Shown one piece after another: positions 1 through 64,000 of a stretch of DNA of 64,000 nucleotides. Location: the NCBI GenBank assembly GCA_009103225.1, contig RHPI01003256.1, forward strand, positions 8,914-72,913, given 5' to 3'. Each line of letters begins with the position of its first letter. The first letter of the stretch is position 1. The notes under the pieces were generated by a model. That model saw only the letters and a program-made list of their open reading frames with translations. It was not told the DNA's origin and made no database searches. Both the position numbers and the translations under genes were made by a program. Source of the stretch: Chlorokybus atmophyticus. Taxonomy: Eukaryota; Plantae; Mesostigma and Chlorokybus algae.

Positions 1-3000
1 TGGCGGGCTTCGGTGGTGAAGTACTGGTGGCTGAGGGAGTTGGCAACGTACGAGTCCAGTGCAACGTTGGTAACACACTACGCAAAGTGTTGTTACGCAA
101 CGTCCTGCATGTTCCTAAGGCTATTGCGAGTCTATTCTCTGTGAGGGTTGCGGAGCGCTTAGGCGCGGAGATCCTATTGTGGAAGGGTGGCTGCTCAGTC
201 ATCCTCGATGGGGTCGTGCACATGGTTGGAATCGCTGATCCGGGAGGGCTCTACCACGTGTAGCAGCACTCTAAGGAAATTGACATTCAAGCCATGGTGG
301 TGAAGGACAAGGAGTCGCCAACATTGTGGCATCGAAGGTTCGGGCATCTCAGCTACGTCAACCTCACTCGCCTTGTCGCTGAGAAGATGGTCAAGGGCAT
401 CCATCTCAGCACAGAAGAACTCAAGAATGCATCAGGTGCACTTTGTGAACCATGCCTGGTTGCAAAGCAGCATGCTATGCCATTCCCATCATCCTCTTTT
501 AGCAGTCAGCATCCTTGCGAGCTTGTGCACATGGATGTCTGTGGCCCTAAGCGCATTGTGGCGAAGGGAGGGGCCAGGTACTTTGCTACATTCCTCGACG
601 ACTACAGCAAGCTGTCCATCATCTTTCCATTGACGCTCAAGTCAGAAGTTGCTGGAGCTGTGCGCACAGTTGTGGCCTTGTTGGAGACGCAGTCTGGCAA
701 CAAGATGAAGGCAATGAGGAGTGATCGAGGAGGGGAGTACATCAACAAGGAGTTGAAGGAGTTCTTCGCCAGCAAGGGCATACGCCACGAGACAACGGCA
801 CCCTACACCCCGCAGCAGAATGGAGCAGTTGAATGCCTCAACAGGACACTCTTGGAGCGTGTTCGAGCCATGCTCAACGACACAAAGATGGAAGACAGTT
901 TGTGGAAGGAGGCGGTACTCACTGCCAACTACATCCGCAACAGGTCTCTGGTGAGCTCAAAGCAAAAGACTCCGTGGGGGCACTTCTATGGAGCAACACC
1001 AGATGTGAGTGGAATGCGTGTGTTTGGATGCACGGCATATGCACTAGTGCCTAAACAGCTCATGCACAAGCTGGAGCCGGTTAGCAAGAAGGGCACCTTC
1101 GTTGGCTATGAACCGGGTTCCAAGGCTTACATGATCTTGCTCGAGGACACTCAGAAGATCATTGTGAGCAGAGAGGTGGTTTTCCACAAGGGATTATCAC
1201 AACCAGAAGCAGGCTTCTTTCCTAAAGATGAAGCACAGCCGGAGCATCCTGAAACAGTGGAGGCTACAGGCAAAGCCATTATCAACAACAAGGGTGAGCA
1301 GGACTCAGCTGTAGCAGGCCAAGAGGAGCCGTACCAACAACAGGAGCACGCAGCTCGGAGATACCCAGTGAGGGAGAGAAATGCACCTGACTTCTTACAC
1401 AAGGCACACGTCGCCAGTGTGCAGAATGAGGAGCCAAGCACCTACGAGGAGGCATTGTTAGCACCGGATGCGGAGCAATGGCAGCGTGCTATGGACGAGG
1501 AGATTACGTCACTCCCATGCCAACAACACTTGGTCACTGGAGCAGTTACCGCAAGGAGTGAAGACCATTTTAATGAGATGGGTCTTCAAGGTGAAGCGTG
1601 ATGGTCAGGGCAACATTGAGCGCTACAAGGCAAGACTGGTGGCAAAGGGCTTCTTGCAGCAGGAAGGTGTGGACTTCAAGGAAGTGTTTGCACCTGCAAG
1701 TAAGCATACCACCTTCCGTGCACTGCTAGCTGTGGTTGCTGCTGAGGACCTCAAGCTGCATCACCTCGACGTGAAGACTGCCTTCCTCTACGGAGAGCTG
1801 GAGGAGGAGATCTTCATCGAGCAACCACTTGGATATGAGGAAGGGGAGAGAGGCACAGCGTGCAAGCTGATCAAAGCACTGTACGGGCTGCGACAGGCAC
1901 CGCGTATGTGGCACATCAAGCTCACCAAGGAGCTGGAGGCACTTGGCTTCACCGCATCCTCTGCAGACCCTGGGCTCTTTATCCATGCAGACAACAAGGT
2001 TTGGCTGCTCGTGTATGTTGATGATATCATCATCACCGCCAGGCAAGTGCACCATCTGCAGGAGACGAAACTTGCTCTACAGCAAGCATTCTCAGTCCGT
2101 GATCTTGGAGAGGCCAAGTGGTTCCTTGGCATGGTGATTGAGCGCGCCAGGGCTGCTCGCATCATCAAGATCGGTCAGAAGCAGATGGTGAGCACTCGTC
2201 ACCAAGTTTGGGCTCATTGAAGCGAAGACCAAGACCACACCGTTGGCACTTGGCACTGCCCTCATCAAGGCGATGGATGAGGATGTACTTGACAAGGCTC
2301 TGTATCCATATGGTGAGCTGGTAGGCAGCATGCTCTATCTGGCAGTGTGCACACGTCCCGATGTTGCACATTCTGTGGGAGTATTTGCTCGCTACATGTC
2401 TGCACCGAGCATGGAGCACTGGAGAGCAGCAAAGGGAGTACTACGCTATGTTGCTGGGAGCGCAACAGTTGGCATCAAGTTTGGGAGCGGGAGCACTGAG
2501 TTGGAGGGCTACTGCGACTCGGACTTTGCTGGTGACCTCAACAGCAGGAGGTCCACTACAGGCTACGTCTTCAAGCTGAACGGAGGCGTGGTGAGCTGGA
2601 ACAGCAGGCTGCAGCCAACAACAGCAGCATCTACATCAGAGGCTGAGTACATGGCAGCAGCAGTGAAGGAGGCACTCTGGCTTCGCAAGCTCATGGCAGA
2701 CTTAGAGCACCCCATGGCGTGCATCGTCATCAATTGTGACAACCAAGGAGCTATCAAGTTGTTGAAGCACCCTATCGCCTCATCAAGGACGAAGCACATT
2801 GATGTCATGCATCACTTTGTGCATGACCGAGTCATAAGGAAGGAGGTGGAGTTCCAGTACTGCAACACTAAGGGCATGCTGGCGGACTTCGTGACAAAGC
2901 CATTGTCACCGCTCAAGTTCAAGACTTGTTGCGCAGGACTTGGCATCTGTGTTTGACTACAGGAGCAAGCGTTGGAGGTCAAGCTGCTCGCGTGGGAGTG

Positions 3001-3410
3001 TTGAGAGTCATTCCTACATACGATCAGCATCGACCCTCCACACAGGAGTAGAAGGTCGTAAGGATGAGCACTAGGTCCGGACTTAGCAAGATGGAGTCTT
3101 CGCACCAGACTCCGGACTCCAGACTGGAGTCTTACTAACTGCTTTGTATCTCCGCGTATACCTACTCATAATAGGCGTGTGACAGCTTGTTGGAAAGCTC
3201 TGATTTTAAAAAAGACAACGCAGCTTAGAGCGCGTAAAAAGGCTAAGTATAGCTTACGCAGTGCTTGCAAACGTAGACGTGTGTGGAAGAACTAGCGGAC
3301 AACTTGTAATAGATGAATGTGATGTGACTTGTGTATGCTCTGGTGGCGGTAGCTCTGTCTCTGTGTGTCTATGCTTGCCTCAACTACATGTGCATGCTAG
3401 TCCTTCAACA
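1..3410 (+). mobile_element. Ty1/Copia LTR retrotransposon, family A copy 1 (5' end outside window): protease end, GAG-pre-integrase, integrase, RT, RNase H, 3' LTR
   Basis: ORFs 294-1601 (LWHRRFGH, C-x2-C, rve core HMDVCGP/RSDRGGEY/PQQNGAVE), 1468-2220 (RT: YKARLVAKGF, LDVKTAFL, LLVYVDD) and 2243-2956 (RNase H: GYCDSD, EAEYMA, CDNQGA, KHID) in Copia order. Frameshifts at about 1515 and 2190. Purine-rich GCGTGGGAG precedes the LTR. Confidence 0.97.
2999..3410 (+). repeat. 3' LTR of Copia family A copy 1
   Basis: TGTTGA...TCAACA termini; reverse complement of the LTRs at 9507-9930 and 14009-14432. Confidence 0.95.
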
Positions 3411-5163
3411 ACTTCTGTCCATCACCGGACTTGCCAGATGCACTGCCAGCAAGTCGCAATTAGGGAACCATTTGTGACAACAGCAAGCATCAACAATACA
3501 CGATCGCTTGCAGCATCGTACGTTCACATGCTCTGCCAGGCTATGGCCAGAGGTAAAGACAACTGCTGCCAGTCCATGGCCAGCAGCAACATAAGGACCA
3601 GTAAGCGTGCACGTACCGCACGTGCTCAAGTCATCAATGGTCTTCTGTAGACCACAACACTGCATGCGCGCAAACACATGCGCCGCGCGCAACAACTAGC
3701 AACAGCAACAACAAGCAAGGAGCTAAACTCACCTGTTGTGTGACGCCGCGTCTCCCGCCCTGTATGAGATCTCCTGGTACACCTCCTGCAGCGGAACAAG
3801 CAAAGCAAACTCGTCCTCTGTGGGTGTGACGGTAGCTTGGCCCAACAGACCTGTAGCCTGCACCTGGTAGTGCTCAGCCCACTTGGGGCCATGATCATGA
3901 TAGATGGCGGTCTCGTACTCTATCAGAGTCAAGACAGACATTAAAAAAGCCTCAGAAAACAACCCAAAAGCGACGATCTCGAGCAGCTTGTGCTCGCGTG
4001 CTAGGAGCCTGGAGTCGCGATCGAGCTTGTTCCACAATGCCCACTGCACCGTGGCTGTGGTGAGCTTGCGCAAGGTGCCATCGGCTGCACGAAGCTCACA
4101 GTTAGTACACTGACAGCAACGCATTTAAAGAATGCCAACACGTGCAAGATGTGCACCTAACTTGAACATCGAATGACATGGTCAACCTGGATGACGCTCA
4201 CACCAGCGCATACAGCAACACAGTGGTTGTTCAACCACGTCAAGCAAGCACAGACACACAACATGCAGAATGCGCACAACTTGTGCTTGAAGCACTGTAG
4301 CAATATGTGCGAACGCGCGCACACGACTGTTGACAGCATGCAAAGCTTACAGCTGCAATCATGCCAACTGCATTATGCTTGAAGCACTGTAGCAGTATGT
4401 ACGAACGCGCGCACATGTTTGTTGACAGCATGCAAAGCTTACAGCTGCAATCATGCCAACTGCATTCACAAGCCTGCATCAGGTGAGAATGATGACAAGC
4501 AATGGACAAGCTAAAGAAAGCTCAAACCAGAAACAAGGGCGCCATGAGCCTCTCTGGGGGCGAGGAAAGAAGGCAGAGGATGCACTTCCACCTCAGGGGG
4601 CCTTCTTGCGCTTTATAAAGCGCGGCGGTGTGTTGCCACCAGCGAGGGCAGGTTGTGCACGAGATGATGGAGAAGCTTGCGGAAGCAGGAGAGTACCAGC
4701 AGGTGTGGACTGGGAGAGCGCAACGCCCGATGCAGTCACATGCACATATGCTATCGAGTGCGACATCACACAACTCGTCCCCAAAAGCCACCACAAAGAT
4801 AGGAGGATGCTCTTGCACAACCTCTATCACTACCCCACGCACCCACGCTCTCTGCTCCTGCACCCAGCACTCTACCACCTAGTCTACGAGCCACTCACAG
4901 CCTCTCTCACTGGCATATCTACGTAGCAAGTGCCTGGCACTGTCTTTGCCCACAGGAATGGCAGGTGTTGCTTGTTTCAGTTGTGTTGTCTGCGCCGTAG
5001 CAGCAAGTGTGGTGGCAGCAGCATCAGCTTGCTTGGCTCCGGCTGCTGTGGTGCCTGGTGGAGCTGCTGTTGCTGCTTGCATGGTATGTGTCGTTGTCGT
5101 TGCCGCCTCCACCGGTGTTGATGGCGTAAGGGATGCTTGACCACCGTCCCCCTCACCAGCCAT
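3411..5163 (-). pseudogene. Decayed gene with Tudor/Agenet-like and PHD-finger-like domains, cut at its 3' side by the Copia LTR
   Basis: Minus frame reads WLVD*VVECWVQEQRAWVRGVVIEVV...FVVAFGD (Tudor-like), then CACDC...IISCTTCPRWWQH...WKCILC (PHD-like). One in-frame TAG. Further unassigned coding-like sequence at 3411-4124. Confidence 0.5.
4284..4466. repeat. Tandem duplication, 2 x 92 bp
   Basis: TGCTTGAAGCACTGTAGC...GCCAACTGCATT starts at 4284 and again at 4376 with few mismatches. Confidence 0.9.
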
Positions 5164-5301
5164 GGTCTAGTAAAGTACCTAATGGTGACAAGCTAAAAAG
5201 CGCCGCCGCCGTCGCCGCTAGCGAAGACAACAAAGACAAGAAGAACAACTGCGAAAGCTGCTCAGCGTCGTAAGTAGCGGTATGCTATGGCTGCTTACGG
5301 G

Positions 5302-5336
5302 CGCTGCGAACGTCAGCACCGCTGACGTTCGCAGCG
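5302..5336. repeat. Perfect 16-bp inverted repeat (hairpin, 3-nt loop)
   Basis: CGCTGCGAACGTCAGC-ACC-GCTGACGTTCGCAGCG. Confidence 0.95.
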
Positions 5337-5559
5337 GTCAGTTTAGTTAATGTAAATGTCCTCTGCCATGCGGCAGTGGACGCGCGAGCGGTCAGCTAAT
5401 CAACCGGCCGCTCGAGTATCTGACAGAAAAATGAACCATTGTTGGCTTTCGCGGTCATACGCCAGGTTTCGACCCTGGTTCGCGGCTTCCACCGCCCGCT
5501 ATTGCCCCCTGATGTGGACGTCCGCGCCATACATGGTTATATAAAGTTTTCCGCGTGTG

Positions 5560-6850
5560 CTTGCAGTGGAAACAAGTCTTCTTCTTCTTCTGTCCCTTGC
5601 TACCACCATTATTGCCACCATTGTTGCTGTTGCTGGAGTTGCCTTTAATGCTGCTTGCATCTCCACTGGTCCTCCACCTTGCTGAATAGGCACTTGCATC
5701 TCCATCAGCATCGTTGTTTCTGATTGCAGACTCTGTCTTCATCAGCACAGGCAGAATCTCACTCAGTTTCAACCTTGATGATGCACTCATTCTTTTCCAG
5801 CATGCATGTGGTCATCATATGATGACCACAACTTCATACTCTCTAGGCAGCCCGGACAGCACATTCAGACACAAATCATCCTCTAAGACGGTCTCTCCTA
5901 TAGAGGTCAATTCATTCCTGAGCTGTTGTGCACGTCATATACACGTTGTAATTGTCTCTGAACTCAGCTTCCTCATGCTGTTGAATGCTTGCTTGAATTC
6001 AATGTTACTACCAACAGAGCGTGTAGCAAACAGATTTTCCAAAGCTTCCCATGCTGCCTTGGCATCAGAACATGACTGCAGCATTGGCCTACGGAACGGC
6101 TCAACATGCATGCACATCAAAGCCAAAGCACGCATACTCTTCTTCTGCCAGGCAGACTCATTCCCAACTGGTAACGCTGTGCTGATACCTCTAGCTTTGG
6201 GTCAACGTAGTCCCGGAACTCCTGCTATATAAGCTTCATCTTCATCTGGAAGCTCCAGCTGGCATAGTTGACATCTCCCAAGGGCTTGATGGTATACTTC
6301 TCCTTCTTTGCATCCGTTGTTGTTGCCATTAGATCCACCAAGCTGCTCAACCTTCAGCAAACTTCCAAGCCGAAAGTTCCAGCAGACGTCTCCGCTCGTT
6401 CGCAGGCTATCAGAACAGCTACTCCAACTCCAGCAACGTACCCACAACTTCTAACACAGAGGACAAACCACTCTTAAAGCTACACACAGCTCTAGCATGG
6501 GTATGGGCCCATAACCTGTTGACTGGAGCTATTGCATGCAATCATGCACAGCATACAACATACACACGCAATGGTTGAGCTTGTACTGTGTAGCACCGCT
6601 AGAGAACTGACTCGAGAGTAGACTGTACTGAAAGGACGCGGGCTGCGTTGGCTCTGGGCCCCAACTCGGGTCTTACCAGAAAGACCAGCCCGGACTGTAC
6701 CAGTCCTAACTCCCTGCAGCCCATACACAACTGCAGTATAGAGTAGCTTAACTAATGACATTAGATAAGCTACTCAGAGTCCTAATAGACAAGCTGATTG
6801 CATACGAGTCATGAGTCATAAACCATACATAACATGATCTATTCTCAACA
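5560..6850 (-). mobile_element. Copia family B, 5' LTR + PBS + degenerate gag; truncated or interrupted inside the zinc knuckle
   Basis: LTR 6517-6850 with TGTTGA/TCAACA ends. PBS GGTTATGGGCCC at 6505-6516. gag from ATG 6329 (NYASWSFQMKMKL, UBN2-like AAWEALENLF...LKQAFNSMRK, LNVLSGLPREY) ends at CFHCK near 5560. Confidence 0.85.
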
Positions 6851-7325
6851 TTCCATACTCTCGTAGCAACCCAGACAACACATTTAAGCACAGGTCATCC
6901 TCTGAGACTGAATCTCCTATAAAGGTCAAATCATTCCTAAGCTTCTGTACACGTCCCAAATACTCTGCGATTGTCTCACTAGCAAGCTTCCTCATGTTGT
7001 TGAATGCTTGCTTGAGCTCAATCTTACGACCAACAGAGCATGTGGAGAACATATTTTCCAAAGCTTCCAATGCATGCTTGACATCAGATTGCAAATGTAG
7101 CAGTGGCCTATGAAAGGGCTCAACATGCATACTCATCAAAGCCAAAGCACGCATACTATTCCGCATCCATGCAGACTCGTTAGCAATTGGCGCACTCCCC
7201 TTTCAATGTAGTCCCAGCTCTTTGTAGATGAGCTTCATCTTCATCTCAAAGCTCCAACTGGCGTAGTTGTCATCTCGCAAAGGTTTGATGCTGAACTTCT
7301 CCTTCTCTGATCCAGTGGTTGCCAT
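6851..7325 (-). mobile_element. gag fragment of an older family-B-like Copia, interrupted by the family B LTR
   Basis: MATTGSEKEKFSIKPLRDDNYASWSFEMKMKL and LKQAFNNMRKLASETIAEYL...LNVLSGLLREY, homologous to 5800-6329. The frame runs into the LTR end at 6850. Confidence 0.8.
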
Positions 7326-7503
7326 CCTGCTGTCTCCTGCTGGCCGATGTCGTGCCATATCTCGTCGGTGCTCGAGGATGTCGTCCACAAGCTCGTCATG
7401 GCCTCATAATGCTGCACCTTCTCCATCTTCACATGTTGTAGCTTCCTCCATGCATGTATGCTAGCTCGGGATCCTTCCGAAGCTGCCCCACTAGTGCACA
7501 TAC

Positions 7504-10500
7504 TCATACACCACCATGTGCAGTCAACTGAATCTGTACGGGCTCCAATGTCACTGCAAACACGGCCTCAACCCCTCCTCCAGCTGTCTTGAGATGCCAC
7601 GGACATGGCCCCCAATCCTTCGGCTGCAACCCCATGCGCGCCGCCACTCTCGCGCCAAGTATCACCGGTTGCGCACATGTATCCACGAGCACGCGCTCCG
7701 GTGTGTACCCGTTCAGCTGCACATGACCATGCTTGTTGTCCACCGTCGCAACAACATGAAGCCTCTCAACCGGCCTCAACAATGCCGCCGACAAGTTCAG
7801 CTGCAACGGCTCTTCCATCACCTCCGTGTGCATGCCGTTCGCTACCTCCATAATAGGCACATCCACCTCCAGCTCTTGCTCACCATCCGTCACTGCATTG
7901 AGCTCCTTTTCTTCACATATGACTGCCTCAAACTCCTCCTCACTCTTCACATCTGCCTCGCAATCCAAAGTGGCTTGCGTAGCTGCGTCGGCTGTCGCGG
8001 GCTTCAACATCTGCCTCAACACACACTCCAAACGCTTCAAAGTGCAGCCGACATCCTTCAGCGTTAACATGGGCTGATGGAGAAGCGTTCCCGCCAGCTC
8101 ATGGACTGCACTTGCATCCGCATGCGCCGCCGTTGGCACCTTCATGACGCGCACATGCCGGGCTGACTTGCGCACTCGCCGTCTCCAACAAACATGCCAA
8201 ACCCTTAATGGACTGCATCTTGCCCTCATCCACATCGTTGTTCACATCAATACGCATGCCTTCATGCTGCTCCACACTCACAAACCTCCTCACCAAAGGC
8301 AATGTCAACGCCGTCCCCGCCGACACCTCCGTAGCTGGCGCAGGTGCATATGCATGGCCTCCCGCCGTCGCCGTCACATGTGCCAATGTCGTGCGTAGAC
8401 GCGCACCAGCTGGTGCAAACACTTCCTCATGACCCCCAGCAACTTTACAAACCTCCGAGGCTGCAACGCGGACTCCCTTGCCTCGCATGTAGGGCGATAC
8501 CGACGCTGTAGGTGCTGGTGCAGCGCGCGCAGTCCCCGTAGCTGCCGTAGCCGTCATCTGGCTGCACAACGCCGCGCTATATGCCAAGTACGCGTACGCA
8601 CCTCCATCCTCATCATCCTTCTCCTGTCGGACACCCTTTTGCTTGCCTTCCGGCTGCGTGCGCAGCCCCGCTAGCGCCGCCTTCAACTCCGCCACCTCGG
8701 CAACGAGCGCGGACACCTCGCTTGCACGCGCCAGCTCCGCATGGCTTTGTGAGCTTCCCGCCTGAGCTGAATGTGCTTGCTTGGTCACCATCTTGCCACT
8801 CAGCACCTCCGCGCGCAAGTGTGGATGCTTGCTCCAACACGTATTGTCATCGTGGCCCATCTTCCCACAATACGAACACGCAAGGCCTTGCCTCTTTGGA
8901 CAGTACTTTGCTATGTGTCCGGCCTCTCCACACCTCCAACACACTCCCGTTTGCTGCTCCTCATGCCGTGCACTCATGGGAACACCGTTTGCAACCATCA
9001 CACTCCTCACCGGGGCTGATTTGATGACTGTAGCTTGCCCTCCATCGCGCCGACCAGCATCGGTGCGCTTGGTAGCTCCCGACAGCTGCGTCGCCATGCC
9101 CTCGGCCATTGAACCAATGCTCTTCTCGTATTCTTGCTGCCATTGGGCTTTCTCGGCTGCAATGAAGACGTCTCGAAGCGTGTAGCTCGCACCTTGATGT
9201 GCTCCTCTCAACACGGTTTGCACCGCCTCCCTCAAGCCATCCTCCAACGCACGCAAGTACAACACCGCGGCCATCTTGTTGGACACAACCTCATGCTCCG
9301 TGTCCTCCAACAACTTCACCATCCTCGTGTACATCATGCGTGGGTCTCACCATCCTTGCGCTTGAAGTACATCAGCTCCATCATCTTTGCCGGCGTTGAT
9401 TGCGGATACGTCGACGTTAACACCACCATGAACTCCTTCACGGGCTGCACCTTCGCCCACTCCTTCTCAAACTCAGCTCCATGATCAGCTGTACACACCT
9501 CTTCTCTGTTGAAGGACTAGCATGCACATGTAGCTGAGGCAAGCATGGATACACACGGACAGAGCTACCATCACCAGAGCATACACAAGTCACATCACAT
9601 TCATCTATTACAAGTTGTCCGCTGGTTCTTATACCAGCCGATTACACACACGTCTACGTTTGCAAGCACTGCGTAAGCTATACTCAGCCTTTTTACGCGC
9701 TATAAGCTGCGTTGTCTTCCTTACAACTAGAGCTTTCCAACAAGCTCTTACACGCCTAATATGAGTAAGTATACGCGGAGATACGAAGCAGTTAGTAAGG
9801 CTCCAGTCTGGAGTCCGGAGTCTGGTCCGACGATGCCATCTTGCTAAGTCCGGACCTAGTGCTCGTCCTTACGACCTTCTACTCCTGTGTGGAGGGTCGA
9901 TGCTGATTGTATGTAGGAATACTTTCAACACTCCCACGCGAGCAGCTTGACCTCCAACGCTTGCTCCTGTAGTCAAACACAGATGCCAAGTCCTGCGCAA
10001 CAAGTCTTGAACTTGAGCAGTGACAATGGCTTTGTCATGAAGTCCGCCAGCATGCCCTCGGTGTTGCAATACTGGAACTCCACCTCCTTCCTTGTGACTC
10101 TGTCACGCACAATGGGATGCATGACATCAATGTGCTTCGTCTTTGCTGAGGCAATAGGGTGCTTCAACAACTTGATGGCTCTTTGGTTGTCACAGTTGAT
10201 GACGATGCACGCCATGGGGTGCTCCAAGTCTGCCATGAGCTTGCGAAGCCAGAGTGCCTCCTTCACTGCTGCTGCCGCTGCCATGTACTCAGCCTCTGAT
10301 GTAGATGCTGCTGTTGTTGGCTGCAGCCTGCTGTTCCAGCGCACCACGCCTCCGTTCAGCTTGAAGACATATCCTGTAGTGGACCTCCTGCTGTTGAGGT
10401 CACCAGCAAAGTCCGAGTCGCAGTAGCCCTCCAACTCAGTGCTCCCGCTCCCAAACTTGATGCCAACTGTTGCGCTCCCAGCAACATAGCGTAGTACTCC

Positions 10501-13500
10501 CTTTGCTGCTCTCCAGTGCTCCATGCTCGGCGTCAGACATGTCAGACATGTGGCGAGCAAGTACTCCCACAGCATGTGCAACATCGGGACGTGTGCACAC
10601 TGCCAGATAGAGCATGCTGCCTACCAGCTCATCATATGGATACTGAGCCTTGTCGAGTACCTCCTCATCCATCGCCTTGATGAGGGCAGTGCCAAGTGCC
10701 AACGGTGTGGTCTTGGTCTTCGCTTTAGTGAGCCCAAACTTGGTGACGAGTCTTCTCACCATCTGCTCCTGACTGATCTTGATTGTGCGTGCAGCCCTGT
10801 CGCGCTCAATCACCATGCCAAGGAACCACTTGGCCTCTCCAAGATCACGAACTGAGAATGCTTGCTGTAGAGCAAGTTTCGTCTCCTGCAGGTGGTGCAC
10901 CTGCCTGGCGGTGATGATGATGTCATCAACATACACGAGCAGCCAGACCTTGTTGTCTGCATGGATGAAGAGCCCAGGGTCTGCAGAGGATGCGGTGAAG
11001 CCAAGTGCCTCCAGCTCCTTGGTGAGCTTGATGTGCCACATATGCGGTGCCTGTCGCAGCCCGTACAGTGCTTTGATCAGCTTGCACGCTGTGCCTCTCT
11101 CCCCTTCTTCATATCCAGGTGGTTGCTCAATGAAGATCTCCTCCTCCAGCTCTCCGTAGAGGAATGCAGTCTTCACATCCAGGTGATGCAGCTCTGGGTC
11201 TTCAACAGCAACCATAGCTAGCAGTGCACGGAAGGTGGTATGCTTACTTGCAGGTGCAAACACTTCGTTGAAGTCCACACCTTCCTGCTGCAAGAAGCCC
11301 TTTGCCACCAGTCTTGCCTTGTAGCGCTCAATGTTGCCCTGACCATCACGCTTCACTTTGAAGACCCATTTCACTAGAATGGTCTTCACTCCTTGCGGTA
11401 ACTGCTCCAGTGACCAAGTGTTGTTGGCATGGGAGTGACGTAATCTCCTCGTCCATAGCACGCTGCCATTGCTCCGCATCTGGTGCTAACAATGCCTCCT
11501 CGGTGCTTGGCTCCTCATTAATCACACTGGCGACGTGTGCCTTGTGTAAGAAGTCAGGTGCCTTTCTCTCCCTCACTGGGTATCTCCGAGCTGCGTGCTC
11601 CTGTTGTTGGTACGGCTCCTCTTGGCCTGCTACAGCTGAGTCCTGCTCACCCTTGTTGTTGAAAACTGCCTCGTCCTCAGCCTCCACTGTCTTAGGATGC
11701 TCATGTGGCTGTACTTCATCGTCATCTCCCGGAAAGAAGCCTGCTTCTGGTTGTGATAATCCCTCATGAAAAACCACCTCTCTGCTCACGATGATCTTCT
11801 GAGTGTCCTCGAGCAAGATCTTGTAAGCCTTGGAACCCGGTTTATAGCCAACGAAGATGCCCTTCTTGCTGACCGGCTCCAGCTTGTGCATGAGCTGTTT
11901 AGGCACCAGTGCGTATGCCGTGCATCCAAACACACGCATACCACTCACATCTGGTGTGGCTCCATAGAAGTGCTCCCACGGAGTCTTCTGCTCTGAGCTC
12001 ACCGGAGACCTGTTGCGGATGTAGTTGGCAGTGAGTACCGCCTCCTTCCACAAACTGTCTTCCATCTTTGTGTCGTTGAGCATGGCTCGAACACGCTCCA
12101 AGAGTGTCCTGTTGAGGCATTCAACTGCTCCATTCTGCTGCGGGGTGTAGGGTGCCGTTGTCTCGTGGCGTATGCCCTTGCTGGCGAAGAACTCCTTCAA
12201 CTCCTTGTTGATGTACTCCCCTCCTCGATCACTCCTCATTGCCTTCATCTTGTTGCCAGACTGCGTCTTCAACAAGGCCACAACTGTGCGCACAGCTCCA
12301 GCAACTTCTGACTTGAGCGTCAATGGAAAGATGATGGACAGCTTGCTGTAGTCGTCGAGGGATGTAGCAAAGTACCTAGCCCCTCCCTTCGCCACAATGC
12401 GCATAGGGCCACAGACATCCATGTGCACAAGCTCGCAAGGATGCTGACTGCTAGAAGAGGATGATGGGAATGGCATAGCATGCTGCTTTGCAACCAGACA
12501 TGGTTCACAAAGTGCACCTGATGCTGTCTTGAGTTCTTCTGTGCTGAGATGGATGCCCTTGACCATCTTCTCAGCGACAAGGCGAGTGAGGTTGACGTAG
12601 CTGAGATGCCCGAACCTCCGATGCCACAATGTTGGCGACTCCTTGTCCTTCACCACCATGGCTTGAATGTCAATTTCCTTAGAGTGCTGCTACACGTGGT
12701 AGAGCCCTCCCGGATCAGCGATTCCAACCATGTGCACGACCCCATCGAGGATGACTGAGCAGCCACCCTTCCACAATAGGATCTCCGCGCCTAAGCGCTC
12801 CGCAACCCTCACAGAGAATAGACTCGCAATAGCCTTAGGAACATGCAGGACGTTGCGTAACAACACTTTGCGTAGTGTGTTACCAACGTTGCACTGGACT
12901 CGTACGTTGCCAACTCCCTCAGCCACCAGTACTTCACCACCGAAGCCCGCCATTTTGATTATGGACGTCAGCTTCTTGTAGCCCTCCATCACCTCCTTGT
13001 TTGGTGTGAGATGACGATCGCAGCCAGAGTCCACTACCCAGAAAGCTGTGCCCGCCCTCAAACTGGATGCAGTGAAGGCGACATGTTTCTCCTTGTGTTG
13101 GTGCTCGTTGCCGCTGTTGCTGGTGCTTGCTCTAGGTTGCCCTTGTTGTTTCTTCCTACAGTCCTTCACAATGTGCCCCTTCCAACCACACCAGTGGCAT
13201 GTGAGGTCTTTGACGAGGATTGCCCGGCTTGTTGCCCTTGTTCCTCTTTTCATGGTTGCTCTTCTTCCCGTGCTTATTGGTGTAGAAGGTCACGGCATCA
13301 GCTTGCTCGTCCTTCTTCATCAACCTCTGCTCCACGGTGAGCTGCTTCGGTAGTACATCGTCCAGCGTCAGCTCCGATGACGATGTCTCCAGCAGTGTCG
13401 CAACGACCTTGTACTCTGCTGGTAGCCCTGCAACAATGGCCAGCACTACCTCCGTCTCCCCCATATTCTGGTCGACGTTGATGAGGTCTGCCCATAGCTC

Positions 13501-14852
13501 TCTCGCGCGCGCAACATACTTTGTGATGGGTTCTGCTGCCTCCTTCCTGAGTGCGCTCAGCTGCTTGCGTAGCTGCAACTTTCTGGCATTATTCTTGGCT
13601 CTGAAAACGGCTGATAGCTTTTCCCAAGCTTGTCTACCATCTTCACATGCAGTGAGCATGGGAAAGTGATGCGGTTTGCTGTTCAACACAAGCAAAGAGT
13701 GTGCTTCTGCTGAATGCTCTGACCACACAGTGTTCGCTCCTGGTGTTGGTGGTGGTGCCTTCGGATCAACGTACTTCCACACCTTCTTGTGGATGAGCAA
13801 GGCCTTCATCTCCACGCACCATGTGTTGTAGTTGTCGGTGTCCAGCTTTGCAATCTGCCCCTTGTCGTAGGTCGCCTCCATTTCTGTCGAGCCTGCCTTT
13901 CTTGCAGTTGACACCCAAGGCTCTGCTACCAACAAGCTACCGTAGTGTAGAACTACTATGCACACAAGCTAGTCTCACACTCCTCAAGCGTAGTGTGGGC
14001 CCATAACCTGTTGAAGGACTAGCATGCACATGTAGTTGAGGCAAGCATAGATGCACAGAGACAGAGCTACCGCCACCAGAGCATACACAAGTCACATCAC
14101 ATTCATCTATTACAAGTTGTCCGCTGGTTCTTATACCAGCCAGTTACACACACGTCTACGTTTGCAAGCACTGCGTAAGCTATACTCAGCCTTTTGACGC
14201 GCTCTAAGCTGCGTTGTCTTTCTCACAACCAGAGCTTTCCAACAAGCTCTTACACGCCTAATATGAGTAAGTATACGCGGAGATACGAAGCAGTTAGTAA
14301 GGCTCCAGTCTGGAGTCCGGAGTCTGGTCCGACGATGCCATCTTGCTAAGTCCGGACCTAGTGCTCGTCCTTACGACCTTCTACTCCTGTGTGGAGGGTC
14401 GATGCTGATCGTATGTAGGAATACTCTCAACATTCTCGTGCCTCCAACTTCCTCTTGAACTCCCTCCACGTGCCCAAAGCTTCATCCTCCAAGAACTCGG
14501 GCATCATCTTGAATGCTTTGTGCTCATTCAATGACCTATCACGTGCCGACCAGCTGATCATGCGACACTCGAACTTATCCTTGAAGTCTTGTAGCTCCAA
14601 TGTGCCGGGCCGACCGCTGAAACGCGTGCGCGCTCCCTCCATCTCCGTCTTCAACAAAGTGTCCATCAGATCTGGCTCCTCCTCTTCAACGTCCTCAACG
14701 TCCTCGTGGTCTTCCCTGTCACCGGCTGGCTCGTCCTCGTCGTCTCGTTCGCTCGGGGAAGTAGGCACCTCCTTCTCGGGCAACTCTTCTCTCTCCTCAA
14801 AGGTGACTTCAAGCTCCTTTAGACCAGCTCCTGACCTTGTTTCCACGGGCAT
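7504..14852 (-). mobile_element. gag-protease retroelement (Ty3/Gypsy-like), split by the Copia insertion; parts at 7504-9506 and 14433-14852
   Basis: Removing 9507-14432 and one TSD joins ...WREFKRKLEARE to EVCTADHGAEFEKEW... in frame. Two CCHC knuckles (CWRCGEAGHIAKYC, CSYCGKMGHDDNTC). Retropepsin-like VLVDTCAQPVILG. No RT visible. Confidence 0.8.
9507..14432 (-). mobile_element. Full-length Ty1/Copia LTR retrotransposon, family A copy 2
   Basis: LTRs 14009-14432 and 9507-9930 (424 bp each, TGTTGA...TCAACA). TSD TTCTC at 9502-9506 and 14433-14437. PBS GGTTATGGGCCC at 13997-14008. gag ATG 13881 with knuckle CHWCGWKGHIVKDC, protease WVVDSGC, then IN, RT and RNase H. Several frameshifts. Confidence 0.98.
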
Positions 14853-15369
14853 TTCACGTCCTCCACGACCACAAACACCCGCACACCTTTATGCCAATAA
14901 GTTGAGCGCAACTAACAAGCACGTGTCTTAGCCAACCCAGACTCAAGCACGGGCTTCTACACTTGCAATTGGCATGTGATGCACGGGGAGATGAGGCTAA
15001 GTCCGTTCACAAGATGTGGCACACGCTCATACACTTCACACAAGCATATCCAAGCACGTGCACACTCAAGGCGAGCACACAACTAAGGCAACGACTAACC
15101 AAGTCTTGAAGCCTCTCCAAAAAGCTGTATGCTCCCAATAGAACAAGGGACTTGCGCTCAACTAGCTGCAACACAAGTCAAGGACGCTTACATACCCTCC
15201 TACCACGCCTCTACAACCGTTTTAACCACTTTGGCTGCCATAACCACCTTCCAACTCCCAAATCAGTCACAACCAGCGATTTTCAGTCACATGTGAGTCC
15301 TACCAGCGTAATTGAGTTACACCTCGATTTGCTGACCGTAACTCAGCTCTAACTCATGAAATATGACCC

Positions 15370-17711
15370 TAAAAGCCTTCATAACCGATGCGTTGCGTCA
15401 CCGATACGCACGCGCATGACACTGAACTTTGCAGCTGAACCCCACAGACCTCCTGCTTGTCCGCTGTACCTCTCAGACTCTCCGCTAACAGCTCCAACAA
15501 CCTGACACACAGCGGAGAATACTCTCTCACAGTAGCTAGCCATCGCGTCCCCCAATGCCAACAGAATGCTGCTCCCCATCTTCTTTGAGGCACTCGAGTT
15601 CAGCAAGGTGCAAATCATGGCCAAGGCTGGTGCCTTATGCAACATGCTTGCTTTGTTGTGGAATTCACCTCACTTTAGATGTTGTGGAGCCTTCCTGCTT
15701 TCTCCGACGTATTGGGTGACAGCAAGCTAATGCATTAGCTTAGCTGCATATGGTTGCATGCCACCGAAAGCACTTACCTAGCTTTACCAATTGTATAACT
15801 TTGTATGTTGCTGTTCTCACAGTTGTCTGCCCCGCAGATCACTGCCTTCACAGCCATGCCAGAGCTGTGCAGTGTTGAAGACAAAAAGGACATGGCCCTT
15901 CTTACTAGCTTATCATCTGTGTGGCTCACCCTCACTTCATGGTGCCACTCCTCATCCATGTTGTACTTGAGCGCCAGTTGGCTGACAAGCATCAGGCATC
16001 TGTTGAATATGGCCACGGTAGGTTGATGAGTTGGAAGTTTGAATTTCTGGCTGCGTTGCACTAGTAACGAGTAACGAGTCACGCTGTCGCATGCATGCAT
16101 CCACATACGCGCTTGTTTTGTGTGCTGACTTCGGTTGTGCTGCTTCCAGGACCAGCTGGCTACTACGAAGAGACTGTAAACACTGCACGCCTTGCTGCTA
16201 ATGTTGAAGACATGCCCGCGTGCGCACAGGAGCATGCTGCCAGTTGATGTTCAAGCGTCAGGCAGCTGTCATTGTTAAGCATGGCCAGGTAGGTGCTGAG
16301 TTGGAAATCTGTTTGTTCTGGCGTTGCGTTTGCACTAGTAGTAACGAGTCACGCTGTCACATGCACGCACCCACCCACGCGTGCTTGTTGTGTTTGCTGA
16401 CTTTGGTTGTGCTGCTTCCAGGAAAAGCTAGCTATTAAGACGATTGTGAACGCTGCACGCCGTGCTGCTGATGTAAAAGACATGCGCGCATGCACATAGG
16501 AGCACGCAGGCACACCCATACCCACAGGCATGCACGCTCGCAATGTACATGTATGTGTACGCACGCACCCACACATGCAACCACACGCACCCTGACCCAA
16601 CACACATGGTTGTCTGCTGTCTATTGCTCTCAAGAACCTATGACAGCTGGCAAGGTGTGATGCCCATCAGCTGTTCTTTTGGTCAGGTCGCTGCGCACTT
16701 TGCTCTGATGTTGCTTTGGTGTGAAGACAGCTGCAAACACATAGGCTTAAGCACAGCTGCAGGTATGCACGCTCTCAACACGCACGCGCATGCGCGTGCA
16801 CATGTACCCACCTTGTGTGTCGCTACCTATTGTTGTATTTACCTCTTGCTGTTTTTGCCTCTGTCTGCTTACATGTATGTGTGTGTCTTGCTGCGTGTTA
16901 TGTTACCTTTGCAAGCGTGCTTGCATGCGTGTGTCTTGCTGACTCTATCTCTGCTTGCGTGTGCGTACACGCGCGCACGTGTGTTGCTGCTTGCTACACA
17001 CTGTGGTTTTTCTGTCTCAGCAAGAATCAAGTTCAAAAAGCTGGTCGAGATGTAGGCTTGCACCCAAGCTCGCACCCCTTCCGACTGCCGCCTGTCGCAC
17101 CCTCTGCCTAGCTGCTCTCTCCGCCCACCTCTCCAACCAGCAGTCTGCACTGCAAGCCCGCCCTTTGCAGCCAACTCCAATGTCTTGCTGATACTATGTG
17201 ACATGTGCAATTCTTGTTAGACATTCTGCGTGTATTGCATTCTTTGGTTGTGTAGTTGAGGCCTTAGGATCTTGCGCATTGCATGTTGTAACCAATATCC
17301 ACCAGTCGCTTGTAATGGGTTTGCAACTGAAAGTATGCGCTACATAATGTGGTGATGAGTTTCATATGAATGAGGGACATGCTCAGCACTTAATTAAGCT
17401 GAATAACTTGAATTTTCAGTCATGTATCGCATGAAAATCTACTTGTTGCTTACACCGATAGTTACAACAAGTTGATGTAATGAATATTCAACAATGCAGC
17501 ACGTGAATAATCAACGCTAATTGCTGCTAGCCACATTCACGCACAGAATGTGTGAATATTCGTTGCCCCCTTTTGTGGCATTTGCCCCAAATATTCAACT
17601 CACTGCAACAAGGCTCACTCTAGCCAACTTCATGCTGTATTCACGCACAAAACACACGAATATTCGGAGCAAATGCCTTGAATATTCAAAAATTCGGGGG
17701 GTCCAGCATTA
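15370..17711 (-). mobile_element. Degenerate hAT-like DNA transposon
   Basis: ASYCERVFSAV (hAT C-terminal dimerisation motif) near 15520-15550. HTDDKLV...KAVICGADNCEN (HTG / VTDN-like) at 15800-15940. Putative terminus TAATGCTGGACCCCCCG at 17711 with GAATATTC subterminal palindromes. Partner TIR not found. Confidence 0.55.
15973..16506. repeat. Diverged tandem duplication, 2 x about 266 bp
   Basis: Shared blocks GCCAGTTG, GAGTTGGAA, GTAACGAGTCACGCTGTC and GGTTGTGCTGCTTCCAGG recur at offset about 266. Confidence 0.85.
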
Positions 17712-18049
17712 CCGGTGATTGACAATGCCCGTTGTTCGTGTATAAGCACGCTGTCTAGTGCTTGGACCAAAATGTGCCTTGCCGATATGTGCGAATAGGT
17801 TGCGCTGATGATTGCATACTAGTGGTGTTATTCGCATGTGCTATATATACATAATGTGCACACGTTAAGACGCACATCCAAATCCTCAGCACAATGCATC
17901 AAGGGCATGCAGGGTTAGCAGATGATTACGATTCATGCATAACAAGCGCATATAGATGGACTACATAATATGCAACTGACATATTGACAATGTCCACTTG
18001 AAGTGGTCGTTATCAAGCACAAACATCGGATTCGCACTTACACACCAAG

Positions 18050-20330
18050 GTAAGTGCATGACTAGTGCAACAAGCAAAGCGCATACATCTGCATGTCTAC
18101 AGAAACACTCTGAGAAAGCCACCGCCAGGCGCGGGCAATTGCAGCATTGCCGCGACCGCTGGCAGGTCCCGATCCACAATATGAGCTAAACGGGCCAAAA
18201 CTGACGGCATCGCTTGCATGCACGCCTGTACAAACTCATCACGCTCGATATCCACCACACGATAAAACACTCGAGCATACTGCGCAAAAGTACTTGACGT
18301 GACCAATAAGGTTTCGAATTGGCCGGCCCCCACCTGCGCGACATACGCCATAACATCCGACACGAACGTGTTGACGGTCATGGCGGAAGCGGGACTCGAC
18401 ACCCATGGCGGGAGTGGCAGGCTCGAGGCGTTTGCGACCTGTACGAATCTGCGCACAGCCTGATAATCCCAGCAAAACAACAATGCTGGGAACTCCTCGT
18501 CCACCACACATGCCTGCAGGTAGCGCTCCAGCTGACACGACACAATCAACACTTTGGCTTACCAACGGTATATCAGCGACATTACACCCATTTATATACA
18601 TCTCAGTTGCACAAAAGTACCTGGGGCACGAGGTGCAGGTCCTCAACTGGCACGACGGCCGCAACCAGAGCAACACTCTCAACGACCATAACTGGACGGC
18701 CGTCACTGACGCCTGGCTAAACAATGGTAACGGTGTCACTTGTCGCCTGAGTTGATGATGCATTGTTGTCCATTGTACTTACCGTGTGCCGCCACTACGT
18801 CCACCACAATCTGAAGGAAGCGCACAGAGATGTTTGCATGCGCACGATCACTACTGTGGTTGCCTATGCTCTCGGACAGTTCTATTTGAAACTGCGCAGG
18901 TGCATGTGCAACCCACCTTCTCAACTTGCGCCCACTCTGTGACGTCCAACACAGCGCCTGTTGCTGCTCGACTTGCACGACAAGCACTTTCTCAGCACGT
19001 AACAGATACATGTACTTTGCACAAGCACAACTCTTGTGTTTTGCATGCAGTCATTTGTCTGCAGCTCACCTGGGCCAGTGTCAGAAGCGTTGATCTTGTC
19101 TTTGAGGGCTTCCAGGCGGTCTTTCCGGTGGGTAGCAATCCACACGTGGCCGCCCTATGCGGTGCTTTGCAATGACGGCGTCAATGCCGCTGGGCGCCAG
19201 CCACCAGAAACGCCTTGCCCTCAAAACCTGTCAGGTACATTGCATGACCAGTCAGTTCAGCCATGGCCATGAACTCGGTTGATGGCCATTGCACACTGTA
19301 GGCATTGTAACAGCTCAGATATACTCACACAGTGTGTTGGTACGTCATCCTTTTGTTACAGATGCACACCAGTGACAACAAAGTATGTAACGGAGGAATG
19401 CACCTGTGACGTGGGTGATATCCAAGCACGAAAAGGCTGTGAAGTACTGTGCAGTATGGCTGTTGCCGGTCTTTGCGCAATCATGCAAGCACGCATGATC
19501 ACGCATGGACGCTTGCAACGGGGGCAAGCTGACACGTACACAAGCAGGCACGTAAAGAAGCGGGGGAGGGAAGGAGCCAAGAAAGCAAAGCTAGCAGACC
19601 AAACAAGCAAGAGAAGCTTGTTGGCAGCCGACCCAGCATCTTGCCGTCATTGTTACATGACGAGCCTTAAATGACCAGCTAGGCAAAGCAAGCATGAAAG
19701 CAAATCAGCGAGCAAGCGAGCAGCTGAGAGACCGATTGAACGCAGACAGACCACAATCCATCAAAGCTAGCTTGCTTGCTCGAGTTGTTCGTACCCAATT
19801 TCTCAACAGCGAGCGTGCATGTGAACGCGCGTACGCAGGCAGGCAGGCACAGGCACGGGCACAGACTGACCGACCCTGCCCAGGCTGACCTTGTTTGGCA
19901 GGTGAAGGCAAGCACCGCAACCGGCCGGAGGCAGAAGCAAGCAACGGCACCACCGCTTCTCTGTCCGACTGCGGAGGGGGCACAACAGCCCACCTACTTC
20001 CCCGCCGTCGTCGTCGCCACCGCCGCCGTCGAGGAGGCCGCAGACTTCGTTCATCCCGAGGGCGTGTAAGACCTCCCTTGCTGTGCAGCATTCTCGCCCA
20101 ACAGGGTGGTCCCGAAGCGCATGCTGACGGCGGCGGCGGCGCGGTGAGGGCTTCGTAGCTGCACAGCAATCTCGTCATAGTAGCTTGAACTGACCAAGCA
20201 ATGGTTGCCAAGGTGCTTCTTTGCCCTGTATCCATGTGCAGGCATCGCTCATGCGTGAATGTGCGATGCGTGGGCATGCGCGCGCATGTGGTACATAGTA
20301 AGGTGATAACGCACGCTCGCATCTCATAGG
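18050..20330 (-). pseudogene. Orphan spliced gene, paralog 1 (decayed)
   Basis: Exon-like blocks TAREVLHALG, VPVEDLHLVPQ|GT and AG|LERYLQACVVDEEFPALL...LPPWVSSPA...FVSDVMAYVAQ, with stops and frameshifts. Homologous to 24850-25990. Boundaries approximate. Confidence 0.55.
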
Positions 20331-20859
20331 CAACAGGGTGTGTTGCCAGCAGCAGGAAAAGGGGCCACTGTCAACACGGTTCGGTTCTGTTGGTCGGTGC
20401 TTGTGCTGGCAAGTGCGCAACCGCAAGCACAGTGCACACACTTGTGTGGGTGAGTGTGAGCGTGCGAGTGTGCGATGCACAAAATCCACTTGCACGCAAG
20501 GTATGTGTCTTGAGCCTTCTGTACACCCACCCACCCACCTACCCGCATGCGCTCTCCTCAGAATACCGTGCATATACTGCAGGCCAGAAGACTCCTCAAT
20601 AAGTTGTTGAGGCTTTCCCACCAGCAGCAAGCCCCCCGCCAGACCAGTTTCCTTCATTGCTGTTCTGCATGGTAGTGATATTGTACCTGTCGTTGCATAG
20701 GGCGATAGACAGACAGACAGACAGACAGAAAGAAAAAGAGTTTTTCACTTGCATTGGTGGTGAGGTTTGTTTGCCGCACAACACACCGACACAAGGTGCC
20801 CTCACACAAGGCCACCCGTGTCTGCATGCAGGAGCAGGGCGGCGGCGGTGCGATAGTCC

Positions 20860-22423
20860 GCAGCGGCAAGGAAGAGGAGGAAGACAATGCACAGCAGGTA
20901 GTGAAGTATGCGTGTTTTTTGTTTTAATCACCGCGTGCGATGCGACGCACAGCCGCGACTCCTCGCTCCTGCCAGTAAGCAAGTATCATTGTCGTTTGCC
21001 TTTGTTGCATCATAACTTCACAGCAGACACGACTCCACACTACACACGCGCGCCTGCAAACATACACGCAGACAGACAAGCACGCATGCATGCGAGCAGG
21101 TCTGTGCGTGCGCGCGCATGCATACTGTACGAGAATCATCTGTGGTACACCGCTGTGTGGTAGCACTTGATGATCGTTACACAGGTGGGTGGAGTGGGCG
21201 CATTGCATCTATCGCTCACGTTGGCTTCATCTTTCGCGGCATCGATCGTGAAGTCATTCAACGGCGGGCTAATCCGCGCATTGCGCGTTGGTTGGCTCTC
21301 TTACGCTCTCTTCACCTTCACCAACGCGGCGTCATCGTTTTCACTTCATCCCACAACAACAACATGGTCTTGTTCGCTGCCGCAGTCGTGTTGGGCAAGG
21401 GGCTCATTCGGCTCAAGCGGCCTCTATGGCAAGTAAGTAGGAGCGTAAAGAGGAGGAGTGGTGGGCCCAAAACCCAGTGCAGGTGTGTTGTGTGCGTGTG
21501 AGCATACGTGCGTGTGTCTGTGCGCGCGCGTGCGAGAGAGTGCCGGGCAAGAGTGTGCCGGCACATGTGCGTGCGCGCGGGGAACCGCGCACGCGTGTGT
21601 ATGGGGGCACGCATGCGTATCTATGTGTGCGTAGGAGTGGTGCCAGCACGCTCGTGTGTGCGTGGAGTTTGCAAGCATGGTGTGTGAGGCCGACTCGATT
21701 GTGTCTCTCTGCAGGTGGGAGCGGCAAGGGTGCCGTTGGGTGCATTTATGGTGATTGTTGCATGCGGCGCCATGTGGCTGCTGCCTTGCCCAAAGCAAGC
21801 AAAACAGCACAGACAGTTGAGACACATCCCAACGAGAGGGGTTTGTCCTCTCTTGTCCTCTCGCCTCACTCAACAAGAAGGTATCTGAACTGGCTCGTGT
21901 GGTCATCTGCACCCCTGATGGCGTACACAGGCATGCAGCAGGCGCTCGTATGGGGTGACGTCTCGTCCACACGCGTGCTGCCACAGTATCAATAGCAGGT
22001 GTGCCACTCATGTGCCACTCATGATGGCCCTACCGTTTGCTTCATCTCTTGACGCCACGTGCTGGTATCTCCTCGGTCGCACTGACCGCACCGCACTCAT
22101 GTTGGGTGTGGCCATCCCTCTTCAGGCCGCCGCAGCCGTGTGGTTGGGTTGTCTCATCACAGCAACAAGTCCACACATCTGGCTGGTGTGCGTGGCTGCG
22201 GTGATTTGGTGTGGACGATGCCGCATGTAACGAACGCCTCGCCACGCTGTTATCGATGAAACGTGACGTGGACCTTGCTTTGGGGATGTGGCGAGCACTT
22301 CAGAGCGGCGCCACAGCTGTGTCGCTCGTTGCAACCGCGCACAGGGTCAGTACACAACCTAAGGGTGTGGAGCTGCTCGTGCACTCGCGAGTTATGCGCC
22401 ACTGGCAGTTGCGGTCTCTGTGA
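20860..22423 (+). pseudogene. UNC-93-like MFS membrane protein, frameshifted
   Basis: PLMAYTGMQQALVWGD and DAACNERLATLL...LGMWRALQSGATAV resemble plant UNC93-like motifs (PLxxYSGLQQAFVW, GDGxxNTQI...WQS). Several frame switches and a TAG at 21993-21995. 5' boundary approximate. Confidence 0.7.
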
Positions 22424-23189
22424 GGGAAGACAAGCAGCATGCACGCGGTGATGCGTGTGACAGAGATCAGCTTGCTCGCCTAAACACGTAAAGCTTGTAA
22501 GTTGTATACTGTATACTACTAGTTCAGTGACTTGGCAGTTACTGCTGCTGCTGCCGTGTATACTTTGATTAGACTTCAGGCACAGCCTGATGCAATATCA
22601 ATGTTGGTGCTTACAACTGTTTCACGGTTGTCAGTGACGACGCATCATGCCTTCGCGATCCCCATGCAACCCTCACTCCTCTCAGATCCACAAGTGTGCA
22701 CATGTGTTTGCTAATAACGCAGTTCATGATGTCCTTTACCAACCAAGATGAGCATCTAGACGTTCCAGCCTGGCACTCCTGCTCGCCATAGCCTAAACTA
22801 ATAATCATCCACCTACATTGAAGCACTCACGCGCGTGCGCACACATAAACGCCCTTCAAAGTACACGGGAACATACCAAGCCTCACAACAGAACCAAAAA
22901 TGAAACAGCCCATCCTTCCGCTTCCTCCCCTCTCAACAGGCGCCGGGTCCTCCATGTCGTTGTTGCTGCCTTTGTTGCAATAGGACCAGCAACAACAGGT
23001 ACAACAATTGCAGGGGTGATCTCAGTGGTGGGCGGTGTGGATCACGGAATGTTGTTGTTCAACGACGCTTGCGCACAGCACTTGAGGGGTGAGAGCAGCA
23101 GCGCACACGCACACACACGCCCGCCCACGCGCGTTTGCTCACCTTCCCCACCGCAACGCAGGCACCGTCTGCGCTGGCTACATGTGGGG

Positions 23190-24100
23190 AGGTGTGCACC
23201 ACGTTGGCAAGCAACACAGCGTGTCGAGAGAGAGGAGGACGACCTCAATGGAGAGGAGAGTGCGTACATGTTGAACTGAACGGCACTCGATGCAACTTTT
23301 GTCTCATTGCAAACCTTTCGGCTCCACGAGCGCTAGGGGCCGCCTCAACGCGACATGCCTAGGGAGCGCAGAGTCCTCCGCGCCACACAGCCGACAAGGT
23401 GCTGTTGTCGTTGCTTCTTATTGCAACACACGGATGCCTCTTTATTACCTCGCTCTCTCACCCATGCTGTCCGTTATAAGTTGCGTATACGAGCAGAGTT
23501 GAGGGCGCAGTCTAGAGGGCTTTGAATGTGCTGTCGGGTCCGAATAGCCTGAGGGGGGCGAAAAGAGGAGGGGGATGGAGTTCATGCTGTTGGCGTCAAC
23601 ATCCATGCCACTCACAATGCGTGCTTGATGTGGGGTGAGGAGGTGGGGACAGTGTTGTTGACACAAAACAAGAGCTGCCCAACCTGTGGAATATACAACA
23701 AGCGTGCCGCCAGCAGCTTGAAGCGGATAGGGCAGTGGCTGATGGCCTTTAGCTTGTTGCTGCAGCGTAGAGGGGGTGGACACAACAACAACCACAACAA
23801 CAGCTCCGATGAGGGTGGTGGCGGAGGAAGTTGTGGTGGAAGGAACCCTGCGCAACGCNTCAACTATGTTGGCCGGCGGCACAATGTGTCGAGAGGGGAG
23901 GAGGACTGCTTTAACGGGGAAGAGAGTGCGGACATGTTGTATGATGGTTACGAACTGCACTCTATGCACCTTCTTTCTCCACGCACTCCATCAGCTCCTC
24001 GAGCGTCAGCGGCTGCCTCAGTGTAGGGGACGCAGAGTCCACCTTGATTCCACAACCGAAATGGTGTTGACAATGTTGTTGTAGATGAAGTTGTTAATGT
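23190..24100 (+). repeat. Two diverged direct copies of a coding-like segment (about 23190-23420 and 23860-24100)
   Basis: GTGTCGAGAG..GAGGAGGAC...AA(T/C)GG(A/G)GA..AGAGTGCG and AGGG..CGCAGAGTCC recur. Product not recognised. Confidence 0.6.
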
Positions 24101-24283
24101 CGTTGCTGCTTCAACATAAAGGTCTCTTTGTCAGCGCTCGCTCGCACACTCTCACTGTCACTGGGGGGTCGCATGTATGAAAGATTTGCATTGCAGTATG
24201 TGCGAGCCAGGGAGAGGGGAGCGGTCTAGAGGGGGTTTGAGAGTTGTTGTTGGGTTCTAGCAGGGGCAATGAAGGGGGGAAGG

Positions 24284-24285
<2 letters not shown>

Positions 24286-24317
<32 letters not shown>
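24286..24317. repeat. (GT)16 microsatellite
   Basis: Direct reading. Confidence 0.97.
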
Positions 24318-24319
<2 letters not shown>

Positions 24320-24849
24320 CGCAGTCGACATCAATGGCATCCGTGGCATCAAGAGCAACAAGCACTAACAAACAAACAACAAGGTCAAGCCCGGAGTCCC
24401 TAACCTCCAGAAGCAACTTGTAAATGGTCGTGCATTTGTCGGTGATGTGATGAGCGCGAAGCCGCTTACAAGTGCGCACCAGCTCATGTGAGACAGATGC
24501 AATGCATTGTTGCCACAAACGTCGATGTCAGAAACTTTCAACCACATTGTGTATACCTTGGCCTTGGCCCTAGTAAGGATAGGCCTGGCCCATAGTTTGC
24601 CTATTAGGATGCGCTAATCAAGGATGCTGCTGATGCTAATATGCGCATGTGTTGTTTGCACATGTTAAGCACACACGGAGCTGCAGACATTCGATGCCTT
24701 GGACCAAATTTCAGCAAGGCTGACAAGCTTATTGGGCAAGCGCTACATATGTTTGCAATATACACACAGATGCATGTAAAGCACTCATATGGAACACAAA
24801 CACCAATCGTCACCACTACATCTAATACACAATCGAGTCTATACACATA

Positions 24850-25990
24850 ATATGTGCAGCAAGCGAAGCGTGTACATCTGCACGCTTATGTGAATACGCT
24901 GATGGCATTACCGCCAGGCGCGGGCCACTCGCACATTGTCGCAGACATCGGGTGTGACTGGTCTGTTATATATAACTGCCATGCGCGCTAGAACCGGCAC
25001 CGAACCGGCACCGAACCAGCTCCAGGGTGTGCATGCAAGCCTGCACAACATCTCAGCGCTCTACATGCATCATGCGGTAAACCGCATGCGACAACTCTAG
25101 GGAGGTACATGGAGCAATCAACAATTGTGCGAATCGGACCCGCATCTGCGCGACATATGCTACAACATCCGACATGAACACTTCAGTGGTCAGCTCTCTG
25201 GCGGGACTTGAAACCCAGGGTGGGAGCTCGAACAGGTAGCCCTGCATGTTGGCGATCTGTACGAAACGGTTGACGGCGCCATCCTAGCAACATCCTAGCA
25301 AATTAGCAATGCAGGGTTGTCCTCGTCCACTATGCATAACTCCATACTGTTCCAACTGACATTACAAGCGGAATCTTAGGTCATATTGATAACATCATGC
25401 CCATGTGTCTCAAAGAGCACCTGAGGCAGCAAGTGGTAATCCTCAGGAGGCAGCACGCCTGCAAGCTGTGAGATAATCAAAACGGTCGTGGTCATAACTG
25501 GGCAAGGCCGTCACCAACGCCTGCTTGAGTAATACTAAGCTGTTGTCGTAGCGACAAGCAATGTTGTTGTTGCTTGTCACTACGGCAACAACTTAGTCCT
25601 AGATGTCAAATTAAGACCATACATGCTTGTCCATCTGTGCTGGTGTACCGAAAGACACGAACGCAGTGCAATCGCTGCAATATGGATGCAAGTGCTGCTG
25701 AGCCAAGAACAGAGACTCTTGCGTAGCACAACAGTAACATAACAGCCACACATCTTGCCTTGGCCTTGACACGGTAAAGGCAGGAACAAGGCGCAGCAAG
25801 CCAAGCCTAGCTGTTGCAGAGAAGCACGATGTGCTTCACCTTGTCGGTCGTTCCTGACGGACGCTTGATCACCGCCGCCGCCCAACATGTCCTCCTCCTG
25901 CTCCTTCTCCCCGTCGCCGCCGCCGTCGTATACTGCCTGAATGACCTCCCTCGCTGTAAGAATGCCTTCACAGGAGGTATACACACACAC
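24850..25990 (-). pseudogene. Orphan spliced gene, paralog 2 (decayed)
   Basis: TAREVIQAVY, LPPEDYHLLPQ| and ELPPWVSSPARELTTEVFMSDVVAYVAQ align with paralog 1. Multiple disruptions. Confidence 0.55.
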
Positions 25991-26035
25991 ATTGCGTGCT
26001 CATGTCACTTGCCCAACATGGGTGTCCCGGAGTGC

Positions 26036-26037
26036 AT

Positions 26038-26072
<35 letters not shown>

Positions 26073-26725
26073 ACGAAAGCAGGGTGGAGGAGGCGAGTGA
26101 GGGTGATGGGAGGCGTATGACGATGGACGAGTTCGCTGCCTGGAAGAGCCGAAAGGTGAGGACTGCAACTGCAAAGGCGTATAAGTAGAGGTGCTACGTT
26201 TTGCTACTGTGTATATCAGTCTTTAAGGTGTGCCTCTGGACACACAGCAGGCGTCACGTCACACCTGAACAGGTCGTTTTGAACTGGATGTTGGCATGGG
26301 CTCGCTTGCATGCTCCGCATGGATGACCTTCAGAACATTTTTGTTTTTCAATATACAGATTCGTTGTAATCAGCCATATTCACCTTGCAGCTCACACCAG
26401 CCTCGTGGTTGAATCATATCAAGCGCTTATGCCGCCCCTACCATCTGCTACAGTTCCCATGTTCACTGCTGAATTGCGTGCTGGGAGGTTCTGGAGATTG
26501 TGTTGTATGTTGCACGAGCGGATGTTGCCAGATGTTGCTAAACCTCTTACACTGACACTTGTGCATCTGCCTACGCAGGATGCTGAGCAAGCTGAGATTA
26601 CGGCTGCAGCGGCAGCACAGAGGGCGGCAGATATTGCTGCGGGGAAGGTCAGGATGACGGGTCGGGAGCTTCATCAGCACTGCCCGTGGGTGTTTGATGA
26701 TAACAACATACCGCAGTCTGAATGA
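26036..26725 (+). CDS. Small (88 aa) protein consisting of a DFRP C-terminal-like (DRG-binding) region; exons 26036-26155 and 26579-26725
   Basis: Spliced product ...RMTMDEFAAWKSRK|DAEQAE...DIAAGKVRMTGRELHQHCPWVFDD matches the DFRP pattern TxxxFxxWKxxK...(S/T)GRELF. Phase-0 GT-AG intron. An alternative in-frame ATG lies at 26018. Confidence 0.75.
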
Positions 26726-27520
26726 AGTGGTGGAGGTGGTTGGCAGTGTGTTTTTTGTTGATAAACTGGCATGTCCCTACGCAATGTTGCTGCTCAAGCG
26801 GGTTCTACGTGCCGTGTCAAGCACATCGTGCACTACACGTCTTGTGCGCGACTGTCAATTGCATGCCTGCTCCTCTATGATAGTCTATTGTACCCTGTGC
26901 CTGCTGCTGCTCGCACACAACCAGCCCCCGCTCAGCCAGCCCCTTGGGTCCAGGGCTGTGTAGTGCGTGGCTCATTGATTGATGCAGTTCATGTGAAATG
27001 CAGTACGTGCTGCGTGGGTGTGTAAGTGCTCAGTCGCATGTGTTCATTCTTGGTTATACCTTATGCACAACACATGCGTGCAGCCGAGTGTTGCTTGCGC
27101 TCATGGTGCATTAACTGCAACTACAGCAATTTCGGTGCAACGATTCACACCTGCAATCACAACCTGCATCCAGCAATGCTATCAATCCACTGCACTGCCA
27201 TCCTACCTACAAGGTGGGGAGCACTCACAACATATCCATGTCAATGATAATAGAGGGTGTCCTCATAGACATTTCCAGCGTGATGTTTCAGCAATAGTAC
27301 ACTGCCGCTCTCATTATGGATTGCTGCCCGCCGACGTGCTGCACCAAATGCAACTGCAGCGCGTGACATGCAAGTGCATGCCAGGCATACCAGCATAGCA
27401 AAGCTGCAAATAAACAGAAGCAAGCGTTGTTTGAGAATGATCGTGCTTGCACTGTCCAGTCGCCAACAGAGTGAGTCTTATAACTCTCGCTTAGGATCTA
27501 GAAACCTCTCAGTGAGGACA

Positions 27521-28449
27521 CTATGCATTCAGCGCTTCTTGGTCTTGCTGCGCCAGCTGCGCCTCTTCTTGCGCCTGCGCCATGAGTTCATCAAACCGCT
27601 CTGACTTTCCAAGGATGATCTCCACCTGCAAATAGCAGTTTCGTGAGCTGTGAGATGGCGTTCGCATGCAATATCTGGTGATGCATTGGCTCGTGTGTTT
27701 GTTTATGCGCGAATGTAGATCGTGCGACTCACTTTGGCTTTTTGCAAAGGTCGACCCCGTGCATCGTCACTCATATCTACTGTTGATGTGGCGATCTCTG
27801 CACGCATATATGACACAAAGACCTCAGCCAACATGGAAATCAGCAAATATGTGCATGCACACGAGTGTTCAAGTGCACTCACTCTTCTCCACTGCGAGCC
27901 CGTTGTTCTTCAAGATCTCTGCAACTGTCACTACAGTCGCAATCGCTGCATGCATGCAGGCAAAGGGTCAACACGAAAATAAAAGCTGAGCACAAAACGA
28001 GCATATGCAAACTTGACGCACACGCACATGCACACGCAGCACTGCACAACACAACTTGGCCGGGATAAATCGCATGTCTTACCCATGCCCAGTGCTGAAA
28101 GCTCCACTTCTCCATGCTGCTGCAGGAAGCGCTGCAAAACACAAAAAGAGGCTGTCTTTCACAGTGTTTGAAGATAGTTCCAGAGTGCGTACATGTTCAA
28201 CTGATATAGCGGTATAATATCTTCTGCATGCAAACAATACCACTGGGAGCTTTCTGCACGAGCTGAAACGACGACACTCGACATGTAATTCAGCTAATGC
28301 GGCTTGACGCACGACCACACAATAAGCGGCTGTAAGCCACGAGGCGGCGGGGAGCTGCAGCTCACCTTTGCAAGGTTGACGTAAAAGAAGAGCGGCTTCT
28401 TCGTGTTGGACACCTGAATGCGGTTGCGTGTGGAGGCCTCGTCCGCCAT
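27521..28449 (-). CDS. ALBA: Alba DNA/RNA-binding protein, 121 aa; exons 28449-28366, 28131-28083, 27945-27883, 27797-27733, 27625-27521
   Basis: NRIQVSNTKKPLFFYVNLAK, EVELSALGMAIATVVTVAEILKNNG, GRPLQKAKVEI. All introns GT-AG and in frame. Confidence 0.96.
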
Positions 28450-28821
28450 GTTATGTGCACGCCTATGTATGCGTTGCCTCAACAGGTGTCAAGATGTGCC
28501 TGCCCAGCGCCACCTCCGCTTCCGCTTCCGCCGCCGTCGCCGCCGCCGACGCCGTAGCCAAAGACCCTGTACCTACACCAGTTGTTTCACCTCACCCAAT
28601 CACCAGCGACAAGACTACTCCACCAGCTTTGCGAGCGCGTTGGCGACAGCAGAACGTAGTGCAAAGCTCACCCGCAACAACGACACCTCCACTGCCGCCG
28701 CCGCCAACCACCTCTGCAGCAACAGCGACGATATCGAGGCGAAGGAGAAGAATGCCCGGCTGCGAGCACGCAGCGGGAAACGCAGCGCGCGACACGGCAT
28801 GATTAGGGCTTTTCTGATTTA

Positions 28822-28830
28822 TTTAGGGTT
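28822..28830 (+). promoter_or_regulatory. Telo-box-like motif in the Alba/SET divergent intergenic region
   Basis: TTTAGGGTT, with a degenerate TTAGGGCT at 28803. Function is inferred from plant telo-boxes. Confidence 0.4.
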
Positions 28831-28906
28831 AGGAGTTCTTGGCCGCACAAGGCGCACAAGCCGCACAAGAATGCGTGCAGCATTGTTGGTGTAGTTGTTG
28901 TCGGTC

Positions 28907-31558
28907 ATGGGGCATGCGGCGGCGGCGGCGGCGGTGGCGTTTTGCGTCAGGCCTGCGACGACGCTGTCTTGTGGTACGCTCAGAAGAAGCGTTTCCAGAA
29001 GCTTGACGGCGCGCCTGCGACTAAGGACGCCCCCAGCGCCATGTACAAGCTGCTGCCACAGCAGCAGCAGCAATGCTTCCTCCTCTTCAGCAGAAACAGA
29101 AACCACTCAGGTTGCTCTTCTTGTATGTAATTTATTGTGCTCATTTGCTGTTGTGGCAGCAGCTTGAGCATAGCTCATGCATAGTTACAGGCGCAAGGGT
29201 TGCTCCACTGGGTGGAGGCCAACGACGGGAGCGTGCGGGCAGGGGTGGAGATCACGCCTGAAGGCGACGGATGGGGTTTGCGGTTAGGCCAGCATGGCAA
29301 GGCGGCTGCACGCGGGGAGGTCAGTCATGGTATGGCCCGAAAATTGGAGAACTTGCTCTCTCCATGCAAGTCACGTGCACTGTGCTTGCGAGAGTTGCAC
29401 AGTGCACGCACACCCACGCGTGCGTGCGTGCGTGCATGCATGCATGCATGCATGCGTGCGCAAAGCTGGTGCAAAGTAGTACGCATGCGCACACGCATGC
29501 TCATTCAGACATGCACATGCGCGCTCGCGCGCACGCGTGTTCGCCCGCATACATGCACATGCGCATGCCCACAAAGGCACACAAACCGCGCAGCCATGCA
29601 GGCCTGTCAGTCTGCTTCCTTCGTTGAACTGCTGCAATCAGGTGTTGATGCGGCTGCCAAGCAAGCTGACGCTTGGAGAGTTTTCTGCTGAAGCGGATGT
29701 GCGAAAGGTACAGCAAGTCACACACCCCGCGGATGTCATCGGTTGAATGCTTGTATGCATGCATCGCAGGAGAGTGCTTACGCTTGTTGGGTTGTGCTAA
29801 AGTAGGTTCTCAGCAAGATGGCAGCGCCCATACCTGAGGCACTGTGGAGCCTGAGGCTGGTAACGCACTCGTGACTTGGTGCTTCTTGCATGTTGCCATC
29901 TCTGCATGTGCTTGTTTTGGTTGACAGAAAGCTGTGTGACACACGCATGCAGGGTCTGCATTTGCTGCACCAGCGTGCGCTAGAGGACTCGTTCTACTGG
30001 CCGTATATCTCGCTGCTACCAAATGCGTATGGGGTCCCCATCTTCTTCGGTACGCAAGCCGTGCAAGCGTTGCAGTGCCAAACGCTTCAAAAGCAGGTGT
30101 GCACAGCATCACTACTGTGCAATGGCATTGATTGCAGACAGTAACATACTCCTGATCTGCGCATAGGTTGCTTTGCGTTCAAAGTTTTTGCAAGCTTTCG
30201 CCACGCGGTTGGCAGTTGAAAGGGGTGCAGCCATGGCAGACAGCATGGCAGGTAAGTCTTTGGAGCTTATGTTGGTTCAACAGTTAAACTCAGCGCTGGT
30301 GGTGACAGGCATGTGTGTGTTGTGGTGTTAGACCCTTTCATGGGGCAGGATGTCTCGCCGAATGAGCTTGCATGGGCGATGGCAGCCGTGTCTTCGCGTG
30401 CGTTTCGACTTGATGGCTCAAAGAAGCCCGCTTCTATGCTTCCTGCTGTTGACATGATGAATCACAGGTAAACATATTCTCTTCGTTTGTTATCATTGTA
30501 GCACACATGTGTCTCATGTTGGTTACAGCTTCAACCCGAACACCACAGTGGAGAGGCAGCAAGACGGGAGCGCCGCAATCAAAGCCCTCTCACCCATTGA
30601 AGCCGGCGAGTATCTCACCACAAGCTACGGGGATCTTTCCAATGAGCTGTTGCTGCTTGATTATGGCTTTGTCATCAGCGACAACCTTCATGATGTCGTT
30701 GAGGTACGTAAACAATATACATATACGTCTTGCATGAACAATCAACACATATGATGTGCATGGCAAAACCTCCTCGGCACACAGCTTGTGCATGACGGTG
30801 ATGTTGTGGACTCGTCGGCGTATGCTACATTTGGCAAAGACGCACAAGAGCGATTGGCACGTCTGCAAGGCATGAATTCTGGTAAGGTAATGCATGGTGT
30901 GGCGTGGCCAACTGTTGTTGATGTATGCTAAGCCTGCGATTCACAACAACTTAGGCGTGACATACAAGATAAGTGCACGGCCACCACATGCGGACGCGCG
31001 CTTAATAACGCTGGCACGACTGTTGAGCGCATCGCCATCTGAGTTGAGGGACGCAAAAGGTTTGTGACTGTACATGTTGCATGGGGCATATGCTGTCTGT
31101 GCTCTCATGTCCAGCGTGTGTGGTCATTGGCACCTTTCTTATGTATATACACACAGGCCTGAAGTCACTTCAGGCTTTTGGCGATTGGAAACGTCCACTC
31201 TCGAGTGAAAGCGAACAGCGTGCGCTGCAGTGCCTTTCGGCTATCTTAGCACTCTCCCTTAACAAGTAAGTTAAGACTTGTAAATGGTGGTAATCACTGG
31301 TAGCTACAAACCCAAACTCTCATGTGCACGCACAGGTTCCCCACAACTATCTACAACGATCTGGACATGCTCACGGCGCCAGGAAGGGCGGAGCTGCTCG
31401 AGCCCGACATGCGAGCGGCGCTGCAGTTTCGGGTTCAACAGAAGCGAGTGTTGATCGCAGCGATCCAATACCTGTCACGGGCCGCTCACGAAAAAGCTGA
31501 CCAGGCTGCTGGGACGCCGGAATCCAGGCGCGGGAAAGGATTTGGCGCACGCAGATGA
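28907..31558 (+). CDS. Plastid-type SET-domain protein lysine methyltransferase (Rubisco LSMT / SETD3-like family), 12 exons
   Basis: Transit-peptide-like N-terminus, FYWPYISLLP, AWAMAAVSSRAF, MLPAVDMMNHSFNPN, SYGDLSNELLLLDYGFV, FPTTIYND. Exons join in frame to TGA at 31556-31558. Confidence 0.93.
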
Positions 31559-33679
31559 TGTTGTGTTTGGTTATGTGTGTTTTGATTTGCGTTTGAGCTG
31601 AAGTGTGGTATGCACTTTACATTGCGTAGCATACGGCACAACACAGGGGCCATGATATGGGGCAGGGCAAATGACAGCATGCATGCCCCATGATGATGTC
31701 ATCGCGCAGTTGGACCCGTCGCTGCAATCTATACGAGCCAAGGAAAGCTGACAAGCCAAGCTGGACCGCACAGATTGTGCAGCACACATTCTGTGACTGA
31801 TGGGAGATTTTCCTTAACAGCCCATGAGTGGATACAACATGGCACACAGTGTTAGGTTAAGTCTCTAGCTCAGGTTGGGAGTTATTGGGCAATCTCTCAC
31901 TCACTCACACTAACTATAATGCAGTTCTAAGCACCAACACTGATAATGCGTCAGGCTATGCCTAAAGCCCAACGAACTTTGCATACGATTAGATGGCCTA
32001 GCTGAAATTGTAGCAAAAATAATACAGTCGGTACCTAGGTCCACAGGCCTGTGGATGGCTTCCATTCCACATGTAAACCAACTACATGTGCACAATATAT
32101 GCGAGTAAGCAACATACTGGTGTAGTTAACAACAACTCACCCCGCGCTACGAAATTGCAGCGAGCATAACGCCACATGGGCCAAGGGCCAAGGAGTCGAC
32201 TGTATCTGAGTTGCATGCCAATACGCGATGTGTGTTGAGAGAGCACACGGTACATGGTAAGGTAACTTTAACTGTCGCATTTATATGCGTATGTCTTGTG
32301 ACCGATCGGCAGAAAGGAAGGCACACAGCTCATCGATGTCGACGGACCACTTTCTAATCAGCATCGTATATAAAACCCATGGCCACCCGCTGAAACCAAA
32401 CACAAGGGAGCCTACAATCGCGGCCACAAGATACACAAACTTGCACCACATAGCAGTGCCTTTGTAAAAAGAATAATCATAGCCTGCGCAAGCATTATCT
32501 GCCAGTTAATATGTACACACGCACGCACGCATAGAGCAGCACAACCTTACAAACACGCAGCAAACACAGCAACCACGAACACACCCAATAACCCTCAGCC
32601 GACACACTCTCTGCATCCTATATATATATTACTACCACACAGCACACGAGCACACCAACACGGCACGCAGCATGTAAATGCACCAACACTCAATGTGTCG
32701 CAGTGCGCGAGCGCGTGTACAAAAAAGCAGCCACGACCACCAACACATATACAAACACACAGCACACGCATAGAGACACATAAGCATTGAGCAACATGTG
32801 CACACGCACAAGCTAAAATTGAGGGGCCACAAACACACATGAACAAAACATAAGGAATCGAATGGCATACACTGTTGAACATATATTCCCATCCAAGACG
32901 CTTTAATGCAAACCAATTACATTAAGGTATCATACAATCTTTCGTGGTAAGCCTATCAAAGTGTGTATGCCATATGCATTACAAACATGTTGAATGCACA
33001 TCTGCACCATTATGTAATATTATGTATACGAACCCTTCCGGTTGGGTTTCGACTATTGATGCTCAATTTAGTGAAGCTTGAACAATTGGATGGTATGCGT
33101 GTTATTTAAGGCAATAATTGTGTCTCCGTCTCTTAGTATTGTCGTGTTGGCTTGTCTTCTTTGCCTTCATTTCCTTATATATGCATGCCTAATCATAAAT
33201 ATCAATATTCATCATAAATAGCAATATTTTATTATGTGGAGTTTCAAACTTGATATTGTATACGCTTATATTGATATGAGCCATAACTGTGTATGATACC
33301 GTAAGTATCACATTGTCTCGCTGCTTAACGTTGCACAATTGCCGCTTTCGGCTTTGGTAGGTACCAGGTTGATGTGCACAATTTGTTTGTGCACAGAGGC
33401 CAGCTTCATATATATACACTGCCAATGAAAAAAAACTTGCCACGTGGACTGCTAACAGATGTCAAACAACAGAGGGCTCAGACATCGAGTTCAGAGCTGA
33501 TATCAAACCTCAGTTTCAGCAACTGGTTAGCTACTTGTCCGCGTTGTGGTTGAGGGCGGCGGGGGCGGCGGCGGCGGCGGGTTGGTCGATAGCTGGCATC
33601 GTCCGTTGGTGGCTCCTGTTCGTGTCGCTGTGAAGCTTGCGCAACGCAGCAGCAAGCACTGCTTGAGGCAGATTGACGC

Positions 33680-33687
33680 TAGGGTTT
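33680..33687 (+). promoter_or_regulatory. Telo-box (TAGGGTTT) upstream of RPT6
   Basis: Exact reverse complement of AAACCCTA, about 130 bp before the ATG. Confidence 0.45.
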
Positions 33688-33812
33688 GTGTCTGGTCGTT
33701 GGGGTTGTCCTTGACCTTGTCGTCATCATCGCCGTCATTGTTTTCCTTAGCTAACCGTCGAGCAGAGGGATTCCTGCAACGCGCTCCTGGGGCTGTTGTG
33801 CAAACCGCAGCC

Positions 33813-36042
<2,230 letters not shown>

Positions 36043-36605
36043 GTGGCGGCTGTATTATACTGTATAGCTCTGTCTGCTGCTCGCGCTGCACTTGGCCCTT
36101 GAAGTTTTTCATTGTTACGATACCAGGGGTTTTTGTGCAATACCATTTTCTGACTGGCTTGTGTGGTGCACGAATGGCGTATGCCGGTAGCAGACAGGCA
36201 TTCATAGAGTCTTTTGCTGTGTCATGTCATCTGCAATACTGTGTGATGAAGGCCAAAGCCTTGAATGTGAGCTGCACCTAGTAAAGCCTTTCTTGATACA
36301 CGAAACCAACGACGCCAGCATGACATGGCTTTTCAGGCACACATGCACTCAATGCGTCTATGGAGCTGTTGCCTGTTGACGACCAAGGTATTGAGAGGAA
36401 CAACAGCTTGCAGAGATGGTGCCCTGCTAATATCAGGCTGCCAAGACACAAAAAATAGCCAAAAGTCCTACCTATTATATCTATCACAATTATAGTGCTA
36501 TGTTGACCCGCGCTGGTCTACATTGCTATGGATGCCTATACTGCTCAGTAAAAGCATTCCAACACTACTTGAAGCAGTACACCCTGCCCGCCCCTCCCCC
36601 CTCCC

Positions 36606-36947
36606 GTATCTCACCACAAGCTACGGGGATCTTTCCAATGAGCTGTTGCTGCTTGATTATGGCTTTGTCATCAGCGACAACCTTCATGATGTCGTTGAGG
36701 TACGTAAACAATATACATATACGTCTTGCATGAACAATCAACACATATGATGTGCATGGCAAAACCTCCTCGGCACACAGCTTGTGCATGACGGTGATGT
36801 TGTGGACTCGTCGGCGTATGCTACATTTGGCAAAGACGCACAAGAGCGATTGGCACGTCTGCAAGGCATGAATTCTGGTAAGGTAATGCATGGTGTGGCG
36901 TGGCCAACTGTTGTTGATGTATGCTAAGCCTGCGATTCACAACAACT
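36606..36947 (+). repeat. 342-bp apparently identical copy of 30610-30951 (part of SET exon 8, the next intron and exon 9)
   Basis: No mismatch seen by eye. Ends exactly at an N (36948). Confidence 0.93.
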
Positions 36948-36949
36948 NA

Positions 36950-38450
36950 ATGGTGATGGCGCACGGCTCTCTTTATTGGTTGGAAAGGTAACTTGCTGTC
37001 GGCCAACTTGTTGTGTCATTGCGTTGCCTCAGCCAGGGCTGTTTGCAGGAAGCCCTGGTAGGCGAGGGATGGGTTGACTGTCGCAACGCCCTTGAGGCTG
37101 AGCTTGAGCAGCCCCAGCTGGCTGTAGCATGCCACCTGCCCGCGCCACAGCGCCAGCATCTGGTTCGCCAGCTCCTCCTCCTCCAATGTGAACGCCATTC
37201 CAGTTGCCCTCGGACTCGGCGTCTGCCGCTGTGATGTCTGCCTCTTCACCTGAGAGTGAGAGAGGAGATGACACACACGCATGAGAACACACACGCACGC
37301 ACACACAACATGGGTAGACCTAAACCATAAGCGCACTAATTTCAATGCAAGTGCTTGCCAGACAACGTGAACTTGAGAAGAACCCAATGTTTACATTTGT
37401 TCTCCGCAAATGCTGGCCTCAACCAAAAGCACAGCAGGCTCAACGCAATTGCTTGCCAGACAGGGTGAACTTAGGAAGAAGCTGATGTTTACACTATGCA
37501 AATGCATACGCAGCCACAACATACATGTGTGCGCACGCGCAGCGGTGATGGTGGAGCCACTGGCAGGCACTGGTGAAGGCTCTTCTGTTCCTCCTCGTTG
37601 GGATTTCCACCAACACTGTCCCAGCAAGAAGGAGCGTCCTGCTCCTGGTAGAGCTTCATGCCTCCCTCAATGCCCCACCCTTCCACACCCACAACAACAA
37701 GGCCACCCATGACAACACCGACCACCACTAACAACAACAAGCTGCATGGGAATCAGTCAGGTGGACCTCTCATTTATACAGCGCGAACGTTACCTGACTT
37801 GGAGGAGCCCTCGTCTGAGCCTGAGTCCCTAAACGTGCTGCAGGCCCTTACGTAACGTCTGGGTCAACCTGGACCGTCCGATGCAGAAGTGGCGGGCGGA
37901 CGAGCAATACTGGCCGTTGGATCAGCCCTGTCTCACGTGCGCCAAAGGGCGCGTTGGGTGTGTATGTGTCAGTGTATGTGGGCTTGCGTGTGCATGTGCG
38001 TTCAAGGAGCTCAAGCAGATGACGCTGCTTTGCTGTGGGTCTGAATGTTGCTACAGTTGAACACAACAATTCCACTCGTGCTGTGAGTGGTCAATCATGG
38101 TGCTATCCAATAGCGTATGGAAGCTGCATGCACCCCATACTCCTTGTGCTGCTGCTGCTGCTGGTATTGTTGATGGTAGTGGTGCTATTGTCGTCGTCGT
38201 CACCGTCATCGTTACCGACGCCGTTGTTGCACTACCACCAACGACAGAAACGCTGACAGCTGCAGCAACAGAACCAGCAGCAGCGGCAGCAGCACCTACC
38301 AGCAGCAGTGCGCTGTCGCTGTTCGCAGTGTGCCCAGCACCAGCAGTGGCCAACCCCTCTCCAGGTGAGTGCGCTTGTGCGTGTATGTGTGCGTACACAC
38401 ACGTTCAAGCAATCATAACGAAGCACGAACCGTTCTACTGAAGCACGCAA
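36950..38450 (-). other. Unassigned coding-like fragments
   Basis: Exon-like block AG|VKRQ...MAFTLEEEELANQMLALWRGQ...EATQ* at 36950-37255 and further GC-rich blocks. No family recognised. Confidence 0.3.
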
Positions 38451-39661
38451 GCAAGCATACCGAACAATCACTGCACGAGATGCAGCAGCTCACGCCCAAG
38501 CAGCCATCTCACTGCCTTCCGCTTTTTTTTGTACACGCTTGAACTAGAGTTTACATCAACCAGTTGAGAGTCTTTAGAGTAAAACTTAGCTATTCTCTCA
38601 CTGCCTTGTTGTTATGGAAGTCCTGTGCTGCTCGGTGCTCGCCTTCAGCCAGCTACAGCGTCAGCCAGCCCCTCACACCTCAGCATTCAATACTGGTGAA
38701 GTTCACCAGTAGCAGGATTAGCTCTGCGACTACATGCACACCACAGCGACATACCCAACACCGCTGCTTACCCCTCTCACACACTGCCTCTCTTGATCTT
38801 GGTGTCAGCCACACTTCGCCCCGTCGACACTATACTGGATCGTGATGGGACCTGCCTTGATCAAGCTTGTACATGGCGAGCGACAAGGAGCAGTATTTGT
38901 GGTGTACACCCGCGGCAGCGAGGGCCGCGACGGCGGGGGCCGTGCCGCCCCCGCCGTCGCGCTGTGGTTGGACGGCAGGCAGCTTCGCGGCAGGCGCAAA
39001 GCACGAGGAAGCAGCAGGCAAGGCGCAGAGAAGCAAGCCGTCATGTCTGTTTGTGGCTATAGTTTCTCAAGCTTGTGTCACAATCACAATATTCTTATTT
39101 TCTTTTGGGTGGTAAAACTCGTACAAGTTTTGACGAGAGCTGCCCAATCCTGAAGCTGGTAAGTCCTTCATGGGCCTCAGTTCCTTGGGAGAGCAAGCAG
39201 TGTCGTCACATCACAAACATGGCCCGGCCATGGCATCGCCCGGCGAGCGCTTGCACGCGGACCTTCTTGCCACACTGTTGGTTGCTGAGGTTAGCATATA
39301 ACAAGGTGGACAGCGACATCACTGCTGTGTTTTGTTGTAAACAAGCAACCGTTGCCTGATGACTTGTGTACAAGGGTGTCAGCAATTGCACAAGCTTCAA
39401 GCAACCGGGCCGGTTGTGCGTTGTTGTGGCCTCATCCTAGCGTCTGAGCTCTTACAAATAGCTTTTCCGTAGGAATATTAATTTGCACAGACCATTCGTG
39501 TGTAAGTGCTTCAGTTGTAAGGCAACCATCTGGCTTTGCTTGGAGTTGCAGACTGCCGCACCAAGCGTGTAACTTGCTGCTTGTTGAACAATGCGAGGCC
39601 TTTTGCTAATGAGCCTTTGCGCATGAGCAGGCGGTCTCAGAGTCTGTGAGCGTGCCACACG

Positions 39662-42404
39662 ATGAACTTGCAATCTGCTGAGCAAGACGATGGCGATGTG
39701 CCGCCCAGTTTCATCTGCCCCATTTTGCTGGAGCTCATGGTTGATCCCGTTGTCATAGTCGGGTCGGGTCAAACTGTGTAGCGGCCCACTGCAGTGTCCT
39801 GGTTCAGACGACGCAACCGCAGATGCCCTGTCACACGTGAGTTGTGCACTGCAAGTCCAGAAAGCCAACAACAGGAGCTTGCATCAAACTTCTACATGTC
39901 ACTCGCTGTATGCCGCCTAATAAACAACAGCTCGTTGTGTAAAAGTGTGCACAGAATGTGCTCGCTGCCATGCGCATGGCAGGTGTGCACATTCTTTCGC
40001 AATTTGCAGTTGCTTCAAGTGCGCACTATGGATCAGCTTGCATGCAGATGATGGTGACTAGAATTCTGATTACCAGGACAGAAGCTCAAGCAGACGACCG
40101 TCATAGCCAACCACAGTCTACGCAACGCGATAGAGGAGTGGCGCAACCAGCAGGCTGCTGCGAGGTGTGCTGCGCAGTAGGCCGCAATGCAGGCTGCCAA
40201 GCTGGCCGCAGAGACGGATGCAAAGCTTGCTGCAGAGCAGGCTGCAAAGCAGGCTAAGTTGCGGACTGTAAAGCTGGCTGCAAGGGTGGCTGCACAGAAG
40301 ACTGCAAAGCTTGCTGCAGAGCAGGTTGCCAAGCTGGCCAAGAAGCACGCTGCACAGCTGGTTGCAGATGTGGCTGCGCAACAGGCTGCAACGCAGGCTG
40401 CAGAGCAGATTGCGAAGCAAGCCGAGGAGCGCACTGCACAGCTGGCTTCAAGGGTTGCTGCACAGGAGGAGGTGCTGGCCGCAAGGACTGCAGGCAGCTC
40501 GGAGTCACTCAGTATTGACGACTCTACGCATAAAACTCACGCATCCAGTCTGCTGAAGATGTTGCGCTTGGGCAACCTGACGAGCGGAAGAAGTCACTGA
40601 GAACCTTGGTGGGTTGGTTGTTGGGGTCAAATGAGGTCGCTTGCTGCTCCATGCTGCAAGCGAGCGGCATCTCTCTCATTGTGGCAAACACTATAAAAGG
40701 TGGCGAGGAGGTCCGCAGGCTTGCAGCTCGAGTGCTGCAGTACTTGGCGATCGACTCCAGGTGCCGAGATCAAATTGTCAAGGCAGGGGGTATTAGGTCC
40801 TTTGTTGCTTTGCTGCAGAAATCCAAGGGGTCTAAGGGTCAGTGCCTCGTGGCAATCGCTGCCAGCAACGCGCTGGCAAATCTGGCCTTGACTGAGCATC
40901 ACATACCTGCAATAGTGGAGGCGCGCGCCATCCAGCCTCTGGTGGACTTGCTGCTGTACCCAACAACTGTTTTCGACAGTGAAGTGCCAGCAGAGTGCAG
41001 CAAAGGCGCTGGGAAGGCTGTCCATGTCTGATGGCTTCATTGATAAGTTACTCATGGAGGGTGGGTGCGAAGCATTTGTGGAATTGCTACGTTACCGCTC
41101 TGCTGAAAGCAAGGCTGCCACTGCGGATGCAATCTGGGGCGTTGCAATGGAGAGCAACCGCGACACTATCACCTTCCGACGAGGCGATTGTTTGCAGTTG
41201 CTGGTTGAGGTGCTGAAAGACTTCACGTACCCCAAGGCTCAGGAGAATGCGACAGCAGCATTGTTATGGTTGTTGGCTGATGATCACACGAGTAGAGCGG
41301 CCATGGCAAGCAGCGGTGGCATGAAAGCCTTGGTTGCTTTGATCAAGTTTGGTGCGGCAGTATGCCGGCGCATGGCATCCATGGTAGCGCAGAGTCTGGT
41401 GAAGGCGTTGGCCAATGACGTTCAACAAAGCCAAAGTACAGCGGCATCTGCTCATCGCGCTCTGGCATCAGCAGGATGTGGTGCGGGGGTGGTTGTAAAC
41501 ATGCACGGCGTCGACCAATTGGTTGATATTGACAGAAGACGGCAATGCAGCGTGCAGGGCGGAGGTGGTGGCAGTGCTGGGAAATCCTGCCAGTGTGGGC
41601 GACCTGTGCAGTGATTGTGGAGGCGTTAACGACCTTACTGAGCGACACCAGCACTGATCGTCAGAAGCTTGCTGTCCAGCTTATAGCGCAGCTTGTGCGC
41701 GCTGGTAAGCCTATGCGGATTGCCATGGCGGTTGGCGGTGTTGTTGAGGCGCTCGTTGGCATGTTGAGGCATGGTGCGCGATGCCAGCATGTATCAGTGC
41801 TTGGCACTCTGGCGGTTAAGCAGCAGTGCAGGGCTGTTCTACGAGGGCTGGGGGCATCGAGTCCCTTATCGCTTTGTTTGAACAGGGTAAACCAGACTGC
41901 AACTTGGAGGCGGCCAAGGTTCTGGGCATCATGGCTGTTGAGATAGAGCACACAATAGCCACCACACAAGCAGGCGGCATGAAAGCGGTCGCTGCTGGTA
42001 GGGACTGCTGCCGACCTGCTAGCAGAGTTGTCACATCAAAAGGACATGCTTGCATCGGTGCGGGATGAGTACATATCTTGCCGGCAAGAGGCAGCACTAA
42101 CATTGCGAGAGTTGGCAGCCGACAGCAACTGCGTTGGTGATCATCGTGAGTCAACGGTCCAGTCAAGTTGCTGGTTCACTCAATGTGCACTGGCCAAGAT
42201 GAGCATCGCGAAGTAGCCGCAGGAGCATTGGCAAACCTTGCAAGTGACGCCGGCGCCAGGTCGTTCCTTGCCACTGCAGATGTCATCGAGCCTCTTATCG
42301 TGATGGTGGCCCATAATTCGGCTGAAGTGCAACGTGCCCTCGCAGTGCTCGCGCAAGATGCTGCTTGCATGCAGGTCATGGAGACGTTGGGCTACAAGGC
42401 ATAG
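39662..42404 (+). pseudogene. U-box + Armadillo-repeat E3 ligase (PUB-like), disrupted
   Basis: DVPPSFICPILLELMVDPVV..SGQTV*R...WF..RRCPVT and ANHSLRNAIEEW (U-box). ARM repeats AGGIRSFVALL, ARAIQPLVDLL, SGGMKALVALI. TAG stops at 39779 and 40178 plus frameshifts. Confidence 0.88.
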
Positions 42405-43336
42405 CAAAGTGAAGTGCATTGTGAATAGAGTGTCTACTTTTGAAGCCCCGTGTACCAGGTATATTTGTACATACATATACATGTGCATCAAGAATGCCAT
42501 GCGATGATGCGACATGCACGACACATGCACAAGTCATATGGACCACACATCAATGTTTTTGATAATGAGCACCACCACCTGGCCACATTTACCAACACCA
42601 CTACCTACTGTCGCTACTGCCCCGAACCCCCGTTAGACGTATGCGCAAGCACGGGCATATCAATCACCCGCCCACAGGGCTGATAGGTGTTACGAGCGGT
42701 CAGCATTGCAACAGCCACAGCAACGACAACACGACTCCTGCTCCCCCTCTCCCTTGCCCTCCGCCAGCTCTCTCGCCACACTGCTGCGCTCTCCGTCGCT
42801 GCGCCTTTGTAACCCTGGCACTGCGTTTGTCAGCAGTGCCCTCCGTAGCCCTGTTGTACTGTTAAGGCATTCACGAGTACTTCAGTTCTGTGGGAGTGCT
42901 GTGCTGCGCTGGTGGCTGTACAGGATATGCTGGCAGTAGTTGGAGACATGCATGACCTCACTCACAGCATGCCAAACAGCAACATGCAAGCACATTACAA
43001 CACAACCACCGGGCTATACACACTTTTCGTTCCTCACTACACTACACTAGTCTAGACCTCCCCGATAGGCATGCATACATGCGTATTAGTAGTGCATTAC
43101 CTGCCCACACGGGCTCTGTCAGTTGGTGTTGGCAAAGGCAGCAGTAGCAGCAGCACAGCATGACGACTCCCTCCCTCCCGCCTGCTCTCCCTCTCCCCGT
43201 GTGTCCCCCCCTTTTACATTAACCCCATTGCGGAGGTCCTCCCTTTTGCTATGTTCGTCGCAAATCTTTCGGCATGACTGACTAGGGACTGAGGGACTGA
43301 CCCCGCCTGACCCTAACGGACCCTAACGACTTGGGC

Positions 43337-44604
43337 CATAAAGGGACTGAGTGGATTGCCTATGCATATCAACGACAATTAGTTATGGCCCGGCCGCTTG
43401 TCGTACGCGATACTAAACTCTTAGTTGCCGGTCATGACCTTCAAGCAACTTGAGATGACGGCCGACCGTCGATCGTACAGCACACGCGGCGGCTACTTAC
43501 TTATAATAGCAATTAGGTGACCTCTCGGGCCCCTACTTGCGACGAATAATACCCATCAGTCCCCTTTTACCGGCGGCCGGCCACCGACCGTACAAAGCCC
43601 GCGACAGCGATATGTCTGAATTGGCAAGCAAGTCTTTGCTTAATCCCAACTTAGGGACAAGCGATGGCAGCAAGTTGGGACAGTGACATAAAAGTCCGGA
43701 ACAGTTGACTGGAACACTTAATGGACTTATGGCACCATTGCGATGGTGCTATTGTACCATGGCACAATCGTACTAGTTGATAGTATAATAGCGCCATTGA
43801 AGCCGTTGAGCGTTTGAAACGCTGCCGCTGCCCACGTAGCAACGCTTCAAACGCACAACGGCTTCAAGCAAGTTGGGCAGGTGGGCGGCGGCGGCGGCGG
43901 TGGCAGTGACGGTGGCGGTGGCGGCGACGGCGGCAACGGCGACCATGGCAAAGTGGGTGAGACTGTTCGCAAATGTATATACGTGTGGATGCCGTTGTGT
44001 TGAGCGCAATAGCGCAGCCTCATCGCCCTGCTTGACGAGCAGACCAGGCCAGGCCAGGGGGCGGCGGCGGCGGCGGCGGCAATGGCATAATAGGAGTTTG
44101 TTTGTGTATGTGTGTGTATAATGCCGTCGTGTTGCGTAACAGCCTAACCGCTCTGCTTGCTAAGCTGCAGGCGGAGGTGCTGGAGCGGCGACAAGGCGGC
44201 GGAGGAGAAGGAGGAGCGGCGGCGTACGAGCGGAGGAGCGATGACTTAGATTATGACTTTTATAAGGGTAGTATAAGGGTAGTGGAGTAGTAGAAGCAGT
44301 AGTAGTAGCATTTCACAGTATACTATAGCAACAGCATGTAATGTATTATTGATGTATCCTTATTGTTTAAATTGCAATTTTGCTTGTCGCATGCCGTCTC
44401 GCAGTACCCAAACGATACTTGTTGGTACTTTCAATAGTAACGTTAGGTACCATCAGGTACTTTACAGGTACCTAATAGTAAGGTACCTTCAACGTAAAGT
44501 CGCTTGTACCTAACTGTTGGGTATCGATTAATTAGGTCAAGTCCCCTTTGCTTAACTGATGGGTACCTTACATGTATCCATCAGTTAAGGTCAGTCCCTT
44601 TATG
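43337..44604. mobile_element. Putative non-autonomous DNA element bounded by 14-bp perfect inverted repeats
   Basis: CATAAAGGGACTGA (43337-43350) and TCAGTCCCTTTATG (44591-44604). Related motifs at 43284-43302, 43556-43569 and 44537-44549. Internal hairpin at 44551-44589. Confidence 0.45.
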
Positions 44605-45298
44605 CATGCGGCCGCCGACCAATAATAACGATTGTTATACTCAGGTCTCCGTATCGAGATTACAGGTGGACTGAGCCACGACAATTAAAATGAGTATCCT
44701 TAGGGGAGGCACGACCGTTGCCAATATTTAATCGGCCGGCAGGGGAAACATTTTGCGATGTTGTTATTTAAAAAAGTTATGGTCATACATTGATGCTTTG
44801 ATTGCATTTGCCAATATGCATAAGTACATGATGTATGCGTAGTACAAACAGCGACTACTTATGCCTTGTAACACTATTGCACGGCTCGCATGCACATCTT
44901 ACTCGTATGCGCGTCGCGCATAGCCATACGCCTGTTGCACAGGCTAGGATCAGCTCACGTCGGAACAGTGTATTACTTGCATAGATGTTGGACACAACAA
45001 TCATCATCAAGCGTTCTGCATGCTTGTCGCTCAATTTGAGAAGCGCCGCCGCCGCCGCTGTTGCTGATTAGCAGCGCAATGTCGCCTGGTCGTAGGTGTG
45101 AATGCTATCACAGGTACATATATGCTTGTATGCGTTCATCGCAACATGCATTCGCTCTCTCGTTTTGAAAGCGCCAGCATTGACAGTTTTAAACGGTGAC
45201 GCGTGGCACACGCCCGGCGAGGCGGCGGTGGTGGAGGGAAGGGCGACGACGACCAGGGGAAGCACGACGCCACACATATAACCTCAAGGAACGCAGCC

Positions 45299-48200
45299 AT
45301 GCGGGGATCGCCGCGCATTCCCAAGCGGCCCGCCTCATCCATGCGGGAAGGCCTGCTGCCTGAAGGGAGCGGCGGAGGTGGTGGAGGAGGAGGAGGAGGA
45401 GGAGGAGGAGGAGGAGGAGGGGAAGATATGGACGAGGCTGCCGCTGCACCCTCGGGCTACTCCTCCTCGCCCAGGGCGTCGTCATTGAGAGCGTCGCCCA
45501 AGGGCCCTCGCCCCTTCGCCTCTCCCCTGCGAGGTGGAGGGGGCGGTGGCGGGCTCAACGGCGGTCTCAGCGGCCCTCTCCTTACCACCGCCGCCGCCGC
45601 CCAGGACGTCCATTACGCCGACCCCTACGCACAGGAGCCTGCTGGCGTGGCGAACGGCCATGCCAGGCTGAAGGAGGAGCACGACGACATGGAGGAGCTG
45701 GAGGTCGTTGGTAGGGAGGACAAGGCCGGAGGGTCAGGGGCGGCGGCGGCGGAGTCCGGGGCGTCAGGGGCGGCGGCAGGGTTGGTCGGAGGGTCAGGCA
45801 TGGAGTTCATAGAGAAGATCCACTTACCAGCTGGTGCAGAGAGGACTGTAAGGCGTGCCAACAGGTGTCTTGATTGCGGGCCGAGGCTGTGGGCACGCAT
45901 GCCTGGGTTAGGTGGAGCCAAGGGGACTTATGCCAATGTTACGTTGTTGGCGCTGTGTTGGGCGCTGTCGTACTCGACGATCACGTCCACGCTCACGACA
46001 ACGGCCGTCGCTGCGCGTGCACTCATCGCGGATCAGGGATGGGTCACGCTAGCGGTTGGAGCGGTGTTCATTGGATCTGCAGTCATCGTCGTGCCCGTCG
46101 CGCTCTCCATGCACCTCGTGCGTGCGTTGCCTCTGTTTCGTACGCAAACACCCAACCCAATGTCACAATCATTGTGTCCAAAATGAGCTGCATGCCAACA
46201 CACACACATTGTTCACACGCGCGCTCTGCAGGCAAACGCATGCACACGCGCGCCCGCACACAGCCACATACATGGAGTGTGAAAGCATGCACATACATCC
46301 GCACGCATGCGTGTTCACGAAGGCACCTGCGCATACATTCACACGGACACAATATCACGTTCGTTGTGCTCAACTGCACGCACGCGCAGACATGGAGTCG
46401 CTTGCTTCAAACAGTACACGCGCATGCACGCACGCGCACAACCTCATACACACTACGTGTGCAGTTTGGACGGCGCATCGGTTTCATGATCGGTTGCGCA
46501 ATGGGTATGCTCGGCGCCGGCTTGTCCACCGCAGCTATGTACAGAGGGAACTTCGCGCTGCTCGTGGTGGGCAGCCTCCTGCTGGGCGGCGCGCTCGGAC
46601 ACGCGCAGTTCTACCGATTCGCCGCAGCCGACGTGTCCACGCTGCACTTCAGATCGAAAGCAATCTCACTCGTGCTTGCGGGCGGCATCATCGCTGCAGT
46701 GGTAAGCATCTGTCGCACGCACACTAACCCACGCATGCACACACGCACGTCGCCACCCACATCGCTCACACAAGCATGTGCGTGCGCATGCGCATGCACA
46801 CATACGCGCGTGCACATACGCATGCACTCTGCCACCCACCCACTCACACGTAAACGCGTGCGCGCACACACACTTGCATGTGCCCATGCACACGCCTAAA
46901 CACAGGACAGCTGTGCTCACGTGCATACACACAAACATCCACGCACGCGCGCAGGTTGGTCCCCAGCTCTCCAAATCCACTCGCAACTGGATCCCCGAGC
47001 ACGAGTTCGCGGGCACCTACATCAGCATGATCCTCCTGTTCGCGGCCAACCTCCTCCCCCTCTTCTTCATCGACTTCTCCACTCCCGAGGAGGTGGAGCC
47101 CGCCGAGCTCGAGGAGTGGTTCAAGAAGGCGGCTACCATCACCACCGACGGTGTGGTCGTGAAGCTGAGACTGAAACATTACAGGAGCGATGAACAGACG
47201 GGACCGGCAAGGAGTCTTATTGCTATTTTACTACAGCCGGAGTGTCTGGTGTCTATATTGCTGGCGTCGCTAGCGTATGGAGCTATGTTGTTCATTATGA
47301 CGCCGCTACCACTCGCCATGATAGAGAGGTCATGTTGGACTTGGACTTCATCGCATGTAGTCATCAGCGGTCTATGTGTGTGTGTGCGTGTGCGTGCGTG
47401 CGTGTGGTGCAGATAGAGAGGTTTATGTCCTCAACGCTAGCAATGTGAATGCTGCATTGCAATGTGTGGGTGTGCATGCGCGTGTGTGTCATCGGCGTCA
47501 GCAACTGAGGACTGATTTGTGGTGCGTTTTCTTTATCTGCAGGTCGTTCAGCTTCAACCAGGCTGCGCTGGTTATTCAGCTGCACATGCTGGCCATGTTC
47601 ATTCCCGCGCTGTTCACGGGGCACCTGATGTCCACCTTTGGCACATTCGCGGTCACACTCACAGGTAAGGACCACGTTTGCGAGTGCATTTTGCTGTGTG
47701 TGCGTTCGTGTGCTGGAGGCTCAACTGAATGACTGCAGGCAACGTGCTGTTTGTTGTGGCGATCATCTTCATGATCACCGGCCAGCACTACTTCAACTAC
47801 ATGGTGGGCATGTTGTTCCTGGGCGTGGCATGGAACTTCATGTTCATTGGGGCCACCAACCGCTTCACAACCACATACCGCTTCTCCGAAACCAGCAAAG
47901 CTCAGGTACTATGACTATCAATCACATGCAGATTGTGTGATGCATGTGGTCAGTGCTGTGGGCGCACCAGCTCAACATGTTGGTTGCAGGCGTTGAACGA
48001 CACGCTTGTGTCTGGTGCGGCTGCTGTCGCCAGCGTGTTCTCCGGCTCCGCCAGAGACGACTTGGGTATGTTTATGAGTTGTATAGAGCTGATGTGTTAA
48101 ACACGTACTTGCACTCATGCATGGTGTCACATGAAACTGGTGATCAGTCATTGATGACAACAAGTGATCATGTTCTTCCTCCGTTTCAGGTTGGAAGGGT

Positions 48201-48338
48201 GTGCAGTGGCTGGCGCTCATTTTTCTAGTGTTAGGTATCGTGTTGTCGGTAGGATTGCAGCTGGTGCATTCGATAAACAAGAGGAAAAAGGGGTTGACTG
48301 ACCGCAGGTGGTCAGGGGAGCGTAACCTACCTGCATAG
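45299..48338 (+). CDS. MFS transporter, bacterial RfnT-like family, 647 aa; exons 45299-46117, 46465-46701, 46955-47328, 47543-47664, 47739-47905, 47990-48065, 48190-48338
   Basis: FGRRIGFMIG, QFYRFAAADV...RSKAISLVLAGGIIAAVVGPQL, QLHMLAMFIPALFTG, GVAWNFMFIGAT...KAQALND. About 12 hydrophobic segments. All junctions in frame. Start codon uncertain (upstream GTG at 45203). Confidence 0.9.
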
Positions 48339-49838
48339 CTTAGCATTGCACGGCGGTTGTATGTATATATACATGTGCTGTGTATGTGTGTTGCGAGCAG
48401 ACTGATACATGTGTGTTTGTGGCGGCAACTGTGCGTTGCCGCCGCACCCACACTTGTCTTGGATCCCGTAGGCAGTGCACACATTCTATTGTTGTTTGCT
48501 TTTCGGCTTGGTTGACCGGAGTGGCTTGCGCATCACATGCGCTGAGAGATGATGCTCTTGCGATCTTTCTGTGGGACATTGCAGTGCTCATGCCGTGAGG
48601 GCTGAATGGTCCAGTGATGTGCAATGGAAGTGGTTTGTTAGGTACTAGGTCCATCCCGTAGTATTGTCTGCGTAGATGGCTGCGTTGATGTAAGTGCCAT
48701 CCAACTGCTTAATGGCAACCTATACTCAGCATCCCTTGTCATGCGTGTTACACTCTCGAGCAAGCCGTAATGCTTGCAATCTATTCTTTATACACCGTGC
48801 ATGCCATTATTGTAGCATACTATCTCTTTTGCACGTGCCTCTAACACACTAGGCGTGTGCATATTTGCAATGCACACACAAGGGGGACATCACGCAAGTA
48901 ATAATATATATAAATTACCATGTTTAGCTTTCTTCTACATCATATAATGGTAATCTTGTTGTACACTATTGTTATATGGTTGTTCAACTTACATTGTTAT
49001 TGACTACGCAACATATCCATGAATGGATTCAATGATTAGCAACAGAGCTATTGGAAATAGCGGTTAACACATGTGCTTTATACAACTTCGTCAACCTTGT
49101 CCGCGTTGCATTGTAATATTAATATTGATTGTGTTTGTGCTTTTTTGAGATGTACAAGTGTATCCGTTATGCGTTCATTGTATATTGGGCAGATAAGTAC
49201 GCATGCTATCATTTCGTGTAGAAAATTGAAGTCGCTACTGTGCCATCATTTGCAATCCGCTAGCATGCACTTGTAATAAGTAATTCAAATCATCATGGTC
49301 ATCTTTTGTAAAGCATTAATGCGAAACAATGTTCATGCGCAGTACATAGAGATTAATAACTTGTATAAATTCCATAAACGGCATTTATCACCCAATGTTG
49401 GCGTGTATAATGCAGATTTGCCACGTGTGCACTTCTTTTCTGCTCTTTGAAGCAATACAAGTATGCAAGCATTTGCGTAATTTAAATACAAATGTAAATA
49501 ATACTTTTACGTGCGTACCTTACAATACATTGCAAGACATGCTTTAACCACAAGTAATACCCGTTTATAGGTTATGACAAGGGGCCTGGTGCGTATGTAC
49601 GTATATTGCACTATACCTATTACCAACCACGCCAGGTAATTCAGTGTAGGCTGTAACACCTTTGTGATGTACAAGTTAGGCCCTGCCGCAGGGCCAACAT
49701 GTAGCTTACCTTAGGTAGTGAGAAAAGCAGCAATGTTTTATGACAATAACGCGAACGTGCTGCCTTTGCTTGTATCCAAACACGACATTCGGATAAGAGC
49801 GCCAGTCCTTCTGCACGCCCGGGTCATCCTCCATCACC

Positions 49839-51373
49839 ATGGCGGCGGCGGCGGCGACGGCCACGGCATTGTCGTCGTCGGCAAGCTTAGCTAGCTTGTT
49901 GCCGACGCCGAGCAGAAGGCAACCGCTGCAACCGCAAACACAGCAGCAGCAGAAGCAGGTGCTGCAGCGTGGGGTGAACGTGGTGCTGTCCGCCTCCTCC
50001 TCCTCCCCCTCCTCCTCCTCCTCCTCCACCTCTTCCTCCTCCTCCGCCGCCGAGCCAGCCTGGAAGCAAAAGCTCGCAGCTGCGGACGCCGTCGCCGAGG
50101 ACATCCGTCGTCAGGCCAGGGAGGTTGAGGAGGCCTACAAGCGTCGTCGTCGTCAGCAGGGCGGCGGCGGCGCCTCCTCCGCCCCGTCCCTCTCCTCCCT
50201 CCCTCTCCTGGACTACGTCGGCGACGACGGCCTGGTGATTGACCACAGCCAGGAGGGCGCCAAGGCGAGCGTCTACGCCGTGTACGACCAGGCTCAGTCC
50301 CTACGCTACGTGGGCGTCACCAGGGGCATCCACAGCGCCATGAGGCTTCACCTCGCCCGCCGCCCAGCAGAGTGCTGGCATGTACGTGTGCACCACCTCG
50401 CCAGACCGTCACGCGATGCCCTGGAGGCTGTGCGTGACGCCTGGGTCAAGGGGGAGGAGGGGAATACAACAACACCGCCGCCAGGAAATGACAATGGACC
50501 CACGCAGCTAGCGTGGGAGAACCCTATTGACGTTAAGCCCATCATGACGCCACAGGAAGTAAGCACACAAGCAGGAGAAGGAGTGCATGCATGATGTGCG
50601 TGTGCACGTGTGTGCATGCGCGCGCGTGTATGGGTGTGTGTTGTGTGCCTTTGTGTCCTGCAATCAAAGCATGCATGTCCGTGCACAGTCTCATCCGTTC
50701 CCGTGCTATCCTTTTGGTCGTTGTATTATTGCAGCGGCCAATAAGCTTTCTTACAAAGTATATGTCTGTTGTCTTGCGTGTGTGCAGAGGGAGTCGGTTG
50801 AGAGCGTGGCTGGGCCGGCACAGGCTAAAGCGCTGAAGCAAGTGGCGCGACGCGTTGAAGCAGAGCTTGAAAAAGTGTTCAAGGTACAGGGCCATGCATT
50901 GAAAATCATATGAACACATATTCGCACGCACACACGACGCAGTGCAAGTTTGTAACATGCTTTCTCACAAAAAGAGCATGCATCACGTGCACGCATGCAC
51001 ATACATGCAATGACATGCGCGCATTTGCGAACACGCAAGTGCGCGTGTGCGTGCACACATGCACAAGCACATTGGTTGATTGATTGAGTAGGCACACACT
51101 ATAATAGTGCTCGCTTGTTGATGCGCCTTTGCACTCGTGTGCTCAGGAAAGGGGTATTCAAGAGAACATGCGATTCGACCCAAAGCTAAAAGAAAAGGTG
51201 AGAGACTTTGGCTTGCTGTCTTGAATTTCAGCGATTTGAGAAGTGTCCGACGATTTGCACTTCATTACGGGAATGTCTGTCTACAGGGTTTGCTTGATCT
51301 GAAGAATCTAAGGCCAGTGCCGGATGCATCGGTGCCTGCGGAGAAGCCAAAGTCACAAGCCGCTGCTAAATAG
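49839..51373 (+). CDS. Plastid-targeted GIY-YIG-like protein (GRXS16 N-terminal / cyanobacterial type), 317 aa; exons 49839-50558, 50788-50883, 51147-51197, 51287-51373
   Basis: Ala/Ser-rich transit-like N-terminus, SVYAVYD..LRYVGVTR, HL.RRP..C, RPSRDALE.VRDAW, PPGN, PIDVK, LKQVARRVEAE, RFDPKLKEKGLLDLK. Confidence 0.9.
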
Positions 51374-52546
51374 GCTGCTAAATAGGCTGTGTAGGGGGCT
51401 GAAATTGGGGAGACATCGTGTTGTCGCTGAGGGACAAGCTGGTGGTGTTCTGTGCGCAAATGTAGGTGATATATAGAAGCGTATTTCTCAGGTGTAGAGA
51501 GATGTAGTTCGGTGCTAGTTCTGTCAAAAAATGGTACCATTCCTTGTGTTGTTGCAGTTTTGCACGCTGTCCACTCTCAGAGGATTCATGTGTGCCAACT
51601 TTGCCACGTCGCTGTTTGCGACTGTTGCCCGATTACACGGTGGGGAGTTCTGATGCTCAATAATACAAGATGTCATGGTCATCAACGGGGGGTCGCAGTT
51701 ACTGCCTCTGTGACATTGTTCGCGGTTGCAAATCATATCACAGACAAGGTAGAGGACTTGGTGTTGCTGTGGGGGGCGGCAAAGCTAAGCTTGGATAGCA
51801 ACAATACCACTGAACGTGTGTGGTGACTCACTACTGATGAGAGTGTGGTTGTATACAGTGTCTACGAAGGTAAACATTGAAGACAGTAATGAGAGTGTTG
51901 CACTGCACCAACCTCGTGGTTTGCTTGCCATGCTTGTCATTGTTGCAGCACAACTGTAGCATCGCACCAGTTGCATGGCGTACAAACAGCTGCAGGATTG
52001 TCTGCAAGCCCTCTCAGTTGCAAATGGGTGATGTCCCAACAACTGTCTCACCGTGCATTCCCACACATTAGCTAAGCGCTGATCTGGGCCCCCTCCCAGA
52101 TCTGAAATGCTATTGCGTGTGCTTCCTGTACCATTTGCACTTGCATCTCTCCGCTTGACATTCTAACTTGATGCCCAGCCTTGTGGTACGACAAGCAGCC
52201 AATCCACACACAACATGGACAGCTGCTGCTGTGCATGCTGGTCAATGCAGACCTCTTATTGGCGTACACACAGGGTCCAAACGAACATCAAGTGTATTCC
52301 AATTGTTTCATATCAAACTTAGCAGCGGAGCGCATACAGGCCGCTGTTTGAAAACTGCTGCAGGGTTGCCAAAACAGCTGGCGCGGCCGCTGCTCCAGTG
52401 CACACCACCCAACACCGTCCGCACGGTCTCAACAAGGCAGATGGAAGCGCTTGGGCAAAGGTAATGCCAACACAGATGTTGGTTGGTTGGACTGTGGGAG
52501 GTTATGAGAAGGAACTCTGCAGCAGTCAGCATGAGCTCGCTGAAGC

Positions 52547-55500
52547 CTATTCAACAATCTGCATGCGTACGCGCAGCCTCCTTGTGGTAGAGTTAAACTT
52601 GATAGAGCAGGACTCAGGGTCCACCTGTGAAACAATTATGCCATGAGATGCCTTTGATCAATGCATGTGAACCATCGGGAGGACACGCCACATAGTCACA
52701 TTACCTGATGGGGGAGCTGCACAGAAAGGGCGTATTTTCCCTCTGCGGTCATCTTGAACACGTCGCCGCTGAGCACCTCCGCAAAGATGTCTTTGGCTGT
52801 GGTGAGTAGTGGCAGCCATACAACGAGCTCGAGCCATGGCTGGCCTGAGGTGTGGCGCAGCTCATACGCGGGCTCGGCTGCCTCCGATCCCGCGCCGAGG
52901 CCCTCGATGACGGCGGCGGCCTCCTCGGTGATGCGCAGACGCGCCGTCAGCCGATGCGCGCCCTTGTCGAAGCTGATCGAGCAGCTGTCTGGGTCCACCG
53001 ACTGCGGGAGGCGCAGGTCCAGGGCGTAACGCCCGCCCACGTGGAGCTTGAACACGTCCCCATTGGCCACCTGAGTGACAACGACCGCATCAAACACAAC
53101 ATATCAGCGAAGCACGGCAGCAGCTTGTCGAGAAAACCAACCAAAGGGCGCGTGTGGCACATCACACATAGCCCTACACATGCACACCAACCAAGCGAAT
53201 GCACATGGCCTGAAATAAAAGATGGTAACGGGCGTCAACCCAATGACCCAGAAAAACGCACACACTGCTTACCTCGGCATCAATGTCACGTGCGGAGTTG
53301 AGCAGCGGGAGCCAGACAACCAGTTCCAGCCACGGCTGCCCGCCGCTGTGGCGCAACTCGTACGAGGGCTCCACCTCTCCTTCGGGTGGTGCAATGGCAA
53401 GACCTGATTGAATTACGCGGTCAATACAACAATAAAAAGACAAGAATCCTGACGGCCTGAGTGGCGAATACGTGTATAAACTACCTGCTGCTGCGGCTTC
53501 CTCATCGGTAAGGTTGCGGAGTCTGGCAGTTAGTCGGCGAAGGGTGGAGTCGAACCGGATCGAACAGCTGTCGGGATCGACGGGCTGCGGCAGCGCCAGC
53601 TTCAACAGGTACCGGCCGGGGACAGTGAGCTGGAATGTGTCACCACCCAGCACCTGCACAGACCACTGCATCAACATTGTGGCAGACCATGCAGCAGAGC
53701 AAGGATGGCAAGGATATGTACAATGCGAAGACAAGGCAATTGATTCAATGCGCTACGACACACACTCACCTCAGCATCGATGTCCCTAGCAGACGCCAGC
53801 AGCGGCATGTACACAACCAGCTCCATCCAGCCAGGCTCCGCAGCTTGCTTGAGTTCATACGCAGGTTCAACCTCTCCCCCTGTTGACAATCCAGCATAAT
53901 CAGCATCCAGGGCACACGCACTGTTTCCTGCAACATTTCTATAAGGAGAGGCCTCAAGCCACTGGTGGTTGGGCGTTCACACCTTCAACTGCGTTTGCTG
54001 CAAGGGGCCGGGCTCCCGCACCGGCTGCCGCCGTGCCAGCCACTGCGGCCGCAGCCGCTCCAGCGGGAGACAGGCCCGTGGCGGGGATGCGCTGATCCAC
54101 GCCATTCTGCTGAGGTATAGGACCCTTGCCTGGCAACTGGCCCTTCTCCATCTGGGACTGCTCCTTGTCGGTGACACTCTGACGATAAGCACGAGACAAT
54201 ACTCTTAATAACTGTGAATGTGAGCATGCACACAATGGAAGTAACACCATAGAAATGCGGTAGTCACCTGTTGCTTTGTGGCAACCCCGGCGGCTGTCCC
54301 CGCCCTGCGTGCCTTCTCAGCTGCAGCTGCCTGCTCGGCCTTTGAATCTGCACACGCAAACACACCTTGTTTCACTTGTTTACACCATCAGGGTGCATAC
54401 TGCTCCACCAACAACTATGCAAGGATGTGCACTGCAGTCGCAGTGTGACAAGCTTGCTAGGCGAAGAGTTGCCATGTAACAGCCATGACTTACTCTTTGC
54501 ACGGGAGCGGCGCTTGCAGCAGATACACAAACATAACAACAGCAAAATGGCCGCCGCGCCAACACCAGCAGCGACGCCAATGACAAGACCTTTGTGGCTG
54601 TCAATCCAACTCTTATTACCCGACGCAGCAGGAGCTGGAGCAGCTGCAATTGCAAGTAGTGTTAATAAGCATGCCCGCACACATGCATTGCAGTGAATGC
54701 TAAGTTATGACACAAAAGACGCGTGCACATGTCGGCAGACGCATACAGACACGCGCGCACACACACATAACTCACGTGTGGGATCTGCGAGTGCAGGCAC
54801 TGGGAAGGAAGTTTGTAGGGCAGTTACTTGACCATAGACGGGGTCCAGCTGGATCTGGTCTGCGGAGGCAAGCTTGCTTTGCAGAGCTGATAGGCGGCTC
54901 TGGTAAAACTGCGAGCCAGTGAGCGGCTTGACGGCAAAAAACACAATAATGCTGCCTGAGCGAGCAGCCAAAATGTCCACTTGCTTCGCATCCACGCTGA
55001 GATAGTTGGCCAGGCTTTGTCTAAAAGATTGCGCATTGTAATCATTAAAGCTGCCGCTCGTCGTCAAAGTGGCAATGATCGGTGGTGCGATGCAGTTGCA
55101 GTTGTCCAGCTGATTGACTTGATTCTGCTCACAGGCTGTGCAACCTGCACAACACCACAATAATCACAAACACTCTTGCCACCGACGACGTAGTCACTAT
55201 GTATCAACGGCAAAAGCCAACATGAGCAACTCCACACGTGGAAATGGAACTTCATTGCAAGAAGCGACGACATACCGCTGGGTGGTGGTGTAGCGCCACC
55301 AGTATTAGCCGGCGGAGGTGGGCTGGTGGGCGGTGAGGTGGTCGGGCCGGGAGCCGTATTGTCTACGAGGACACGTGTCGCGCGTGCAGCCTGCAGTAGT
55401 CAATAGCGATGTTGGTGCTAGATTTTGGTAAACAACTTATTGGACGCATGTTTTCAATATGGCACAAAACCTAACAGCAGTCGGTTGCAACAACAATATA

Positions 55501-56198
55501 CTGCACAATGCAGTGCAACGCAAGGCAATGCCAGTTGTGCGTGAGTGGACCGATGCGAGAAACCGCACGGCTCATGAGTGGCACAGAAAGTAGCTGTACC
55601 TCAACTGTGCCGTGCATTCAAGAGCAGATGACGATGCTATGAAGCCAGCACTGACGCACAAGGAAAAAACAAGGACCTTGCGATGTAACAACCAAGAGCA
55701 GCATTGGACTGGGAAATGGCATGAATGAAGATAGGTGAAAGTGCCACTTACAGGGTTGTATGCGTTGAGTGCGCAGTCATTCTCGGCGAGGAGGATATTG
55801 GAGGGTGTGGCTTCAACGAGTGATGCGCAGTCGTCAACCTCCAGGAAGGCGGCGGTGGTGTATGCGATCCACTGCTTGCCAGCAAGAGCTTCCTCTACGC
55901 AGGCGGAGTCCTCCACGTCCACCACCCTCACCGTGGCGCGGTACCTATCCTGCCCCGCCTCACCCCTGATCGGCACAGGCAAGCTGAACACCAGCACACC
56001 TGTCGCCTCGTCGTAGCTAGCCACCTCCCCGTAGAACACCACGTCATGCCGGCTGCACCGCCCGCCGCCCGCACTTCCACCACCCGCCGCCTCTAGCCCA
56101 GGAACCTGCAGCAGCAGCAACGCCACGCCTACAGCCAGCAACGCCAGCAGCGCCGAGGACCCCATGGCTACAGGCCCTCTGCCCCGCATCTTCAGCAT
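52547..56198 (-). CDS. Type I membrane receptor-like protein, 736 aa: SP, TIMP/NTR-like, Pro/Thr stalk, SEA-like, TM, 3 x PIH1-type CS; exons 56198-55752, 55390-55276, 55144-54776, 54643-54494, 54347-54268, 54178-53983, 53879-53770, 53653-53485, 53403-53273, 53070-52705, 52624-52547
   Basis: Ten GT-AG introns with mutually consistent phases give one 2211-nt ORF ending in TAG. Hydrophobic signal LLALLAVGVALLLL. TM GLVIGVAAGVGAAAILLLLCLCICC followed by KRR. Three repeats of P.YEL...WLELVVWLPLL.SA.DI.AEV...D.F.L...G.Y.L.L.LP..VDP.SCSI.F.....RL..RL. Alternative ATGs at 56189 and 56165. Confidence 0.85.
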
Positions 56199-57299
56199 CG
56201 TCCTCGTCCTCCCCCTCGTCCTCCCCGCCGCCGGCGCCGTCTGGGCCAGGCAGGCAGGTTTCTTGCTGGCCAGGCCTGCGGCTGGCACTACCACGTAATG
56301 GCACCCATGGCTAGCTGCTACTACACTCCTCCAGCAGCTACCTCGGCCCCCACTCTCCCTCCTTCCCACCCACCCCCAACCACCCCGGCGACAACACCAG
56401 CCACGACGAGGCAGCGGCAACGGCGGCGGCGGCGGCGAGCGCGCACAGGCGCCAGGTGTCACGTTTCAAACCAGCTTTAGCGCCGGTCTCTCGTCATCGT
56501 CATCAACAACGAAATTTACGCGCCAACAGCAGGGCCCGAAATGGTTTTCAGAAAAAGGAACCTTATCAATGAGGCGAACAAAAAATGACGCCATCTGAGC
56601 CATCTGCGGCGGGGCCTGCAGGCCAGGGAAGATCGGGTGACCGATTCTGGCAGGCCAGGTCGACTAACCACCGTCATCACTTACTTACCTTCCGTCAAAG
56701 GGTGGTTGCTGGGCAAACACAACCATATCATAACGTGTGTATATGAGCGCGGCGCGTTAGGTGGCCGGAGACGGGCCGATGGACGGAGCCCCTGTGGACG
56801 GAGCGACACGTCCAACGCCCGCAGTTTCGACGGATCAAAGGGCGGACGCTCCTTTTATCTTTGTGAGAACTGACAATTGCGTACTTAGGTAATGGTTGGT
56901 GCCCTGATGCACAAGAGTTTCCCAGCTTAGCATGTGAGCAAAGGCAGCTTGAAGTCATGCTTAAATCACGCTTGATCAGGTGACGGTGCAAACAAAGCAC
57001 TTATGTAGCTGGCGAACTTGTAACGCTGCTTGTGCATTATGGTACGAACACAGATTATACACGGTATTTTTAACATGCATTCATGAGCGTATATACCTAT
57101 TATGAGTTATGGTTATCCACATTTCACAATATACTTGAAGCAATTTTAATGTTATTGATTCATGTATGCCGCATGCTTGCACACAGTCGCATAATGTCTC
57201 GTACAGCTTGTTGCTGGAATCCGATGCTACTTGCAAACTACTGGTACTTAGCAACTGGTTTTTCAAACTTGTAGGGGAAAATGGGTATGAGGGTGTGTC

Positions 57300-60200
57300 C
57301 TAATCAGGGTTGGCTGCATAGAGTTCTCGTGCCATACGTGTGCGTTGTGTGGCCTGTCGTGACAACCATGCGCGCCACCATGGCACTCCGAAGCATCCGA
57401 CGGGTGGCATGGGCTCCATCACCAAAAAGGCCATAGTCAGCGTATGTGCGCTCATGTATGGTTCCACCCCTAGCTCCACTCCAAATAGTGCCATGAATGG
57501 TACCATGGGTTCAAGGAGGAAGGCTGTGTCCGAGCCGGTGTAATCTTGCAATTGGTGCATCAGTAACGCACATTCTTCACGCTCAGCGTCTTTTTCTCCT
57601 TATGGCAGCCTTGCATCAGGCAAGTCCACCATCACATCAGTGAAGAACAGCTCGATCCATAACGGTCGTCTCATCGGTGCTAGTATTTGCCCGCGTATCT
57701 GCATCTGGTCTGACGCAAAGTGAATGGGGCCTACAACATCCGATAGCATGGGATGACACGTAGTGTAAAGGGGGGGCTGCGCTCCAGCAACTGGTGTGCA
57801 TGTGTCTCCGTCATGTTTGCCATCTGCAGGGCTGCATCTCGTACCAACACTGCCCCCCCTATGAAGCATGTGTAACTGGAAGTGCTCCTTCAGCTTGTCC
57901 ATGTTCTTGGTGGGTGATAAGCGGTGCCATGGGTATCCTTGTCATCTCTTTCAACACCCTCTGCTGTCGTGCCGCGGTCACCACTCCATTACCCCACAGA
58001 CAGTACTTCATCAAGTGGTCATAGTTGCACGTGAACCGCACACGTCATACAGCTATGGCACGTGGTGCTTCCACCTTTGCTGCCTGCAGGTAGCGTGCCC
58101 TTTCCTCGTCAAGCGGCGCGTAGACTCTAACCCCCCTGATGCCAATTCAATAATGCTTGAGCTGCGGGTATGTTGCACCAGGCTTCTTCCATCTGCACCT
58201 CTGGTGGTCCCCCTCCATATGTGTTAAAGAGTAGTACCAGCGTAGTCAGCCACATGTTCTTCCACATCCTGCCATCGCCGCAGTTGTGGTGGCTGCCAAT
58301 ATACTGCTTGAGTAAGCAACCGCAGCAGATCCAACCGTGAATGTGCCCCCCATCGTGCTATTGTCTGCCTGTCCAGCGAATGCAGCCGCTCTTCCGTTTA
58401 TGCTTCTTGTAGCAAATAAGATGACCCACCGCAAGGTGTCCAGCACTGCCTCTAGATCAGGATCAGTAGCCCGTCTTATGTCTCTCCCCAAGAATGCCGT
58501 GACCCTTGCTAATTCTCATAGTATGAGAATGTGCAGCTAACGCGTGACGTACAAGTATTGTGGGAATCAATCGATCCACCCCGCATACATCGGTGCAAAA
58601 AGTTGTAGTGGATTGACCTCGTGTGGTGCAATCTCAAAGCCCACCTGAGGTGGTTCGCACGAAGCTGCGGCTAGCTGAGGAGGCTGTTCCCCTAATTCTT
58701 CAGTCTCTTCCTTTAAGCTTTCCTCAGCTTCCATGGCTGCTACCCACCGTGGTGCTCCCTCTTCTGATTCTCCCTCAGCCTCTGCTTCGAAGAGCAGCGT
58801 ACCCCAAATACTGAGGTTTAAGAAATTGCAGTTGCTGCTGCAGTTAAGCCACCATGGCACGTGACTCCTTCAGCTCCAGAGTCAGGTTGTTTTGCACAAG
58901 GTGTTGAGCGACGGCGGCAAGTTTGGTTCCCCCCTCGTCCTCGCCCCATGGCCGGTGTTCGATGTCCACAAGGCCCACCTGAGGGTGGCTGACCCCCCCT
59001 TCCCTTAGTTGTGGTCTCAGCGCAGGCCTCTTGGCATAGCACACGGCTTCAATGTGTCCTTGCTTGTCATAAAAGGTCACCTGTGGTGTACGCTACACCG
59101 TAAGGTGTCTCGTGTGCGATTGCATTCTCTAGCAAAGTGGCCTTGGCCTCCATACTTGTGATAGGCTGCTGCAGTTATGGCCACATGCGCAACATGCGTT
59201 GGTTGGCGGTGTTGCTGAGGCCGCTGTGAGCGGCCTCCCTCGTGACGCTCCCCATGCAAGGCTGGCACTGTATCCTTATCCTTGGAACCTCCCCGATTCA
59301 ACTCAAGGATGGTTCTCCTATATTCCAGCTTCTGCTGGACTGCTTCATCTGCCTCAAGTGCTGCTCTCAACGAGTAATGCCCCCCCCCGACCGCGCTCTN
59401 NNNNNNNNNNNNNNNNNNNNNNNNNNNNNNNNNNNNNNNNNNNNNNNNNNNNNNNNNNNNNNNNNNNNNNNNNNNNNNNNNNNNNNNNNNNNNNNNNNNN
59501 NNNNNNNNNCCCCCCCCCGATTGCCTGTCTGCAACATGGTTTTCACCTCTTGTTTAAGAGCGCGGTCGGGGTGGGACATGTAGATGATAGATGCTGCCTC
59601 CTCTTGCAGAATGCGATAGTCTGTGTCTTGCAACAAGTGCATCATGCGACTATACATCACTCGTGGGCTTTCTTGAGGCCTTCGCCTAAAGTTGGTCTGC
59701 TTCCTAATCTTGTTAGGGTTGATGGTGGAAAATCCTTCCGCAACCTCTCCCACAGCTCCACTATTAAGCCTGTAGGGTGTATGGCTGTTGGTGTCAGAGG
59801 TAGTGGTGGTGCTACACAGTTGTTCCCTCCTGCTGGCGGATTCACAACAGCTCCCCCTCCCATGGTTGTGATGCTGTCTGTGCCAGTGGCGGTTGTTGTT
59901 GTTGCTGAGCCTTTGCTGTGAATGCTACCAATGCTGCTGCAGCTCGTGCAATCTCCTTCCTTTTACTGCAATCATAATTCACCCGCTAATTGTCAAAGGC
60001 TTCATGCTTGAGGTACTTGGCAATGAATTGAAATGCCTATTTATCCCCCATTCATGGGATGCGTGCCTCCCAGCGTAAAGTCTCCGCAGCAAACTTCACT
60101 TTGAACTCCTCTAAAGACAAGGTGCCATGCCTTCCGCTGAATCTCAGCCCATGGAATAGGGGAATGTCCTCGACTTGTGCTCCTCTGGTTGCCATCCCTT

Positions 60201-60380
60201 CAGGGTCCTGGAACTAGTGTTGAATCCGTCGGCTTTCTGTTTGTTGCTCTTGCAGCTCTGGTGCTATGGTGGTTAAAGAGTCCCTCTTTTTGATAGTGGA
60301 GGATGAACTTCTCTCCCCGTAGCAAGTACTTAACCTCTGAGGTCACTGAGTCAGTGGTGGCATTCACCCTGCGGTGTTAA
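57300..60380 (-). mobile_element. Second, more decayed gag-protease retroelement related to 7504-14852
   Basis: LSLEEFKVKFAAETLRWEAR vs LELQDFKDKFECRMISWSAR. ESPRVMYSRMMHLLQDT vs PRMMYTRMVKLLEDT. Eroded knuckles GQGHFAREC and KQGHIEAVCYAKRPALR. IELASGGLE vs LKTAGGGVE. Boundaries approximate. Confidence 0.75.
59400..59509. other. Assembly gap (110 N); single Ns also at 23859 and 36948
   Basis: Direct reading. Confidence 0.99.
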
Positions 60381-62800
60381 CTACCACACATGCGTTTTCT
60401 CTGTAGGAGTGAGACAGCAAGTCAACAGGCTGCATGCAATTTGAATAGATGTATCAATTAGATTGCCAGCATGTGAACTTGCACAAGAGAGACAACGGCA
60501 TGCGCACACTGAATGATGAGAAATAACAACTAATGCAGCTAAGGGATCAATTGCACAGCGCAAGCAGTTAAGCACAAGTATAAGTAACAATGGTGCGCAT
60601 GTGCGTGAATACACTCGAGCAAAGCCAACATGCATACCCAAGCACAGAAGGATTAAACTTACGGTATGGCATAACAACGGTCACTCCGGTTTCACTTGAA
60701 CACTTGCTTTTACACCAAAGAACTATACATTTGCACATAATATAGATATACTCGAGCTAGCTACTGACAGTCACATAAGCAATCGTTAGGCTAAAAATCT
60801 GTAACGCCACGGCCGTACTTCTTTGATGCCTCCCGCTCTTCCATGCGCCTATTCAGCTGCGTGCCGAGTTTCCCGCTATAATGTCTGCGGGCTTGTGCTC
60901 TGGACAGTCCGCCATGTTGGCGGCGCTTGGCCTCCCTCCGCCTGCCACGTTGTGCCATTGATGCAGTCCCTCGGGATCGACTACTGCGGTCGATATATGC
61001 TTGTAACAAATGAGTGTGCACAGCCTATAAGAATCAGTCGAGGTTGTTAGGTATTGAGGGTCCCTCGCATGACACGGTGCAGAGGAAGGGAGGGGTTGAG
61101 CGGGTACGGGAGGCCATGGTCAAGCGGCAACACCAAGATGAGCACAAGACGGTGAACATCAAAGTGCAAAGTTGCGTTCAGTCAATGCCCCAAACGCTGT
61201 AAATGGCGCAGAAGGAGGGCAACCGAAACAGATATATAAACCTTGAAGCCATCAGCTATGTTGTAAGACTAGCTTCTTATATGTACAACAAAAAGCAGCT
61301 ATGTTGTTGGGTTCCTTCCATCAATATCAATATCAACATCAACAAGCCATATTGCAGTAAGCTGTTTCAACTTACTCCTGCCTTAGAGTTGCTAATCGCG
61401 CGCAAAACTTGCATGTCAAAACATGTCAAGCAGAACAATGTATGCTTAATCTTGCGCAACATGCAACATAAAAACAGCTTGCACGATTAGCGGTGTTCTG
61501 CAAGGAGGCCTTGAGCGAAGGCAAAACAACTGATTGCGGGCATACTTATAATCATTGCCCCTTCTAAGTTGAACGAAAAGTGCACCCAACTTAGCAGACA
61601 CTTGCTAGCTTTGGATTTGTTAATAACACACAATAGCATAGTCAGGAGCATGAAACAACCGCACAAATTCTGAACCTGAAAACCAGACGCATACTGCAAG
61701 CATGCAACCTGGGCATCAAGGCCTTACGCACGAGGCTGCCCCAGCATTTAGCCCCAACAAATGTGTGACAAGGGCACAGGGAAGGACACGGAGGTTTTAC
61801 GCACAGGACTACCTCAGGGTACTGCCTCAACAAACTTGTGACAAACCCACAAGGATGGACACCGAGGCCTTGTACACGGGGCTGCCCTAGCACATTCAGC
61901 ACCACACGCACGCACGCACGCACGCGCGAATGCATTTATCTGCGAGTGTCGTCCGCCGCTGACCCACACCGCCACGACAACCTTGTAGATCAGCAAGATT
62001 CAAAGTCCCGACTCGACGACTAAGTATTGAAATAATGCCATTGCGGCAAATGCAACTTGTGGGACATTAATAGACCATGTACAAAGCCTTGGTTGTATTG
62101 CCACCATTGCAGTCGTCGATGCAATGCTGCTGACTGATCGCACATGGCACACGGGCATACATACGTACATGCAAGGATATATGTACATAGGCCGCGGTCA
62201 CTGCTTGCCAAGGTCACTGCTGAATGAACCTGGTGCGCGGCCAGCACCGCTACGACAGACTAAACCTGCACATAATTGTACATTGCAATGCATGTACGCA
62301 GTGTCACTGAGTAGCTGCATGGGCCAAGGTCCATCCACAATAGGTATGATCTACCCTGCGGGTATCATATCGCCCACAACACATCCCAATGCCAGGCTTC
62401 AGCGAACTAACACCCGATTGATGTCGCTCGGCGTTGGCGGCCAACGGGATCGGGCACAGGGTCGGGCGGCTCCACCAGGCTGGTGACTCTCCCGTGTTGC
62501 ACAGATACATTTTATTGCACGTGACCGCCAGTGGACCCCTGACGAAGGTGCATACAGCGAAAGAGCCACAGTCGTTGCAACCATGCATTGATACAGCCCA
62601 GCCAGTAAAAGGGCATTGCTTATACTCGCCACCAATGCGCACGCGACCTAACTATTACAGAACCTTCCTCCGGGGCAGGCCCACGTAGAAGAGTTCATTG
62701 GTCGTATTGGGACTCACGCATGGCAAAGCTTGGAGCGTCTTTGAACACTTTGCCAACGCTCGTGGATGCTGACATGACGTGCACGTGCACGTGCACGAAC

Positions 62801-63126
62801 GCATGAGAATGTTCACGGGCTTGCAATTGAAGGAACCGAAAACTTGAACATCACGACAAGCAACCACACAACCCACCCACCCACCCACCCATGCAGATAC
62901 AGACACCGGCACATGCACAGACGTGCAAGCAAGCAAGCAAACCAAGCAATCGCACCTGAGCGCACGTGATGACTGCACGTGCATGCATGCTTGCATGAGA
63001 ATGTTCACGGGCTTGCAATTGAGGGAAACTTGCACATTAAAACAAGCAACCACACAAGCCCCACCCACCCACCCACCCACATGCACACACAGACACATGC
63101 ACAGACGTTGAGGCAAGCAACCAAAC
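62801..63126. repeat. Diverged tandem duplication, period about 192 bp
   Basis: GCATGAGAATGTTCACGGGCTTGCAATTGA at 62801 and 62993, each followed by CAAGCAACCACACAA and (CCAC)n. Confidence 0.9.
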
Positions 63127-63265
63127 CTGTCACAGCCCACTCGACCACAAAAGACTTGGTGCTTTTATGGTCGATTTGTGGTAATTTGAAGTACCTTCCC
63201 GTTACATTCCCCCCCACTTAAGAACGCTGACGTCCTCGGCAGCTGCCCGGTCAGCTGGGGAATTA

Positions 63266-63733
63266 CAGTCTACCCCCGTTATAAGAATCACGTTTATCTT
63301 TCAACTTTTCATTCCACTAACGGGGTTATTCTCTTGGCGCTTATAAGACTATATATTCTTTTATCGTTTGAAGAATATATATTCTGTTAATGGGGGTATC
63401 GACCGATAACCTCAAGCCACGTCATCATTTGCTGACATGGCAAAATTCAGATTCATATGTCCTATATAAACCATACAATACAATATTTGAACTTAATGAT
63501 TTACCTTATATAATTACTCTAATATCAACAAGACAATCATGCTATTAACAAGGTATTCCCCCGTTACAAGACTGAGCCCACTTAAATTTTCAAGCCTTCT
63601 CTTTAGTCTTATTACGTACAAGACTATTCCACTAACCGAAAATATTTGCCTGTAAAACCATTGGTCTTTTCGTAATCCATGATCTTAGCGGGGTTATTCC
63701 CTTAAAGCGAAGTCTTTTAACGGGGGTAGACTG
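63266..63733. mobile_element. 468-bp MITE, Tc1/mariner (pogo-like) type
   Basis: TIR CAGTCTACCCCCGTTA (16 bp perfect, about 23 bp with 2 mismatches). TA on both flanks (63264-63265, 63734-63735). AT-rich non-coding interior with subterminal CGGGGTTATTC and ATTCCACTAAC repeats. Confidence 0.92.
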
Positions 63734-64000
63734 TACCCAAGGGGTTTGTTAGGGTCGGTCACCGGCCCCACCACCCAAGGACCGGCTAATTTAGGCCCAT
63801 ACCGGTCAACGCGCGCATAGCGCTCCGCTGCCGGCCCCACAGGTCGCGTCGCCGCGATAGGCAGGTCGCACCCTGCCGCGCCGACTGAACTGGTCAGGTC
63901 ACTTCGGCGCGACTGCCATTAGGCAAGTCGCGACCCATCGATGATGGCACTCATAAAGTGACCATTTACGATTATTGGATCGAGAAACAACGACCGCGGA

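Follow-up and report, generated by a model that had tools for sequence, protein, structure and literature searches.

One expressed gene of Chlorokybus atmophyticus (Chrsp117S01704), located on the minus strand at 56198-52547 of the window, i.e. of the whole stretch of 64,000 nucleotides analysed here, codes for a membrane protein of type I topology that crosses the membrane once. Its modules, from a predicted signal peptide through a SEA-like ectodomain and a single transmembrane (TM) helix to three cytoplasmic CS domains of the PIH1 type, are listed in Table 1. Among the larger flanking open reading frames, covering 45203 to 63140 of the window, no Pfam matches were found.

Table 1 Location of the transcribed unit and of the protein modules in the window, with the basis of each assignment (the slash marks the G251/S252 bond)
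Feature	Position	Strand	Basis
Transcribed unit: ~63 nt 5' leader, 11 exons, ~205 nt 3' UTR	52342..56261	-	Contig of run X1, 10 exact intron skips
Start codon and predicted signal peptide, aa 1-37	56088..56198	-	Hydropathy peak 2.44 at residues 17-35
N-terminal ectodomain, aa 38-149, Cys 48, 100, 124, 142	55752..56087	-	Sequence
Exon 2 stalk, aa 150-188, with TSPPTSPPPP	55276..55390	-	54% P/T/S over 39 aa
Exon 3, Cys cap and SEA-like module, aa 189-310	54776..55144	-	AF2 pLDDT 62.7, pTM 0.58
G251-S252 codons (ARSG/SIIVFF)	54951..54956	-	Sequence; beta2-beta3 turn in exon 3 model
TM helix, aa 331-353, ending CLCICC, then KRRSRAK	54516..54584	-	Hydropathy maximum 2.74; helix in whole-protein model
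Low-complexity cytoplasmic linker, aa 354-452, 27 Ala, exons 4-6	53983..54515	-	Composition
CS repeat 1, aa 453-545, exons 7-8	53485..53879	-	PIH1_CS stretch; exon 8 alone E 0.009; seven strands predicted
CS repeat 2, aa 546-640, exon 9 and first part of exon 10	52918..53403	-	Exon 10 PIH1_CS E 3.4e-5, 24.7 bits
CS repeat 3, aa 641-736, rest of exon 10 and exon 11, stop	52547..52917	-	Best PIH1_CS stretch, 652-715 of public protein P0001; model match to PIH1D1 CS 6gxz_D, TM-score 0.78

Gene model and transcript

The original prediction of a 736-aa open reading frame in 11 exons with consistent phases could be rebuilt: splicing at the implied borders yields a coding sequence of 2,211 nt (736 codons plus stop) with an unbroken frame, and all introns are of the GT..AG type. 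The public model of the gene is 717 aa long and lacks 19 aa corresponding to the last SEA strand; it therefore needs a 19-aa correction, which restores this strand. The public protein is listed with the precomputed family PF27822.1.

Transcript evidence was obtained from Logan contigs, which are assemblies, of two runs marked 'RNA?' by the tool, the kind being guessed. In run X1, a single contig of 2,479 nt covers 56261..52342, and its ten joints coincide with the ten introns of the model, including those linking the TM exon (54643-54494) to the CS exons (53879 onward). Since the ten introns are removed at exactly the predicted borders in this contig, the TM exon and the CS exons belong to one mRNA. 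Run X2, which originates from another study, has the full set of ten joints distributed over two contigs, the only break being located inside the Ala/Gly-rich exon 6. The splicing across 54643-53770 that had been proposed for verification thus shows the predicted junctions in both runs.

A gene model artefact, in which two neighbouring genes, one for a small glycoprotein of the membrane and one for a soluble protein with three CS domains, were joined by prediction or contig assembly, could draw on the fact that X2 yields two contigs rather than one and that a Logan contig spanning two genes is no proof of a single transcript. Against it stand the X1 contig, which is continuous over the 11 exons in an unbroken frame, the removal of introns 4-6, which connect the TM exon with the CS exons, in both runs, and the position of the X2 break in a low-complexity Ala/Gly stretch which both contigs enter, one from either side. 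Moreover, inspection of the reading frame revealed neither a stop codon nor an ATG-led restart between the membrane part and the CS part, and the public annotation independently joins the two. We regard such an artefact as highly improbable; in view of the contigs across all ten junctions it was rejected, and this explanation is close to refuted.

Ectodomain and membrane segment

The hydrophobic N-terminus (residues 12-35), the cysteine-containing N-terminal domain and the Pro/Thr stalk can be read directly from the sequence, in line with what had been described, and the ectodomain contains eight cysteine residues in total. Signal peptide cleavage presumably occurs at GLEA/AGGG, and the Pro/Thr/Ser-rich stalk is probably O-glycosylated. 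The expectation that the N-terminal domain is of the NTR type found no sequence support: no match was obtained in Pfam (E<=1) or among PDB sequences, and the sole hint is a weak language-model lead to NTR/TIMP/NtA (score 0.62).

Exon 3 encodes a cysteine cap, C189-x2-C192-x10-C203-x-C205, and a module which in a single-sequence AF2 model of moderate confidence adopts a beta-alpha-beta-beta-alpha-beta fold adjoining the membrane (strands 22-28, 55-61, 64-69, and 105-112; helices 34-48 and 77-92 of the model). The motif G251/S252-I-I-V, which resembles SEA-type autoproteolysis sites, falls between strands 55-61 and 64-69. In three independent searches, the receptor-like kinases (RLKs) ALE2 and LRR-VIII-1 were the best structural matches: residues 97-231 of ALE2 were the top match in Swiss-Prot (E 1.9e-4), which also included LRR-VIII-1 RLKs; ALE2_N kinase clusters matched the model with a TM-score of 0.68 and an rmsd of 2.7 A; and the CARD1 ectodomain (9vbv_A) was the top chain of 48,161 PDB chains (Z 8.0). 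SEA-type structures, namely MUC16 SEA5, TMPRSS6, dystroglycan, and Trop2, were matched with Z 6.4-7.1, and SEA families accounted for 34 of 100 language-model neighbours (score 0.79). The CxxC..CxC spacing of the cap resembles that of C421/C424/C434/C436 in CARD1, where these residues lie ahead of the SEA-like fold (PMC13184263). Fold, structural matches, and cysteine pattern hence agree with the proposed kinship to ALE2 and HPCA1/CARD1. The anticipated SEA assignment holds for the modelled fold and not for the sequence: neither Pfam SEA (PF01390) nor Pfam ALE2_N (PF23180) matched the public protein or the larger exons at E<=1, and comparison of exon 3 with PDB sequences gave noise or marginal matches only.

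Hydropathy and composition bear out the predicted TM segment with its juxtamembrane CLCICCKRR and the Ala-rich linker. The KRRSRAK stretch on the C-terminal side of the helix provides a positive-inside flank, and the juxtamembrane cysteines may be palmitoylated. The 99-aa linker lacks secondary structure in the whole-protein model (pLDDT about 30-40).

CS repeats and their relatives

The tail consists of the linker and three CS domains; no Pkinase match was found. The repeats comprise about 95 aa each and are 51-65% identical to one another, and the intron which follows RDIDAE in repeat 1 recurs at the same codon in repeat 2. With dN/dS values of 0.15-0.28 between repeats and saturated synonymous sites, the three repeats are old and under purifying selection.

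The assignment as three PIH1-type CS domains, already made in the original prediction, is upheld by Pfam, the repeat alignment, and the fold match to the PIH1D1 CS domain. PIH1_CS (PF18201) matches the public protein in three stretches with E 4e-21 and 75.8 bits (cut-off 23.3), i.e. 50 bits higher than generic CS (E 5e-5), and even the half-domain in exon 10 alone passes the Pfam cut-off. The structure model superimposes on the PIH1D1 CS domain from the RPAP3 complex (6gxz_D) with a TM-score of 0.78, an rmsd of 2.7 A, and 22% identity; by sequence, the match to the solved PIH1D1 CS domain is weak (E 0.045), and comparison of the three repeats with PDB sequences gave noise or marginal matches only. 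In a fold search of Swiss-Prot, kintoun and PIH1D2 ranked on top and USP19 was also among the matches; the single-sequence AF2 model of the whole protein is poor (pLDDT 47) and was used for local CS matches only. A PIH1 domain (PIH-N, PF08190) was absent in an hmmscan of the public protein and all larger exons at E<=1.

CS and HSP20-like sandwiches are versatile, some of them binding HSP90 directly or acting alone. The architecture could be as described and the repeats nevertheless function outside the R2TP/HSP90 context, as generic interaction modules with a beta-sandwich fold or as holdases of the HSP20 type. They could interact with other partners, e.g. the cytoskeleton, dynein subunits, or factors of membrane trafficking, or they could form oligomers; instead of a signalling receptor, the protein would in that case be a glycoprotein which serves adhesion or cell-wall anchoring in the sarcinoid cell packets. 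This explanation is a serious contender, if a somewhat doubtful one. It is in accordance with matches of the repeats to the Shq1 CS domain and to an archaeal Hsp20 alpha-crystallin domain (profile E 0.025; TM-score 0.69), with the missing PIH-N domain, with the mucin-, CD34-, and collectrin-like features of the ectodomain, and with a weak Pfam match to Mid2-type wall sensors which is limited to the TM region. The bit-score difference between PIH1_CS and generic CS, the PIH1D1 CS domain as the best single-domain structural match, and the nature of the sole soluble sequence relative argue against it.

This relative, a small soluble PIH1_CS protein (P0006), emerged when 1.84 billion proteins were searched exhaustively with HMMER; apart from it, only the protein itself and three fragments of orthologues were returned. 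P0006 is tied to the repeats by phmmer (E 2e-5; 1.84 billion proteins), and a search starting from it returned PIH1_CS proteins only. The orthologous sequences, all of them fragments, come from other samples and align position by position with repeats 1, 2, and 3. Word-based searches among 5.8 billion proteins, for which the complete sequence and the ectodomain served as queries, retrieved the protein alone, and two metagenome scans gave no relative. Phage tail-fibre matches (P0005, P0007-P0011) were rejected as relatives, as they share a short GDIYK-type repeat only. The searches of 1.84 billion and 5.8 billion proteins thus revealed no other membrane-anchored protein with multiple PIH1-type CS domains, as had been surmised. 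To our knowledge, PIH1-type CS domains have so far been known from soluble HSP90/R2TP-type assembly factors. The arrangement of ectodomain, TM helix, and triple PIH1-type CS tail is a new combination of known parts which was not described before.

Proposed function and comparison with known systems

The reading we favour, plausible though tentative, is that of a kinase-less receptor or scaffold whose CS domains dock a TPR co-chaperone together with HSP90 at the membrane; we infer chaperone recruitment because the CS domains belong to the PIH1-type domain family. Located about 100 residues from the membrane, the three domains would form a multivalent dock for the post-TPR segment of a partner of the RPAP3/Tah1 type, which in turn might bring HSP90, and perhaps RUVBL1/2, to the membrane. 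The SEA-like module with its G/SIIV motif may cleave itself, and the ectodomain could then be shed or respond to force, like that of MUC1-type proteins. A surface sensor or membrane scaffold for chaperone or assembly machinery, with a possible flagellar or cell-wall link, had been suggested originally. Partners of the SPAG1 and DNAAF4 classes are thought to bind CS domains in the same manner as RPAP3. The CS domain of PIH1-family proteins pairs with RPAP3/Tah1/SPAG1, and that of PIH1D1/Pih1 heterodimerises with RPAP3/Tah1 via a short region downstream of the TPRs (PMC5974087).

The same heterodimerisation surface, as seen in PIH1D1-RPAP3, would also suit a membrane-tethered decoy or regulator whose three CS domains sequester the TPR partner from soluble PIH proteins and thereby tune R2TP-like assembly, e.g. 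of axonemal dyneins during zoospore formation. A domain content of CS only, in three copies and lacking PIH-N, would fit this role; a simple cytoplasmic sink, however, needs no extracellular SEA-like, cysteine-rich ectodomain, and we consider the decoy unlikely.

A more far-reaching form of the docking model is a kinase-free surface receptor in which a change in the SEA-like ectodomain controls the docking of an R2TP-like HSP90 co-chaperone complex by the CS domains; in this specific form it must be rated as quite unlikely, slightly more so than the decoy. Candidate changes would be self-cleavage and shedding, a mechanical pull from the wall, or redox reactions at the Cys cap, and an outside cue could in this way be coupled to the local assembly of large machines, e.g. 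axonemal dyneins when zoospores form. Such a receptor, if real, would also show non-kinase wiring of this ectodomain module in an early streptophyte lineage.

Plant receptor kinases are believed to have arisen as different ectodomain modules were shuffled onto a single kinase. Here, in a streptophyte alga from one of the earliest branches, the SEA-like module of the ALE2/HPCA1 type is linked to a cytoplasmic part of quite another kind as well. Should the tail bind an RPAP3-like partner, this would be the first such machinery tethered to the membrane behind an ectodomain, and the protein would offer an uncomplicated means of studying what the SEA-like module responds to; should it not bind, the range of uses known for the PIH1-type CS fold would still be widened.

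With the PIH1 family (PIH1D1/Pih1, kintoun/DNAAF2/PF13, PIH1D2, PIH1D3/DNAAF6, and MOT48), the Chlorokybus protein has the PIH1-type CS domain in common. Members of this family are composed of an N-terminal PIH domain and one CS domain and are soluble in the cytoplasm or nucleus, whereas the Chlorokybus protein contains three CS domains, placed at the membrane by a signal peptide and a TM helix, and no PIH domain. As the client-binding PIH-N domain is absent, it does not strictly belong to the PIH1 family.

ALE2 and the LRR-VIII-1 kinases (HPCA1/CARD1, At1g06840, At3g53590, and At5g37450) likewise possess a Cys-capped SEA-like fold before a single TM helix; their tail is a kinase, whereas the Chlorokybus protein has neither kinase nor LRRs and carries three CS domains instead. 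SEA mucins and related surface proteins (MUC1, MUC16, Msb2, dystroglycan, EpCAM/Trop2, and TMPRSS6) have a similar layout from the signal peptide to the juxtamembrane region, comprising a Pro/Thr stalk, a SEA fold with a G/S-hydrophobic turn, a TM helix, and a Cys-rich basic stretch, which in MUC1 is CQCRRK. In contrast to these proteins, the Chlorokybus stalk measures just 39 aa, the lineage is a different one, the tail is unrelated, and a Pfam SEA match is lacking.

Tandem cytosolic CS domains on a membrane-anchored, HSP90-linked protein are also found in USP19 isoform a, whose CS domains are combined with an ER anchor (PMC4726498). Since this isoform is known in animals, a CS domain at the membrane is not new in itself. 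USP19 is tail-anchored, has no ectodomain, and contains two p23-type CS domains which serve a protease domain, whereas the Chlorokybus protein is of type I, has CS domains of the PIH1 type, and lacks an enzyme domain. What is new here is the receptor-like topology of type I in combination with three CS domains of the PIH1 type.

Gene model and transcript evidence

Splicing of the 11 minus-strand exons, with GT..AG at every intron, yields a coding sequence of 2,211 nt or 736 codons and thereby reproduces the original prediction exactly.

Exons of the spliced gene model (window positions)
Feature	Position	Strand
exon 1	56198-55752	minus
exon 2	55390-55276	minus
exon 3	55144-54776	minus
exon 4	54643-54494	minus
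exon 5	54347-54268	minus
exon 6	54178-53983	minus
exon 7	53879-53770	minus
exon 8	53653-53485	minus
exon 9	53403-53273	minus
exon 10	53070-52705	minus
exon 11	52624-52547	minus

Two public sequencing runs from two separate studies (X1 and X2) contain roughly half of the words sampled from the 3.65-kb stretch, as expected if exons only are represented. When the contigs were mapped onto 51800-56900 (5,101 letters), a single 2,479-nt contig of X1 extended from 56261 to 52342 with ten skipped segments whose borders are those of the ten model introns, and X2 contained the identical ten joints on two contigs meeting within exon 6, which encodes the Ala/Gly-rich linker. The transmembrane exon and the CS exons therefore lie on a single spliced mRNA in one unbroken frame, with the caveat that this evidence consists of assembled contigs and that the run kind is labelled 'RNA?'. 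The spliced contigs contradict a split into two genes between these exons, in line with the original one-gene prediction, and an artefact of the gene model is highly improbable.

The public counterpart (P0001; jgi/Chlat1/1278/Chrsp117S01704, EukProt Chlorokybus atmophyticus P000308), retrieved when exon 10 served as query in an exhaustive HMMER search, is a 717-aa protein identical to the 736-aa model save for 19 residues. Its model uses an upstream GT donor (GTCAAG) in exon 3 and leaves out GQVTALQTSFPVPALADPT (19 aa; window 54776-54833, minus strand). Since the splice donor seen in both RNA runs is GTGAGT (54776/54775) at the end of exon 3, and the dropped residues supply the final strand of the SEA-like domain in the fold model, the 736-aa form is the supported one. 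Public protein sets carry the gene as an unnamed prediction with the Pfam labels PF18201 and PF27822 (PF27822.1, precomputed, a recent family), the latter of which may cover the ectodomain or the juxtamembrane part.

Intron 8 (53404-53484, 81 nt) is in frame and stop-free; its retention, seen in no contig, would separate CS repeats 1 and 2 by a further 27 aa. An X2 contig (56083-56392) covers a longer 5' leader with an upstream ORF of six codons (MGAITW-stop, 56288-56308, minus strand), downstream of which the main X1 contig starts (56261). At 56417-56587, upstream of the 5' end of the gene and near a (GCC)n tract, some coverage by X1 and a further run (X6) and loose ends were observed, which could represent an extended leader or an adjacent transcript.

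Cytoplasmic CS repeats and their relatives

Pfam detects PIH1_CS (PF18201) in three stretches of the public protein (E 4e-21, 75.8 bits) and generic CS at E 5e-5, and finds neither a PIH1 N-domain nor a kinase; exon 10, comprising just two half-domains, already exceeds the curated PIH1_CS cut-off. The three repeats are 51-65% identical to one another, and repeats 1 and 2 are interrupted by an intron at the identical codon (RDIDAE|V). Because synonymous sites between repeats are saturated while dN/dS is 0.15-0.28, the triplication is old and every copy is constrained. For the whole protein, single-sequence AF2 modelling gave a poor model (pLDDT 47), with seven strands predicted in each repeat. 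The local PDB matches of this model are the CS domain of human PIH1D1 complexed with RPAP3 (TM 0.78 by target, rmsd 2.7 A, 22% identity), the Shq1 CS domain and an Hsp20 domain, and in Swiss-Prot the highest-ranking fold matches belong to kintoun from many species, PIH1D2 and USP19. The proposed three PIH1-type CS repeats are thus borne out, and the fold matches, although drawn from a poor model, do not contradict CS beta-sandwiches. That the repeats serve as generic interaction modules or holdases is a possible, if doubtful, alternative.

Among 1.84 billion representative proteins, eleven matched exon 10 with E<=0.001 in the exhaustive search: the protein itself; three fragments, one of them (P0002) contained in a Logan contig of ERR14822422 and the others (P0003, P0004) in two NCBI assemblies; P0006, a soluble PIH1_CS protein of 187 aa with 39% identity; and, for the rest, phage tail-fibre repeats, which were rejected as chance matches. 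The Logan contig (L001:1-1066) is a genomic orthologue fragment from another sample, in which one complete repeat is flanked by the end of another and the beginning of a third. Its intron positions differ in part from those of the Chlorokybus gene: none is located at DIDAEV, and the one at LPQP|V..VDHES is also used in repeat 3 of the latter. P0003 is nearest to repeat 1 (74%), one part of P0002 (P0002a) to repeat 2 (60%), and P0004 and the other part (P0002b) to repeat 3; the three-repeat tail is therefore kept in related organisms, the conservation there being that of the CS-repeat tail as known from fragments. Word searches of proteins and metagenome scans revealed no further relatives.

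Ectodomain and topology

Modelled alone, exon 3 adopts a beta-alpha-beta-beta-alpha-beta order (pLDDT 62.7, pTM 0.58). Foldseek against Swiss-Prot models ranked ALE2 residues 97-231 first (E 1.9e-4), followed by the membrane-proximal parts of the LRR-VIII-1 kinases At1g06840, At3g53590 and At5g37450 and, at lower ranks, by SorCS, KIAA0319, PTPRR and dystroglycan. The ESM Atlas shape search retrieved streptophyte kinases with Pfam ALE2_N, LRR kinases and TAXi-type aspartic peptidases (TM 0.63-0.68, rmsd 2.7-3.0 A, ~100 residues), and VIA-align against 48,161 PDB chains placed the cryo-EM ectodomain of CARD1 (HPCA1) at the top (Z 8.0), ahead of dystroglycan, TMPRSS6, Trop2 and MUC16 SEA5. As the tool itself rates Z values of 6-8 as middling, the weight of the assignment lies on the agreement of three differently working searches. 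In CARD1, a SEA-like fold immediately precedes the transmembrane helix, with Cys421, 424, 434 and 436 ahead of it (PMC13184263), to be compared with C189-x2-C192-x10-C203-x-C205 in the Chlorokybus protein. At the turn that links strand 2 to strand 3, the sequence ARSG|SIIVFF resembles the SEA self-cleavage motif. Because neither Pfam SEA nor ALE2_N matches the sequence, the kinship is one of fold only, and at this level the predicted Cys-capped SEA-like module holds. Of the domain calls expected originally, PIH1_CS was obtained and Pfam SEA was not; for NTR, neither Pfam nor PDB gave a sequence match to the N-terminal domain with its four Cys (aa 38-149), and the NTR/TIMP lead is weak (score 0.62).

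The topology is deduced from a hydrophobic N-terminus, eight Cys in the ectodomain, and a transmembrane helix at 331-353 with the basic flank KRRSRAK. The CLCICC motif is probably lipidated and the SPPPP stalk probably glycosylated.

Possible role and comparison with known systems

The CS domain of PIH1D1/Pih1 forms a heterodimer with RPAP3/Tah1 through a short segment beyond the TPR domain, and RPAP3 is itself a binding partner of HSP90 and RUVBL1/2 (PMC5974087). By analogy, three CS domains on a flexible tether would most likely act at the membrane as a multivalent docking site for a TPR co-chaperone and HSP90; as the PIH-N domain is absent, the protein would not itself pick phospho-clients. 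The architecture is confirmed and its domain-level interpretation supported; a role in HSP90 recruitment is suggested by this analogy, and the dock as a whole is a plausible but tentative reading. A function as a decoy appears unlikely.

In contrast to the PIH1 family, the protein lacks a PIH-N domain and is membrane-bound, and thus is not a member; having no kinase, it is not a receptor kinase either. A literature search found no membrane-anchored PIH1-type CS protein, in agreement with the earlier statement that none with several such domains was known, and no description of this gene. In animals, USP19 isoform a is a membrane-anchored CS protein with an ER anchor and a link to HSP90 (PMC4726498). 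All individual parts of the Chlorokybus protein are known, and its novelty is their combination: an ALE2/HPCA1-type SEA-like ectodomain, one transmembrane helix and three PIH1-type CS domains.
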